Part shown: positions 1 through 64,000 of the stretch, piece by piece
How the letters are laid out: the number at the start of each line of letters is the position of its first letter
Numbering within the stretch: position 1 is the stretch's first letter
DNA from: Octopus sinensis
Taxonomy: Eukaryota
Reading direction: 5' to 3'
Assembly (NCBI RefSeq): GCF_006345805.1
Contig: NC_043017.1
Span: 31,248,001-31,312,000, forward strand
Length of the DNA stretch: 64,000 nt
Made by a program: the position numbers and the translations under genes
Notes under the pieces: model-generated
What the model was told of the DNA's origin: nothing
The model's input: only the letters and a program-made list of their open reading frames with translations
The model's database searches: none

Positions 1-529
1 TTATAAACAGACTCAAAGCATCCCATACAATACACTTTCGACTATCCTTCTTTATTTTTCCTCCATACAAATTCTCTTCGTGTCTCTCCTCTCAATATTT
101 CCTTCACACTTGCATTAAAAAACTTTCTAATTTTCTTTTTTTATTTTTACTTTTTTTTGGTTATCTTATTAGCTTCAGTTGAAATATTTCACAAACCACA
201 ACACTCTATATTGCTGCTGCTGCTGCTGCTACCGCTGCTACCGTTGCTTTCTGCTAAAATTATGTTGAGACTGATCGTTGCAGGAGTGTCTTTGTATTTC
301 CTCACTACTGTTGTGAGTGATGATGATGATGGGTTAGGTGGAGTGGGGTGGCGGCGGAGCTGGATGTGGTTGTTCGATCGGGTGTCTGTTGTTAGTTTTG
401 TAACGATAACTGCAAACAATATCGTATCGTCACCATTAGCAACAGCCTCCTCATCAAATTTCATATTGTTATGCTGATTGATCATCGTCATTATCATTAA
501 CATCATCAACGTGAAATTCATCCATTCAT

Positions 530-692
530 TTTATTCATCATCATCATCATCATCATCATCATTATTATTATTATTGATATTATTATTATTATTGTTGTTG
601 TTGTTGTTGTTATCATCGTTATCATCAACATTATTATTATTAGTATTATTATTATCCTCATTATTGTTATTGTTATTAACATCATCATCATC

Positions 693-730
<38 letters not shown>

Positions 731-735
731 CATCA

Positions 736-777
<42 letters not shown>

Positions 778-873
778 TTATTATTATTATTTTTATTATT
801 ATTATTATTATCTTCATTATTATTTTTATTATTATTATCATTATTATAATTATCATTATCATTATTATTTTTA

Positions 874-904
<31 letters not shown>

Positions 905-912
905 TATTTTTA

Positions 913-943
<31 letters not shown>

Positions 944-945
944 TA

Positions 946-987
<42 letters not shown>

Positions 988-1141
988 GTATTGTTATTAT
1001 CACCATCATCATCATCATCAACATTATTATTAGTATTAGTATTATTATTATCCTCATTATTGTTATTGTTATTAACATCATCATCATCATCATCATCATC
1101 ACCATTATCATTGTTGTTGTTATACTTGTTGCTACCGTTGC

Positions 1142-1178
<37 letters not shown>

Positions 1179-1751
1179 CCTGTTGTTGTTGTTCTTATCC
1201 GCATCATCGTCTCCATCTCAAACACACTGAAACGATGCTGATACATAAATAGATAAGCATTGTTAATACGGATCATTATATTTGCCAGCCAAAGGATATT
1301 TTCTCACTTTAACAAAGATCTCGACCATAATTGTGTCTGCCTGTCTGTCTGTTTGTTTAGAAGTTTTCAGGTTTTTTCCCCCTTTATTTTTCCCCACCTC
1401 ATCATTGTTGTCAGTGTTGTAGCATTTTCGGTAATGCTACTATTACTACTACTACTACTACTACTACTAATAATAATAATAATAATAATATTAATAATGA
1501 TAATGATAATAATAATAATAATGATAATAATAATAATAAGGATAATAATAATAATAAAAAAAATGATAATAATAATAATAATAAAAATGATGATGATAAT
1601 AATAATAATGATAATAACAATAATAATAATAATGATAATAATAATAATAATGACGATGATGACAATAATAATAATATTAGTAATAATAATAATAATGATA
1701 ATAATAATAATAGTAATAATAATAATGATGATGATGATAATAATAATATGA

Positions 1752-1797
<46 letters not shown>

Positions 1798-1830
1798 TAA
1801 TATTAATAATAATAATAATAATAATAATGA
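530..1830. repeat. Compound (ATT/ATC/GTT)n tract (530-1200) and oppositely oriented (AAT/GAT)n tract (1435-1830)
   Basis: Direct reading. These explain the poly-L/I/N ORFs. Confidence 0.95.
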
Positions 1831-2070
1831 TACATCCACTAGTACTGACATAGCATCTCGTGCAGAGCATACTAAAACTTGCATGCAAGGTAGCAACATT
1901 TCTATTTCGGTTCTACAACTACGATACAAGGGACATGCAAATGTCTTCGTAATATATATATATGTATATATATACACATTTATAGAGGTGTATATACACA
2001 CATATATATATATATATATACATCCATATTATATAATATATATATGCTAAATGAAAGAATATATATACTT

Positions 2071-2111
<41 letters not shown>

Positions 2112-2328
2112 TATGCATATAAATATATAGATATATAACAGGGGGGTGTGTGTTTACATATGCAAGCATATGCGTATATTTATATTTACATATACATATT
2201 CATACATATTAGACATATACATACGTATGTATGTATAAATATATATATATAATTATTCATTCATATATATTGAACCACACACACTCATATACGTGCCTGC
2301 GTGTGAATATGTGTTGGTGTGTATTTAA

Positions 2329-2364
<36 letters not shown>

Positions 2365-2644
2365 CATACGCTGACACGAACATATGATATATGTATGTAT
2401 GCACACATCTTCATACACGACATATATTTAGTGCAACAATTCATATAACAATGAAAAGTAACTCGTATATGCCTTCGGTAAAACGATATAGAGTCTGTTT
2501 GTATTAGTGATATAACATAACTAAATATACATATATACATACACCCACACACATAAATATATATAAATATTCATATTATATGTGTATATATACATATGTA
2601 TATATGTACATATATATGTATATATATATATATGTATATATATT

Positions 2645-2717
<73 letters not shown>

Positions 2718-3213
2718 GTATATATATGCAGACGTACATACACATATGTCTGGATATTGTCTATTTCGCTTAGTTACAAAGTTATCATCGATTTTATATC
2801 ACAGAGTAGTGACGTATGTCAAACTTTTATAGTATTTGCCACACATTTCTACATTGCTCACCCAGACACAAGCACACATACTGAATGGAAGTGAAGCTAA
2901 AGATATTGTAAGTAAAATAGGTCTCTTTTTCCTGCAATTGATTAATAAGTTATTCAGACCGTTTTTCGCTCTAACTTTATTGCACAGTTAGAGAAGGCGC
3001 TAAGCGTAAGTTTACATTTTCTACAGACACACATACTTTCATGCATACATACAAACATACATACCTATATGTACGTATACATATAGGTATGTATGTGTGT
3101 ATGTATGTGCATATATCGATGGATATCTAGATCGACTGATAACGGGTGGATGAAACTGTGTTTAAGTAAAACACTTTAAGAAGATTTGCACACACACACA
3201 CACACATGATATA

Positions 3214-3607
3214 TCTTTATATATAAAAGTGAAGTTGTGTGTCTGTCTCCTACGATTTAGATTCCTAACTACTCCCACATTTTGCGGTGCAGTGTAACCA
3301 AGAGCGGGTATCTTATAGCCGTGATTCATATCGAGCCCTTCTAGGTATTAGCGCGCGTCTACGATAAGTCTACGATTTAAAAAAAAAATTACCATCATTT
3401 TTTCCCATTTTCAATGCATATTTTTGCTATTATATAAGGGAAGTAACTCTCTAAAAATGTATTATTAAATCTCAGAACGTAAAACACTACAGTAACACCC
3501 CCCTTTGTGGTTAGCCATATTGAGATGGCCATTATACTTTACAGCTCTAAAAATGCTTATATAGTTATTTCCCTTACAAACCCAAGCAACGCCGGGTGAT
3601 ATTGCTA

Positions 3608-3608
<1 letters not shown>
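3214..3608 (+). mobile_element. Non-autonomous Helitron
   Basis: 5' TC(TTTATATATAAAAG), subterminal hairpin CCCAAGCAACGCCGGG, 3' CTAG, inserted between A and T, no TSD. Confidence 0.8.
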
Positions 3609-3649
<41 letters not shown>

Positions 3650-4314
3650 TAAAGTATGTGGGAAAATTTCCAATGATTTCTAACCATCTTTGATTTATTT
3701 TTATATTTACAAAGAAGTTTCGTCCCTTATTGATAGTCTGTAGAACCAGCTTTAAGTCGTAATCAATGTTAGAAAGTAAGACTTCAGAAACTTGGGAAAA
3801 TGCTAAATGCTGAGATGGCCAAATTGCATTTTATGATAAAATATGTTTAGATTAGAGTAAATTTATTTTTATGTAAAGAATGTTTTTTTTAACTCCGCAA
3901 TATTAACTATTACAAGTGGAGTTTTTTCAGATCTTGACGCAACACTTCAAATATGACTTCCTTTTACATGAACCAGTTTTAAAACACATGCCACAGATTT
4001 TTAGTTTGTAATTCCAAATGTACGCACGCACATGTGCACATATACAGGTCTTTCCTCAAATAACTTCAATTGACTTCTTTTCCGAAATCAAGGTGACATG
4101 ATAATTGCATGTCTTTAATGTGATTTCTCAGGAAATTTAGAGACAAAAATGCCACATTTTTAAAAATACATTTTGCTCTACGTTCTGTTAAATGTGCTGA
4201 AATGATGACGAAAGCTTTCTTCACTAAAACGAGTGATAGTAGGTTCATATTTTAGGAAAAGGACAAGGATTTCTGAGGAGGTGTTAAGTGGGATATATTC
4301 ACATCCCGTATATT

Positions 4315-4440
4315 TGTTTTATTGACCCCCGAAAGGATAAAATGTAAAGACGACCTACGCAGAATTTGAACTCAAAACATGAAGACGGATGAAACGCTGC
4401 AAAGCATTTTGCCCGGCATGATAACGATTCCGCCAACTAA
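4315..4440 (-). mobile_element. Old SINE-A-related fragment (similar relics at ~5930-6080, 9240-9385, 34188-34300, 35975-36060)
   Basis: Diverged match to GACCCCGAAAGGATGAAAGGCAAAGTCGACCTCGGCGGAATTTGAACTC. Confidence 0.7.
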
Positions 4441-4714
4441 CTCTCAGCATACAGGTAGCCATCCAAATTTATTATATTGTTTCATTACAACACGATACCG
4501 GAAATTTTCACTACCTTTATAACGCAGTTTTTATTTATCGCTGACATAATATATTCGAAAAATAAGTAATCACTTCCTTCCTTGGTCACTGTGTGTTCGA
4601 TTTGCTCGCCAACAGCTCTGTCTACTTTAAAAGCAATTAGCAATGTGTATGCTAGCTAAAATATCTAGATATCCCGCGATGTATCCACTGGTAAATATCC
4701 AGTCATTTATTTAT

Positions 4715-5132
4715 GCGGCGAGCTAGCAGAAACGTTAGCACGCCGGGCGAAATGCTTAGCGGTATTTCGTCTGCGTTACGTTGTGAGTTCAAATTCCGCC
4801 GAGGTCGACTTTGCCTTTCATCCTTTCGGGGTCGATAAATTAAGTACCAGTTACGCACTGGGGTCGATGTAATCGACTTAATACCTATGTCTGTCCTTGT
4901 TTGTCCCCTCTGTGTTTAGCCCCTTGTGGGTAATAAATAAATAAATAGGTATTTCGTCTGCGTTACGTTGTGAGTTCAAATTCCGCCGAGGTCGACTTTG
5001 CCTTTCGTCCATTCAGGGTCGATAAATTAAGTACCAGTTACGAACTGGGGTCGATGTAATCGACTTAATACCTATGTCTATCCTTGTTTGTTCCCTCTGT
5101 GTTTAGCCCCTTGTGGGTAGTAAAGAAATAGG
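4715..5132 (+). mobile_element. SINE-A, head + 2 body units
   Basis: Head, B-box-like GAGTTCAAATTCC and tail. The second unit restarts at GTATTTCGTCTG (~4949). Confidence 0.9.
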
Positions 5133-5133
5133 T

Positions 5134-5290
5134 ATATTGCGAGTCAGTTGTTCGCATTCATTTAAGTCACAAATATATAAACTCATAGCCCAGACTACTG
5201 GATAAGTCTTTTAAAGACTTATCCAGTAGTCGGGGCTATGAGTTTATATATTTGTGACTTAAATGAATGCGAACAACTGACTCGCAATAT
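5134..5290. repeat. Near-perfect ~157-bp palindrome
   Basis: ATATTGCGAGTCAG...AAGTCTTT | AAAGACTT...CTGACTCGCAATAT. Confidence 0.93.
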
Positions 5291-7476
5291 CCTTCGCTTA
5301 GATGAACAAAAGCTAAATAAGATTCATCTTCTTTTAACACACACACACGCGCATGCACACACACACACTCACACACATACTCGCGCACACTCCCACACAA
5401 ACACACACACACAGAGGCATACACACATAGGGGCACGTACGCAAAAATACTTATATAATGAACCTACACACGGGTTATACCAAGAGTGGGCATACCTTTT
5501 TTATTAAGGGACATGTACTTTCATTCTTTGACTTGTTTCAGTTATTTGACTGCGGCCACGCTGGGGCACCGCCTTGAAGGGCTTTAATTCAAGCAAATTG
5601 ACTCGAGGACTTATACATTTAGTCTAGAACTTATTTTATCAGTCTTTTTGCCGTTAACTATTCCACTAGCTTCTTCTCAGCCATTATTATTCCATGCCTC
5701 ATCAAATCGCGGTCCCACGAACTCTTTCTTTGGTTGAAAAAATTGGAAGGGAAAGGCAAGGGATCTGGGAGGTAAGTATAAGCGATCTTAATGAGAATTA
5801 AATTTTTAATCATGAAGGTATGGAAAGTTCGACACCAGAATGGAAATAACTGGAAAATATAGAATTCAAAACGTATTTTCTAGAGGGGTTTCGGGACAAA
5901 TTTGGGAACAAGTCTGTAACTTCGATGCCTTTGTGCTTGATTGGTACTTTATTTTATCGATCCGAAGGGATAAAATCGAAGTTGACGTGAGCAGAATTTA
6001 AAACCAGGATATATTTAGTCGAAAGACATACGGCAAAGCATTTTGTCCGACTGTCTAAAGATTCTGCCTAGTCGCTAACTTCATTGTTCTGAAAGATATA
6101 CATGGAAATATTCTTTAGAATTATTTTTCGTTTTTGGATTTGGTGTGCAAGATTCTTTATATGAGTTCGTGTGTTGAAGCATGTTCTGTTGTGTCTGGCG
6201 AGAGTCATTTTCTTTTTGTGCCTCGGTAAAATTTCCACTTATTTTTCATTTTTATTTTCCTTAAATTTTCGTTGCGTCTTGCAACCTTTTCAATAGTCTT
6301 GATTCTCTTTAGAATTCATATTGTTTTAAGAGAATCGGGAAGAAAATGTCTATTCTAATATTTCAGAAAATGTCTATTCTAATATTAAGCCTTACAAGTT
6401 TCGAAATAAGCTTACAGACTTCTCAGTATTTTCACGAAAGGATCCGTACGTGTATGGAAAAGTGTCTTCTAAAATATGAAATATTCTATCAAAAGGCAAT
6501 ATTTATTGTTTCCATTAACAAATATAATTGGGCAAGCTTGTCATAAATTTTCATTCACATGCTTGAATGAGTAGATATGCTTATAAAGCATGCATTGAAT
6601 TTATATTCATTAAAATGTAAATACGACATTGTTAAAATACATGAAAGAGCTGGCTCTCTGAAAGCAGTCTCTGGGAATTAAATGTGTATGTGTGTATTTT
6701 ATATTTACATTTATGTTTTTATACATAAAATCAGTATTAACAAAAACATAAGTGGAGGAATAATAAAAAAGATACATATAAGATATAATGGATATCTTAG
6801 ATACGGTAATATCAAAGGAATATGCATATATTTGGTTTAATTCTAATGAACGTGTGATTTCCTAGTTGAGTGATAGGTATTTACTGATGTGTTACATTTC
6901 ATTGTTTCTCTGATCTTGTAATTAAGTGTAGGTCTAATGACAAAAGTCTATGTGGATATTTTCCCCTCAGAGATCAAACACGGCACACTTTGCCTCGGGC
7001 CTGAAATGTTCAATTATATATATTGAGGGAAAAGAAAATGGAGAAGCAAATGGATGTATGAATAATTTATTTGTATGTTATAAAATGTTAAAAATTTCTT
7101 TTAAAAAACATTACAGTACAAATAAAATGATTACAAGTGATAAAGCTCGAAAAAATAAAAGAACCTACATATATGTTTCAGTACTATCCCATAGTTGATA
7201 AGAAATTCTAAGCATTTGGTTAAATGCTAAAAAAAAGTATCATATTTTAAAAATAACTCCATTAGGGTTATTATGAGCTTATAGAACTTCGGTTATCATT
7301 TTTACTTTGAAGGATGCATATAGAGTATTAGTGTGTTTAAGAAGTTAAACGCTATATATAATAAGTGTATCTAAGAGGTAAGTTATAGATATTCATGAAT
7401 ATGCCATATATTAGTATCTATTAGTTTTATTTTTATGTATAATTTATTAAATTAGTTTTCTAATATATGTACTCTG

Positions 7477-8042
7477 TTAAAGTTCGTAAAGTTGTGGTTT
7501 GTACTTTTGTATAAAAATATTTACTTTGTTTATTAGTGTTTCATCTGTGGGAAGATCAGGAATTTGGGGGACTTATTTTTTGCACATATACCTGTGTCCA
7601 CTCAAGGGAATCTTTCTAGTACTGGGGTCGCGTATTTGTTGTTGATGAATGGTTATTCTATTTCTTAGAGTAAGCTCTGTTTTACCTATGTAATCTTCAT
7701 TACATCCATGACATTTGGTAGCGTATATTCAATTCCTTGAAGAACATGTCAAGTGATTTTTTTACGGTAAAATCTGTCCTGATTTGAATTCCTATGTTAT
7801 GTTCTCAATAAAGTTGATGCATGTCCTGCGGTTGGGGCGGCACCTCTTTTCCACTGTTGGTGTAGGAATTGTGGAAGGTAATTTAGCACTTGTGAGGAAT
7901 TTTTGGAGACACTTTGATTGTCTTTTACTATTGATTATTTTTGTGTATTTCGAATGCTTGTTTCATTCTTGGGTCTTGGTTTGGTAGTGGAATGTTCTGG
8001 TGGATATTATTGTAAACATTTGTGTTTCTTGGATTGGGTGTT
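7477..8042 (-). pseudogene. Penelope-like element ORF relic: linker + GIY-YIG endonuclease
   Basis: Manual minus-strand translation, with stops and frameshifts: ...IINSKRQSKCLQKFLTSAK...LTCSSRN*IYATKCHGCNEDYIGKTELTLRNRITIHQQQIR...FIQKYKPQL. Confidence 0.8.
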
Positions 8043-8590
8043 GTTAGCAAGTGTACTCAGCCACTTGCACGTTAATTTCACGAGGGGACTGTATTTTGTT
8101 GCTTGGATCAGCTGGGATACACGTCGTCGCAACCGACGGAGTACCATTGCAACGCCTGTGTATCTATGTAAGTAGGATTTGTTGCACATATGTATGAATT
8201 AACACATCGACAGCATTAAATGTGCCGCTTCTCAACTTTCATCTGATTGGTTTCAAAGGATGTAGGTCTCATATCAATAAACCAGCTTCGCAGAGAAGGA
8301 TATGCGCATTTAGCTGTTCATTAATTAATTTGGTGTGAATATCATAATCATTAGCACTATGATGACAACCAACACCACCACCACCACCGTCGTCGTCGTC
8401 GTCGTCATCATCATCGTTTACTCTTAAACTGCTATTAATGCCAGCATTGTTGCTATTATAAGCCTTATGATGATTGAATTATTAATACTTCACCGCATAT
8501 TGCCAGTCACTAATGCAAGCAAGACCATCGTCTCTTTCACCATGGCTTCCATCTCTATCATTGTAATTAACACCAATATGATCGCTTTAA

Positions 8591-8973
8591 GTGGAGGCGC
8601 AATGGCCCAGTGATTAGGGCAGCGGACTATCGGTCATAGAATCGCGGTTTCGATTCCCAGACCGGGCGATGTGAGTGTTTATTGAGCGAAAACACCTAAA
8701 GCTCCACGAGGCTCCGGCAGGGGATGGTGGTGATCCTTGCTGTACTCTTTCACCACAATTTTCTCTCACTCTTACTTCCTGTTTCTGTTGTACCTGTATT
8801 TCAAAGGGCCGGCCTTGTCACTCTCTGTGTCACGCTGAATATCCCCGAGAACTACGTTAAGGGTACACGTGTCTGTGGAGTGCTCAGCCACTTACACGTT
8901 AATTTCACGAGCAGGCTGTTCCGTTGATTCGGATCAACCGGAACCCTCGTCGTCGTAACCGACAGAGTGCTTC
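8591..8973 (+). mobile_element. SINE-C (tRNA-derived head)
   Basis: TGGCCCAGTGATTAGGGC A-box and GTTTCGATTCCC B-box. Ends CGTCGTAACCGAC(A/G)GAGTGCTTC. TCGCTTTAA is repeated on the flanks. Confidence 0.9.
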
Positions 8974-9177
8974 TATAGTCGCTTTAATAAACATATCTGT
9001 CATCAGCTTCATGATGATGGTGGTGGTGTTGATGATAACAATAACAACAAAAAGAACAATAATAAATATAATTCTCTCTAAGTCTATAGGTCTAAGTATT
9101 TATAAACCACCTTCGCAGACAAAGTTATGTACATTTAGCTATTCATTAATTAATTATCTGTGTGTGTGTGTGTGTGT

Positions 9178-9212
<35 letters not shown>

Positions 9213-9605
9213 GTGTACATATGCATGTATTTCAAGATACAAGGCCTGAAATATTGGGCAAGTCGATTACAGTGACCCCAGTACTCAACTGGTACTTATT
9301 TCGTTGGGCCCCGAAAAGATAAAAGAAAAAGTCAACCTCGGCGGAATTTGAACTCAGAACGTGAGGACGGCTTAAATGCTGCTAAATTCTAACTGGGCCC
9401 CACCTGGAAGGTCATGCGCTGTTTATCTTGATATGAGATCACCCTGTTGTGCGCATATGGTTGTGATGCATGTGCCTGGTGTACCCTTATCAGACGGGAA
9501 GTCATGATGGATGTATTGGGTTTCGCATATTTGTACCCCAGTGTCATTTTGATGGCATGCACTGCTCACTCACTAAATAATATAATAATAATAATAATAA
9601 TAATA

Positions 9606-9638
<33 letters not shown>

Positions 9639-9959
9639 TAATAACAAGAACAGCAGCAACAACAAGAGCACTCAGAGATCGCAAGCTTCCGCCATGGCAA
9701 CACCAACGACCTCGCAAAGATTAGCTGAAGATAATTTTAAAATCTTTTAAATGAGAATATCTGAAATAAATTCGACTCCTCTCACAAATGAGAATATTAT
9801 AAATGAACCCGACTGCTTTCAAATATTAAGTAAAAAAAGAAAACAAACGGAAATATAATCTAGAATTCTTGTCCAGTACTTGATCGATCCCAATGGAAGT
9901 CATGGAATGTAAAGGTGGGTGTGCTGACCGTGTTTGTAATACAGTGTGTGTGTCATCTG

Positions 9960-10148
9960 CAGTTGGAACAAGGACAGTTTTCTCTATGAAGGCCACTTTT
10001 AGTCTATCGACTGATATAGTGTCTTTACAACCATTAAGGTCTATAGGGAGAAATTTTTCCAAGCGTGAAAGAAAACGGAAAGGACCTGCATATGGTGCTA
10101 TTAACGGGATTTTAACAAGATCGTTGCGCACAGAAACGTGAGTCCATG
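9960..10148 (-). pseudogene. Gypsy/Ty3 integrase C-terminal relic
   Basis: THVSVRND...PLIAPYAGPF...TISVDRLK (GPY/F module). Confidence 0.75.
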
Positions 10149-10907
10149 AAAGCTTCCTTCAAGGCAAAGCTAGAAATGCAATTGTCAGGTCTCCAATTAG
10201 AAGCTTTTAATTTTAAGCGTGGTTGTTATTTAACAATTTGATAAAAGCTATTATCGAAATTTTTCGGTTGACAGTCCTTTGAAAATGACATCATCTAATG
10301 TATTCTATCATTTTAAAGATACGCCTGTGTGGTTCGAGGGTACTCTGGCTGCTCTTTCTTGCAAGTTAAATGCCCATGGATAATTTCCTTTCTTATTTTT
10401 TTATAAATATTGGAGATGGAGCGTCTAAGCCTGTTGCATCCATATCATCTCTTATATCTTGAAAAAAGATTCAAGTCAATATATCAATTAATCATTGTAT
10501 ACACTAGAAAAAGAAAAGGGTTAATCTTCAAAATATAACGAATTGCAACATGCCGAGAAATTAAGACTTTTTGAGATAATTTTAAATTAATTAATTTCAT
10601 AATTATGAGAACGCCGGACAAAAAGACGTACAGTATTTGTTCCGGCTCTTTTTCCCAACAGTTCAATTGCACACTAGGCATAACAACAACGTGAACTTCC
10701 AACCTGTTGTCTCTTGAGGTCTCTGGGTGAGACTTGGAGCCAACTTGTACAAATATAAAGCAAAAGTCAAACATATAAGTCATTTATGCTTTTCACACTT
10801 TCGTTGTTGATAACATTAAGCACAGAGACGTGTTAATCAATAAGCCGCCGCCTTATAGAATCGTCTCATTGTATTTAAACAATAAGCCCGGTTTCAGCAT
10901 GTTTGAA

Positions 10908-11293
10908 GGCGGCGAGCTGGCAGAAACGCTCGCGCGCCGGGCGTAATGCGTAGCCGTATTTCGTCTGTCGTTACGTTCCGAGTTCAAATTCCGCCGAGGT
11001 CGACTTTGCCTTTCATCCTTTCGGGGTCGATAAATTAAGTACCAGTTACGCACTGTGGTCGATGTAATCGACTTAATCCGTTTGTCTGTCCTCTCTGTGT
11101 TTAGCCCCTTGTGTGTAGTAAAGAAATAGGTATTTCGTCTGTCGTTACGTTCTGAGTTCAAATTCCGCCGAGGTCGACTTTGCCTTTCATCCTTTCGGGG
11201 TCGATAAATTAAGTACCAGTTACGCACTTAATCCGTTTGTCTGTCTTTGTTTGTCCTCTCTGGGTTTAGCCCCTTGTGGGTAGTAAAGAAATA
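10908..11293 (+). mobile_element. SINE-A, head + 2 body units, with TSD
   Basis: TSD GGTTTCAGCATGTTTGA at 10890-10906 and 11294-11310. The second unit restarts at ~11130 GTATTTCGTCTGTCG. Confidence 0.92.
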
Positions 11294-11434
11294 GGTTTCA
11301 GCATGTTTGATATATTTGGCCACAGAGCTTTCTTCGCTACACGGTTCTTTCTTTTTTTTTCGTTTGTTAATAAGTTACTAGAAACATTTCTATGGCGTGG
11401 AATTAAAATACTAGTCATTGCATAATGTAAAGAA

Positions 11435-11765
11435 CTCATTCGGTCATGAATGACCATGGGATTGCACCAAGAAAGTTACCCTCCTGGACACAAGTTCGGG
11501 CAAGGTTGTTTATGGAAGACCAGCAATCATCTATACATACCAGCCTCCCCTCTCTCCGCCACCAATGTTGAAAAAGGGAAAGGCAAAGACGCCTATGAGG
11601 CTCGGCATCAGCGTTACTGCAACTCATTTCTACAGCTGAGTGGACTGGAGCAACGTGAAATAAAGTGTCTTGCTCAAGAACACAACACTCAACCCAGTCC
11701 TGGAATCGAACTCAATACCTTATGATTGTGCGCTCAATGCTTTAACCACTGTACCATGCATCTTA
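11435..11765 (-). mobile_element. SINE with the same head/central domain as 44329-44628 but a different 3' tail
   Basis: tRNA-like head at ~11700-11765 and the shared central domain. The tail ends in a GGTCATTCATGACC stem-loop. Confidence 0.7.
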
Positions 11766-11801
11766 ATTGCTAATACATTACAAATGTTACTTTAGTGTAG
11801 G

Positions 11802-11864
11802 GGCAGCGAGCTGGCAGAAATGTTAGCACGCCGGGTGAAATGCGTAGCCGTATTTCGTCTGCCG
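11802..11864 (+). mobile_element. SINE-A 5' head (A-box side), host of the LINE insertion
   Basis: GGCAGCGAGCTGGCAGAAATGTTAGCACGCCGGGTGAAATGCGTAGCCGTATTTCGTCTGCCG matches the heads of the intact copies at 4715 and 10908. Confidence 0.9.
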
Positions 11865-12028
11865 CACATGTGTTCGTGAAGTAAGAATTGCTGTTTCGTG
11901 GTGTTAATATTGTTAACAACTGTTGTTTCTTGTTAAACTGTTGAATAACTTAACTGTTGGAGTTTTCAATTGAAAACACTTAGTGCTTGTGGTAGCACGC
12001 GTTGTTCATTCCCCCTTTGGGGGGAAGA

Positions 12029-13558
12029 ATGTCGTCTAGCATGGAGCCTACCGTTGGAGCAGAAATACTTGTTTCTCCTGTTGAGAGGAGGAAATACATG
12101 TCCGGCGAGGAGCCAACTACAGACAAGGAAATAGGGGTTTCCCCCGCTACAAGAAGGAATAGCAGAGAGGATAATATATTTGATATTTTTGGAGATGTGT
12201 CTGAGAGCTCGTCAGAACTTTCACCAGAAGAGTTTCCGACTTTGCCAGAGAACAAAGGCATTGTGTCGAAGAGAATAATTGATGTGCCTAGCATCCAGAT
12301 AGAACCAAAAAATGGAAAAAAAAGTTTTGCGTTGGCTGCTGGGGGTGGAACCCAGATACTGTCGACGAATAAAAGCGAAATTATGAAATACAGCAAAATG
12401 ATGGAAATAAATGACAACAGTGTGAAAATTGAACCTCCGCAAAAGTTATTACAGGAAGAAAAGCAAAAAACAATAATTTTCAAAACATATTGTCTACAAA
12501 ATAGAAAAATTGAAAGAATGTCAGAAGAGAAAATAGAAAAGTGCTTAAAGCCAATATTGGGCGACGTAGTATTTCTGAGAAGAGGAAAAAAATTCGGAAC
12601 GGTGGAAGTAAGGTTCACCAATAAAGAAATAGCACACAAGAACTCAGTGGAAACGTTGAAAACGAACGACGTGGAGTTAATACCCTATTATATGGGGATG
12701 AGGACGTCGCGAATAAAAATTACAAGGGTCCCGCCAGAGGTCGAACCTATGTGGTTGTTGGCGGCAGTCCTAATCAAAGAGGTAGAAAAAATTACTCTCC
12801 TCCAGGCTACCGCTACGGAAAACCCACGCTGGGATGGTAAAACAATTAATCTTCTCATTCAAGCGGACCCTAAAATAATTCAAACAATTCCTGAGACAAT
12901 TGAGGTAGGGGAGGAGAACCTCGTGGTGTTTGTTGAGGGCCGAAAACCTCGATGTTTTTTATGTGGTCAATTAGGCCACATTCGAAGGAACTGCAAGGAA
13001 AATGAAGAAGAGGAGGAAGAGGAGAAAAAAGACAAAGAGGAAGAAGATAAAGAAGAAACAGATGAGAAAAAAACAACAAACAAAAGAAAAATACAACCAG
13101 CAACCCAGCCGAGAGCGGCGACTACTACAGAACAACGACCAAAAAAGACTGCCAGAAGAGAAAAAGAAGAAAAAGGCATAATAGCCGTATACACTAAAGA
13201 TACTGAGCTCATGAGAGACATTCAACTCATAAAGACTGTAAAAAAAATTGATAACCTTTCAGAGGAATTTATCAATTACGACATATATGAAGTCTCAAAT
13301 AAGACTTATAGAATTCTACAAAATAAGTACAGAAAGACTGTATCTTCATTGAGATTAGATTTTAACAAGTCGATATTTCATGGATTACCAGCTCCGATCC
13401 CGCGAGAAAAGGAAAAGGTGGAGATTCCCCCTCCACCTGATAATTCTGTGTCGGTGGTGAGACGGGATTTTGACAAATCTATTTCCCAAGACCGTCCACC
13501 TCCGACCCTGGATAAAAAAAAGGTGGAGGGTCCCCCTCCACCGGACAATCCTAATTAA
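12029..13558 (+). CDS. LINE ORF1 nucleic-acid-binding protein with CCHC zinc knuckle
   Basis: First in-frame ATG is at 12029 (the ORF track opens at TTG 12002). Contains CFLCGQLGHIRRNC (CX2CX4HX4C), an acidic E/K tract and a duplicated Pro-rich C-terminal motif. Confidence 0.9.
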   Translation: MSSSMEPTVGAEILVSPVERRKYMSGEEPTTDKEIGVSPATRRNSREDNIFDIFGDVSESSSELSPEEFPTLPENKGIVSKRIIDVPSIQIEPKNGKKSFALAAGGGTQILSTNKSEIMKYSKMMEINDNSVKIEPPQKLLQEEKQKTIIFKTYCLQNRKIERMSEEKIEKCLKPILGDVVFLRRGKKFGTVEVRFTNKEIAHKNSVETLKTNDVELIPYYMGMRTSRIKITRVPPEVEPMWLLAAVLIKEVEKITLLQATATENPRWDGKTINLLIQADPKIIQTIPETIEVGEENLVVFVEGRKPRCFLCGQLGHIRRNCKENEEEEEEEKKDKEEEDKEETDEKKTTNKRKIQPATQPRAATTTEQRPKKTARREKEEKGIIAVYTKDTELMRDIQLIKTVKKIDNLSEEFINYDIYEVSNKTYRILQNKYRKTVSSLRLDFNKSIFHGLPAPIPREKEKVEIPPPPDNSVSVVRRDFDKSISQDRPPPTLDKKKVEGPPPPDNPN

Positions 13559-13569
13559 ACAGGTAAGTG

Positions 13570-16500
13570 ATGGCTATTCACATTGGTTGTTTAAATGTTC
13601 ATGGCCTGTTGTCAAGCTGGAAGCAAGGACGCTTTCTGAATGACATCAGGTCGAGAAATTTGGATGTAATTGTTGCAACGGAAACCCGGGTGAAGGGGCC
13701 AAGAGATCTGCTCCCCCTCCTGAACGGCTACGAGAAATACGTTTCTCCGAGTCGGGCGGGAGGTGGGGGTGGGGTGTTGGTCCTACTAAAAAGAAACCGG
13801 GTAGCCGAGAAAAAGTTGGTTTTTTCTGACCCAGAAGGCAGGCTGGTCGTTCTCGACTTGACATTCAGTTGTGGCAAGACAATCAGGCTGGTCGCTATTT
13901 ATGCACCAAACATTATTGGCCCGCAAACTGAATATTTTCGTGGCCTAGGAAAGTTCCTAGCCACGTCGCATTCACTAGTAGTGTTAGGAGACTCTAATAC
14001 AATATGTGCAGCACACACAGATTGTGTTGGCTCAAACTCGAACATGAACAGAAAATGTAACACAGGCTTTCGGGATCTGCTAAGTCAATTTCAGCTAGCA
14101 GATCCATATAGGTTGGAGCACCCGAACACTCCACAGTGGACGTGGTCAAATAGTGACGGGTCTACCAGAACATATCTAGATAGGATTTTAATTAGAGAAA
14201 AAGATAAGTCCATAGTTGAGTGTCCACAGTTTTTTCTAGTCAGCTACAGTGACCACAAGATGGTTACCTGTAAACTGACGGTAGATAAGTTGCATAGACA
14301 GGGATCTGGCTACTGGAAACTCAATACGTCCCTTTTGGCGATTGAGGAGTACAGAAAGCGGATCAAGATGTTAATACAGAGGGCATTAACAGGTACCATC
14401 ATTAATAACAAATGGTGGTACGCCCTAAAAAGAGCCATCAAATATGAGTCTATTAGGTTTAGCATAAGTTTAGCTAAGAAGGGACGTAAAATAGGAGATG
14501 GTCTAGTTAAGGAACTAGAAGAAGCCTGGAGGACTGGTAATACAGACCAAGCGAGGGTGAAAAGACTGGAGTTAAACCAGCATCTTGAAGCCCACCACAT
14601 GGGAAGTATTACCAGAGCTAAGTTACGTGCAATGGGAAGTGAAGGAATCAAAGCCGCTGGATGGGCCCGAGTGGTGGAAGCTCGGCAAGGAAATAGTTCC
14701 TCTATTCGGTCTTTGACGAATCAAAATGGTGTCTTGATAAACGAACCCGAGAAAATGTGTGAGGTCTTTCGGGAGTACTTCGCCCAGCTGTTCGGGGGTG
14801 ACGGCGGTCCTGGTGGTGGGAGAGCCCTCGAGGACTTTCTTACCGGGCTGCCGTGCCTCTCGGGGTCGGATGCGGAGTCTTGCGAAGGGCCAATCACACT
14901 GGAGGAGGTGATGGAGGCTTTGGCCGATTGTAAAGCGGGTAAGTCGCCGGGACTTGATGGTCTTCCGTACGAGCTGTATAAATGTATGCCAGACTTGTTC
15001 GGGCAACTACTGACTGACGTGTACGCGAACTGGAAACAGAATGGGTTTATCCCCAGATCTGTGCGCCGGGGAGTAGTGACGTTGGTCAGAAAGGACCCGG
15101 ACAAGGGGGACGTTCTAGAGAATTTCAGGCCCATCACTCTGTTAAACGCAGAAGTGAAGATTTTGGCCAAGGTTCTAGCAAAAAGGTTGGCGCGTGTCGC
15201 GAATGGTATAGTCGGGGAGGCACAGACATGTGCCATCCCAGGCAGAACCATTCAGGATACCCTCCATCTTATTCGCTATACCATAGAGAGGTTTGGTAAT
15301 AAATCTGGCAAAGGTGGGGCATTGGTGCATTTGGACCAGTCTAAAGCTTTTGATAGGGTTGACCATCGATACCTAGCGACTGTACTTGCGCGGTTTGGCC
15401 TGGGCCTTGGCTTCCTCAGGTGGTTTATCGCTTTGTACCACAACATTGACTCGATAGTTCGGGTGAACGGTTTCCTTTCGAAGCCGTTCTGCATCAGACG
15501 CTCGGTTCGTCAAGGATGTCCGCTTTCACCACTTTTGTATGTGATGGCTCTCGAGCCATTACTGCAAAGGTTGAGTGGCATCCCGAGAGAACCAGGACTA
15601 GAGGAGTTTGTTACGGCTTTCGCGGATGATATCACTATCAGTGTAACCACAGTGGTACGCCTACGTGAAGTAGGTAAGACTATTGAGGCTTACGAGGAGG
15701 TAGCAGGAGCAAAGATTAACCGGGAAAAGTCGGTCGGCTTGCAGCTCGGCACCTGGGTTGGCAAGTCGATGCCTTCAGACAGTGTTGTTAGGCGCTGGAC
15801 GGAGGGACCGGTTAAGTTGCTGGGAGTCTGGTTTGGACCAGGCCTCCAGATAGAGAAGAACTGGACGGAGGTATTGAGCAGGGTGGCTGCAGTAGTCAAG
15901 ACTTGGTCTTGGCGGTGGCTATCCCTGAAAGGGAGGGCGGAAGTGGCCAATGTGTTTATCGCATCGGTCATTACCTACCGCCTGACTGTCGTGCCCTGTC
16001 CGGATTCGTGGTTGATCAGGTTGGAGAGACAGCTCTTTCGCTTTTTGTGGAAGGGCAGGTCGCCACTTGTGAAACGCTCTGTCTGCTGTCAAAAGCCTTT
16101 AAATGGAGGTTTAGGGATGCCTTGGTTAATGATGCGCAGACATGCGTTGAGGTTGAGGCACCTCTGGATTCTCCTGGATAGTGAACGGGTGTGGTCTCCG
16201 CTGGCCAGACAAATGTTCCCTGAGTTCAAGAGTTTTTGCGAACAGGAAGCCTGGTGTTCTCGTAGACCGAGGTCGAGTGAGTGGCATAAAGAGTGCCGTA
16301 AGGCCCTCTTGCTGTTCCGGCGCTCGGGCAACGCCAGCGGTGGGGGTTCCACACGGATTTTATATAGTGGGTTGGTAGAGTCTGAATGCGACGATGGCCT
16401 GGGGTCGACTCTAGGTCTCGGATTTATTCAACTGGACAGCTTGTTTCATCGTACATTCGGGTTGAGAACGTTGGACAACTTCCAAAAGTCCTTAACCTGG

Positions 16501-16971
16501 CAATGCTACAGAGGTGCCTTGCCCGTTTGGGATAAGCTCGCAAGACATGGTAAACGTCAGTCGCCGACCTGTCCAAGATGCGGTGGGGACAGGGAAACCG
16601 TCCCTCACGCTATTGTTCAGTGTCCGGAGATAACTGAAATGTGGGCTTATGCTGAACATCTGTTGTCCGGCGAAGGAAGAGTACGGCTGTCGACTGAGTC
16701 AATTATAAAAATTGACCCACCGGGAGTTCTAACGAACGAAGGTAAGAATTGTTTTCTCACGGTTGTAGCAATAGCAAAAGAGGCTGTATGGAATACTAGG
16801 ATAAAAGGAATTAAGACAGGCAACTTTATCTCTGGTGACAATTTACGATCCTTTTTTTCTTTTCATTTGAAAAGGAAACTGTGGCTGGAGAAGAGGTGTC
16901 TGTCAGAGTGTACGTTCCAAAAGAGATGGAAGTATGTTGCACGAGTGTTGTGCGTGCAAGGAACCGTGTGA
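13570..16971 (+). CDS. LINE ORF2: AP endonuclease + reverse transcriptase + C-terminal zinc finger
   Basis: APE motifs LNVHGL, ATET, AIYAP, GDSN, YLDRI, SDH. The YWKLN motif is typical of L1/Tx1. RT motifs KSPGLDG, FRPITLLN, LDQSKAFDRV, RQGCPLSP, FADD. C-terminal CPRC...H...C. No stops or frameshifts over ~1133 aa. Confidence 0.97.
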   Translation: MAIHIGCLNVHGLLSSWKQGRFLNDIRSRNLDVIVATETRVKGPRDLLPLLNGYEKYVSPSRAGGGGGVLVLLKRNRVAEKKLVFSDPEGRLVVLDLTFSCGKTIRLVAIYAPNIIGPQTEYFRGLGKFLATSHSLVVLGDSNTICAAHTDCVGSNSNMNRKCNTGFRDLLSQFQLADPYRLEHPNTPQWTWSNSDGSTRTYLDRILIREKDKSIVECPQFFLVSYSDHKMVTCKLTVDKLHRQGSGYWKLNTSLLAIEEYRKRIKMLIQRALTGTIINNKWWYALKRAIKYESIRFSISLAKKGRKIGDGLVKELEEAWRTGNTDQARVKRLELNQHLEAHHMGSITRAKLRAMGSEGIKAAGWARVVEARQGNSSSIRSLTNQNGVLINEPEKMCEVFREYFAQLFGGDGGPGGGRALEDFLTGLPCLSGSDAESCEGPITLEEVMEALADCKAGKSPGLDGLPYELYKCMPDLFGQLLTDVYANWKQNGFIPRSVRRGVVTLVRKDPDKGDVLENFRPITLLNAEVKILAKVLAKRLARVANGIVGEAQTCAIPGRTIQDTLHLIRYTIERFGNKSGKGGALVHLDQSKAFDRVDHRYLATVLARFGLGLGFLRWFIALYHNIDSIVRVNGFLSKPFCIRRSVRQGCPLSPLLYVMALEPLLQRLSGIPREPGLEEFVTAFADDITISVTTVVRLREVGKTIEAYEEVAGAKINREKSVGLQLGTWVGKSMPSDSVVRRWTEGPVKLLGVWFGPGLQIEKNWTEVLSRVAAVVKTWSWRWLSLKGRAEVANVFIASVITYRLTVVPCPDSWLIRLERQLFRFLWKGRSPLVKRSVCCQKPLNGGLGMPWLMMRRHALRLRHLWILLDSERVWSPLARQMFPEFKSFCEQEAWCSRRPRSSEWHKECRKALLLFRRSGNASGGGSTRILYSGLVESECDDGLGSTLGLGFIQLDSLFHRTFGLRTLDNFQKSLTWQCYRGALPVWDKLARHGKRQSPTCPRCGGDRETVPHAIVQCPEITEMWAYAEHLLSGEGRVRLSTESIIKIDPPGVLTNEGKNCFLTVVAIAKEAVWNTRIKGIKTGNFISGDNLRSFFSFHLKRKLWLEKRCLSECTFQKRWKYVARVLCVQGTV

Positions 16972-17219
16972 ATAGACGAGAAAAAAAAAAAAAAAGGAAA
17001 AATAAAAAGGTATCAGCGGTAGATCGGGGCTTGTGGGATCGGAGCGTAACTTGATCATCGCTTCATTTGTATTGTTTTTGTACTGTGTATTCCATTCGAT
17101 TTTTATGTATTGTATTTTATTTTTGATGTCACATTTATGTAAAATCATATCGATTCACTGATCCCATCAGTTGTACTGTCCATATCTATGTTTGGCCCCC
17201 GGTGGGCAATAAAGAAATT

Positions 17220-17970
17220 CGTATTTCGTCTGCCGTTACGTTCTGAGTTCAAATTCTGCCGAGGTTGACTTTGCCTTTCATCCTTTCGGGGTCGATAAGT
17301 TAAGTACTAGTTACGCACTGGGGTCGAGGTAATCGACTTAATCCGTTTGTCTGTCCTTGTTTGTCCTCTCTGTGTTTAGCCCCTTGTGGGTAGTAAAGAA
17401 ATAGGTATTTCGACTACCGCTACGTTCTGAGTTCACATTCCGCCGAGGTCGACTTTGTCTTTCATCCTTTCGGGGTCGATAAATTAAGTACCAGTTACGC
17501 ACTGGGGTCGATGTAATCTACTTAATCCGTTTGTCTGTCCTTGTTTGTCCTCTCTGTGTTTAGCCGCTTGTGGGTAGTAAAGAAATGGGTATTTCGTCCG
17601 CCGTTACGTTCTGAGTTCAAATTCCGCAGAGGTCGACTTTGCCTTTCATCCTTTCGGGGTCGATAAATTAAGTACCAGTTACGCACTGGAGTTAATGTAA
17701 TCGACTTAATCCGTTTGTCTGTCCTTGTTTGTCCTCTCTGTGTTTAGCCGCTTGTGGGTAGTAAAGAAATGGGTATTTCGTCCGCCGTTACGTTCTGAGT
17801 TCAAATTCCGCAGAGGTCGACTTTGCCTTCATCCTTTCGGGGTCGATAAATTAAGTACCAGTTACGCACTGGAGTCAATGTAATCGACTTAATCCGTTTG
17901 TCTGTCCTTGTTTGTCCTCTCTGTGTTTAGCCCCTTCTGGGTAGTAAAGAAATAGGTATTTTGTCTGCCG
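17220..17970 (+). repeat. Tandem array of four headless SINE-A units (~184-bp period) plus a terminal 15-bp target copy
   Basis: Units start with GTATTTCG at 17221, 17405, 17589 and 17773 and each ends ...TAAAGAAATRG. A final GTATTTTGTCTGCCG at 17956-17970 is followed by unrelated sequence. Confidence 0.93.
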
Positions 17971-18859
17971 GATTATGGAAAATTTGGCAGATTATGGAAA
18001 ATTCTTTCGCTTTATACGCTTGTAGGAAAAATGTAGATAACATTGGAAAAGCGAGGAGGTATGTAGCATGACAACGCACCGTCTTTTGATCCACGCCCAG
18101 TAAGCTAAACAACAAGTCTTTATTAACATTTTCATCAATAAATTTTCTACGCTTCCTTTTTATTCAATAATTTCTATCTCTTTCAATAAGTTGTATGTCA
18201 AATAAAATGTAATATCACACCTTCACACAGCACTTACACACACATACGCGCACACACACAGACATACAGAAAGAAAGAAGTTCTCATATTTGGTATACAC
18301 ACACAAACTAATCGAAGAAGCTGTCATAATTTATGTCGGTTCACGCGAATGCGCGAAATTATGCGCATTTTTTTTTGTTTTTGTTTTTGCCATTTTTTAT
18401 TTCAAAATTTATATTAAAATTTTGAAAGAAAAATATTTTTTGCCGAATCATACTGTCGGATTTTTCAAACATAAATTTAAAATAAAACAAGGAAAAGTTC
18501 AAAAAGAAAGACAGGCAATTTAACAAAAAAAAAAAAGAAAGAACTAAAACAAAATTGGCATTTCGTATGTTTTCGCAGACAGAATCAAAACATAACACAG
18601 GGAAAAATAAATAAATCCGAAATATAGTCGAAAAAATAAAGAAAAAAATGTTGCTGACAGATATATGGTGTGTTTCGATCAGAATTCAGCTATACAAAGT
18701 ATTAGAAATTATGGATTTTTTTTTCGTGTTTGTAACTCGAAAAATCTTTTGCCCTTAAATTTTAGATATTTCTTACTCTTATAAGCAAGTGGGAAAATGA
18801 TGTAACTTGCACAAGTAGTTCTGCCCATAAAAAATACAGATAGAAAGTAAAACCAACGT

Positions 18860-19580
18860 CAGCCAATATAATGTAAACGACCTGAAGTATGGATTTATCT
18901 CTCTACCTTTAACTCAACGTTGACCTACGTGGCTTTTTTTGTGAAAATATTTTATGACATGAAGCTATGAAATTATCGCCTCTACAAGAGGACTTTTCGA
19001 GAAAGTACCCAGAAAAAAATATTTATGTGATATATTAGTTACAAAAAGAAAACATTTGAAAGATACCCTACTCTAGATATGTCTAACAAACATAATCCAA
19101 AAACATGGCAATCGTGTTATTGCTTCATGCAAGATATCACAACTGATAGATAAATGTAGGAAACGATATTTCAGTTTCTGAAATATTTTTCACCGTCGTT
19201 CTTAAAGTAGCTACAGATACCTTAAAATCGGTTCCTTTTAGTAATAACTCTCTGTCACTTACCAGATTGATGAAATGAGTGAAGATATTGAAAATCAGTT
19301 GTGCATAAAACTTAGAAGGTCGAAATTTAGTATACGGCAATAACAAACCAACTACCTGTACGTTGCAGCGAAGCTTTCTTTATCCGTGGCTTATGTGCAT
19401 TTGGTTAAAAGAGTGAAAATCTGTGAAGAATTTTTTTTCGGTAAATCGCTCAAAATAGATACAAAATAACACCAAAAAATAATTATGGATGTTTTAAAAA
19501 GTTGCCATTAAGATGGAAATATTTCTTTCAGTAACATGGTATTGTGCACAACTGGTGATGCACCATTTGTGCAGGTCACC
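18860..19580 (+). pseudogene. hAT (Charlie/Buster-like) transposase relic
   Basis: Manual translation across frameshifts: LKYGFI, PFSNNS..RIDEMSEDIENQLC, AYVH, EEFFFGKSLKIDTK, CTTGDAP. Confidence 0.65.
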
Positions 19581-20674
19581 AAGCTCGATGATGTCGTGTA
19601 TGAGAAAGTTCTTGAACTATGTGCAAGTAATTCAACAGCAATAATTTATTGTTAAAGCGTTTAGTGCAGTGGTTACCAAACCGATTTTTACTTATCAACC
19701 AACTTTGGTTCGTATTTTATTTCCGTAGTCATTCCGTGTATAAAAGAAACTAGTTTTATAGATAATGCTTTCAAATTTCCTATTTCACTTTTCGCACATT
19801 CACTTGTGTAGCTAAACTCAAGTTATGCTCCAATAATATTTTTACTGTTAAAATGCTGACCTCTGTTAATTATGCTGAGAGAGAAATGTGTAATTCTTTT
19901 GTAAACTAAGTTTTTTTCCTTCATTACTTAGCTTGTCTGTAATGCTTTTACGTGATTACCTGAATGGGAAAGCGAATTGGGAAAGAAAAAGAGGGAAAGA
20001 AAAGAGAGAGAAAAAGAGAGTAAGGTGAAGAGGGAGAGAGAAAGAGGGAGAGTGATGTGTATTGAGCCTATAAAACTGTGTATAAAGTACATAAAGTGTA
20101 TATATAAAGAGCATTAAGTAATCATCGTATTCCAGTTTCCTTCTCTTTTCAGATGAGTGAATATCTTTTTATACAAACACAACACAGGCTACGCTTTCAG
20201 GGCTTTTGAATAAAGTTTTCAGAAATAACCCAACACGTTTACCATTAATGCTGTGAAATAATCACTGGTCCCGCTAGTATATAATATTTTGGGATACCTT
20301 TAGTCAATGTGTCAGAGTATATGGACGGCCCGTGTTAGCTGGCCATCGAATCTTATCTACAAAACTTCTGTAACCGAGCTCAAAGTGCATTGAATTGCTG
20401 CTTAACAAATATAGCCATTGCACCTTACTTCTATGGTTACTACAATTTAATGGCAGACTAGTTGTGTCTCTACCGTGCATGCACTCTATCCAGCCAAATG
20501 TCGCTGAATATTAACAATATGGTGGATGTATCTAAGGCAGTAGGTTGGTAGAATTGTTTGCATGCTGGACAAAATGTTTAGTAGCATTTCATTCGTCATT
20601 ACGTTCTGAGTTCAAATGCTGCCGCAGTCAACTTTGCCTTTCATCCTTTCGAGGTCAATAAAATGAATACCCAT

Positions 20675-20904
20675 TATTTTACTACACACAAGGGGCTAAA
20701 CATAGAGGGGACAAACAAGGACAGACATACGAATTAAGTCGATTACATCGAGCCCAGTGCATAATTGGTACTTAATTCATCGACCCCGAAAGGATGAAAG
20801 GCAAAATCGACCTCGGCAGAATTTGAACTCAGAACGTAACGGCAGACGAAATACGGCTACGCCTTTCGCCTGACGTGCTAACGGTTCTGCCTGCTCGCCG
20901 CCTT
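20675..20904 (-). mobile_element. Young SINE-A inserted antisense into an older SINE-A-related copy (~20534-20992, +) that has a different tail
   Basis: A complete reverse-complement SINE-A interrupts a diverged + strand copy that ends ...GGCCTTGCGCCAAAATCTGAAACC. Confidence 0.8.
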
Positions 20905-21839
20905 ACCAGTTGATCACTTGGGGTCACTATAATCGACTTAACTCCACCCCAGCCCGCCCTAAATTGCTGGCCTTGCGCCAAAATCTGAAACCAATATAAT
21001 GGATGTATCTCAGACATATAAACCCGGTAGCTTAGCCAAATGAATACTGAGGATTCCTTAAGCCTAAAACCAGTACCATTCATTCAATTCTACACATAAA
21101 GTACTCTTAGCCACACCTGAATTGTGATATTAATACATCTCATTCATTTCCAGGATAATGTATACATTCCTATAGATCTGTTGTTCTCGGCTGGGGGTTC
21201 GTATGGCCCTTGTGATTCCGTATGACTCTTGAGGATCCATGTTATATTTTGTTAAAATTTATATAAATAAAATGGCCATACTATATATTTTATATATTTT
21301 AATATATTTTATACATTGTAGAACAATGTATAAAATATATTAACAACTTTCTAATACAATTCCTAATGAAATTTAATTCTAAAACCACAATGGGATTTTT
21401 AAACATCAAATGATGTTTATGAGGGTCCGTCTGAGTAAAATCTGAATCAAAGAGGGCCATGGGTAAGAAATGGCTGTAAACCACTGCTCTGGGTGTTAGG
21501 CCCTTGAAATTATCATCCGAATTTTTTCCCTCCTTAAGGAAGATATTCCAAACAAATTAGCATTGGTAATATACAACATCGTTTTTTATCATAGGCTAAA
21601 TTTCCTTGCGTATTCATGCGCAAAATTCTACACGCATACAGTAGTTCTATCGTAATTATTTTAGCTGGTAGGAGTTTGAGCTTCAAGGATAATTGTATAT
21701 GTAATATTCTCTTCAAGGTTAGGTAAATATCGCTTTATTTGTGGTAAGAAATCGACCACGTTATCTATTATAGCCACAGATTATGTATGTTTCGTTAGAC
21801 ATTCGACTAGAGAATAATTATTTTTACTTATTTACACAT

Positions 21840-21981
21840 GAAAGCACACAAACACACACGAACACACACACGCACACACACTCACATATCTATATTTGTG
21901 TGCATATATATATATATATATATATTCATATCTGCGTATACATGTATGTATATATATATATACCTATATATATATATATAT

Positions 21982-22019
<38 letters not shown>

Positions 22020-22243
22020 ATGCATATATATATGTGTATATATATATACATATATACATATATATGTATGTATAAATATATATATATATATATACATACA
22101 CACACACACACACATATATATATACATATGCATATATATATATGTGTATATATATATACATATATACATATATATGTATATACATATAACATATATTTAT
22201 TGTGTGCATGTATATGTGTATAGGTATATATATATATATTTAT

Positions 22244-22294
<51 letters not shown>

Positions 22295-22295
22295 C

Positions 22296-22362
<67 letters not shown>
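21840..22362. repeat. (CA)n/(TA)n and (TAGA)n microsatellites
   Basis: Direct reading. Other large TA-rich tracts at ~1950-2750, 23360-23600, 23860-23960, 53215-53685 and 60770-61215. Confidence 0.95.
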
Positions 22363-22501
22363 CACGTAAAATGAACACTGCATAACGCGCTAGAATGAGG
22401 GAATTTGAATATAACTGTGAATATAATAGGCCGAACTACTCGTCTCTTTGACCTCGTGTTGATATATAGCGTGCAGTCCGACAAATTATATTTTATGACG
22501 T

Positions 22502-22577
22502 ACCTCACCGATGATCTGAGGATAATTATGTAAGTAAAATTGCATAATTTATTAACAGTGAAACAATTGTATGGGGT
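22502..22577 (+). ncRNA. Hammerhead ribozyme motif, paralog of 28381-28462 (U4C variant)
   Basis: ACCTCA-CCGATGA-TCTG...CAGT-GAAA-CAATTG-TA/TGGGGT. The stem II loop and downstream sequence are homologous to the 28.4-kb copy. Confidence 0.65.
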
Positions 22578-23376
22578 TAATCTATATTTTTGTTATTTTT
22601 CATTTGTCCTGCTTGCTTACGTTCTTAGTGTGCTAAATTTTTCTTGAGAACAATTCTTCGTGGTTCAGACCCTCGCAGATCTATATCTAGCGTAAGAGCG
22701 TCCACATAGTGGATTCTCTCTCATATTTGTATATATGCACACGTATATATTCATACATATGCATATATATATTATACACACACACACATACAAGCATACA
22801 TGTAGCTATATATATATATAATATATATATATAGCTACATGTATGCTTGTATACATAAATATCTATGTGCGTGAGCGTGTACGCACGTGCATGTATATCA
22901 CATTTTACTATATTTCTGTGATATCGTTTATATTTAACATCCTTCACGGGGATTGTAGGTTCACGACCATCGCGATACACGTTTCTCTGATATCAATACA
23001 AGAACGTATTACATCGGATTGAGTTCTGTTGAGACCTTGCGTAGTTGTACGGTAACAGAATAACGTTTATAGATAAACGATATCTTCAATTTGGTTCCAT
23101 ATATGAGATTGCTTACTTCTTGACGTAAATATAAAAATAATAGATAAAACTCTCGAGGTAGAAAGAGATAACAACTGCGCAGAGAACATAGTTTTCAAAT
23201 ATGTTTTCTCGAAGATTGTATCTTCAATGCTACCATTATGGACTTTATACCATGAAAAATATCAAAAGAATAAAGAAAATACAATTCGAAAGGAAATTAT
23301 GTATTTCATAGCTCTCTATTAACTTCCAACTATCTTATAATATTTCTGTGCGTTTATGTGCATGTACATGCGTATG

Positions 23377-23419
<43 letters not shown>

Positions 23420-23491
23420 TCGTGTGTGTGTGTGTGTTCGTGTGGTGTGTGTGTGTGTGTATGTAGGTATGTATATTTATAAGTATGTATG

Positions 23492-23533
<42 letters not shown>

Positions 23534-23870
23534 ATATACATATATATATATACATATATACACACACATACATGTACATATATATATGTATATATACTAA
23601 TAAAAGGGTCAGCAAAGATTTGCTTCACCACACACCGAAGTTTAGAAATAGCAGCCAAAAATCTTAGCTATTTCTTCTACTTTAAAAAGGGTCTCCCAGA
23701 GAAGCCAAAATACTTGAAGTTTACTCACACAGGCAAGAGATTAAAGCAATGAAAATCAATCAATATCTGGTCGTGTACATACATATATTGTGTGCATGTT
23801 TATGTGAATACGTATATATATATAGATATATTTATACCCACGCATATATACAATGCATTTATATATATAT

Positions 23871-23953
<83 letters not shown>

Positions 23954-24404
23954 TATACATATAACTGAAGCACGTGGCCTGGTGGTTAGGAAGTTGTATT
24001 CATGATTCATGATCGTAAGATCGTGTGTTCGATTCCGGGCCGGGTGTTACGTTATTCTTTCACAAAACACTTCATCTCAGGTTAATCTGTGATTTCTTCG
24101 ATATTTGAAATACATACATACATACATATATATATATATATACATATATATATACGTATATATACGCGTGTGCATCTGGGTGTGTGCGCGCGCCTGTGCT
24201 TATATATTGGATGCTGTATATAGTAACATGCTGAAATGGTTAACTGCTCTAGTTGTCCTCTCCGTTAAAACGTATCAGTGGCATTGCTGTCTCAGACACA
24301 CCTTGCTGACAAAAGTAACCGAAAGTAAGAAATAAAAAAAAGCGTTTTCCAGAATACGAAAAGCCGGATAATAAAAGAACAGATAGTAGGAAGCATTTTC
24401 TTAT

Positions 24405-24558
24405 TTATTTATTGCCCACAAGGGGCTAAACATGGAGGGGACAAACAAGGACAGACAAACGGACAAAGTCGATTACATCGACCGCAGAGCGTAACTGGTA
24501 CTTAATTAATCGACCCCGAAAGTGGGAAAGGCAAAGTCGACCTCGGCAGAATTTGAAA
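24405..24558 (-). mobile_element. 5'-truncated SINE-A
   Basis: Tail and body only, reverse complement. Confidence 0.8.
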
Positions 24559-25121
24559 GGTATTAAGTCTAATACAACGACCCCATAAATGAAGGATCTA
24601 TTAAAAAATGTTTCTGATACATGAAATAATTTCTTCATGGACATGTTTTAGCACACTTTTTGTCATAACACTACATTTTCAGTGTTCACTTAGAGCTGAT
24701 AAACAATAGCAAAAACAGCATGTGCATAAATGTGTAATTACGAGCACACGCATATGTGTGTGTGAGAGTGTGTGTGTGTGCATTTTCAAACCATATTTCT
24801 CTATTTCTTCCTTTTTTATCTTTCTTCGGATAAATGTCTTGTATCCGAAACGTCAAGCCACTATCCCTTGTTTTCAAGCGTTAGACAAATATATTTATTA
24901 AAACTTGTGCCTCCCATTATGTCTTCCGCTTGTGTCCATTGTCTCCAAATATATATAAATATATATGTATTTATTTCAATATTTCTGAGGCGAAGGGCTG
25001 CAGTAAATAATTCACTGCGGTCGGTGCTTTGTACATAATTCACTGCGGTCGGTTAAATATTGAAATATTGAATTAAATACTCATATAAATATATATGTAT
25101 ATACATATATTAAATTAGAGT

Positions 25122-25281
25122 AACTTAAGCCAATACATAAGATTAATTAATTTATATTATTTTAAATATATATCAAAATTATTAAAAAAAGATAATTAGT
25201 ATACTAATTATCTCTTTTTAATAATTTTGATATATATTTAAAATAATATTAATTAATTAATCTTATGTATTGGCTTAAGTT
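25122..25281. repeat. AT-rich ~160-bp palindrome
   Basis: Centre TAGTATACTA at ~25200. Arms AACTTAAGCCAATACATAAG / CTTATGTATTGGCTTAAGTT. Confidence 0.9.
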
Positions 25282-25411
25282 TTTCATTGTATGATTTGCC
25301 TAATAGTGGTTTTATCTCTAATTTAGTATAATATAATGTTTTACTATAAATTGGATTTAATCCTAAATACGATTTTTCCCTGTAAGTTTGGATTTATTCC
25401 CTAATATTTTA

Positions 25412-25464
<53 letters not shown>

Positions 25465-25729
25465 TAAAAGCGGTAATATAACAAAAGAAAGAAAGAGACC
25501 TCAATATTATGTAAATAGAGGAAATTATCCGTAAAATATGTGACAATTATTCAATAGCCAAGATAAATCTCTGAGTTCGGATGCCGAGGTGGAAATCCAC
25601 AACACCATCTCTTCGGTTATCTGACCCAAGAGATGGTGTTGTGGATTTCCACCTCGGGATCCGAAAATTGGATATATATATATAATATATAAATACATAC
25701 ATACATACCTACATACATACATACATAGA

Positions 25730-25761
<32 letters not shown>

Positions 25762-26268
25762 CATATCTATTTATCTATATGTAAGCATGTACATATATAC
25801 AGGCCATAGATTTAAAAGTATAACTTATTTCTAGTTATTACCTTCCCTTGAATTCAACCTCTCTAATATAATTAGTCTTAGAGAATTTTTCAGACTATTT
25901 TATTTTATTTATGTTAATTCCCATAATACTTAGCGCACGACAGAGAGACCAGCCATTTATACAAGAATGAGAAGGAATAAACAATATGCCCATTAGTATT
26001 CTTCCTTTGTTAGTATATTAACAAGATTTTTACTAATTTTATTCAATAAATTTATAACGCATATAGTGGTTTTTACTAAATAATCTATTTAAATACTATT
26101 AACTTACGTTTGACATAAAAAATGGCAATTTATACTTGTATAGATAAGGGTACATATTACCCTAAATTATTAATTCCTGTAATGATTATATAGATAGATT
26201 GTAGGATTTTATAAGTTTATAATATAGTCGTTGAGTGTTTTCTTAGATTTAGCATTTTCTATATATAT

Positions 26269-26574
26269 ATTCAACAATAATTGAGGAACGACCACAATAG
26301 ACCGTTCGACCCACTAGAAAGAGCAGCTAGGGCTCCAACCGCAAATAGTAGTAATTCCGAAATTTAAGGAAAAATTAAAAAACATTTACCCTGTATCTTT
26401 AGACAATGCATTGTTTCGGCGTTTTTTTAAGATACATTGTCTAAAGATACAGGGTAAATGTTTTTTAATTTTTCCTTAAATTTCAGAATTACTACTATTT
26501 GCGGTTGGAGACCTGGCTGCTCTTTCTAGTGGGTCGAACGGCCTATTGTGGTCGTTCCTCAATTATTGTTGAAT
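26269..26574. repeat. Inverted repeat (~140-bp arms, short spacer)
   Basis: ATTCAACAATAATTGAGGAACGACC... / ...GGTCGTTCCTCAATTATTGTTGAAT. Confidence 0.92.
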
Positions 26575-27048
26575 TTATTTGTCTCTATTTCCTCTTTCTC
26601 ACTAGACCGTGGTGGCAAAATAATTTCTATTGAATTTTTTGCTACCCTAAATTGATTAATTGATGGTATATATATATATTATATATATATATATATATAT
26701 CAGTATTGTAATTTTAGGTGTTTATTTTTTAATCTTTTTAAAGTTGTTTAGTTTTTAATTTCTTAAAAATTTGTATAAATTTTTAAATGCTTTTTCAAGT
26801 TGTTCAATTTTAAATTTTAAAAAAAGTTAAATTGTGATGTATATATTTTTATTATATTTTTTTTATATTGTATTCATATTCTTATTTTTCTATTTAATTT
26901 GACTTACAATTTGCACTTTTAACTTTGATCCGTTAATAATAATAACAATACGATAAATAGCCTGAGGGTGCACTGGTGGATTTATTATGTATTAGGTAAA
27001 GCCTTATAAACTGTATATAAAGATGTATATATATATTGTATATATATA

Positions 27049-27079
<31 letters not shown>

Positions 27080-27326
27080 ATATATATATCCGCGTATATA
27101 TACTCATACATGTATACATATGTTTGTGTTTATGCATGTGTGTGTGTGTACTTTTAAACCATATTTCTCTTATATTCAATTTCTCTTCTTTTGATCTTTC
27201 TTGGGATAAATGACTTGCATCCGAAGCATCAAAACTTTATCCCTTGTTTTCAAGCGTTAGGTTAATATATTTATTAAAACTTGTGCCTCCCATTCTGTCT
27301 TCTTTTCCTGCTCATTGTCTCCAATA

Positions 27327-27851
27327 CTGGGTTATTCAAAGCGAATGAACCGATTTCATTTCGCAATATCTTGATAAGGAAAAGCAATAGAGAACTCCAG
27401 GTAAGTCAAAAGTCTTACAAGTGTTCAATGTGGCCACCACCTGCATCACGGGCAATATCAATGCGATAAGAGAATTCCTCCCAGACGGGTATCTGCCTGG
27501 CCTGCGAGATCCTCAGCCCTCACCCCGTGTGATTTTTTTCTTCTTGTGGGAATATGTAAAAGATCGCGATTATTTTCTACCGCTACCCATTAACCTCGAT
27601 GACCTTAAGCATCGAATAGCAACAGCGATCAACTCATTAGATCGTGATATGCTGATTACGCGTCTGAGAGGAATTCTTTTCTCGCGTTGATGTTGCCTAT
27701 GCTGCAGGTGGTAGCCAAATTGAACACTTGTAAGATAGGAAATAAAAGTTGATTGTGAGTAAATGCCTGTGTCTTGATTGGAGTTTTATATTGCTTTTCC
27801 TTATTTAAAATATTGCGTAAGGAATCGGTCCATTCGATTTGAATAATCCTA
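27327..27851 (+). mobile_element. Internally deleted Tc1/mariner-superfamily element with ~130-bp TIRs
   Basis: TA-flanked. The TIRs include TCTTACAAGTGTTCAAT...CCACCTGCA / TGCAGGTGG...TTGAACACTTGTAAGA. The centre encodes a WPARS..LTP.DFFLWEYVKD...LDDLKHRI-like C-terminus. Confidence 0.8.
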
Positions 27852-27882
27852 TATAAATATATATATATGCATATCTATCTAT

Positions 27883-27919
<37 letters not shown>

Positions 27920-27930
27920 TATCTATCTAT

Positions 27931-27969
<39 letters not shown>

Positions 27970-28380
27970 TAAGAAAGTTTGTTTGGTAAAGCACGTGGGT
28001 GAATATATAAGAAAATAGTAAAGTGTGAAAAAACGACAGAAGGCTTAAATCTTAAAAAATATATATTTGTGTGTCAATGTCTGGAGAATATTGGAAAAAT
28101 TTTTTTCCTTTCCTTAAAATGACATAATTTAAAATTTTTAAAGAAATTACCGGTTTCGCGTGTAGCTTTCAAATTTCTTGTGACGTTATGTTATATTGCA
28201 TGGAGTTATCGTTGTATTTATTTTCAGGAGATTTCTAAATAAGGGGAGGTAGTGAGTGATTTCTTCCGGTGTAAGGGAGATAATTTGAATTATAACGTCG
28301 GATGTAATCAATTGAACCACACGCGTATTTATCGTTATGGTAAAATCTGGCGTGTGATTGAGTGGATTTCATCCAGATAG

Positions 28381-28462
28381 TTTTGGCTGAGGAGCTACAA
28401 GTGGATTTTTTTGTAAGTAAAATTACATTTAATTCATTAATAGCGAAACAATTGTCCCAAAA
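28381..28462 (+). ncRNA. Type I hammerhead ribozyme motif (canonical core)
   Basis: TTTTGG-CTGAGGA-GCTA...TAGC-GAAA-CAATTG-TC/CCAAAA: 6-bp stem I, CUGANGA, 4-bp stem II, palindromic minimal stem III and a GUC site. Confidence 0.85.
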
Positions 28463-29185
28463 TAATCTGTATTTTTGTTATTTTTTATTTGCCCTGTCCG
28501 TGTGAGCTAACAATCGTACTGACTTTCATGGGAAACATGTATTTTTGTGGTTGAAACCTTTTGGATTAACTGGTGCTAGAGTGAGCCATATAGTGACCAC
28601 TCTCTTATATTTATTTTACAACATATATTATACATTTTTTCTATTCATTCAATTCATTCAACGAAAATTAAAAAAATCGAATTCGCCACCCTCTTTTCCC
28701 CGTTCGCGTTTGTGTAAAAAAAAATTATCATTTAAGTTTTAAAAATTATTTACTTTGTTCAAAAATATTAATATTAATTAATTTTCAAGAATTATTTAAT
28801 TTATATAATTAATTCATTAATTTTATTCTGTAAATAGTAATTAATTCATTTATCTGTAATCCGCGAGGTTGTTACTAGGCACACCTAGAAATAGCAGCCA
28901 GATTTTTATATTCTAAATAATTTGCAATTTCAAAAAATATATTAATTTTGCGTATTTAATTTGATAAATTCTACGGAATAATTTTGCGCGTTATATACGT
29001 TCGCGTTTCTGTAAAAAAAAGTAATTATTTAAGGGCGATCGAGTATCGAGTACCTACGTCTGGCTCGCGCGCACGCGCGAATCCGCGTGTGCGCAACCGG
29101 GAACCTCTGCGATACAAGTACCCATATATACATCCATACATACATGTGTGTGGTGTCATGTATGTGTATTAATGTGTGTGTGTTA

Positions 29186-29538
29186 TCTCTATAAAGCTAA
29201 AGTTGTCTGTGTGCGCCACGTTTGGTAACCTTCAACTAACACTATATCCTCCGAGACCCTGCGGCGCAAGTTGACCAAAATTGAGAGTATGATAGAAGGG
29301 TTGTCTCTTCCTTCCGTAGAACATAAAATTCAAATCGGACCATGTTAACACCAAAAATTATTTACATCAAAAAGCTGCTTTTTCTATGAAAATCCCTATT
29401 TTTACGATTTTTTCACCTGCTGTGTCGCCACTTTTCGGTGTATTTCGATCAGAAAAATGTTCACAAAAATTTTTACTTTTCAAAATTACAATTCCAGTGG
29501 TTCGAAACAAACCCGAGCAACGCGGGCGATACTGCTTG
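29186..29538 (+). mobile_element. Non-autonomous Helitron
   Basis: 5' TC(TCTATAAAG) and 3' ACAAACCCGAGCAACGCGGGCGATACTGCTTG. The body matches 50271-50590 in reverse complement. Confidence 0.78.
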
Positions 29539-29555
29539 TATATAATATATATATA

Positions 29556-29719
29556 GGTGCAGGAGTGGATGTGTGGTACGTAGCTTGCTACCCAGCCACA
29601 TGTTTCCGGGTTCAGTCCCACTGCGTGGCATCTTGGGCAGTGTCTTCTGCTATAGCCCCGGGCCGACCAATGCCTTTGAGTGGATTTGGTAGACGGAAAC
29701 TGAAAGAAGCTTGTCGTAT

Positions 29720-29776
<57 letters not shown>

Positions 29777-29991
29777 ATGTGTTTGTGCGTCTGTGTTTGT
29801 CTCCCTAGCATTGCTTGACAACCGATGGTGGTGTGTTTACGTCCCCGTCACTTAACGGTTTGTAAAAGTGACCGATAGAATAGGTACTGGGCTTACAAAG
29901 AATAAGTCCCGGGGTCGATATGCTCGACTACAGGCGGTGCTGCAGCATGGCCGCAGTGAATGACTAAAACAAGTAAAAGAGTAAAAGAGTA
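29556..29991 (+). mobile_element. SINE-B (tRNA-like head, internal TA/TG tract, (GAGTAAAA)n tail)
   Basis: A-box-like TGGCTGTGTGG and B-box-like GGTTCAGTCCC. At least 13 near-complete copies in the window. Confidence 0.88.
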
Positions 29992-30465
29992 TATATATAT
30001 ATATATGTACATATATATATATAGCCGTGTATATGTAGTTATGTGTGTGTCTATGTGTTTGAATTCAGAATGTAGGTATGTGGGTATGTATATAGATATA
30101 CATTTATGTATAAGAGCGTATATTCACAACTGAGAACTATTGAAGATTTATTGGTGCAGGATCTGTGTGCCTTCCTGCTGATAAATGTCTTTTGTGTATA
30201 TGTTTATCTTTTCTCAGCTTTAATACCATAGTCTGCTATGTGACAAATCTCGCACCATTAAAATTGCTTTGCAGGCAGCAGAAACAGACACAAATAAATT
30301 GAGCATTTCATGATCATGGCACCGCTAATAATAGCAAGTAGCAAGAGGAAAATAAAATATAAAATATACACACACAAGAGAAAGTCTATAGGAACAATGA
30401 ATAGAAGTGAAGTAAACAAAACCTAGCGAGTAACAATGGATAGCATTTACGGTTTATTTTGTGTA

Positions 30466-30885
30466 TACTCTTTACTCTTTTACTTGTTTCAGTCATTTTG
30501 ACTGCGGCCATGCTGGAGCACCGCCTTTAGTCGAGCAAATCGACCCCGGGACTTATTCTTTTGTAAGCCCAGTACTTATTCTATCGGTCTCTTTTGCCGA
30601 ACCGCTAAGTAACGGGGACGTAAACACACCAGCATCGGTTGTCAAGCAATGCTAGGGGGACAAACACAGACACACAAACACACACACACACACATATACA
30701 TATATATATATATACATATATACGACAGGCATCTTTCAGTTTACGTCTACCAAATCCACTCACAAGGCATTGGTCGGCCCGGGGCTATAGCAGAAGACAC
30801 TTACCCAAGATGCCACGCAGTGGGACTGAACCCGGAACCATGTGGTTGGTTAGCAAGCTACTTACCACACAGCCACTGCTGCGCC
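30466..30885 (-). mobile_element. SINE-B
   Basis: Complete reverse-complement copy. Confidence 0.9.
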
Positions 30886-31309
30886 TATGCGTATGCTACA
30901 ATATAAAAAAAATCCCATACACACAGACACACATATACACACAAGCTTGTATATAGTTGATAGGTGCATACATGAACAGTGAAATTTTAGTTCGTGTAAA
31001 GGAGATCCTTTGACCCTTTCACGTTCAAACAAGTTCTATCCAGCCCAAATATTCTATGTTTTATTTTTTTTACCCTTTTACTTGTTTCAGTCATTAGACT
31101 GCGGCCATACTGGATCACCGCCTTGAAGAATTTTTAGTCGTATGATTCGATCCCCATTCTTCATTTTTAAGCCTTTTTCTATCGTTCCCTTTTGACGAAA
31201 CTCTAGATTACGGGTATGTAAAACACACTAGCAACGGTTGTCAAGTTGTGGAAGCGAGACAAACAGACAGAAAAACACACACACATAGATATACATATGT
31301 AAGTGTATT

Positions 31310-31340
<31 letters not shown>

Positions 31341-31619
31341 TATATATACATACATATGTAAGTGTGTATATATATATATATATAATATATACTAAGCAAT
31401 AAGGGTTTAGCAACGAGTTGCCTTACCACATACCGAATTTAGAAATAGCAGTCAAAGGGTTATAGCTATTTCTTCTACTAAAAAGGGAGATCTCAGTAAA
31501 AACAGCATTTGGAAGGCAGACACAAACAGGTAAGAGAGAATGAATTGACTGCAATCTATCATACATTTTTTATATATATATATATACATACATATATACA
31601 TACATATATATATTGTATT

Positions 31620-32035
31620 GCATTGGCATCCTTTCTGTCTCGGGAGACAATGGAGTTGCGCATGAAGTAGTCTACTCCGGCTTTTATATTTCATGTCCTG
31701 ATACATTTCCTGCTGTGGCTGTGTAGTCCTATCCTGGACAAACACTCCCTCTGGCAGGTACCGCAAATGTAGCGAAGACTGTTCCTGGCTGGTTGTAATG
31801 CCATAGTCTCTTGTTGACGTCTCTTCTTTTCTTTCCATTTCTCCTCTCTCTCTCTGTCACTCCTTTGTATTCCCTCTTTTACGGTACGTCGCCATTCCCC
31901 ACGGTTGCCGGCAACTGCCTCCCAACCGCTAATATTGATGTTGCAGGCCTTCATGTCCCTTTTGCAAACATCCTTGTAACGTAAGATCGGTCTACCCACA
32001 GACCTAGTACCCCTAGCAAGCTCTCCGTAGAGTAT
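31620..32035 (-). mobile_element. 5'-truncated RTE-clade LINE (ORF C-terminus + 3' UTR)
   Basis: LYGEL...GRPILRYKDVCKRDMK...W...R..WR...CGTCQRECLSRIGLHSH. Confidence 0.85.
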
Positions 32036-32611
32036 ATATATATATGTAAATATATATACTACGGGTTCCTACAGTTTTCGTCTACTAAATCTACTAGCAA
32101 GGGTTTGTGGGCGGGAGGCAATATGCCACGCAGTGAAACCGAACCCGCAACCATGTGGTTGCAAAGCAAACTTCTTACCACGTAACTATGTCTGCACCTA
32201 CTAGTTTTATAATCAAACAGGTTAGAGCGAGCCCCTCAAACGCGCCCTATCATATCGTTCTAAACATAAACGATAACATTATTGAAATCTCGAAGCTATG
32301 AGGTGATTCTTTATTAATTTAAAACAATAAACAAGCATTGTTCATAGATGAGGATCTTTGTTTTTGGTTGGAGGACATGTACAATGTTTACTTCACATTT
32401 GTGTGGAGACCAATTTTGCTTGCTGATGATTTTATAAAAAAAACATTTTCGTTTCATGCAACATTACTAGTGAAAATGAATAGACAAAATTTGTGCTGCT
32501 ACACTACACACGTTCTTGTTTGGTAGCCTTAGTCTTCGCCTGCCTTGAAAAACCTCAACTGTCTCGAGTGCCGTAAGCAGAATCTACTCTGCTCTGACCT
32601 CTTAAACTATG

Positions 32612-32992
32612 GTGGAGGCGCAATGGCCCAGTGGTTAGGGTAGCGGACTCGCGGTCGTGGGATCGCGGTTTCGATTCCCAGACCGGGCATTGTGAGTGTT
32701 TATTGAGCGAAAACACCTAAAGCTTCACAAGGCTCCTGCAGGGGGTGGTGGTGAACCCTGCTGTACTGTTTCACCACAACTTAATCTCACTCTTTCTTCC
32801 TGTTTCTGTTGTACCTGTATTTCAAAGGGCCAGCCTTATCACACTCTGTGTCACGCTGAATCTCCTCGAGAACTACGTTAAGGGTGAACGTGTCTGTGGA
32901 ATGTTCAGCCACTTGCACGTTAATTCCCCGAGCAAGCTGTTCCATTGATCGTATCAGCTGGGACCCTCATCGTCGTAACCGACAGAGTGCTC
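32612..32992 (+). mobile_element. SINE-C
   Basis: Complete copy with a TAAACTATG flanking duplication. Confidence 0.9.
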
Positions 32993-33696
32993 CCCTAAAC
33001 TATGACTTAAATTTGAATGATAACACCTTGTTATTTTATGCTCTATCCTAGTGAAGAAGCCATATGCCACATTTCCGTAACTGGCTTCATCATTCAACAG
33101 AAACGACGTTAATTAAAAGGCTTGTATGTTTGCCAATAAGTACATCACAAATATTTGACAATGCACAATCGATCAAATACTTTCGTTTTGAATTTGGAAA
33201 GAAATAACAGATCCTATTTTGTTTTTGTATTGAAGTGAATAAGTTCAAGTGATTCAAGCCAAAGTGATACTGCGATGCGTAAAGATAAGCTCCGATCTTT
33301 TATTCAAAGTCATTTATCAACTTGTGTTTTGCGTATTTAATTCACTGTTTTAGCAAATGTTGACAACAGATTGATAAGGTTATCATTTCTGTCTCTTTAT
33401 TGTAAAATAATTTTGTTGTAACAATTTGGGATTATTTATTTATCTTTTTTTATATATATAAGCGGAATTTATCTAGCGAGAGAAGTTGCTTTAAATTCTT
33501 TAAGGCTTAATCAGCGGAGGAAACGTATTTTAGGCCCTCTGAAACTAGTGGGATAACCCTTTCTACAATAGGCACAAGCCCTGAAGCTTTAGGGGAAAGT
33601 CTAGTTGATAACATTAACCCAATTATTTGATAGGTATTTTTACTGAATCCGAATGAATAAAATTTGAACTCACAATCTAAAGACAGAGAAAATATC

Positions 33697-33928
33697 TATT
33701 TCTTTATTACCCACAAGGGGCTAAACACAGAGAGGACAAACAAGGACAGACATAGGTATTAAGTCGATTACATCGACCCCAGTGCGTAACTGGTATTTAA
33801 TTTATCGACCCCGAAAGGATGAAAGGCAAAGTCGACCTCGGCGGAATTTGAACTCACAACGTAACACAGACGAAATAGCGCTAAGCATTTCGCCCGGCGT
33901 GCTAACGTTTCTGCCAGCTCGCCGCCTT
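33697..33928 (-). mobile_element. Full-length young SINE-A nested in an old SINE-A-related copy at the conserved target site
   Basis: TSD ACAGAG(A/G)AAATATC at 33683-33696 and 33929-33942. The old head is at 33943-33990 and the old body at ~33560-33682. Confidence 0.9.
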
Positions 33929-34441
33929 ACAGAGGAAATATCGCGAAGCATTTGGTCCGGCGTGCTAACCATTCTGCAAGTTGGCTACCTTTGATAAGTG
34001 GAATATTGATTTCAAATTTTAGCAGAAGGTCAGCAATTTCGGTGATGGGGAGGAGCTAAGTGGCTTAAATCGACCCCACAGCTCGATGACGATTTTATTA
34101 ATCTGTTGTCTGAATTTCCTAAAACATAAGTTCATAAAGGACTTTGAATAAAACATCGGAGCTTATCTTAACGCATGGCAGTACCATCTTATCGACCCTG
34201 AAAGGGATGAAAGGTAAAACCGATATCAGCGTAATTTGAACTCAGACGAAATGCTGCTAAGCATTTTATCGGGCGTGCTAACGATTCGGCCAGTTCGACG
34301 AGTAGTAGGATAATAGCAAGAAGTTATTCTTTACAGCAAGGCCTGGCGTGAATACTTCTAAACAACAATGACCTTCTATAGATAGACAGGAGCCAAGCGA
34401 CAATGTTAAGATGTAGTTACATTTAACCCCCCAAAAGGAAA

Positions 34442-34865
34442 TACTCTTTTACTCTTTTACTTGTTTCAGTCATTTAACTGCGGCCATGCTGGAGCACCGC
34501 CTTTAGTCGAGTAACTCGACCCCAGGACTTATTCTTTGTAAGCCCAGTACTTATTCTATTGGTCTCTTTTGCGGGACCGCTAGGTGACGGGGACGTAAAC
34601 ACAACAGCATCGGTTGTCAAGCAATGCTAGGGGGACAAACACAGACACACAAACAAACACACACACACACGCACACACACATATACATATTTATACATAT
34701 ATACGATGGGATTCTTTCAGTTTCCATCTACCAAATCCACTCACAAGGCTTTGGTCGGTCTGGGGCTTTAGCAGAAGACACTTGTCCAAGGTGCCACGCA
34801 GTGGGACTGAACCCGGAACCATGTGGTTGGTAAACAAGCTACTTACCACACAGCCACTCCTGCGC
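34442..34865 (-). mobile_element. SINE-B
   Basis: Complete reverse-complement copy. Confidence 0.9.
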
Positions 34866-35026
34866 ATATAATAAATATGACTGAAAATGTGGAAGGGCAG
34901 TTATGCATATCTGTCTGAGTGCACACATGTTGCTGCTATTCAGCTTTTAATCAATCTAAGTGAGAAGAAAGATTATTAAATTCATTCCAATCGTAACCGT
35001 TATCATTTATTTCAGATATATTCTAT

Positions 35027-35422
35027 GGCGCAGGAGTGGCTGTGTGGTAAGTAGCTTGCTAACCAACAACATGGTTCCGGGTTTCAGTCCCACTGCGTGG
35101 CATCTTGGGCAAGTGTCTTCTGCTATAGCCCCGGGCCGACCAATCAATGCCTTGTGAGTGGATTTGGTAGACGGAAACTGAAAGAAGCCTGTCGTATATA
35201 TGTATATATATGTGTGTGTTTGTGTGTCTGTGTTTGTCCCCCTAGCATTGCTTGACAACTGATGCTGGTGTGTTTACGTCCCCATCACTTAGCGGTTCGG
35301 CAAAAGAGACTGATAGAATAAGTACTGGGCTTACAAAGAATAAGTCCCGGGGTCGATTTGCTCGACTAAAGGCGGTGCTCCAGCATGGGCGCAGTCAAAT
35401 GACTGAAACAAGTAAAAGAGTA
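35027..35422 (+). mobile_element. SINE-B
   Basis: Complete copy, head-to-head with 34442-34865. Confidence 0.9.
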
Positions 35423-35479
35423 AGCCCGTCGTATATATGTATATATATGACTTTACACATCACATCATATATGATGTGC

Positions 35480-35747
35480 CATACTAATACATACACCAAC
35501 TAATACATACTAATACGTACTAATACATACTAATACATACTAATACATACACCAACCCTATACATACGCCTGTCCAGACCTATCCTAGGGTCATTCCTAG
35601 GGTCCAGACCCCTCATACGCACTTATACTCTCTCATACACACACACACACACTTATACATACTAATACGTACTAATACATACTAATACATACTAATACAT
35701 ACACCAGCCCCATACATACGCCTGTCCAGACCTATCCTAGGGTCATT
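35480..35747. repeat. Local tandem duplication with (TAATACATAC)n
   Basis: The block ...ACGCCTGTCCAGACCTATCCTAGGGTCATTC is present twice (~35566-35597 and ~35718-35748). Confidence 0.85.
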
Positions 35748-36189
35748 CAACCCTATTATCTCCCCTTATTTCGCTCTCGCGTCTCATGTTTGATCTTTGA
35801 CCTCTGGCCGAAATCAGATCGCCATGTTGATTCGTTAGTTACTGCTCGCATTTTTTTTCTCTCCTTCTTTCTGTCGAATTGCTCGATTAAAGGCGGTGCT
35901 CCAGCATGGCCGCAGTCAAATGACTGAAGCAGGTAAGACAGAGACAGAGAGAGAGAGGATGAAAGAGAAAGTCAAGCTAAGCAGAATTTGAACGTTAAGA
36001 CGTAGAAACGGATGAAACGCTGCTAAACATTTTATCTGGTGTGCTACTTCTGCCTTCACCACCTTATCTTTTGATCGTAATATTGTTACTATTTCTAGCT
36101 CGGTAAAGAACCACTTAGATACTTCCTTATAATCCGTATTGATTATAAATTTATTTACATTTGTATATAGATACATCTCTCCCTTTTCT

Positions 36190-36575
36190 TTTCTCTTTTA
36201 CTTGTTTCAGTCATTAGACTCCGGCCATGCTGGAGCACCGCCTTTAGTCGAGCAAATCGACCCCGGGACTTATTCTTTGTAAGCCCAGTACTTATTCTAT
36301 CGGTCTCATTTGCCGAACCGCTAAGTAACGGGGACGTAGACACACCAGCATCGGTTGTCAAGCAATGCTAGGGGCACAAACACATACACGCACACACGTA
36401 TATATATACATATATACGACAGGCTTCTTTCAGTTTCCGTCTACCAAATCCACTCACAGGGCTTTGGTCGGTCCGGGGCTATAGTAGAAGACACTTGCCC
36501 AAGGTGCCATGCAGTGGGACTGAACCCGGAACAATGTGGTTGGTAAACAAGCTACGTACCACACAGCCACTCCTG
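36190..36575 (-). mobile_element. SINE-B
   Basis: Near-complete reverse-complement copy. Confidence 0.88.
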
Positions 36576-36778
36576 TGTCTATATCTGTAGCTGTGCGTGA
36601 ATTTATTAACGTATTTTTGTACGTGCGAATGTTGCAGTGGATTATGATAGGCCAGGAGACAGCATCCCTGAGAGGGGAACATATAAGTTGTTGTTGTTGT
36701 TGTAATTGCTGCTGCTGCTGTTTAGTTCATCCTAACCATGACTGAACCATCTTTCTTCACAAGCATATTTTACCTCGG

Positions 36779-37231
36779 GGAGGCGCAATGGCCCAGTGGG
36801 ACTTATTCCTTTGTAAGCCCAGTACTTATTCTATTGGTCTCTTTTGCCGAACCGCTAGTTGACGGGGACGTAAACACAACAGCATCGGTTGTCAAGCAAT
36901 GCTAGGGTTCGATTCCCGGACCGGGCGTTGTGAGTGTTTATTGAGTGAAAACACCTAAAAGCTCCACGAGGCTCCGGCAGGGATGGTGGTGATCCCTGCT
37001 GTACTCTTTCACCACAATTTCTCTCACTCTTACTTCCTGTTTCTGTTGTACCTGTATTTCAAAGGGCCGGCCTTGTCACTCTCTGTGTCACGCTGAATAT
37101 CCCCGAGAACTACGTTAAGGGTGCGCGTGTCTGTGGAGTGCTCAGCCACTTACACGTTAATTTCACGAGCAGGCTGTTCCGTTGATTCGGATCAACCGGA
37201 ACCCTCGTCGTCGTAACCGACGGAGTGCTTC
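36779..37231 (+). mobile_element. SINE-C with a SINE-B fragment replacing part of the tRNA head
   Basis: TSD ATTTTACCTCGG. ~36799-36907 is antisense SINE-B sequence. Confidence 0.85.
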
Positions 37232-37809
37232 CATCCATTTTACCTCGGATTACATTTTGCCTTATATATCCTTCACTTTCGTAAGACACCAAAGTATAAT
37301 TTTGATCGGATTTACTTGCTATTTCCCGTAAGAGTATAATATGGGAGTGGGGGAAGATAATACACACTCACGGTGATTTTCTGCTGTGATAAGAACGTCT
37401 GTTCTTCTGAGAGACTTCATTGAGCCATAAAATTCAATTAAGTAATTATAAATATTAGCTTTCCTCAGATTTTAGCTTTAGATCTGTTTCTTCTGTCAAC
37501 AGAGGTAATTCCGCTGTGATTGCTGCATTCATAGCTCCTACTTTGGTTATTGTTGTTACTATTGCTGGCGATATCATTGTTTTTATCGATATAACTCTAT
37601 GAACAAATGGTTATTTATTTTAACAAGGTACACATGAAATGCAAAAAAATCAAACACGGTTATGTCATTGCCAAGTTGTGTGATGTTGTATGTTTTATAA
37701 ATGCGATACAATTTACGAGTGGTGGTGGGCGTGGATGGAAAAGAATGAGACAGTGAAAAAGAGGGCAAAGGTAAGAAGGAGTGAAACAGAAAGCCAGAAC
37801 GATCGACTT

Positions 37810-37993
37810 TACTCTCTTTTTTTCTCTTTTACTTGTTTCAGTCATTTGACTGCGGCCATGCTGGAGCACCGCCTTTAATCGAGCAACTCGACCCCGGGAC
37901 TTATTCTTTGTAAGCCCAGTACTTATTCTATTGGTCTATTTTGCCGAACCGCCAAGTGACGGGGACAAGCACACACATACAAACATACACGCA

Positions 37994-38080
<87 letters not shown>

Positions 38081-38245
38081 TACGACGAACTTCTTTCAGT
38101 TTCCGTCTACCAAATCCACTCACAAGGATTTGGTCAGCCCGAGGCTATAGTAGAGGACACTTGCCCAAGGTGCCACGCAGTGCGACTGAACCCGGAACCA
38201 TATGGTTGGTAAACAAGCTACTTACCACACAGCCACTCCTGCGCC
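37810..38245 (-). mobile_element. SINE-B with small internal deletion
   Basis: Lacks the ACCAGCATCGGTTGTCAAGC segment seen in other copies. Confidence 0.85.
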
Positions 38246-38404
38246 TATGTGTACAATTCTATACAATGTTCTGAATGCGAGTAGGTCTGTACGTAACTGC
38301 TAAGAATATATAGCTATTTGAAGAAAACAGAGTATTTATATATATATCTATATATACATATGTATTATATATGTATGTTTATGTATGAATGTATGTAGGT
38401 ATGT

Positions 38405-38878
38405 GCAACCCCACCAAGCACTCTGGGTGAGGAGGGTGTTTATTGGACACTCGGTGGGATGAAAAACAAAACCCGTCAAAGGGCGGAGGAACTCTTGAGA
38501 GTCAACGGCCATCCAATAAATGTCTTAAGGCTGTATCATACAAGGTGACACAGAAATAATCGGACTGAATACCCGATCGTACGGTTAAACCATTGGGAGT
38601 GAAGCACTCCTAGCCTTTGTTAGGGCATCCTTCTGGGAGAAAGTAACTCAGGTAACTGGGATAACTCCGACATAAAACCTGCGGCTCAGTGGTTACCGAT
38701 GATGTTGACTTCTTCTTCTTTTCGGATTATGGCTGCTGTTGCTTAGTGAGTGGGATTGACTCAGTGCACAGCCTTTCCTCACTTTAAAAAAAATCTTCTT
38801 GCACAGGCATTGCACGATAACAACATTGATTAAGCTTCGTGCAATGGCCGTACTCGATAACGAGGGGGCAGCCACCAT
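38405..38878 (+). mobile_element. Probable non-autonomous RTE derivative (5'-UTR-like segment fused to the 3' tail)
   Basis: A non-coding GC-richer block is joined directly to the tail shared with 45976-46022. Confidence 0.5.
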
Positions 38879-39313
38879 GTATGAATGTATGTGGGTATGT
38901 GTGTATGTATGTATTAACCCTAACCCAAAAACGTCACATTCGATCACAACACCAATAAGAGTTAAGCTTCGTGCAATGGCCATACTCGATAACGAGGGGG
39001 CAGCCATCATGTATTATGTATGTATGTATGTATGTATGTAGGTATGTATGGCTCTGTGCTAAGTGCTGGGTTCCGTCACATTGCATGGCACCTTGAGCAA
39101 GTGTCTGCTGTATGTATCTTTGCTTCCGTGCTTGGTCCTACCGCCGTAACTTAAAGGGACCGAAAGAATAAGTCCCAGGCTTTGGAAAATAGTACTGGTG
39201 TCGATTCATTCGAGTAAAATCTCTTCATGGTGGTGCATCAGGCATGGCCGCAGTTAGCCCCTACACGCAATTTTTTTCTCTCCATGTTTCTCTCCTTGTT
39301 TCTTTTCTGTGTA

Positions 39314-39351
39314 TCTTTCTGTTGAAGAGCGTTGGCTCGAAACGTAAAAGA
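39314..39351 (+). ncRNA. Minimal hammerhead-like motif (core variant)
   Basis: TCTTT-CTGTTGA-A-GAGC GTTG GCTC-GAAA-CG-TA/AAAGA. Confidence 0.55.
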
Positions 39352-39848
39352 CTTGTTTTATTTCTATTCCTGAGCGCCATACTAATACATTGTTTGTTTG
39401 TACTCCACCTGCCTTCGTCTTTTGTTTATTTTCGTAAACCTTCCCGTTATATATATATATATATATATATATATGATATCGATATTTAAATATCGGTATT
39501 ATCATGTGGCCAGCATGGGAATAAATACCATACAAAGGTAATAATTTTTTACAACTAAAAATAAGGGTGTCTGAGAGTCACCACCATGCCGAAATAGCAG
39601 TCAAATCCCTGACTCTAAGAACCACCTTAAATGTTCATATCGCACCATGAGATAAGACAGAGGGACAAAATAGGCTAGCAAAAAAAAATATGTATATGTA
39701 TGTATGGACGATCGTATATGTAAGTATAACGCTTGTTCTGTATATATAAATTTGTATTTATGTGCCCATCTGATATATTCAACTGATGAAGGCAGAGCTT
39801 ATTTGAAGCAAAGGTAGAAATCCAGGATCCTGCGCCTATATATATATA

Positions 39849-40259
39849 GGCGCAAGAGTGGCTGTGTGGTAAGTAGCTTGTTTACCAACCACATGGTTCC
39901 GGGTTCAGTCCCACTGCGTGGCATCTTGGGCAAGTGTCTTCTGCTATAGCCCCGGGCCGACCAATGCCTTGTGAGTGGATTTGGTAGACGGAAACTGAAA
40001 GAAGCCTGTCGTATATATGTATATATATATGTGTGTGTGTATATGTGTTCGTGTGTCTCTGTTTGTCCCCCTAGTATTGCTTGACAACCGATGCTGGTGT
40101 GCTTATGTCCCCGTCACCTAGTGGTTCGGCAAAAGAGACCAATAGGATAAAAGTACTGGGCTTACAAAGAATAAGTCCCGGGATCGTGCTGCTCGATTAA
40201 AGGCGGTGCTCCAGCATGGCCGCAGTCAAATGACTGAAACAAGTAAAAGAGTAAAAGAG
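39849..40259 (+). mobile_element. SINE-B
   Basis: Complete copy. Confidence 0.9.
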
Positions 40260-40265
40260 AGAAAA

Positions 40266-40344
<79 letters not shown>

Positions 40345-40345
<1 letters not shown>

Positions 40346-40723
40346 TCCCGGTTGGTACAGATCCGATATAAATTCTACAAATTGTTTCAGAGTCTAATTA
40401 ATTCCAAAGACAAAAACCAAATACTCTTCTTGAAATGAAATATACATTATTCGTCAGGAGTTATATATTGCCATGAATAATTACGACCAAGAACAGACGG
40501 GAACGAACAAATAATGATTATTTCTTCGTTCCCATTTGGGCTATGAAAGGTCTTTGTATATTTTTGTTCGTAGTAATTATTCATAGCAATATGTAATTCC
40601 TGTCATTCCTGACGAAGAAACTAATTTTTTTTATTTCAAGAAGAGTTTTTCGTTTTCGTCTTTGGAATTAATTAGACTCCGAAACAATGTGCAGAATTTA
40701 TATTGGATCTGTAACAACCTGGA
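40345..40723. repeat. Older, diverged inverted repeat
   Basis: Arms GGTTGGTACAGATCCGATATAAATTCT... / ...AGAATTTATATTGGATCTGTAACAACC. Confidence 0.8.
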
Positions 40724-40891
40724 TTATGAATTAAAGATCGTCTACACCTACATTTTTTTCCTTTCCTTACGCTTCATTTATTGTTTTTGCAAACACTGAA
40801 TATTTATTTTTTTATATATATTCTTTACTTGGACTGTACTGGTGGACTTTTATGTTTGACATCGCTTTGAAGGATTTCGGTCCTCACCTTA

Positions 40892-40957
<66 letters not shown>

Positions 40958-40992
40958 TATATTGTGTGTGGTGGTGTGTTGTTGTATATAAG

Positions 40993-41176
40993 AATATGTT
41001 ACATTACTCAATAGTCAAGATAAAACTCTGAGTTTCAGATGCCGAAGTGGAAATCCACAACACCATCTCTTCGGTTATCTGGCCATCTGAAGAACCGAAG
41101 AGATGGTGTTGTGGATTTCCACTTCGGCATCTGAAACTCAGAGTTTTATCTTGACTATTGAGTAATGTAACATATT
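40993..41176. repeat. Near-perfect inverted repeat; related copy at ~25461-25670 in opposite orientation
   Basis: Arms AATATGTTAC...CTTCGGTT and AACCGAAG...GTAACATATT. A unique extension to 41254 matches 25461-25530 in reverse complement. Confidence 0.9.
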
Positions 41177-41253
41177 ATTTTATAGATAAATTTCCTCTAT
41201 TTACATAGTATTGAGGTCTCTTTCTTTCTTTTGTTATCTCACCGTTTTTACCA

Positions 41254-41284
<31 letters not shown>

Positions 41285-41374
41285 ATTATTATTTGAGGGA
41301 ATAAAATCCAAACTTACAAGGAAAAAGAATTCAATTTAGACATACTAAATCAAATTCCACACAAAATAATATAT

Positions 41375-41500
41375 ATATAAAATATTAGAAAAACATCCAC
41401 CTTTTATCAATTCAAAATGAATAATTAAATTACACCATTTAGATGGTGTAATTTAATTATTCCTTTTGAATTGATAAAAGGTGTTTTTTTCTGATATTTT

Positions 41501-41505
<5 letters not shown>
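41375..41505. repeat. Palindrome within a (TA)n-associated repeat family (related pieces at ~25300-25415, 43013-43080, 43240-43305)
   Basis: Centre CACCATTTAGATGGTG. The related pieces share ATCCAAACTTACA(A/G)GGAAAAA or AGATGGTGTAATTTAATT. Confidence 0.8.
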
Positions 41506-41558
<53 letters not shown>

Positions 41559-41699
41559 GTGTGTGTATTTACAGAGAGAGAGAGAGAGAGAGTGAGAGAC
41601 TGTCCTAAAATTAAGGTAACTGATATAAAATTATACATCATTATAAAAGCTTATTTTTGTTTCAGACTAAATAAATTCAGATTTATAAATTAGACCGAA

Positions 41700-42694
41700 A
41701 AACAATCATAACCCTCCATAAAGGAGGTGAAAGGAATACCTCTATAATAAAAACCTTAAAAGGCTTTAAATTAACCGAACAACAGTCAGTTAAAATTGTC
41801 GAGGCATTTCAAAGGATTGGTTCCACCATTGATCGGCCTGAGCGCGGCCTAAAAACTAGTGTGCGGGCCCCTCAGCTTATCAAAAGTACCAGAGAAAATA
41901 TACGGTGAAATCCTCGTCGTTCTGTCTGAAAACTGGCTGCTAAAGCAAAAATAACCGAACATCGATGTATCGAGTGCTGACGGAGGATCTCAGGACCCAC
42001 CCCTAGAAAATGAACCGTCGTCATGAACTCACAAAAGTTTATAACGCTATAAGACTGGAGAGGAATCGTCTTATCCTCTGTCAGATTGCTGAAGGCATGC
42101 TGCCCAACCGGGTGTTCACTAATAAAAACAAATTTGACATCGAACAGACAGTAAACCATCAGAATGATCGACTTTTGGAATGTATCTGGCTCCGTTGAGA
42201 GTAGATACGTAAATGGACGTCAAAATCCACAGTCAGCTATGGTTTGGGCGACTCTTGCAGCCGCTGGAAGGTCTCCCTTCGTTCTTGTGCCCTCAGGTGT
42301 AAAACTTAATGCCCAGTGATACATTAATGACATTCTGGAAGCTGAAATGCTTCCATAGGCGAATGAAAACTTTCGGGGCGCACTTTGAACAGGACTTGGC
42401 CCCGTCACACAGCTCTAAACAGACACAATACTGGATTCAGAAAAATATTCTGTCGTCCATAGGCATAGATTTATGACCCTCAAGGAGCCCAGCAGCTGCG
42501 TGTCACGTGCAAAGCATTCACGCCTAAACTTAAGCCTGTGATTCGAAACAGAGGTGGTCATATCAAATAAATGTGATGGTGTCACAACTGTGCTTCCTTT
42601 GCCATTGCATCGCAACTCTCGGACCCGACATATAACAATATTTTTCTGTGGCAAAATTGAAAACATTTAGTTTCTTTTATTTTGGGGCACCCTG
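41700..42694 (+). pseudogene. Tc1/mariner-superfamily (maT/DD37D-like) transposase relic
   Basis: VFTNKNKFDIEQTVNHQNDR and MVWA...GRSPFVLVPSGVKLNAQ*YINDILE. Right end TTTGGGGCACCCTG|TA. Confidence 0.75.
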
Positions 42695-42798
42695 TATGTA
42701 TATTATATATATATATATATATATATCGCTATGGGCTACTCGTGAGCAGTCATCTAAAAACTTGTTGTGCATTTTGTTGGCAAAAGAAGTTCCTGGAC

Positions 42799-42880
42799 TT
42801 TCCTGAAGAGAAAGCTGCAAAATGGACTCCTTATTCATTCGGAATTAGGGATTTTGCAGACTTCGAAACATATGTCGAAA
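42799..42880 (+). ncRNA. Type I hammerhead ribozyme motif, same family as 45.3 kb
   Basis: TTTC-CTGAAGA-GAAAGCTGCAAAAT...ATTTTGCAGACTTC-GAAA-CATATG-TC/GAAA. Confidence 0.8.
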
Positions 42881-42932
42881 ATAAAATAAAGGGATTTTGT
42901 TAAATCTTCGTTCAGCTCCATTCTTTCCTATA

Positions 42933-42997
<65 letters not shown>

Positions 42998-43080
42998 TAT
43001 ATGTATATATATATAATTATTTGAATATTAATCCAAACTTACAGGGAAAAAATTCAATTTAGAAATACTAAATCAAATTT

Positions 43081-43168
43081 ATTCTACCAATTTTATACGA
43101 TTTTATTGTTATTCTACCAATTATATACGTTTTTATTGGTATTTTACCAATTATATACGTTTTTATTA
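43081..43168. repeat. 30-bp tandem repeat x3
   Basis: ATT(C/T)TACCAATT(T/A)TATACG(A/T)TTTTATT repeated at 43081, 43111 and 43141. Confidence 0.85.
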
Positions 43169-43650
43169 TTTTTTTGCAATTTACTTAATTATTGGTATTT
43201 TTTGTTATTTTAATCTTAATATTTGTATTATATGTAATTTTCTAGATGGTGTAATTTAATTGTTCATTTTGAATTGATAAAACGTGTTTTTTTCTAATTT
43301 ATATAGATGAAATATACAAGAATATATTATTAATCACGATAATTATTTCGACACATCTAGCATCGATCCCTCACGGGTAGGGCATTTAACAAATGGTTCA
43401 TTAGCATCCGGCGGTGCAGATGTGTCTCGTCGGGTGATAAATAGACACAGCTCGTTAAAATAACAGTTCTGCAATGTATCTTCTCAATTCGTAGTAAGAA
43501 AAGCAGAAAATCGAAGGAAATATCTTCATTTACATAGAATAACAAAAATAAAATCCCAGATGCAAAAAAGAAACGAACACGCAATATATGTATATATAGA
43601 AGAAACTATACTGTGGAAGATACCGTGAAGGAAACTCTCATACTATTTTT

Positions 43651-44072
43651 CTCTTTTACTCTTTTACTCTTTTACTTGTTTCAGTCATTTGACTGCGGCC
43701 ATGCTGGAGCACCGCCTTTAGTCGAGCAAATCGACCCCGGGACTTATTCTTCGTAAGCCCAGTACTTATTCTATCGGTCTCTTTTGCCGAACCGCTAAGT
43801 GAAGGGGACGTAAACACACCAGCATCAGTTGTCAAGCAATGCTAGGGGGAACAAACACAGACACACAAACACATACACACACATACACATATATACACAT
43901 ACATATATACGACGGGCTTCTTTCAGTTTCCGTCTACCAGATCCACTCACAAGGCATTGGTCGGCCCGGGGCTATAGCAGAAGACACTTGCCCAAGATGC
44001 CACGCAGTGGGACTGAACCCGGGACCATGTGGTTGGTTAGCAAGCTACTTACCACACAGCCACTCCTGCGCC
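43651..44072 (-). mobile_element. SINE-B
   Basis: Complete reverse-complement copy. Confidence 0.9.
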
Positions 44073-44328
44073 ATGTTGGCTTTTGGGTTCAAAGTGCTCT
44101 TGTTTATATCGCTACCGGAGTTGTTTCGATAAATGTTTGTTCACTCACGGCCTTTTCGCCGTAAAATTGAACCAACAAATAGACATGTAAGAACGAAGAA
44201 CGGGTAAAAATCTTTAAACTTTTCTTTTATTACAATTTCTGATTTCTGGATTACGTAATTTTATATTAAAACTTCCGTCCATAGTATTCCTGTGTATTTT
44301 AGACTTGTAAACGGTGTTGTTGATATAG

Positions 44329-44628
44329 GAGCACTCCGTCGGTTACGACGACGAGGGTCCCAGCTGACAACGATCAACGGAACAGTCTGCTCGTGAAATT
44401 AACGTGCAAGTGACTGAGCAATCCACAGACACGCGTACCCCTAACGTAGTTCTCAGGGAGATTCAGCGTGACACAAATACAGGTACTACTCATTTTTGCC
44501 AGCTGAGCAAACTGGAGCAACGTGAAATAAAGTGTCTTGCTCGAGGACACAACGCGTCGCCGGGAATCGAACTCACGACCTTACAATCGTGAGTCGAATG
44601 CCCTAACCACTAAGCCACGCGTCTTCAC
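44329..44628 (-). mobile_element. SINE with a distinct head/central domain but the SINE-C 3' tail
   Basis: The tail matches SINE-C. The head plus GCAAGACACTTTATTTCACGTTGCTCCAG domain matches 11620-11765. Confidence 0.8.
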
Positions 44629-45037
44629 GTTGTTGGTATAATGTTGTTGTAATTGTGTAAGAGATAAAAATATTTTTATTCTTTAGCATTCCGTTGTATA
44701 CTTTATCAATAATACCAGAGTGAAAGACAGAAATCCAGAGATCTTGTTATTTTTTTTTCACATTATCAGAGTGTTTAGAGTTTCCATAGGACAGTATTTG
44801 AACGAGGTCACATTCAGGAAAGTTTCCATCCAATTTTGAAATGTTTTCAAAGTCTTAACAAATAATTAACTTTAGCCAACGAATTCTTTTAACTTGTGAA
44901 TTAGAATTGTGATATTTGTTACGAAAAATATGAATTTCTAAACGTGAGCATGTGAAATGACTACGTTTCTGTTCTGGTAGTATAAATCATCTTTGGATTA
45001 TACATACATAATACATACATACGTGTGTATATATATA

Positions 45038-45078
<41 letters not shown>

Positions 45079-45281
45079 GAGTAGTTGAATGAAATATCTA
45101 ATTATGGATAATTCGGTTAACCGATACCTGGGTAGCAAGTTCACGTCAGAAAAACACGGTTGAAGCTACATGCCTAGGGCAGAGATCAAGTGCTATCGTG
45201 TGAAAATTTGTGTGTTTTTTTAAATACAAATAAATGAAAGAATGGAGTTGAACGACGAATTAACAAAATTCCTTTATTTTA

Positions 45282-45364
45282 TTTTCGACACATGTTTCGA
45301 AGGCTGCATATTCCTAATTTCGAAGGAATAAGGGGTGCATTATGCCGCCTTCTCATCAGGAAAA
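45282..45364 (-). ncRNA. Type I hammerhead ribozyme motif (left arm of palindrome)
   Basis: Minus strand reads TTTTC-CTGATGA-GAAGGCGGCAT...ATGCAGCCTTC-GAAA-CATGTG-TC/GAAAA. Confidence 0.85.
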
Positions 45365-45397
45365 GCAAGGAACTTGATGCTGACATAAGTTCCTTGC

Positions 45398-45480
45398 TTT
45401 TCCTGATAAGAAGGCGGCATAATGCACCCCTTATTCCTTCGAAATTAGGAATATGCAGCCTTCGAAACATATGTCGAAAA
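45398..45480 (+). ncRNA. Hammerhead ribozyme motif (right arm; G8A core variant)
   Basis: TTTTC-CTGATAA-GAAGGC...GCCTTC-GAAA-CATATG-TC/GAAAA. Confidence 0.7.
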
Positions 45481-45541
45481 TAAAATAAAGGAATTTTGTT
45501 AATTCGTCGTTCAACTCCATTCTTTCATTTATTTGTATGTA

Positions 45542-45647
<106 letters not shown>

Positions 45648-45689
45648 CATATATACATATACATGTATGTATGCACACACACATATATA

Positions 45690-46020
45690 TAAAGCTGGAC
45701 TCAAGAGTCATCTTCGTAGTCATAAAACGAGACAGATGAGTGACAACCTGGCCACTGGTGCTGGTGTAACATACCATGCTAATCATATCTGTCACACCAT
45801 GTGGAAGAGAGTGTAATTCGGCAGGAGGACTTAAACGACATGCAAAGGTACATGAAGCCCAGTTACAACTACAGCCAGCTATTACCGGTAAAGGTTTTAG
45901 TTGCCAATTCTGTACAAGACATTGTAGATCTTTAGCTGGGCTAAAAAGTCACATTCGATCACAGCACGAGTAACAGTTAAGCTTCGTGCAATGGCCATAC
46001 TCGATAACGAGGGGGCAGCC

Positions 46021-46022
<2 letters not shown>
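45690..46022 (+). mobile_element. RTE-like LINE 3' end with repeated C2H2-like fingers (frameshifted)
   Basis: GLKSHLRSH / CGRECNSAGGLKRHAKVH / CQFCTRHCRSLAGLKSH. The 3' UTR GCAATGGCCATACTCGATAACGAGGGGGCAGCCA also occurs at ~38830-38877 and ~38960-39007. Confidence 0.75.
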
Positions 46023-46067
<45 letters not shown>

Positions 46068-47218
46068 GTGTGTGAGTTTGTATTTGCGTGTATGTGTGTG
46101 TGTGCGTGCGTATGTAGATCACATTTAACAGAAGTTAAGTGTTATAGGTTTTTATGCCGTGTTGAATTTAATAGGATTACTTGAATTAAATGTGGGATAT
46201 CGAAAAATTTACTTGATGTATATAACAAAAATCCGATGGTATTATATATATTACACTGGTTTCTGTTTAACAAGAGCTGGATTTAATATAAATATTCACC
46301 TTGTTATATTTCCAATGAAATATTGTTATAACATCAATATCTGTTCTAACAGTATGATCATGTTTTTCTCTTCCGATATTTCTCTCTCTTTCCATATTTC
46401 TGGAGATTGTTATTATATTTGTTCTCTTTCAAATCTTCATACGTCTCATCTCTATTATCTTTTCATCTCGTTGCTATATTATTGTTGTAAGTTCTGTCTG
46501 TAATCTACACATAAGACTCTTATATAATTGCTATCAATATTTTATCCCATTGTACTAACTGTGGTATATCGATTGCTTTTACTGTTCTCTGCCATTTTCA
46601 TTTTTTTTTGCTTAAAATAATGCTTCTTTTAACCATATTTTATGTATTGTTCTGTTGTCTTCTAACTTGATATTTCAAGACATTTCTTGAGTGCATCAGA
46701 ACTCGTGATTAGTCATGTCCTTGGGAGTCAAGGGGGTGTTCGTTTTTTTCAAAATCTGACACCTCCGTCCAGTTCACCCAGCCACGCTTCCATCTCCGAC
46801 GGCAACTTAATTAATTATTCCATTTCCGTCGGCAATTGATCATAGGCCTGTCCTTTTTATCCTAAGTCACAGAAAAGTTTTTTTTTTTCTTTTTTGAGAG
46901 AGAACCGATATAAACATTTATACAGCAGTTTTCAAGGTTTACCCTGTTTTTATTTCGGATGGCAACTGTCTTACACAGGTTGCATTCAAAATCTCCCGTT
47001 CTTAATTTTTTTTTAATGTTGATATGATAGTTTCGATGATAACGAACGGATCTTTTTTACCCATTACTATTTAGTCAGTCAACAAACTTTGAATTTCATG
47101 GGTGAATGTTAAAGTTTATCCAAGACATGAGGTTCACAAGTCTTTGTTGAACCCAGCTATATCTAGCAGCTGTGATGTTGTGTCAGATCATTGATAAAAG
47201 TTCTTATTCTTTGATCTA

Positions 47219-47383
47219 GGCGCAGGAGTGGCTGTGTGGTAAGTAGCTTTCTAACCAGCCACATGGTTCCGGGTTCAGACCCACTGAGTGGCATCTTGGG
47301 CAAGTGCCTTCTGCCATAGCCCCGGGCCGACCAATGCCTTGTGAGTGGATTTGGTAGACGGAAACTGAAAGAAGCCCGTCGTA

Positions 47384-47425
<42 letters not shown>

Positions 47426-47676
47426 ATATATATATAATATATATATATATGTATGTGTGTGTGTGTTTGTATGTCTGTGTTTGTCCCCTAGCATTGCTTG
47501 ACAACCGATGCTGGTGTGTTTACGTCCCCGTCACTTAGCGGTTCGGCAAAAGAGACCGATAGAATAAGTACTGGGCTTGCAAAGAATAAGTCCCGGGGTC
47601 GATTTGCTCGATTAAAGGCGGTGCTCCAGCATGGCCGCAGTCAAATGACTGAAACAAGTAAAAGAGTAAAAGAGTA
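47219..47676 (+). mobile_element. SINE-B
   Basis: Complete copy, tail-to-tail with 47966-48382. Confidence 0.9.
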
Positions 47677-47965
47677 ATGTAAAGATTTGTCTGAGCTTCT
47701 TGGTACGTTACCCCCGTTGAATTTAGTACGATATCCATATCGCCAAATACATTAACGTCAAATAGGACGACTGAGATTGTTCAGCTTGTCACAATTCTAT
47801 TCTCAAGCTTGTATTGTTCTAATGTGAACTTTGAAGTACCATCCTAAAGTTCTAAAGCATATTATAGTACTTGGTTATTGGTTTTGCTGGTTACATGGTG
47901 TCTTCGAAAACCTTTCTCAGCCGGCATGAGGATCAGCGCTTATTTCTAATTTTCCCGTTTTAGTA

Positions 47966-48382
47966 ACTCTCTTTACTCTTTTACTCTTTTACTTGTTTCA
48001 GTCATTTTGACTGCGGCTATGCTGGAGCACCGCCTTTGGTCGAGCAAATCGACCCCGGGACTTATTCTTTTGTAAGCCCAGTACTTATTCTATCGGTCTC
48101 TTTTGCCGAACCGCTAAGTAACGGGGACGTAAACTCACCAGCATCGGTTGTCAAGCAATGCTAGGGGGACACACACAGATACACAAACATACATGCACAC
48201 ATACATATATACATATATACGACGGGCTTCTTTCAGTTTCTGTCTACTAAATCCACTCACAAGGCATTGGTCGGCCCGGGGCTGTAGCAGAAGACACTTG
48301 CCCAAGATGCCACGCAGTGGGACTGAACCCGGAAACATGTGGTTGGTTAGCAAGCTACTTACCACACAGCCACTCCTGCGCC
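47966..48382 (-). mobile_element. SINE-B
   Basis: Complete reverse-complement copy. Confidence 0.9.
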
Positions 48383-50270
48383 TTTATGTATAACTGTATA
48401 TGTTATCTTCGAAAAGAGAGATCTGTATGTGTACATGCATGCGTGTACTATGTAGTTATGAAAGTGAGGGCTGCTTGTCTGTTGGTGGATTTTGTCATGT
48501 AATAAAATATTTTTTTATTCATTACCCTCTTTGTAAAATGCATCAATGATGGCAGGCCTTAGTGCAGAATTCCATCGATTTTCTCACATTCTTTCAATTA
48601 ATCATCCTTTTCTGGGCTTCGTGTGTCTGTTTAGAGACTGAAACTGGTATGATTCAGAAATATCTTCTTCTGTGTCTGCAACTGAATTTTTGTTGGCATA
48701 TTTACCATAAAAATACGCGCTTGAAAGAAGAAACCACGGACAGCATCTATTCTGGGAATATAAACAATCTTTCACTTATCAATTTGCATCTTGTTTATAT
48801 TTAATATGAGTTAGGTGCTATAAATTTACATATTATATTTAATCGAAGTTAGGTGCTATGAATTTGTATCTTCTTACATTTAATAGGAGTTAGGTGTTAT
48901 AAATATATAGCTTTTATCTTGGTATTTGAGTATTACATTTGCTATCTTTAAACTCTTCATCGTTCATTTAACTTTTATCGTCAGTTTTTTTTTTCCTTAT
49001 TGCTCGATTGTTCTTGATGCTGCTATCTTTTACTTCCGCATCAATGCTTTATATAGTTGTTAACAATGTTACATTTACTTATTATCTCCTATCAACCCAT
49101 CTCTCTTTTAAGTACTCTACTCTTCCAGTCTAAATTATATTTACACAACCTTATTATTATCTCACTTTTCCGCAATGCATAGTTCTTATTTCTTAAGATC
49201 TTATTTAAACTTCTATGAATAAACGTTATAGAGTTTTAGCAGTGTTTTGTGTCTGCATCTGTGATATGCAGTCGTAGAAATGTGAGTTATTACTCGATGT
49301 ATAGTTATTGTGGTGTAATTCTTATATTATCTTATATTTCTATTCTCCATTGTATAATTTATGTATAATTCGAGCCTGAGAGGCACAAATCCAATAATCG
49401 TGTTAGTTTTGCTCGCATTATCAGCATCTTCCCATCTTCATCTCCATGTGTCTGCAGTTATCGTTTGTGCCAGGTCGCACGCACGTAGCTGGTCAGACTT
49501 TAAAAGAACTGGAATCGTAACACCTGAATTGAAATATAGAAAACTTCTTTAAGCGGGCCGAGGACGATTTCTATTCTGGTAGCCTAAATAATCCTCAAAT
49601 TACAAGTTTACATCTTATAATACAAATCGGGGACTTAGGTGTCAGCGTTCTTTTAATTGTAATCTTTCCATCTCAGTGGTACCTTATTCTTACAGCTGCT
49701 AAATTCTATCTCAACATCAGCCGTTTATACAATTGTTATCAATGTTTCTTTTAGCAATTTATCTCATTGTATCTCCTAAATTTTTTTCCCAGTTATCTAT
49801 TTATCTCATTGCCACATTGCTCATAGAGCTACGCGCCTCATATCTCCAGATCAATCGTTTATATAACGACTATCAAAGCTTCTCTTAACTCTTTTATTCC
49901 ATCGTATCCACTTTTGATGTTAAAACTCATTTCTCTCATCTTTTAAAGCTAGTTTCTTGCAAAAATGTTCAATTATGCAGCGGTGTTCTTGTAGTCTAAA
50001 ATCATATTTTTATCTTTCATCTTTTACTGGTTTCAGTCATTACACTGCGGCCAAGCTGGAGTACTGCCTTGAAGAATTTTTAGTTGAATGAATCTACCCC
50101 AGAACTAATCAATTTTTTAAGCTTGGTACTTATTCTATGGGACCCTTTCGCGAAGTGCTAAGTTATGGGACGTAAGCACATCATCACCGGTTGGCGACCG
50201 GGAGTGGGGACAAACACAGACGCAAGCGTACACACACATAGTTTTCTATATATATATATATATATATATA

Positions 50271-51684
50271 CTAGCAGTATCGCCCGGCGTTGCTCGGGTT
50301 TGTTTCGACCCGCTGGAATTGTAATTTTGAAAAGTAAAAATTTTGTGAACATTTTTCTGGTCGAAATACACCGAAAAGTGGCGACACAGCAGTGAAAAAA
50401 TCGTAAAAAATAAGGATTTTCATAGAAAAAAGCATCTTTTTGATGTAAATAATTTTTGGTGTTACCATGGTCCGATTTGAATTTTATGTTCTACGGAAGG
50501 AAGAGCAACCCTTCTTCTACCATACTCTCAATTTTGGTCAACTTGCGCCGCAGGGTCTCGGAGGAGATAGTGTTAGTTGAAGGTTACCATTGTAGGTGCC
50601 TGAGTAACAACCTCGCGGATTTACAGATAAATGAATTAATTACTATTTTACAGAATAAAATTAAATAATTTTTGAAAATTAATTAATATTAATATTTTTT
50701 GAACAAAGTAAATAATTTTTTTTACACAAACGCGAACGGGGAAAAGGGGTTGGTGAATTCGATTTACATACCTAAATTTTTTCTTTTTCATGACATTGTA
50801 GCAAAATAGTAGTGAATTATATAAATACCAGCAGTACATTTTTTTCTGGGGTATTTTTTTTCAACCTCGTCACATATTTGCCCCTTTCAATTTAAACAAA
50901 GTCTTAATTAAGCAATTACGGCAGCTTAGCAATGGTTTCAATACAGGCGTGACATCTGTATCTCAATTGTTCAAAACCCTTCGAATTTTTTCGCACGTGA
51001 TGATATCATAGTGAAAACTTCAGTTATTTCTGTCTTTCACTCTGTCTGTCTCTTTACACACACTAACAAAAGCACTTCACTTACACACCACACTTTCTGT
51101 GTCGCACAACCCATCAAACACACACACACACACACTCACGCACGCACACATGTACATCAATGCTTTCGGAGTGAAATGTTAAAATATTGAGTTTTCTCGA
51201 ATTTTGTCTTAATTGGGGGTGAAATTGAAAGAAATATATTATGGCATGAGTGAATGGAGTACTTTGAAAAATCTTAGGTAAATTCTAATTGAAGAAATTG
51301 TGTGAGGAGTAAATCGTTATGTATTTATTTGTTTCTGTTTGCTGTGTTTTTTTATTTTTTGAGTAGTGGTTTAAATACTTTCAGTTTAGTCTTCCTCAAA
51401 TCACTTTGTCGCTATTTACTTTCATTTTATTCGTTGCACACTGTGTGTGTGCGTTTGCGTGTGCTGTAAACCAGACTAAGAAAAGCATTTGACATACACA
51501 CCAGAATGTGAGTTTTCTGTAAATTTTGCTTAATTGGAGTTTAAATTTTAAAAACTGGACCTGGCATGACCCGATGCATTCTACTCTTAAAAATGCTAGG
51601 TAAATTGTAATTGAAGAAATCCTATATTGTAGATTTCTATAACTTACAAAGGGAGGCAGATAAAATCTGCCTTTTATAATAAGA
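50271..51684 (-). mobile_element. Composite non-autonomous Helitron (~1.4 kb)
   Basis: 3' CTAG at 50271-50274 with the CCCGGCGTTGCTCGGG hairpin. Candidate 5' end TCTTATTATAAAAGG at 51684. Confidence 0.7.
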
Positions 51685-52864
51685 TATATATATATATATA
51701 TATATATAGTAGTAGTAGTAGTAACAGAAAAGAGGAATTTCGATTATCCCCACGTGGTGAGTTGTAATGTATATAAGAAATTAAACAAGGAAAATACGCA
51801 CACTTACATAGTTTTAATATAATTTTTAATATATCGACCGGTTTCGCTATCGCTATTCATGATATTATGTTTTACTTACTTGAATAAATATTTTTTTCTT
51901 ACGAAGAAATTTGGTCCATGTTGTGTGTGATGAAATTCACGAGTGAATGACTTCACAAGTAGATAAATAAAGGGAGGTAATTGGCTGTCGTTATTATTGT
52001 TATTGTTTTGGGTATTTTGGGTAAGGGAGATAACTGTTCAGCTTTCGGTAATGGGTGGGGATTATGTATGTGTACAGACAGAGACAGGTTTCAAAAACCT
52101 TGTTTAGTAGGGGATTTGAGTGTTGAACACTCATTCTCATTGTTCACTATTAACGTATATATCATGTACATTTACCTGCATATATTCGCACAAATCTGCT
52201 GCGCCAGTGTTTTTGCACGGCGTGAGCACAGATGCAAAAATCCAATCATTACAATTTCCCTCTGACTGAAATGGCTGCCGTATTAGAAGCAACTTCATAC
52301 ACACACTTCAACAATGCAAATATATTTTTGTGTTTTTCGATAAGCGTATGAATAAATGTTGTGATAATACAAATAACTTGGTTATCAAATATAACAAATG
52401 ACAACTAAAATCAATGTAGACAGCAATTGCACTCTATTCATATCTTCTCAAGTGTCGATCGTTTTAACTATTCATTGAGATGCTACCCAACATTAGACGT
52501 TAAGTTGACCATACAACCACACACACATACACACACACAAATATACGTATATCTAAATTCGTATCTATATATCAGTCTCTCTTCAACCACTTCCCCATAC
52601 ATACCTACACACACACACTACACATATACATATATATATATATTATATATATATATGTGTGTGTGTCATATATATATATATATTTGAAAAATCCACCAGT
52701 GTGGACGCAAGTTGAAAAATCCACCAGAATGGACGAAAGCGCTAATGTTAATATACAAATAAATATCTGTAAATATAAAACCATCCGAATTTCTGAGTAC
52801 CTCATTTCTTCTAATATAAAATATCTGTACATCATCTCCAAACCATCTAATATATATATATGTG

Positions 52865-52917
<53 letters not shown>

Positions 52918-53279
52918 ATACATATATATACATATATTAAAATAGTGTGTATTTAGACGCAAAAGAAAACTACCCTTTAACAAGTAATTTTTACATGCTA
53001 GAAATTGCAACCAACACTGCCAAAACCACGATGTAATAGCAATTTTCGAAGTAAACGAAAAATAAAATCTTTTACCTTGTTATTTTTATTAGCGGTTATA
53101 CCATGGTTTCGAATTTCTTTACAAATAAGATTATTTGCCATCCTTTAATAGGTAATTTAGCAAAACAATATTATTCACCAGGCGAATTCTCATCAGTAAC
53201 CGGCCTCAATAACTATATATGTATCTTATGAATATATATACATATATATATATATATATACATTATATATATATGTATG

Positions 53280-53345
<66 letters not shown>

Positions 53346-53390
53346 CATATATATATATCATATATATATATATATATAATATATATATGT

Positions 53391-53433
<43 letters not shown>

Positions 53434-53573
53434 TATATATATATATATATATGTGTGTATATATATATATATATGTATGTATATATTATATATATATATA
53501 TATTATATATGTATATATATATATATTATATGTATATATATATATATATATATGTATAATATATATATATTAT

Positions 53574-53604
<31 letters not shown>

Positions 53605-53607
53605 GTA

Positions 53608-53684
<77 letters not shown>

Positions 53685-54359
53685 TTGAGTATGTGTGTTT
53701 TCATCTCTGCTTGTTTGTGTATGAGTGTGTAGTTGATTATAGGCTTAGTAGTTAAGATGTTACACTCATGATCATAAGAAAGTTGCTTCGATTCCTGAAC
53801 CGGGCGATGTGTCGAACTCTTGTTAACTAGTGTGCAATGAATATGTTTGCTAAGATACAATCTGAGAGACTGCTCTACGTTAGAACACAGCTGAGACGAA
53901 TTAAGTAAGGACTCATATATAGCAGCTTCGGGATGCAAGACTCAGTCAATAATGATAGAACTGGCTCCATGGCAAGCTGTACATACTGCAGCTGTCTGCG
54001 TTATCCGTAAGTAGATATGCTGACCTATTCTATTGTGGCCGCTAGAAAGTTCAGGCCATTGTTCACCGATCCCCAAGAGAGACTACTTTAAATCTAACTG
54101 ACCCACGCAAAAGAATAGGCTTTATAATGCTTGTTGCTTGTTGAAATAACCGCCTTCCATTACTACAGCCACGTTTGCCACAGTTTTGCGTAAGGTTTTT
54201 GGAAGAGAAGCAAGTGAACAATTAAATCTACTGTTAGATGCGTTTCACGTATGCTTTATTTTCATTAATACTGTTGTTATTGTTTTTTATGAAGATATAT
54301 CTTTAGTGAAAAGCCTAATCTATCCCGTTCTTTATATCATATATATTATAACTTTCTAT

Positions 54360-54710
54360 CTATCTCTATCCGCTCAGTCGAAGTCGACTCTCAGTTACTC
54401 GCTGAACCAGTATCCTCCAGTCAGTTCTATCCTGGGCCGCTTCTTTCAGATTGGCCATGTCCATTCCGGTATCACTCCTGATGGTGTCAAGCCAGCGGGT
54501 TCTTGGTCGGCCGCTTCCTCTCTTGCCACTGACCATTCCGAGCATGATGTCCTTCCCCAGGGATTTTCTCCGCATAATATGACCGAAATATGCCAATTAA
54601 CGCTTGGTGATCCTAGTTTCTAGCGACATTTTCGGCTTGATCTGCTTAAGAACTTCTCCATTGGTGAGCCTCGCTGTCCATGGAATCCGTAAAAGTCTTC
54701 TCCAACACTA
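54360..54710 (-). mobile_element. 5'-truncated RTE (BovB-like) LINE
   Basis: LRIPWTAR...YFGHIMRRKSLGKDIMLGMVSGKRGSGRPRTRWLD...DR..WR. Confidence 0.88.
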
Positions 54711-55008
54711 AAGCTACTTTTTCTAATTTGTCCTCCACCGAAAGAATAACAAAGCAGTCACTGTACATCCCTGGCACACCCCAGTGATGATGTGGAATTC
54801 CGAAATATTCATACTTTTGTTTTCAGAACCAGCAACTTGTTATCCGGTAAAGTGATTACATAACGCTGATATAACGGGAAGGCATTTTCAATAAAGCAAC
54901 GATACATCGATTGAGATTCCTGTGTACGATGTCGAAGCACTTCTTTGAAGTTGATAATACTTATCATAAATGGTTGCGGGAAATTGTGACACGTTTTACG
55001 TCTGTTCA

Positions 55009-55065
<57 letters not shown>

Positions 55066-55066
<1 letters not shown>

Positions 55067-55318
55067 GTTTCTTATTAGCCACACAGGGCTGCACACAGAC
55101 GGGACAGATTACAAAGTAGAGCTTTTCTTTTGGGGGAGAGAAAAAACGGGGGGGGGGGTCGATCAAAAGGGATCGTAAAAGGGAAAGAAAAGAAGAAAAC
55201 GATCAATAGGGATCGTGTATCAGAGAAACGTCATGATGTAAAGTTTAAAGGAGGAAGCAGATCAGGTTTATCCGTGGAAAGAAAAGCCAACGGAGAAGAC
55301 CGCGGTAACCTCGGTCAA
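55066..55318 (-). mobile_element. 3' UTR fragment of a related LINE family sharing the Tx1/SINE-A type tail
   Basis: The minus strand ends TGTCCCGTCTGTGTGCAGCCCTGTGTGGCTAATAAGAAAC, alignable by eye with the LINE 3' end at 17171-17219. It sits in (TA)n. Confidence 0.6.
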
Positions 55319-55333
55319 TAATGTATATATATG

Positions 55334-55386
<53 letters not shown>

Positions 55387-55490
55387 TGTGTAAATTAAAT
55401 TTCAAAACTTCAAACGCAAGATATGGATACGACCTTTCCTCGGCAGTTGCCATCCCAAAAATCATCACAATTTCACACTTTTAACAATAA

Positions 55491-55837
55491 CTAGTACTAT
55501 GACCCGGCCACACCGGGTTTTAGTGCTAATGCATGCATATACAGCTGCGCGTGTGTGCACACACGCGAGTACTGTCCAAATCTCCGACCAATCACATACA
55601 GCTAGATGGCATTCAATTGGCGTATCAAGTTTCGGGCGTTTTGATTGTGTTTTGGAAAGAAAATTCACAAAAAAGTCACTTCTATTGATTTTTTAATGTA
55701 AAGCTGTACACGACTACCCTTGGACGGTTTTGAATGACCATAGAAAGTGCGAGCTCTCTAACTGAAAAATTGTGGATTTGTATAAAGGACACACACACAC
55801 ACACACACACAGATTTTGCCGTTTATATATAGAGAGA
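55491..55837 (-). mobile_element. Non-autonomous Helitron, second family
   Basis: CTAG at 55491 and hairpin ACCCGG-CCACA-CCGGGT. The other end reads TCTCTCTATATATAAACGGC with an internal (TG)n. Confidence 0.75.
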
Positions 55838-56173
55838 TACTGTGCATTGTTTGTAGCGTCAACAGCAAAAAACCTGCTGGGAAGAATGAGCGAAGACGGA
55901 AGTCAGTGACGAAAACGAACAGAGATCAAAAAAGCAGCAGAGAGTGGTGAGAGAGTGAAGGGGAGAGAGAGGGAGAGCACGAGAAAGAAAGAGACGTCGC
56001 ACGAAATAAATTCCTACAATTACGGGGTAGCAATGAGAAGATGGGTGTGTGACGTTACATTAAATGTGTGTGCGCATATGTGTGTGTATGTGTGTGTGTA
56101 CGCGTGTGTGTACTTACTTTTCTGGCCTAGAGAAACTGTCGGCGCCCTTGAGCATTTCAGATGCTCCTATATA

Positions 56174-56590
56174 TATTTCTTTACAACCCACATGGGGCTA
56201 AATACAGAGGGGACAAACAAGGACAGACAAACGGATTAAGTCGATTACATCGACCCCAGTGCGTAACTGGTACTTAATTTATCGACCCCGAAACGATGAA
56301 AGGCAAAGTTGACCTGGGCGGAACTTGAACTCGGGACGTAACGACGGACGAAATACGTATTTCTTTACTACCCACTAGGGGCTAAACACAGAGAGGACAA
56401 ACAAGGACAGACAAACGGATTAAGCCGATTACATCGACTCCAGTGCGTAACTGGTACTTAATTTATCGACCCCGAAAGGATGAAAGGTAAAGTTGACCTC
56501 GGCGGAATTTGAACTCGGAACGTCACGACAGACGAAATACGGCTATGCATTTCGCCCGGCGTGCTAACGTTTCTGCCAGCTCGCCGCCTT
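56174..56590 (-). mobile_element. SINE-A, head + 2 body units, with TSD
   Basis: TSD AGATG(C/A)TCCTATATA at 56159-56173 and 56591-56605. Unit junction at ~56357. Confidence 0.9.
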
Positions 56591-57319
56591 AGATGATCCT
56601 ATATAAACTGATAAACTTGATAGCGGTAATGTACCGTTTACGTTTTTTAAGTAATTATAGGTTTTCCTGATTAGTAGTGAGCGACCAGGAAAGGGTAAAT
56701 TCCATGATTCTGTGTTTCCCGTACTTGACAATTCAATTGGAATTGTTGAGTGAAAGATGAAGCCGTCAGATAGCAGAACCAAAAGAACGAAGCACTTATT
56801 TGGCTGCGTATGTAAAGATAAATTGAAAAATATTCATTGAAATAAATACATGCAGATGCAATGAGCTGATTAAAGAACGAACGAATAAAAATTTAACAAA
56901 TAACGTTTATAATTCGATCATATTAGATGCAGATATTTCCGTCTATTTACAAAGCACCATTCACGCTTACCACATTAGAAAAAAAATGCAGAGAAGGAAA
57001 AAGTATTAAAGAAAAAAAGTTTAGAATGTTGAAAAACGAGTTGCAAAATAGTGGGGAAAAAATAGCTATAACTTCCAAACGTTGGTCAGAAATCGCTCTG
57101 TATTCATAAAATCATAAATCACCGACATAAATAGTCTGGTCAGATATTGTTCTGCATTCGGAAAGTCATACATCATGTACATAAACAGTGAGGAAATTAG
57201 CAATGTCATTTCCAATGGTGGAACATTTTGGAAACTTTACTTATAGAATATTTCGGCTGATGCAAATAATTACATGAAAATCAGTCCTTGAATTGAAAGT
57301 GCTTCCATTAGATTATGAT

Positions 57320-57726
57320 TACTCTCTCTCTCTTTTACTCTTTTACTTGTTTCAGTCATTTGACTGCGGCCATGCTGAAGCACCGCCTTTAATCGAGCAA
57401 CTCGGCCCCGGGACTTATTCTTTTGTAAGCCCAGTACTTATTTTATCGGTCTCTTTTTCCGAACCGCTAGGTAACGGGAACATAAACACACCAGCATCGG
57501 TTGTCAAGCAATGCTAGGGAGGGGGAAAAACAGACACACAAACACACACACGCATATATATATATATATATAACGGGCTTCTGTCACTTTCCGTCTACCA
57601 AATCTACTCACAAGGCTTTGATCAGCCCGGGGCTATAGCAGAAGACACTTGCTCAAGGTGTCATGCAGTGGGACTGAAACCGGAACCATGTGGTTGGTAA
57701 ACTAGCTCCTTACCACACATCCACTC
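57320..57726 (-). mobile_element. SINE-B
   Basis: Near-complete reverse-complement copy. Confidence 0.85.
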
Positions 57727-57842
57727 TAATATTATTTCGGTTAAATAAAACAGACAACTCAGCTTGTTTGCAGCTGTTATTATGTTTGTAAGCAAGCGCA
57801 AAATCGAGTATGGACCTTATTGCAGCAGGGTACCCAATATTA

Positions 57843-58740
57843 AAGCAGGTTACCCAAGAGAAACCAGAATTTTGCAATGCTATTTCATTCACTTAGGTCT
57901 ACATGTTTATACTTTTATCATCTTCAAAGTATTCCCCATTTGAAGCAAATGCATCGGTCCAGACGCGTTTTCTACAGTTCGAAGCAATGTCGAAACTTTT
58001 GTGAAGTGATGCCTTTTAACGCCTCCATCATTTTGTTTTTACCTTCACCACTTCCATATCTGCAAATTCCATAGCACCAGCTTTCGTTACCAGGGATGAC
58101 CTTAGAAAACAGATCCAGATCAACTTTCAGTTCACGACAGGCATTCAGTTGAGACTGCTTTTAATATTCCGTGAGTAAGCGAGGCATAAATTTCGCTGCA
58201 ACTCGTCTCATTCTTAATTCTTCGCTCAAAATTCGTTGGCAGTAGTACCAGGACACACCAATAATTTTAATAAGTCGTCAAGCGTTTGGTGACGGTTCTC
58301 CAAGATCCCTTCATGAATTTTTATGTTTTTATTCGTTCGTGGGGTCGACGCTCGCTCTGAACGAGGTTTTAGTCTTCAAGCGACGCGTGACCATTCCCAA
58401 AGCGTGGAAACCACTCATAAACTTGTGTTTTCCTCGTAGCACCGTCCTTGAAAGCTGTTTGAAGCATGACAACTGTTTCGGCCGGCGCTTTCTCTAGCAG
58501 AAAGCAGAGATTCGCGGAAGCATGTTGTTCCTTCCTTTCATCTATCACAAAAATCGACGAACAGGGAAGAAGCACTGCAAAACACAGATGTACCACGTGG
58601 CAGCGTGACCTCATTGAACAACGCCGGTCGGTAGACTAATGCCTGAAGGTCGCATCAAGTGGTTTCTAGTGGCAGAAGCCTAAACTACAACGGGCTTGTC
58701 TCACAGGGAACGTTTCCGGTTACTTTTGGTTAACCCCTCG
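57843..58740 (-). mobile_element. Internally deleted mariner element
   Basis: EQHASANLCFLLEKAPAETVVMLQTAF...TQVYEWF.RF..G..SLED HTH. TIR TA|CGAGGGGTTAACCAAAAGTAACCGG, with a degenerate partner at ~57843-57870. Confidence 0.8.
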
Positions 58741-58756
58741 TATATGACAAGCTACC

Positions 58757-58987
58757 TATTTCTTTACTGCCCACAAGGAGCTAAATACAGAGAGGACAAA
58801 CAAGGACAGACAAACGGATTAAGCCGATTACATCGACCCCAGTGCGTGACTGGTACTTAATTTATCGACTCCGAAAGGATGAAAGGCAAAGTCGACCTCG
58901 GCGGAATTTGAACTCACAACGTAACGGCAGACGAAATACTGCTAGGCATTTCGCCCAGCGTGCTAACGTTTCTGCCAGCTACCGTCG
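58757..58987 (-). mobile_element. SINE-A monomer
   Basis: Complete reverse-complement copy. Confidence 0.88.
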
Positions 58988-59412
58988 CACATTGCTCCCC
59001 AGTTCCCAAATAATTCAAAGTGCAGGGAATATTTCTTGTTTGCATTGTGTAAGCGGAACGTGTCTCGTTATAAAACCATTAGATGACAATCGCATGTACA
59101 GTTTGGGTTGAACACCATCGTTCAGTTCTATTCTGGAACGATATGCTAAAGATCATGGACGAGAGATTGGATTAAACGAGGAGTTACAAAAGTTCGTACA
59201 AAAATGCATTCCCTATTATCTGAATAGTTTTCGTTTAAGTTACCTGAATAAATTGAATGTGAGAAGAAAACTTCGAAGTTACAAAATTTGTATTTGTCTC
59301 TCGCAATAAACTTTACTCTCTATTTTCAGCGTCACTTTTCATTATTCTATTTGATCAACTTTTTAGAATCAATTGTTACAACATATATGCACGAGTGTGT
59401 GTGTGTGTGTGT

Positions 59413-59457
<45 letters not shown>

Positions 59458-60937
59458 TGTGTGTGCTTGTGTTTATCTATCAAAACATCAAATCATTAAA
59501 GTGCTAATGCATTAATGAAATTCAAGCAATATAATTAACAGAAAATCTCTCATTTGCCTAGCACATAACATTGAGCAGTTAAACGGGACAATAACAATTT
59601 TCTTCCTGATGATGGGTGTGAGACTTACATGACTTCTCTGGATTTGGAACGTCATCATAAGAAGCTGTCTGCATAACTTCTAAATTATTCTACTTATCCA
59701 CATACGCACACTCATATCTATCTATTTATCTCTCTACGTACCTGTCTACCTAGCTGTCTGTCTATCTATCCATCTACATATATATTTTTTAACTATCTCT
59801 CCATATATGTATGTATGTATATTCGGTAAGAAGCACACGAAGAAGCGTGAACAAAAAACATTGATCATTAATTTATTCATAACATTTTCCTTCAAACTAA
59901 TTCGTAAAAACAAATTGCTGCTTCCTTTTGCCACGGTAAGCAAATTTCTAGAAATACACAGGAAGTTTCAAGCAATGCCAGCGAACAACTAAATACGGTG
60001 TCTCGGCATACTTTCGCCTCTTCAGAAGTACATATCATTAGTTTATTTGTAGACAGGCATGACTGCAATTTTCTGCGAGATGATAGGACATTTGTGTAAA
60101 TACGCAAGCAGTTTCAAACAAAGACAGCGAAACAATAGGCACAGTGTTTTGATGTACTAATGCCTCTTCAGTGGTACATATCACTTAGGTCAATTGGAGA
60201 CAGCCTTGGATGTAATTTGCGGTGTGCTTTTGCCTCAGTTATCAAATTTCTCTATAGAAAATTCGTGCAAATATACAAGAGGTTTCAAATGGTGTCAGCG
60301 AACAAGGATACGCGGAGTTTCGTTGTATTTCAACTCCTCAGTGACATATAACACCTAGGTCATTTGGAGCTAGGCATGAAGTTATGTTGTATGTAGGAAA
60401 AGTATAGTAGTTGCATCTGTGTATTCAAGCAAACCAATCTAACATGAGGACAGGAAGCTGAGAAGATAACAATAATGTTGGATACATTTTTTTGAACATG
60501 TTGATTCACAATTGATCACGAATGACATTCACTGCAGGAGTTGGTCTCGGAGAACATTTCTGACAATAAGATGTGTGTTTAAATACGCAACTATGTACAA
60601 AAGCACATTCGCACACACACACACACTCACAACAGTCACAACACTTACACAGATCTCAAACACACACACACTGAAACACGCGCACATGCACACACACGCA
60701 TATATATGCACACATACGGACATACCTGTATATATCTTTTGTTTAGGTGTGTATAAAGGTAGAAATATAAATATATATATATGTATACACATATATATAT
60801 ATACACATAGTATATATATATGTATATATATGTATATATATACTATGTTTATATATATATATACATATGTATCTATAAAAACATAGTATATATATATACA
60901 TATATATATTAATATACATATATATGTGTGCGTTTGA

Positions 60938-60992
<55 letters not shown>

Positions 60993-61614
60993 ATATATAT
61001 ATGTGTGTGTATATATATAAATGCATATGCATATGTAGATATACATATCTGTGTGTATTTATATATGTACATAGCTGTGTATATATGTGTGTATCTATAC
61101 ATATAGATATATATAAATACATATATTTACATATTTACATGTATTTATTGCATACATACTCATATGTAAACTCACATACATATATACATACACACACACA
61201 CACACACACACACACCTATAAACATTGTACAATTAATCAAACTTAACAGTCCTACTTCTTCATTACACTTCCTTGTTTTCATAGTTTGCATGAATACTTT
61301 GCTATTTCAAAGTTAATTAATTTCAATAACGAGAGTTTTATAGATTTCTTCCGTAATTATTTTAGATTGTGTGAGATACTTGTCTAATTGATTATCTTGT
61401 AGTATTTTTTTTTTTTTATATTCAGAGCAGTTGGCTCGTTGGCGCAGATATCAACTGCAGTGTTTACAGTAATTTGATTATTTCTATAGATTTCTGCATA
61501 GAAATCAGGTATATTATACTATCTGGAAAACTAACATCGCTCTCACAGGGTTCCGGGTTCGATCTCATTAAACTTTACCTACGATAAATGTTGTCTACCA
61601 TAGCGGAATGTAAT

Positions 61615-62033
61615 ACTCTTTACTCTTTTACTCTTTTACTTGTTTCAGTCATTTGACTGCGGCCATGCTGGAGCACCGCCTTTAGTCGATCAAATCGACC
61701 CCGAGACTTATACTTTGTAAGCCCAGTACTTATTCTATCGGTCTCTTTTTGCCGAACCGCTAAGTGACGGTGACGTAAACACACCAGCATCGGTTGTCAA
61801 GCAATGCTAGGGGCACAAACACAGACACACAAACATACACACACACATATATATATATATATACATATATACGACAGGCTTCTTTCAGTTTCCGTCTACC
61901 AAATCCACTCACAAGGCATTGGTCGGCCCGGGGCTATAGTAGAAGACACTTGTCCAAGATGCCACGCAGTGGGACTGAACCCGCAACAATGTGGTTGGTT
62001 AGCAAGCTACTTACCACACAGCCACTCCTGCGC
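61615..62033 (-). mobile_element. SINE-B
   Basis: Complete reverse-complement copy. Confidence 0.9.
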
Positions 62034-62059
62034 CTATAATGGTGTATATACATATATTT

Positions 62060-62440
62060 GTGCGTGTGTGTGTGTGTGTGCGTGCTTATATGTGTGTGTG
62101 CTTATATATGTGTGTGTGTGCTTATATGTGTGTGTTTGCTTCTATGTGTGTGTGTGTGCTTATATGTGTGTGTGTGCTTATATGTGTGTGTTTGCTTATA
62201 TGTGTGATTGCTTATATGTGTGTGCTTATATGTGTGTGTGTGTGCTTATATGTGTGTGTGTGTGCTTATATGTGTGTGTGTGCTTATATGTCTGTGTGTG
62301 CTTATATGTGTGTGTGTCCTTATATGTGTGCTTGCTTATACCGGTGTGCTTATATGTGTGTGTGTGTGCTTATATATGTGTGTGTGTGCTTATATGTGTG
62401 TGTGAGCTTATGTGTGTGTGTGTGTGTGTGTGTGTGTTTG
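62060..62440. repeat. Compound minisatellite (TG)nCTTATA
   Basis: Many repeats of GCTTATATGTGTG. Confidence 0.9.
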
Positions 62441-62577
62441 TATGTCTGATTGTCTGAGTTCGTATATTTCTGTGATACTTTTGATGACTCCTTAGGTTCT
62501 GGTGAAATTATTTGCGAATTCTAGAGGAAGCCTCGGCCTGAACGTAAATGATTTCTTCTTGTGTGTAAGACGAATGA

Positions 62578-62960
62578 GTGGATGCGCAATGGCCCAGTGG
62601 TTAGGGCAGCGGACTCGCGGTCATAGGATCGCGGATTCGATTCGCAGACCGGGCGTTGTGAGTGTTTATTGAGCGAAAACACCTAAAAGCTCCACGAGGC
62701 TCCGGCAGGGGATGGTGGTGATCCCTGCTGTACTCTTTCACCACAACTTTCTCTCACTCTTACTTCATGTTTCTGTTGTACCTGTATTTCAAAGGGCCGG
62801 CCTTGTCACTCTCTGTGTCACGCTGAATATCCCCGAGAACTACATTAAGGGTACACGTGTCTGTGGAATGCTCAGCCACTTACACGTTAATTTCACGAGC
62901 AGGCTGTTCCGTTGATCGGATCAACCGGAACCCTCGTCGTCGTAACCGACGGAGTGCTTC
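62578..62960 (+). mobile_element. SINE-C
   Basis: Complete copy. Confidence 0.9.
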
Positions 62961-63200
62961 AAAGATGAATGTATGAATGCATGCTTCAATAATATTAGGT
63001 TTGAAACTGAAAGGGTATCTTGGGTACTGGACGTGCAAATTCCTCATCAGTGGCCTATAGATGTCATCTTTCTCTTATATTTTTCTAACCCCATTCGCAT
63101 CCAGAGGGCGACTGATTTTCATAATAGTACATCATCTTTTTTGTGATCCCACACAATGATATCTTGCCTTTTGTACTTTCACTTGATGTGTATGTATATA

Positions 63201-63425
63201 TATTTCTTTACTACCCACAAGGGGCTAAACACAGAGGAGACAAACAAGGACAGACATTAAGTCGATTACATCGACCCCAGTGCGTAACTGGTACTTTATT
63301 TATCGACCCCAAAAGGATGAAAGGCAAAGTCGACCTCGGCGGAATTTGAACTCAGAACGTAACGACAGACGAAATACCGCTTAGCATTTCACCCGGCGCG
63401 CTAACGTTTCTGCCAGCCCGCCGCC
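63201..63425 (-). mobile_element. SINE-A monomer
   Basis: Complete copy. TGTATGTATATAT is duplicated on both flanks. Confidence 0.88.
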
Positions 63426-63694
63426 TGTATGTATATATGTATGTATGTATGTATCTATGTATGCATACACACATATATTATGTGAGTATACATATATATC
63501 TGTAGGTGCATGAGTATCTATGTATCATTATCACAATATTCTTCGTCATCATCATTAAGTTTCTACGTTAGATTTTTTTAACAGTCGGGTTGGACTCGCA
63601 TTATCACTGATGTGCTTTTTGTCAAGTGCATGCTCTCCCTCTCATCAGAACCTACAAGCGCATATGTGTGCATATATTCCCTTTCCCTTTTCCA

Positions 63695-64000
63695 TTTTAC
63701 TTGTTTCAGTCACTTGACTGTGGCCATGCTGGAGCACCGCCTTTAGTCGAGCAAATCGATCCCAGGACTTATTCTTTTGTAAGCCTAGTACTTATTCTAT
63801 CGGTCTCTTTTGCCGAACTGCTACATTACGGGGACGTAAACACACTAGCATCGGTTGTCAAGCGATGTTAGGGGAGGAGCAAACACAGAAACACAAACAT
63901 ATATATATATACATATATACGACGGGCTTCTTTCAGTTTCCGTGTACCAAATCCACTCACAAGGCTTTGGTCGGCCCGGGGCTATAGTAGAAGACACTTG
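63695..64000 (-). mobile_element. SINE-B (runs off window end)
   Basis: Tail and body, reverse complement. Older relics also at ~5515-5655, 31070-31290/32060-32200, 39050-39255 and 50020-50240. Confidence 0.85.

Follow-up and report, generated by a model that had tools for sequence, protein, structure and literature searches.

A candidate Tx1-like LINE in Octopus sinensis with a 3' tail and an insertion site in common with the SINE-A family

A locus of Octopus sinensis bears on the question whether the ancestral elements of the L1 clade recognised a particular RNA end or simply any poly(A). Many pairs of SINE and LINE have, as a rule, a 3' tail in common. In the window analysed here, a stretch of 64,000 nucleotides from contig NC_043017.1 numbered from its first letter, a LINE ends in a tail that recurs at the end of a SINE family, called SINE-A, and the LINE itself lies within a SINE-A copy. 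An earlier note, made from the letters alone, had read this as an L1-clade element with stringent 3' recognition and a tail-borrowing SINE. On balance, it seems probable that a Tx1-like LINE family copies SINE-A by way of the common tail and nests in SINE-A.

The LINE (11865-17219, forward strand) is a full-length L1/Tx1-type element with both ORFs open, and it is the one LINE locus in the 64-kb window. ORF1 (12041-13558, forward, 505 aa) has a CCHC knuckle (Pfam PF00098), and ORF2 (13570-16971, forward, 1133 aa) combines an APE endonuclease, a reverse transcriptase (RT) and a C-terminal zf-RVT domain (PF03372, PF00078, PF13966), with its catalytic positions intact. This layout, with the endonuclease at the N-terminus of ORF2, followed by the RT and a C-terminal zinc motif, and with a separate ORF1, is that of the L1 group. 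In a comparison that covered clades with solved structures, the closest relative of ORF2 is human L1 ORF2p (E 1.9e-64, residues 5-867), while R2 gives E 1.6e-20. Assignment to the L1 clade is thus supported by the predicted domains and the structure match, as had been claimed. These features make the LINE L1-type; its Tx1 placement is not proven and is that of a candidate, favoured because a 29% relative (L002 72-263, 6094-6146) stops immediately ahead of a U1 snRNA gene in a contig that also has a U2 gene upstream. No long poly(A) precedes the U1 snRNA gene in this relative. Five ORF1 homologues were found, every one an Octopus protein (42-54%), and ORF1 resembles ZCCHC3-like CCHC proteins (0.88-0.89). 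An ORF2 relative, P0116, is 60% identical over 567 aa; together with P0125 it represents ORF2 fragments of a related family on short metagenome contigs, which may contain the 3' tail of that family. No relative of the LINE was found in viral contigs. Two further features of the coding region are the motif CAGGTAAGT at 13560-13568, between the ORF1 stop and the ORF2 start, which we take to resemble a splice donor, and an internal duplication at the end of ORF1 (13350-13552) that encodes a repeated proline-rich segment.

The tail that the LINE has in common with SINE-A comprises 42 nt (17177-17218, forward), includes AATAAA at 17208-17213, and is followed by a single T (17219) and then by the target duplication. 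Between the LINE and SINE-A ends, 34 of 42 columns are identical (score 42), and among the shuffled controls that had been proposed, none of 20,000 dinucleotide shuffles scored as high. The tail is terminal in both elements. When a full SINE-A copy was compared with the whole 5.3-kb LINE, the best match was the last window, with a score of 37, the next best reaching 23. A 5'-truncated SINE-A on the reverse strand (24397-24557) carries the LINE-like GGGCAATAAA in its tail, and SINE-like contigs in the public sequencing runs differ from the last 34 nt of the LINE at 2-3 positions (X3 records 28-32). A related tail is found in a third element on the reverse strand (55067-55318), a pyrimidine-rich sequence of 253 nt that is single-copy in the window and lies in a TA tract. 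It agrees with SINE-A at 31 of 40 positions, a score reached by 0 of 20,000 shuffles; its direct match to the LINE is weak (score 18, reached by 525 of 20,000 shuffles). The idea of one tail common to all three elements therefore holds for SINE-A with each of the other two and is weak between those two. The third element resembles SINE-A more closely than it does the LINE, and it shares with the LINE the sequence TTGTA..CTGTCC upstream of the SINE match. It is likely to be the 3' UTR of another, related family, whose parent was not found. The three ends quoted in the earlier note are all present in the sequence, and each of them, as had been said, lacks poly(A) and runs ...GAAA(T/C), one base, then the duplication. 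The tail is lineage-restricted, since none of the 33 distant LINE relatives with enough 3' sequence (among 80 loci) scored above 24, compared with 42 here.

The direction of borrowing can be read from an older sister SINE, which is interrupted by SINE-A at 20540-21000 (forward). Its head and body are those of SINE-A as far as ATCGACTTAA, where another tail takes over (TGGC/CTTGC/GCCA, 6 nt, GAAAC); a second copy with the older tail lies at 34003-34300 (reverse). Because the older sister has the same head and body and a different tail, SINE-A likely took over its tail, which bears out the proposal of a tail-borrowing SINE; the tail is new to SINE-A, since it starts where SINE-A departs from the older sister. 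The window also contains two further SINE families, whose ends are different. One is abundant, with about 16 pieces (47219-47668, 47985-48382, 61625-62034 and others); it includes a TA/TG microsatellite in its interior and ends in (GTAAAAGA)n. The other (8592-8972, 32612-32992, 62577-62958, 44328-44626) has target-site duplications (TSDs) of about 9-12 bp by inspection, and its copy at 44328 has a different head, related to an element at 11622-11760.

The similarity between the tails leaves some room for a sister Tx1-like family as the driver of SINE-A, in which case the LINE at 11865-17219 would merely target SINE-A and the tail would be ancestral to several octopus families. Such a driver may be considered because the LINE-SINE identity is 81%, as against SINE-A units that lie 2-7% from their majority sequence, and because related families exist (ORF1 42-54%, ORF2 60%); moreover, the third element is closer to SINE-A than to the LINE, and many SINE-A copies sit outside SINEs. 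Nevertheless, some SINE variants are at least 91% identical to the last 34 nt of the LINE, and the insertions of SINE and LINE agree in their site and in their junction offset. We regard a sister driver as unlikely, and were it true, the claim at the level of the clade would stay and only the family would change.

The preferred reading, in which the family of this LINE itself serves SINE-A, draws further on the insertion site. As the earlier note had missed, the LINE splits one SINE-A, whose 5' head (11802-11864, forward) precedes it and whose remainder follows it, and the 16-bp TSD CGTATTTCGTCTGCCG is perfect (left copy 11849-11864, right copy 17220-17235, both forward). The probability of the LINE hitting such a site by chance is about 1.6e-4 (19 sites). 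All seven SINE-to-SINE joins in the window restart at this same LINE target site, each lacking the head of about 48 nt, and a full-length SINE-A (33698-33928, reverse) occupies the equivalent position in an older, diverged SINE, where the duplication measures 14 bp and contains one mismatch. At the independent 3' junctions, the succession of tail, one base and N-R-T-A-T occurs in 6 of 10 (background 0.035; p 4e-7, for a motif picked after looking), and 8 of 10 agree with at most one mismatch (background 0.153); a miss at 20673 becomes a match if the end is set one base earlier. The motif position is target-derived in all five junctions that have a TSD, and the junction signature is common to the LINE, the SINE and the third element. 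A check of the LINE 5' UTR by eye saw no copy of the target motif, and the exact junction pattern had no match in metagenome contigs. Across the junction (17214-17227 and the SINE joins), the tail end GAAAT is a short inverted repeat of the target ATTTC, which may be due to chance.

Public sequencing runs provide a second view of this junction. The stretch is contained in 20 of the 24 listed runs, and the contigs of six were compared; over the SINE-containing stretch they are swamped by SINE contigs. A contig of run X10 (16949-17231) passes from the LINE 3' UTR into the SINE site at a depth of 87, compared with 75-112 for the LINE body. In X11, a contig runs from the LINE to past 17228, reaching the SINE site at a depth of 60 against 32-37 for the LINE body, and in X3 another enters the SINE site and extends to 17226. 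At the opposite end, an X7 contig (11837-13798) connects the SINE head with the LINE 5' end, while an X1 contig begins at 11863, right after a position that is variable among SINE-A copies, so that residence of the LINE in several SINE copies would fit. In X10 and X11, the main contigs reach depths of 32-112, whereas diverged relatives stay at 3-6. These data suggest a family of tens of LINE copies with a common SINE-site junction, contig depth being no copy number; the junction contigs of X10, X11 and X3 might also reflect a single shared locus. In each run, 6-16 contigs exit the tail at 17218 into unlike AT-rich DNA. The examples leaving at this position have 34-nt matches and SINE-like sequence upstream and look like SINE variants, although some may be LINE copies at other sites. 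Loose ends at 14956 (X7, X10) have a reverse complement that resembles the LINE near 14990; they could stem from an inverted 5' end or from a related family. The one locus and the run contigs point to the multicopy SINE-A site as a possible preference of the LINE.

SINE-A is an interspersed, non-coding element of about 230 nt, of which 14 units at 8 loci were compared. Dimers occur at 10908-11292 (forward), flanked as a whole by a 17-bp TSD, at 56175-56590 (reverse), flanked as a whole by a 15-bp TSD with one mismatch, and at 4715-5130 (forward), where no TSD was found. Monomers lie at 63202-63427 (reverse, in a TA/CATA tract, 13-bp TSD) and at 58758-58985 (reverse, no TSD found), and a further SINE-A is inserted antisense within the older SINE at 20673-20904 (reverse, a duplication of about 4 bp by inspection). 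Downstream of the LINE, four head-less units, about 184 nt long and all beginning anew at the target site, occupy 17220-17970 (forward) and are followed by a last 15-nt copy of the site. The array stops exactly after this copy (17956-17970), where unrelated DNA follows, and no matching remainder of the unit was seen within the window. The earlier note had given TSDs of 13-17 bp for LINE and SINE alike; the LINE has 16 bp and four of the eight SINE-A insertions have 17, 15, 14 and 13 bp, whereas the other four have no TSD of at least 9 bp. TSD length alone was rejected as a proof of partnership, as RTE-driven hagfish SINEs also have about 17 bp in the part of PMC7245038 considered.

Unit divergence is 5.2% within arrays (9 pairs) and 7.4% between arrays (82 pairs), and some joins have therefore been inherited or duplicated rather than formed by new insertions. 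Units c3 and c4 of the array differ by 1.7%, while c1, c2 and c3 differ by 6-7%, the same as unlinked copies. The T4 terminator is missing from four of the five SINE-A copies checked. As to the origin of the head, ARAGORN predicted no tRNA gene and Rfam gave no match on the element; motifs that we take to be A-box-like (about 11812-11822, in the interrupted head) and B-box-like (about 17245-17257, after the right duplication copy) were seen by eye. SINE-A may also resemble the MetaSINEs, which have a 66-bp Meta domain after the head. Octopus tRNA-derived SINEs were reportedly described by Ohshima and Okada in 1994, and SINE-A may be one of these or one of the MetaSINEs. The dimer at 4715-5130 is directly followed by a near-perfect palindrome of about 150 bp (5133-5290), possibly a MITE; similar self-inverted stretches are found at 25122-25281, 26265-26578 and 40347-40722.

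Within the tail, a stem of 4 bp with a loop of 5 nt (GCCC/CCGGT/GGGC) is predicted at 17195-17207 (forward). All three ends had been said to keep such a stem-loop. The 4-bp stem can indeed form, with pair probabilities of 0.35-0.97 depending on copy and context; in the third element, its register is slid by one base. In none of six cases does the stem exceed shuffles in stability (z +1.0 to -1.2). The covariation check that had been proposed found no two-sided change at any of the four pairs among 16 sequences, all changes being one-sided. A descriptor drawn up after inspection (a 4-bp stem with an inner C-G, a loop starting with C, a spacer of 5-6 nt and GAAAY) has 12 matches in the window, namely nine SINE-A copies, the LINE, the third element and one older-SINE tail, compared with 0.16 in shuffled windows, which hints at a conserved shape with changed pairs. 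In 338 kb of distant relatives there was one match, on the opposite strand. The older SINE tail was rejected as evidence of covariation, because its similarity to the new tail is not significant (11-12 of 24 matches, with 23-66% of shuffles equally good) and because MAFFT prefers another register. A stem-loop in the tail is thus a plausible prediction with weak support, given the lack of covariation and a stability no greater than in shuffles, and as the recognised element it is putative.

Since the LINE nests at the SINE join site, the absence of poly(A) could also be accounted for in another way, with or without recognition of a stem, if read-through RNA pairs with the primer strand. As AATAAA lies 5 nt from the LINE end, a transcript cleaved after it would extend into the target, and this extension could pair with the primer strand. 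A rival reading is a non-stringent mechanism, in which the pairing of read-through RNA with the nicked target sets the 3' end, the stem-loop is incidental and the units arose mostly by unequal exchange after one founding event. Such a mechanism would agree with cleavage falling in the target, with the two SINE ends that have no TSD and still continue AGGTA, with the unpaired changes in the stem, and with near-identical neighbouring units and the scarcity of T4 terminators. It would leave unexplained why 42 nt are shared and not only the last few; in addition, RTAT comes from the target wherever a TSD is present, and the 6-7% divergence among c1, c2 and c3 speaks against unequal exchange as their main source. 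It is accordingly judged quite improbable. Least probable is a reversed direction, in which a LINE invariably inserting right before a SINE-A unit was read through into the SINE tail and, following a deletion, retained this as its own end, SINE-A having another driver: a SINE-A tail does lie 184 nt downstream of the LINE end and the older SINE already carries a tail of similar architecture, but the tail is new to the SINE, the third element has it in a TA tract rather than in a SINE, and TTGTA..CTGTCC extends the likeness of LINE and third element beyond the SINE match.

Under the favoured reading, the 3' end of SINE-A would derive from the LINE family, and SINE-A would be copied by LINE proteins, while the LINE endonuclease would prefer the SINE-A join site. 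ORF2p may bind the last 40 nt or so of the RNA, probably at the small stem-loop and the A-rich spacer. The bottom strand would be nicked at N-R-T-A-T sites, of which CGTATTTCG in the SINE head would be the best and those in TA tracts looser substitutes, and reverse transcription would begin at ...GAAAU, perhaps aided by read-through RNA paired with the primer strand. When SINE RNA enters another SINE-A, the cDNA could anneal to the identical upstream target, so that a head-less unit is added, whereas a diverged older SINE as target would allow the full head to be retained; the full SINE-A head kept at the diverged target is in keeping with this annealing step. Arrays could also be enlarged by local duplication and read-through dimers. 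Not every SINE join need be a new insertion, since two dimers are flanked as a whole by TSDs, the divergence of c3 from c4 is 1.7% and units resemble each other more within an array than between arrays. The LINE and SINE-A appear to work like a stringent LINE/SINE pair as far as a homologous terminal tail goes, a tail in which covariation was not seen.

A closed loop, in which the Tx1-like LINE mobilises a SINE that is also its own preferred target, is a more tentative proposal, possible and somewhat short of probable. If it is true, the passenger SINE multiplies harmless landing sites for its driver and builds its own head-to-tail arrays, and one RNA end, made of stem-loop and read-through target, is used for recognition as well as for priming, with no poly(A). 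The pair would then provide an animal example of stringent recognition in the L1 clade, and the two partners would be mutualists instead of host and mere parasite. It would also name the driver of one very abundant octopus SINE and explain how SINE tandem arrays can form. With an animal element that is intact, ends in a tail free of poly(A) and has a natural passenger, the question of the ancestral RNA end becomes testable with one reporter construct, and an APE element that prefers a particular site and bears a 42-nt recognition tag would be of interest to gene insertion tools.

The literature already contains L1-clade tail sharing in plants and an alga, and Tx1-driven SINEs without shared tails. 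A search for Tx1/tRNA-SINE tail sharing, or for a LINE targeting its own SINE, found no report; Repbase notes, Ohshima and Okada 1994, Kojima and Fujiwara 2004 and the SINEBase supplement lay outside it and could contain one. Neither Kojima 2018 and 2020 (PMC5786205, PMC7245038) nor a 2024 survey of bivalve SINE partners (PMC11481361) mentions Tx1 in the parts consulted. For MetaSINEs, whose tails have been swapped, the partner LINEs are stated as unknown in the sections seen of PMC4824008. SINEs make up 11.6% of the O. vulgaris assembly, in which 13 L1-Tx1 families have been recently active; the 2026 octopus repeat annotation counts these families and, in the excerpts available, does not discuss their tails and targets (PMC13282606).

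The contrast with mammalian L1 that had been drawn is less new than it seemed, as L1-clade tail-sharing pairs have been published for maize, sorghum and Chlamydomonas (PMC3472496). Three such pairs, from grasses and Chlamydomonas, are included among 58 SINE/LINE pairs, and Table 1 of the same paper has no animal L1 or Tx1 partner (PMC3747384). They comprise LINE1-1_ZM with ZmSINE2/3 and L1-1_CR with SINEX-3_CR (PMC3472496, PMC3747384). As in octopus, an L1-clade LINE has a common 3' end with its SINE (about 45-80 nt there), a hairpin is predicted and stringency is inferred (PMC3472496). Unlike here, the plant hairpin shows compensatory changes, and L1-1_CR ends in poly(A); SINE targeting by these partners was not found in the passages of both papers that were covered (PMC3472496, PMC3747384).

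The L2 elements ZfL2-1, ZfL2-2 and UnaL2 also have a 3' stem-loop that was proposed as the binding site of ORF2p; however, they belong to another clade, carry terminal repeats and have had this role demonstrated by mutants and binding assays (PMC4176376). In targeting, the closest likeness is to Tx1-Mar and SINEU of crocodilians, a Tx1-type LINE and a SINE that prefer the same site in another repeat (Kojima 2015, PMC4494074). There, too, TSDs flank tandem SINE insertions, and mobilisation in trans was inferred. SINEU elements have snRNA heads, poly(A) and a Mariner target, whereas here the tail is shared, poly(A) is absent and the SINE itself is the target; no LINE with the 3' end of SINEU-1 was found in that study (PMC4494074). 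Xenopus Tx1L, Keno, Kibi and Koshi are likewise APE-type Tx1 elements inserting in a multicopy target, but what they enter is a DNA transposon, U2 genes or microsatellites and not a SINE that has their own tail (PMC4494074). Finally, SINE-derived satellites of squamates resemble the octopus arrays in being tandem arrays formed from part of a SINE; they have been explained mainly by unequal recombination, whereas here the unit boundary coincides with the insertion site of the LINE (PMC10702118).

What the first reader, a model, noticed from the sequence alone, without database searches (positions are those of the whole stretch)
33560..33990. Young full-length SINE-A nested in an old relative at exactly the LINE's target position
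On the minus strand the order is: old diverged head (GGTAGCCAACTTGCAGAATGGTTAGCACGCCGGACCAAATGCTTCGC), then GATATTTCCTCTGT, then a complete young SINE-A with its own head, then GATATTTTCTCTGT, then the old body (CTTTAGATTGTGAGTTCAAATT). The 14-bp TSD is the diverged equivalent of GTATTTCGTCTG. Host and insert differ strongly and the insert keeps its head, so tandem duplication cannot explain it. This is the best independent evidence for repeated targeting of this site.
Basis: seen in the sequence. Interest (0 to 1): 0.82.

Follow-up and report, generated by a model that had tools for sequence, protein, structure and literature searches.

The report
LINE targets the SINE it mobilises
A young SINE copy sits inside an older relative at the same 14-16-base spot where nearly every copy of one LINE family also sits, and since that LINE shares the SINE's tail it likely copies the SINE into its own family, a self-targeting twist on known site-specific retrotransposons.

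Summary
Observation confirmed. On the minus strand a full-length young SINE (A, 33927-33697) sits in an older sister SINE with a different tail (B), between 14-bp duplicates of host positions 49-62 that share three host-private bases. The site is a hotspot: SINE head directly behind it 106 times genome-wide, against 3 and 5 at two control positions and 25 at a second hotspot. The window's L1/Tx1-like LINE (11865-17219) shares SINE-A's 3' tail; 131 of 139 exact LINE tails are followed by this site, as are 28 of 30 older copies, in hosts of three families. A sister LINE with the same tail goes to TATC repeats instead. Best reading: a site-specific LINE whose target is the head of the SINE family it likely mobilises. 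Limits: most SINE-A copies lie elsewhere, at short GGTA/AGAA/TATA motifs; pure arrays are largely local duplications; the LINE family is far stronger evidence than this one locus; the empty site was not seen; Tx1 membership is untested against named references. Closest known: Tx1-Mar/SINEU in Mariner-N4. New variant of a known kind.

The parts
33943..33990 (-). 5' part (positions 1-48, A-box-like motif) of the old host SINE, family B
   Evidence: 49 of 61 to the B consensus together with the first duplicate; shuffle control
33929..33942 (-). first copy of the 14-bp target site duplication (host positions 49-62)
33697..33927 (-). full-length young SINE-A with its own head, core and LINE-shared 3' tail; one extra A at 33928
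   Evidence: 221 of 231 to the A consensus; 97.4% to the window copy at 4715-4943
33683..33696 (-). second copy of the target site duplication, 13 of 14 identical to the first
33553..33682 (-). rest of the old host: B-box-like motif, 22-base deletion, core, B-type tail
   Evidence: 108 of 141 to the B consensus
11801..11864 (+). SINE head (positions 1-64) in front of the LINE; 11849-11864 is the 5' copy of the target
11865..17219 (+). intact L1/Tx1-like LINE: ORF1 12029-13558 (zinc knuckle), ORF2 13570-16971 (APE endonuclease, RT, zf-RVT); last 37 bases shared with the SINE-A tail
17220..17970 (+). 3' copy of the target, then four headless SINE-A units (period 184) and a last 16-base piece of the target
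55060..55330 (-). 3' fragment of a sister LINE with the same kind of tail, ending in a TA repeat

Best explanation
A young SINE-A lies inside an older sister SINE at head positions 49-62, the site that nearly all copies of the window's LINE family also occupy, and it was likely put there by that LINE's sequence-specific endonuclease and reverse transcriptase, which likely recognise the SINE through their shared 3' tail. Shown: the nesting, the host-derived duplicate, the hotspot, the LINE's occupancy of the site in hosts of several families and ages, and the shared tail. Inferred: target-primed reverse transcription from a bottom-strand nick before position 49 and a top-strand nick near 62-64; mobilisation of SINE-A by this LINE lineage (about 0.8). 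Inferred, weaker (about 0.55): at the 5' end the cDNA usually pairs with the host head, as in R2, so most SINE insertions at the site show one head only; this locus is the rarer outcome in which joining was not by homology and both heads stayed.
For: Duplicate shares three host-private bases. Head behind the site: 106 matches; the 100 listed fall into 75 loci by my count; of the first 30 (25 loci) 17 resume the body at 49-52, 8 of them with older B/C/D-like sequence around the insert and 7 behind an earlier SINE-A tail. Controls 3 and 5. Sample of 1 Mb: 30 of 96 tail hits run on at 49-52; 0 of 1500 random stretches do. LINE: 131 of 139 exact tails are followed by the site; 30 of 30 best 3' ends and 30 of 30 best 5' ends, the window's own copy among them; 38 of the first 40 listed; 28 of 30 older copies, first unit D-like in 13, C-like in 8, A-like in 7. 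LINE copies differ from their column majority by a median of 0.23%, flanking heads by 3.1% and bodies by 4.9%. One 5'-truncated LINE (L222) joins the head directly at 49. Tail: 33 of the last 37 bases match SINE-A. For the leader step: the two copies of 50-64 disagree in 16 of 29 full-length LINEs where about 2 would be expected from LINE age; 32 of 39 copies begin at base 1-3; R2 shows both junction types (PMC3774820, passages).
Against: SINE-A is far less strict than the LINE: 49 of 66 chains end outside a SINE; of 42 GT-type tails 11 end in a SINE, 17 at other GGT-like sites, 14 elsewhere (crude classes). The 8-mer [GC]GTATTTC lies in this SINE context in 79 of 151 occurrences, so a short motif preference alone would give a hotspot. 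A second hotspot at position 16 (7 of 96 tails; 25 head matches) has no LINE partner found here. A sister LINE shares the tail but not the target, so the tail does not single out one partner. SINE-A ends in A and the LINE in T before the target. 8 of 25 extra-head loci do not resume at 49-52. Two of 40 LINE-tail loci are off site. No activity was measured and no empty allele was seen.
Confidence: 0.8

Rival explanations
1. The hotspot reflects a short motif preference (GGTATTT-like) of the endonuclease or of RNA-primer pairing; the SINE head is simply the commonest carrier of that motif, and there is no dedicated targeting of the SINE.
For: Solo SINE-A duplicates often begin GGTA, and two antisense insertions at position 137 begin GGTACTTA. 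65 of 245 GGTATTT and 79 of 151 [GC]GTATTTC occurrences in 1 Mb lie in the SINE site. Off-site LINE ends begin GATATT (L236) and GGTAT (L296).
Against: For the LINE, 94-95% occupancy exceeds the 27-52% that these short motifs would give. The view probably holds in part for SINE-A itself.
Confidence: 0.25
2. SINE-A was placed here by another, unseen or extinct partner with a similar preference, not by this LINE lineage.
For: At least two LINE families share the tail. The position-16 hotspot has no partner found. Last base before the target differs between SINE and LINE.
Against: Same first base of the duplicate (49) and similar length. Older LINE copies, 84-89% alike, already sit at the site, so the lineage spans the age of SINE-A (93-94% to consensus).
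Confidence: 0.15
3. LINE and SINE flanks travel as one unit (hitchhiking of a master head-LINE-body transcript), so site occupancy reflects few events.
For: G44/C49 heads are over-represented before LINEs (19 of 29 vs 19 of 62, Fisher p 0.003); base 49 agrees on both sides in 29 of 29; most copies are full length.
Against: Flanks are ten to twenty times more diverged than the LINEs and carry private changes; bodies belong to A, C and D families; truncated L222 sits at the site. It cannot explain this locus, which has no LINE.
Confidence: 0.05
4. The locus arose by tandem duplication, recombination or template jump among SINE copies, without a targeted insertion.
For: Pure arrays are largely local duplications; tandem runs of heads exist and inflate the 106.
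Against: Host and insert have different tails and ages, and the duplicate carries host-private bases on both sides.
Confidence: 0.03

Closest known systems
Tx1-Mar LINEs and SINEU of crocodilians, which insert into Mariner-N4_AMi (PMC4494074; passages and part 3 of 5 of the text)
   Same: A LINE and a SINE share a target inside another interspersed repeat; the SINE is less strict (13-90% there); two hotspots in the target; related families go to microsatellites.
   Different: There the target is a third element, a DNA transposon, and no shared tail was shown in the passages seen. Here the target is the SINE family itself, and SINE and LINE share a 3' tail.
Tx1L of Xenopus, which inserts into Tx1D (cited in PMC4494074, passage)
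   Same: Site-specific APE-type LINE whose target is another mobile element.
   Different: Target is a piggyBac-type element, not a passenger of the LINE.
Kibi and Koshi, microsatellite-targeting Tx1 families (PMC4494074, passage)
   Same: The sister LINE here ends in TATC repeats in 23 of 30 copies.
   Different: Other repeat unit; relationship not tested.
R2 in 28S rDNA (PMC3774820; abstract and passages)
   Same: Target sequence on the RNA's 5' end is proposed to pair with the target and give uniform junctions; without pairing, upstream target sequence is duplicated, like the second head here.
   Different: R2 has a restriction-like endonuclease and a ribozyme; this LINE has an APE domain; the leader here is inferred from DNA only.
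SINE tandem arrays of squamates and bivalves (PMC10702118, PMC11481361; passages)
   Same: Head-to-tail arrays of part of a SINE, grown by unequal exchange.
   Different: Those papers invoke recombination; here the first junction is fixed at a LINE target site.

Membership tests
tRNA-type SINE inserted by target-primed reverse transcription | Target site duplication around a complete copy | tested here: met
   13 of 14 bases, host-private bases shared
tRNA-type SINE inserted by target-primed reverse transcription | 3' tail shared with a LINE | tested here: met
   33 of 37 bases with the window's LINE; similar tail on a sister LINE
tRNA-type SINE inserted by target-primed reverse transcription | tRNA-derived head with A and B boxes | tested here: inconclusive
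   Box-like motifs at about 11-21 and 74-84 by eye (box consensus recalled); ARAGORN found 0 tRNAs in the window; Rfam gave no tRNA match in 33000-35000
L1 group of non-LTR retrotransposons | ORF1 plus ORF2 with APE endonuclease, L1-like RT and C-terminal zinc domain | tested here: met
   Pfam; best solved relative human L1 ORF2 E 2e-64 against R2 2e-20
Tx1 clade | RT groups with named Tx1 elements | tested here: inconclusive
   No named Tx1 among 49 hits. FastTree of 48 of 50 rows: query in a 22-row group (98) with P0004, which has ZCCHC3-type ORF1 domains, apart from the rows with the vertebrate L1 ORF1 domain. That this ORF1 type marks Tx1 is recalled.
Tx1 clade | Target sequence preference (over 20% of flanks in PMC4494074) | tested here: met
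   131 of 139; 28 of 30
Tx1 clade | Endonuclease cuts the target in vitro | not testable with these tools
   needs biochemistry
Octopus OR1/OR2 (CORE-SINE) or MetaSINE | Central domain matches CORE or Meta consensus | tested here: inconclusive
   OR1/OR2 sequences not held; by eye no match to the bivalve Meta rows and only a faint one to BivaCORE-SINE2 in the supplement of PMC4824008; three SINE motifs found in 0 papers

The most novel reading that the evidence does not exclude
The LINE lives on its own passenger: it lands between the two promoter boxes of the SINE, is transcribed with a leader taken from the host SINE head, and uses that leader to join its 5' end, which is why most copies are full length. 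The same machinery makes SINE-A overwrite old relatives from the head onward, giving them a new body and tail: a route for SINE tail swapping and the seed of the 184-bp arrays.
Probability: 0.35. Interest if true: 0.78.

Novelty: new variant of a known kind. Interest (0 to 1): 0.6.

Why it matters
Site-specific LINEs are known to use RNA genes, microsatellites and other transposons as safe havens. Here the haven is the SINE family that likely borrows the LINE's enzymes, so the passenger builds the target: about 149 sites per Mb against a few hundred LINE copies (433 candidates), too few to suppress the SINE. The loop explains SINE-in-SINE nests, A-on-old-body chimeras and the start of 184-bp arrays, which matter for repeat annotation and SINE-based dating in this genome. 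The LINE is young (median 0.23% divergence) and intact, and a sister family with the same tail has another target, so the pair is a natural test of how APE endonucleases change specificity.

Tried and rejected
Empty site: 4 of 24 listed runs were laid on 33100-34450. All were contigs, the output was swamped by SINE copies and cut, no listed joint skipped the insert and no listed piece spanned it: inconclusive. Pure arrays as independent targeting events: rejected. One-head composites of SINE-A on C/D/B bodies (about 7 loci at 49 in 1 Mb, against 1 two-head locus, L049) were not counted as proof, because a read-through RNA could give them; heads look host-like in L016 and L032 but insert-like in L056; part of the output was cut. 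Tail hairpin: same fold predicted in SINE and two LINEs but not better than shuffles (z -0.14, -1.41, 0.45), so not used. Rfam and ARAGORN gave nothing. Atlas search gave only generic EN-RT clusters. Dropped rows: 5 of 71 chains (4 sister-LINE tails, 1 at a stretch end); 11 of 40 loci (truncated, diverged or with no exact 5' motif). Literature: nine answered searches showed no report of this LINE, or of a LINE that targets its own SINE. Seen only as passages: PMC4758252, PMC13282606 (lists 13 recently active L1-Tx1 families in Octopus vulgaris; 'target' and 'nested' 0 times in text and supplement), PMC8869645, PMC3747384, PMC4176376, PMC9004415; section 9 and supplement passages of PMC4824008. 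Repbase, Dfam, SINEBase and subscription papers (Ohshima and Okada 1994; Kojima and Fujiwara 2004) could not be searched and may already note the target; one supplement file of PMC4824008 was not searchable.

Full report
Setting. The window lies in a 2.72-Gb genome. I take it for an octopus from a recalled resemblance of its SINEs; no call tested that. SINE positions below count along an in-script consensus of 232 bases.

Observation. On the minus strand the order is host head (33990-33943), a 14-mer (33942-33929), one extra A, a complete SINE-A (33927-33697), the 14-mer again with one change (33696-33683), and host body to about 33553. The insert matches the A consensus at 221 of 231 bases. 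The host is a sister family, B, with the same head and core and another tail: 49 of 61 and 108 of 141 bases, with a 22-base deletion, far above 500 shuffles each. Both 14-mers carry A50, T51 and C57, unlike the B consensus, so they are a true duplication of the diverged host at positions 49-62. Tandem duplication cannot give this.

Is the site a hotspot? I took 100 stretches of 10 kb at fixed positions on 20 contigs. Of 96 A-type tail hits, 30 run on into SINE sequence at 49-52, 7 at position 16 and 2 into the opposite strand at 137; 0 of 1500 random stretches match at the site. Genome-wide, an exact SINE head within 8 bases behind the site motif occurs 106 times, against 3 behind the B box, 5 behind a core motif and 25 behind the position-16 motif. 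The 106 include tandem runs of heads; the 100 listed fall into 75 loci by my count. Of the first 30 matches (25 loci), 17 resume the body at 49-52: 8 with older B/C/D-like sequence around the insert, as here, and 7 behind an earlier SINE-A tail, that is, in a regenerated target. The other 8 loci do not fit this form.

The LINE. At 11865-17219 lies an intact element with a zinc-knuckle ORF1 and an ORF2 with APE endonuclease, RT and zf-RVT; its best solved relative is human L1 ORF2. It is flanked by SINE positions 49-64 on both sides and shares 33 of its last 37 bases with the SINE-A tail. Its exact 28-base tail occurs 139 times; 131 are followed within 1-3 bases by the site motif. The 30 best 3' ends and 30 best 5' ends are all at the site. 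Of the first 40 listed tails, 38 are at the site, one is a SINE with a LINE-like tail and one a 130-base piece elsewhere. An older subfamily, 84-89% alike, is at the site in 28 of 30 copies, three of them already among the 40, with D-, C- and A-like bodies. Hitchhiking as one unit is unlikely: 29 full-length LINEs differ from their column majority by a median of 0.23%, their heads by 3.1% and bodies by 4.9%, and one truncated copy joins the head directly. A sister LINE, about 67% alike in DNA and with the same kind of tail, ends in TATC in 23 of 30 copies (four are one duplicated locus) and in a SINE in 0 of 30.

Against a simple picture. SINE-A is much less strict. Of 66 chains, 49 end outside any SINE; GT-type tails favour GGTA-like sites, CA-type tails favour AGAA-like sites including position 16 (crude classes). 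The 8-mer [GC]GTATTTC lies in the SINE site in 79 of 151 occurrences, so a short preference would already make a hotspot; it would not reach the LINE's 94-95%. Pure arrays are mostly not independent events: adjacent units share a rare variant in 14 of 22 pairs against 3.5% of 3471 random pairs. No partner for position 16 was found. The empty allele was not seen.

Mechanism. By established knowledge of target-primed reverse transcription, a bottom-strand nick before position 49 primes copying from the shared tail, and a top-strand nick at 62-64 gives the duplicate. That the LINE's enzymes did this for SINE-A is inferred from the shared tail, the shared first base and overlapping ages. A further step is inferred from DNA only. 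The two copies of 50-64 around full-length LINEs disagree in 16 of 29 cases (14 changes on the 5' side only, 14 on the 3' side only, 2 on both) where about 2 are expected, while base 49 agrees in 29 of 29, and 32 of 39 copies are complete at the 5' end. This fits a short leader from the source SINE head that pairs with the new target, as proposed for R2, where failure to pair leaves duplicated upstream sequence (PMC3774820, passages). Later SINE insertions or gene conversion on the 3' side could also cause part of the disagreement. For SINE-A the same pairing would give one-head composites, about 7 loci per Mb on older bodies, against 1 two-head locus; this finding is the rarer two-head form.

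Comparison. The nearest case is Tx1-Mar with SINEU in crocodilians, which share a target in Mariner-N4, with a looser SINE and microsatellite-targeting relatives (PMC4494074). The difference is that the target here is the passenger's own family. The LINE works like a Tx1 element; membership rests on an unnamed-neighbour tree and a recalled marker and stays open. The SINE could not be matched to OR1/OR2, CORE or Meta. Nine searches found no report of this system; Repbase, Dfam and subscription papers were not searchable. Two unchecked notes of this scan describe SINE-targeting L1/Tx1-like elements in other genomes from two or three copies; if right, SINE targets recur, which lowers the novelty of the target class but not of the shared tail.

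Verdict. Real, well supported, one visible case of a genome-wide LINE-SINE self-targeting loop. New variant of a known kind; interest 0.6.

Noticed in passing
SINE position 16; e.g. L062, L028, L042, L055, L080: Second hotspot (AGAA) used by SINE-A copies with CA-type tails; 7 of 96 tails and 25 head matches genome-wide; no partner LINE found.
   Followed up: partly
window 55060-55330 (-); L044, L081, L023, L241-L270: Sister LINE family with the same kind of tail that ends in TATC/TATA repeats, 0 of 30 in a SINE.
   Followed up: partly
window 17955-17970: The array behind the LINE ends in a 16-base piece of the target followed by non-SINE sequence; the host body is missing or another insertion follows.
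   Followed up: no
G000:C1:195358955-195359244, C7:15322784-15323078, C3430:1379-2208: Tandem runs of the SINE head alone (positions 1-64, period 64-67), up to 11 matches.
   Followed up: no
L201-L240: 32 of 39 LINE copies are complete at the 5' end, unusual for LINEs; the exact-tail pattern may favour young copies.
   Followed up: partly
L096, L099: SINE-A inserted antisense at position 137 of another SINE, with perfect 14-bp duplicates that begin GGTACTTA.
   Followed up: partly
window 33991-34004 and 33541-33554: A possible decayed duplicate around the whole old host, which itself lies behind the tail of another old SINE (34060-34005).
   Followed up: no
window 4715-5130, 10906-11293, 56174-56591: SINE-A dimers with one head and the junction at position 49; the dimer at 10906 has a perfect 16-bp duplicate around the whole unit.
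   Followed up: partly

What the first reader, a model, noticed from the sequence alone, without database searches (positions are those of the whole stretch)
45224..45538. Young 315-bp palindrome carrying a hammerhead in each arm
The near-perfect fold-back has an intact CTGATGA core on the minus strand and a CTGATAA variant on the plus strand, each with an extended stem II and a CAT(A/G)TG stem III. A third, non-palindromic diverged copy at 42799-42880 keeps the pairing with changed bases (CTGCAAAAT/ATTTTGCAG). A transcript through the palindrome would compete between ribozyme folding and a ~150-bp duplex (siRNA or ADAR substrate). Inference: this is the inverted-pLTR product typical of Penelope-like integration.
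Basis: partly seen in the sequence, partly recalled or inferred. Interest (0 to 1): 0.75.

Follow-up and report, generated by a model that had tools for sequence, protein, structure and literature searches.

The report
Back-to-back Penelope-type hammerhead insertion stump
This mirror-image repeat is two short back-to-back copies of a very abundant repeat end, each with a self-cutting hammerhead RNA motif (one with a mutated core), and it is likely an ordinary, inactive insertion scar of a Penelope-type jumping gene, a pattern already described in other animals.

Summary
The palindrome is in the sequence: 152-bp arms with 2 mismatched pairs around an 11-nt spacer. Each arm holds a type I hammerhead with a palindromic helix III, facing outwards. 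The minus-strand core is intact; the plus-strand core has G8 changed to A, a private change against the family, so it is predicted dead. The insert is likely 463 bp, not 315: a 148-bp high-copy extension joins the left arm, and (TA)n tracts bound both sides. A second hammerhead-like family in the window has the same build twice, with shared long-arm ends but different joints, so such palindromes are likely made anew at each insertion. This is the published inverted-pLTR-plus-tail architecture of Penelope-like elements. Ribozyme versus duplex is no contest: the hairpin wins by about 120 kcal/mol. Open: no Penelope ORF was linked, no independent record spanning the centre was seen, and transcription and cleavage are untested. 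The scan noted this kind before (227 notes, at least 33 genomes), also in this genome. Ordinary.

The parts
45048..45075 (.). Left (TA)n tract, likely the left half of the target site
   Evidence: Sequence
45076..45223 (-). 148-bp unpaired extension of the left arm; likely the element's one-sided tail (inferred)
   Evidence: High summed contig depth like the arms, against tens in the unique flank (table 2); ends at (TA)n; analogy with the second family. No other copy in the window; no protein match for its one open frame.
45224..45375 (-). Left arm, 152 bp, element sense on the minus strand
45282..45364 (-). Type I hammerhead motif with intact core (C3 at 45359); helix III palindrome carries one A-to-G change; predicted cut 3' of 45287
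   Evidence: position mirrored
45376..45386 (.). 11-nt non-palindromic spacer at the head-to-head joint, 16 nt upstream of each core; origin not determined
45387..45538 (+). Right arm, 152 bp, element sense on the plus strand; ends 63 nt after the predicted cut
45398..45480 (+). Type I hammerhead motif with G8 changed to A at 45408, predicted inactive; predicted cut site after 45475
   Evidence: family majority is G in 4 of 4 runs laid (table 3)
45539..45635 (.). Right (TA)n tract, likely the right half of the target site
   Evidence: Sequence
42787..42930 (+). Older, diverged copy of the same family, non-palindromic, between (TA)n tracts; core CTGAAGA at 42803; ends near the same place as the right arm

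Best explanation
The palindrome is two 152-bp back-to-back copies of a high-copy hammerhead-bearing repeat end lying between (TA)n tracts, likely written in one insertion event by the reverse transcriptase and endonuclease of a Penelope-like element, and likely inactive now. Steps. (1) Shown: each arm points outwards with its 3' end at a (TA)n tract, the 5' ends meet at an 11-nt spacer, and the left arm runs 148 bp further than the right. (2) Inferred: the endonuclease cut a (TA)n tract and both DNA ends primed reverse transcription on the element's RNA, one from an inner start site (right arm end, 45538) and one from an outer site (45076). Both cDNAs stopped just upstream of the hammerhead and were joined head to head. 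Self-priming fold-back on an antisense template, proposed in PMC3846280, would give the same product and is not excluded. (3) Shown: each arm has since taken one change; the plus-arm change hits core position G8. Inferred: the insertion is young and decaying neutrally. (4) Computed: a transcript across the locus folds as a 152-bp hairpin that buries the hammerhead. Inferred: it does not self-cleave and, if transcribed, would be a double-stranded RNA substrate. Whether the parent is a coding Penelope-like element or a non-coding retrozyme that borrows its enzymes is unresolved (about 60 to 40).
For: Architecture matches published Penelope-like insertions: an inverted 5'-truncated copy at the 5' end, a tail at one end, (TA)n bias that hides target duplications (PMC8557442), head-to-head joints (PMC3846280). 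Hammerhead pairs 100-700 bp apart on opposite strands and small palindromic helix III are described for these elements (PMC4209133). A purified Penelope protein cuts and extends both strands of AT-rich DNA and starts at two internal RNA sites that delimit the tail (PMC11167929). The family is abundant: summed contig depth 88,841-343,801 over the arms against 8-101 in the three unique flank bins, in 4 of 4 runs laid (not a copy number). The 148-bp extension is as deep (80,938-457,897). In-window control: a second family has two insertions whose long arms end at the same base before (TA)n (89% over 165 columns; the extension alone 91% over 80) while short arms and joints differ. Arm divergence is 2 of 152, 1.3% (95% interval 0.16-4.8%).
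Against: No Penelope ORF was tied to the family. None of 240 window frames of 55 aa or more matched a Penelope-type protein; the only reverse transcriptase is a LINE. The 30-codon open frame at the end of the extension had 0 hits in 1.84 billion proteins, and two metagenome scans found nothing. The 148-bp extension is about four times the published 30-40-bp tail, and no record was seen bridging it to the arm by 31 letters a side, so it could be a separate repeat. No target-site duplication can be read in (TA)n. No record spanning the centre is among the 32 pieces listed (908,541 not shown). Only one palindromic copy of this family was available, so per-insertion formation is shown only for the neighbouring family. 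Rfam lists no hammerhead match.
Confidence: 0.78

Rival explanations
1. A solo copy inserted first, and the mirror arm arose later at the DNA level by fold-back repair or replication template switching, unrelated to integration.
For: The window holds 8 long palindromes by my scan, several with no hammerhead found, so the genome tolerates or makes fold-backs. The right arm is a subset of the left arm plus extension.
Against: The right arm ends at a (TA)n tract near where the independent copy 3 also ends, which suggests a fixed priming site and not a random repair end. The second family shows the same asymmetry twice. The arrangement is the commonest one reported for Penelope-like insertions.
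Confidence: 0.1
2. The palindrome is itself the mobile unit: a MITE-like or fold-back element, or a palindromic ribozyme element copied whole.
For: High family depth; near-identical arms.
Against: Copy 3 is non-palindromic and has a different sequence upstream of the joint position. The two insertions of the second family have different joints. The hairpin would block the ribozyme.
Confidence: 0.07
3. Assembly or library artefact: a fold-back chimeric read turned a solo copy into a palindrome.
For: No independent record spanning the centre was seen (one search lists 32 of more than 900,000 pieces). The best public run holds 0.60 of the 35 sampled words.
Against: A fold-back read would mirror everything, including the 148-bp extension and the left flank; here the mirror stops at 45538 and goes into a different flank. 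The arms differ at 2 sites, one change on each arm against copy 3, and there is a non-palindromic spacer. The joint sits 16 nt from the core, as in a biological truncation.
Confidence: 0.05

Closest known systems
Endonuclease-positive Penelope-like element insertions with inverted pLTR and one-sided tail (PMC3846280, passages read; PMC8557442, passages and supplement rows)
   Same: Head-to-head 5'-truncated copies, an extension at one end only, (TA)n target with no readable duplication.
   Different: No ORF remnant between or beside the arms; the extension is 148 bp against the published 30-40 bp; the parent element is not identified.
Type I hammerheads in Penelope pLTRs (PMC4209133, parts 1-2 of 4 read)
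   Same: Type I order, short helix I (5 bp), long helix II, small palindromic helix III suited to dimers, G10.1-C11.1 pair; pairs on opposite strands 100-700 bp apart are already noted there.
   Different: [quoted passage not shown]
Poseidon element PAc of the green anole (PMC11167929, parts 1-2 of 4 read)
   Same: Offers the mechanism: both strands of AT-rich DNA cut and extended, two internal start sites defining the tail; G8 needed for hammerhead cleavage.
   Different: In PAc the ORF begins at helix II; here the long arm has no long open frame.
Metazoan non-LTR retrozymes (PMC7229834, passages; bioRxiv 10.64898/2026.07.22.740005, part 1 of 5 and passages)
   Same: Non-coding repeat with a type I hammerhead, linked to Penelope-like elements.
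   Different: Retrozymes are defined by tandem units each with a hammerhead; no tandem unit of this family is in the window.

Membership tests
Type I hammerhead ribozyme | Core CUGANGA and GAAA with a UH cleavage site in type I order, three helices | tested here: met
   Minus-strand arm:
Type I hammerhead ribozyme | C3-G8 pair intact (plus-strand arm) | tested here: not met
   A at 45408 with C3 unchanged; family majority G. G8 change abolishes cleavage in PAc; the known natural variant compensates with U3.
Type I hammerhead ribozyme | Match to an Rfam hammerhead model | tested here: not met
   None among 150 listed of 182 matches at E up to 1; 32 not shown
Type I hammerhead ribozyme | Covariation supports the helices | tested here: inconclusive
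   1 of 23 pairs changes on both sides; 163 of 500 shuffles as high; three sequences only
Type I hammerhead ribozyme | Self-cleavage at the predicted site | not testable with these tools
   Needs a bench assay; even the isolated unit gives helix I a probability of only 0.02-0.03
Penelope-like element insertion | Inverted 5'-truncated copy joined head to head | tested here: met
Penelope-like element insertion | Hammerhead with palindromic helix III near the element end | tested here: met
Penelope-like element insertion | One-sided tail belonging to the element | tested here: inconclusive
   148-bp extension is high-copy and ends at (TA)n; no bridging record seen; met for the second family in the window
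Penelope-like element insertion | AT-rich or (TA)n target, or a short target duplication | tested here: met
   (TA)n on both sides of the insert and of copy 3; such tracts make up 3.5% of the window; a duplication cannot be read
Penelope-like element insertion | Repeat is the pLTR of an ORF with reverse transcriptase and GIY-YIG endonuclease | tested here: inconclusive
   No such ORF in 240 window frames, no protein hit, no related locus; the whole genome is not held
Non-LTR retrozyme | Tandem units each with a hammerhead | tested here: not met
   Only three dispersed or inverted copies in the window; the rest of the genome could not be searched
Non-LTR retrozyme | Circular RNA of unit length | not testable with these tools
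   No RNA reads laid

The most novel reading that the evidence does not exclude
The family is a non-coding ribozyme retroelement that borrows Penelope enzymes, and each insertion is written by double priming from two fixed RNA sites about 150 nt apart, a tail four times the published length. The resulting perfect hairpins silence their own ribozyme and, being common in this genome, feed double-stranded RNA to editing and small-RNA pathways.
Probability: 0.15. Interest if true: 0.45.

Novelty: new member of a known kind. Interest (0 to 1): 0.17.

Why it matters
As one locus it matters little: it is a known footprint. Its use is as a data point. How Penelope-like elements form their inverted ends is still described as open (PMC8557442; PMC11167929). 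A high-copy family with short stumps and an unusually long one-sided extension would let one test double priming against self-priming by counting arm ends and joints across a genome. The hairpin is also a plain example of how such insertions could add long double-stranded RNA, if transcribed.

Tried and rejected
Whole genome: not held, so copies, joints and the parent could not be counted. Public runs: 20 of 24 listed rows hold part of the stretch, no RNA holder listed. Laying 4 runs on 42600-46100 gave depth and variant tables, but the joint, loose-end and piece tables were filled by neighbouring abundant repeats, so the centre joint is neither shown nor excluded; the bin 45525-45641 has no depth because simple repeats were skipped. 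Related loci: 1 match in viral contigs is chance, with no hammerhead core upstream; 0 in two metagenome scans. Parent ORF: 240 of 264 window frames were scanned (24 short frames inside the LINE were left out); none Penelope-like. The 30-codon frame in the extension had 0 hits. Host gene: a weak MOZ/SAS match at 18190-18414 (E 0.006 Pfam; E 0.036 PDB) was rejected as chance, so it is unknown whether the locus is intronic. Circular permutation (retrozyme unit): the extension does not align with the sequence upstream of copy 3 (298 of 300 and 17 of 300 shuffles as good). Published sequence: three short motifs are absent from the one supplement file held for PMC8557442 and two from that of PMC13282606; bioRxiv supplements are closed and may hold the family. 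The microRNA matches reflect the hairpin only. Sequence look-ups in the scan's notes found no look-alike. The single A-to-G change in the left helix III could be RNA editing before insertion, but one site carries no weight.

Full report
Observation. The palindrome is as described. Arms 45224-45375 and 45387-45538 are 152 bp each, with 2 mismatched pairs and an 11-nt non-palindromic spacer. Each arm holds a type I hammerhead motif in the order helix I, core, helix II, GAAA, helix III, UC, helix I. They face outwards from the centre, one per strand. The cores start 16 nt from the spacer and the predicted cuts lie 63 nt from the outer arm ends. A third copy at 42787-42946 is 84.4% identical over 160 columns. 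My relaxed descriptor finds 7 hammerhead-like motifs in the window and 1 in 30 shuffles together; it was tuned after seeing the motifs, one of the 7 (52684) is doubtful, and copy 3 is missed because the base of its helix II is broken. No Rfam hammerhead model is among the 150 listed of 182 matches.

State of the two ribozymes. The two mismatches are one change per arm. On the plus arm, core position G8 reads A at 45408. In all 4 runs laid, nearly all depth at that place shows G (for example 26,223 of 26,424 in one run, table 3), so the A is private to this copy. A G8 change abolishes cleavage in the Penelope element PAc, and the known natural variant pairs A8 with U3, so this arm is predicted dead (inference). 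On the minus arm the core is intact and the helix III palindrome has one A-to-G change; copy 3 and the plus arm have the perfect form. The computed dimer helix weakens only from -7.0 to -6.0 kcal/mol. Copy 3 gives thin support for the fold: of 12 helix II pairs, 1 changes on both sides, 1 is gained and 2 are broken, no better than shuffles (163 of 500).

Competition with the duplex. A transcript across the locus makes the antisense arm first and the hammerhead arm second, on either strand. The hairpin folds at -257.6 (plus) and -266.1 (minus) kcal/mol; forcing the hammerhead gives -138.9. The probability of the innermost helix I pair falls from 0.02-0.03 in the isolated units to below 1e-76 in the palindrome, and it already collapses when a transcript starts 30 nt or more upstream of the arm. 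Only a transcript starting in or next to the spacer could fold the ribozyme, and it would need a second copy for the dimer form described for these motifs. So there is no balanced switch. Whether the locus is transcribed is unknown.

The insert is larger than the palindrome. The right arm runs directly into (TA)n. The left arm is followed by 148 bp (45076-45223) and then (TA)n. In one search the summed contig depth is 88,841-343,801 over the two arm bins and 80,938-457,897 over the bin inside this extension, against 8-101 in the three unique bins to its left. This shows that both parts are abundant repeats; the tool warns that it is no copy number, and no record was seen bridging arm and extension by 31 letters a side. 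A control lies in the window. A second hammerhead-like family (core CCGAAGA) has insertions at 40993-41256 and 25459-25666. Their long arms match at 89% over 165 columns and end at the same base before (TA)n, including a roughly 76-bp extension beyond the paired part; their short arms and joints differ. There the extension is element sequence and the palindrome is made per insertion. I carry this over to the present family by analogy.

Mechanism. Penelope-like elements are reported to insert with an inverted 5'-truncated copy at the 5' end, a 30-40-bp tail at one end and a bias for (TA)n that hides target duplications (PMC8557442, passages), mostly head to head (PMC3846280, passages). Hammerhead pairs 100-700 bp apart on opposite strands were noted in 2014 (PMC4209133, parts 1-2 of 4). 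Purified PAc protein cuts and extends both strands of AT-rich DNA and starts at two internal RNA sites that delimit the tail (PMC11167929, parts 1-2 of 4). The simplest account is that both ends of a cut (TA)n tract primed on the element RNA from two sites, and the two short cDNAs were joined. The double-priming wording comes from earlier notes of this scan and is not shown here. Self-priming on an antisense template is an equal alternative at this locus. Arm divergence is 1.3% (interval 0.16-4.8%), so the insertion is young unless the arms were homogenised. On the scale given for Octopus vulgaris repeats (0.09 equals 25 million years; PMC13282606, passages) this would be about 2 million years; that the genome is octopus-like rests on unchecked scan notes and my recall of its SINE, not on a test.

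What was not found. No Penelope ORF: 240 of 264 frames of 55 aa or more were scanned against Pfam and the only reverse transcriptase is a LINE at 13567-16971. The long arm has no long open frame; its last 30 codons are open but match nothing among 1.84 billion proteins. No related locus came from viral or metagenome contigs, and the genome is not held. So a coding parent and a non-coding retrozyme-like parent (PMC7229834, passages; bioRxiv 10.64898/2026.07.22.740005, part 1 of 5 and passages) cannot be told apart. No independent record across the centre was seen among the 32 pieces listed. An artefact is still unlikely, because the mirror stops short of the extension, each arm has its own change and there is a spacer.

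Novelty. The architecture and the ribozyme type are in print. I found no paper describing this family or cephalopod pLTR hammerheads in detail: a search for hammerhead ribozyme with cephalopod returned 4 papers, 2 listed, and short motifs were absent from two supplement files; subscription journals, repeat libraries and bioRxiv supplements were not searched. Penelope-like elements cover 6.83% of the Octopus vulgaris genome in 190 families (supplement row), and cephalopod Naiad and Hydra elements are listed as (TA)n-targeting. The window itself has 8 long palindromes. The scan's notes hold 227 findings with these words in at least 33 genomes and 30 in this genome; these are unchecked and were not used as evidence. 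Verdict: a real, young, likely inactive insertion stump of a known kind. The only mildly unusual point is the length of the one-sided extension. Interest 0.17.

Noticed in passing
window 40993-41256 and 25459-25666: Second hammerhead-like family (core CCGAAGA, a U4-to-C variant, with a 9-nt palindromic helix III). Two head-to-head insertions between (TA)n tracts share the long-arm end and a roughly 76-bp extension but differ in joint and short arm.
   Followed up: partly
window 28387 (+), 43433 (-), 53196 (-): Three further unrelated type I hammerhead-like motifs with 8-nt palindromic helix III; the one at 43433 has core CCGACGA and lies in a high-copy repeat related to 41280-41510; 28387 has a decayed relative at 22520-22611.
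   Followed up: partly
window 5134-5290, 25122-25281, 26269-26574, 41398-41483, 22788-22852: Other long near-perfect palindromes (arms 32-140 bp) in which my descriptor found no hammerhead; 26269-26574 starts beside a (TA)n tract.
   Followed up: no
window 11996-16971 (+): Intact-looking two-ORF LINE: ORF1 520 aa with a zinc knuckle, ORF2 1134 aa with endonuclease, reverse transcriptase and zinc-binding domains; L1/Tx1-like by my recall.
   Followed up: partly
window 45770-45970 (+): Short frame with a C2H2 zinc-finger match (best E 6e-7) in a very high-copy repeat 230 bp right of the palindrome; origin unexplained.
   Followed up: no
window 58372-58635 (-) and about 41875-42400 (+): Mariner/Tc1-like transposase remnants: an HTH_48 match (E 2e-4) and a stop-interrupted stretch recognised by eye only.
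   Followed up: no
window 43656-44072, 47218-47677, 47967-48383, 40016-40264: Copies of an extremely abundant SINE-like repeat in both orientations (91-95% alike; depth in the tens of millions); inverted neighbours could form longer double-stranded RNA than the palindrome itself.
   Followed up: no
window 44599-44997: The unique left flank is polymorphic among runs: two runs match it with 0-1 differences, two differ at several sites and carry a 7-base insertion, so alleles exist in which presence of the insert could be tested.
   Followed up: no
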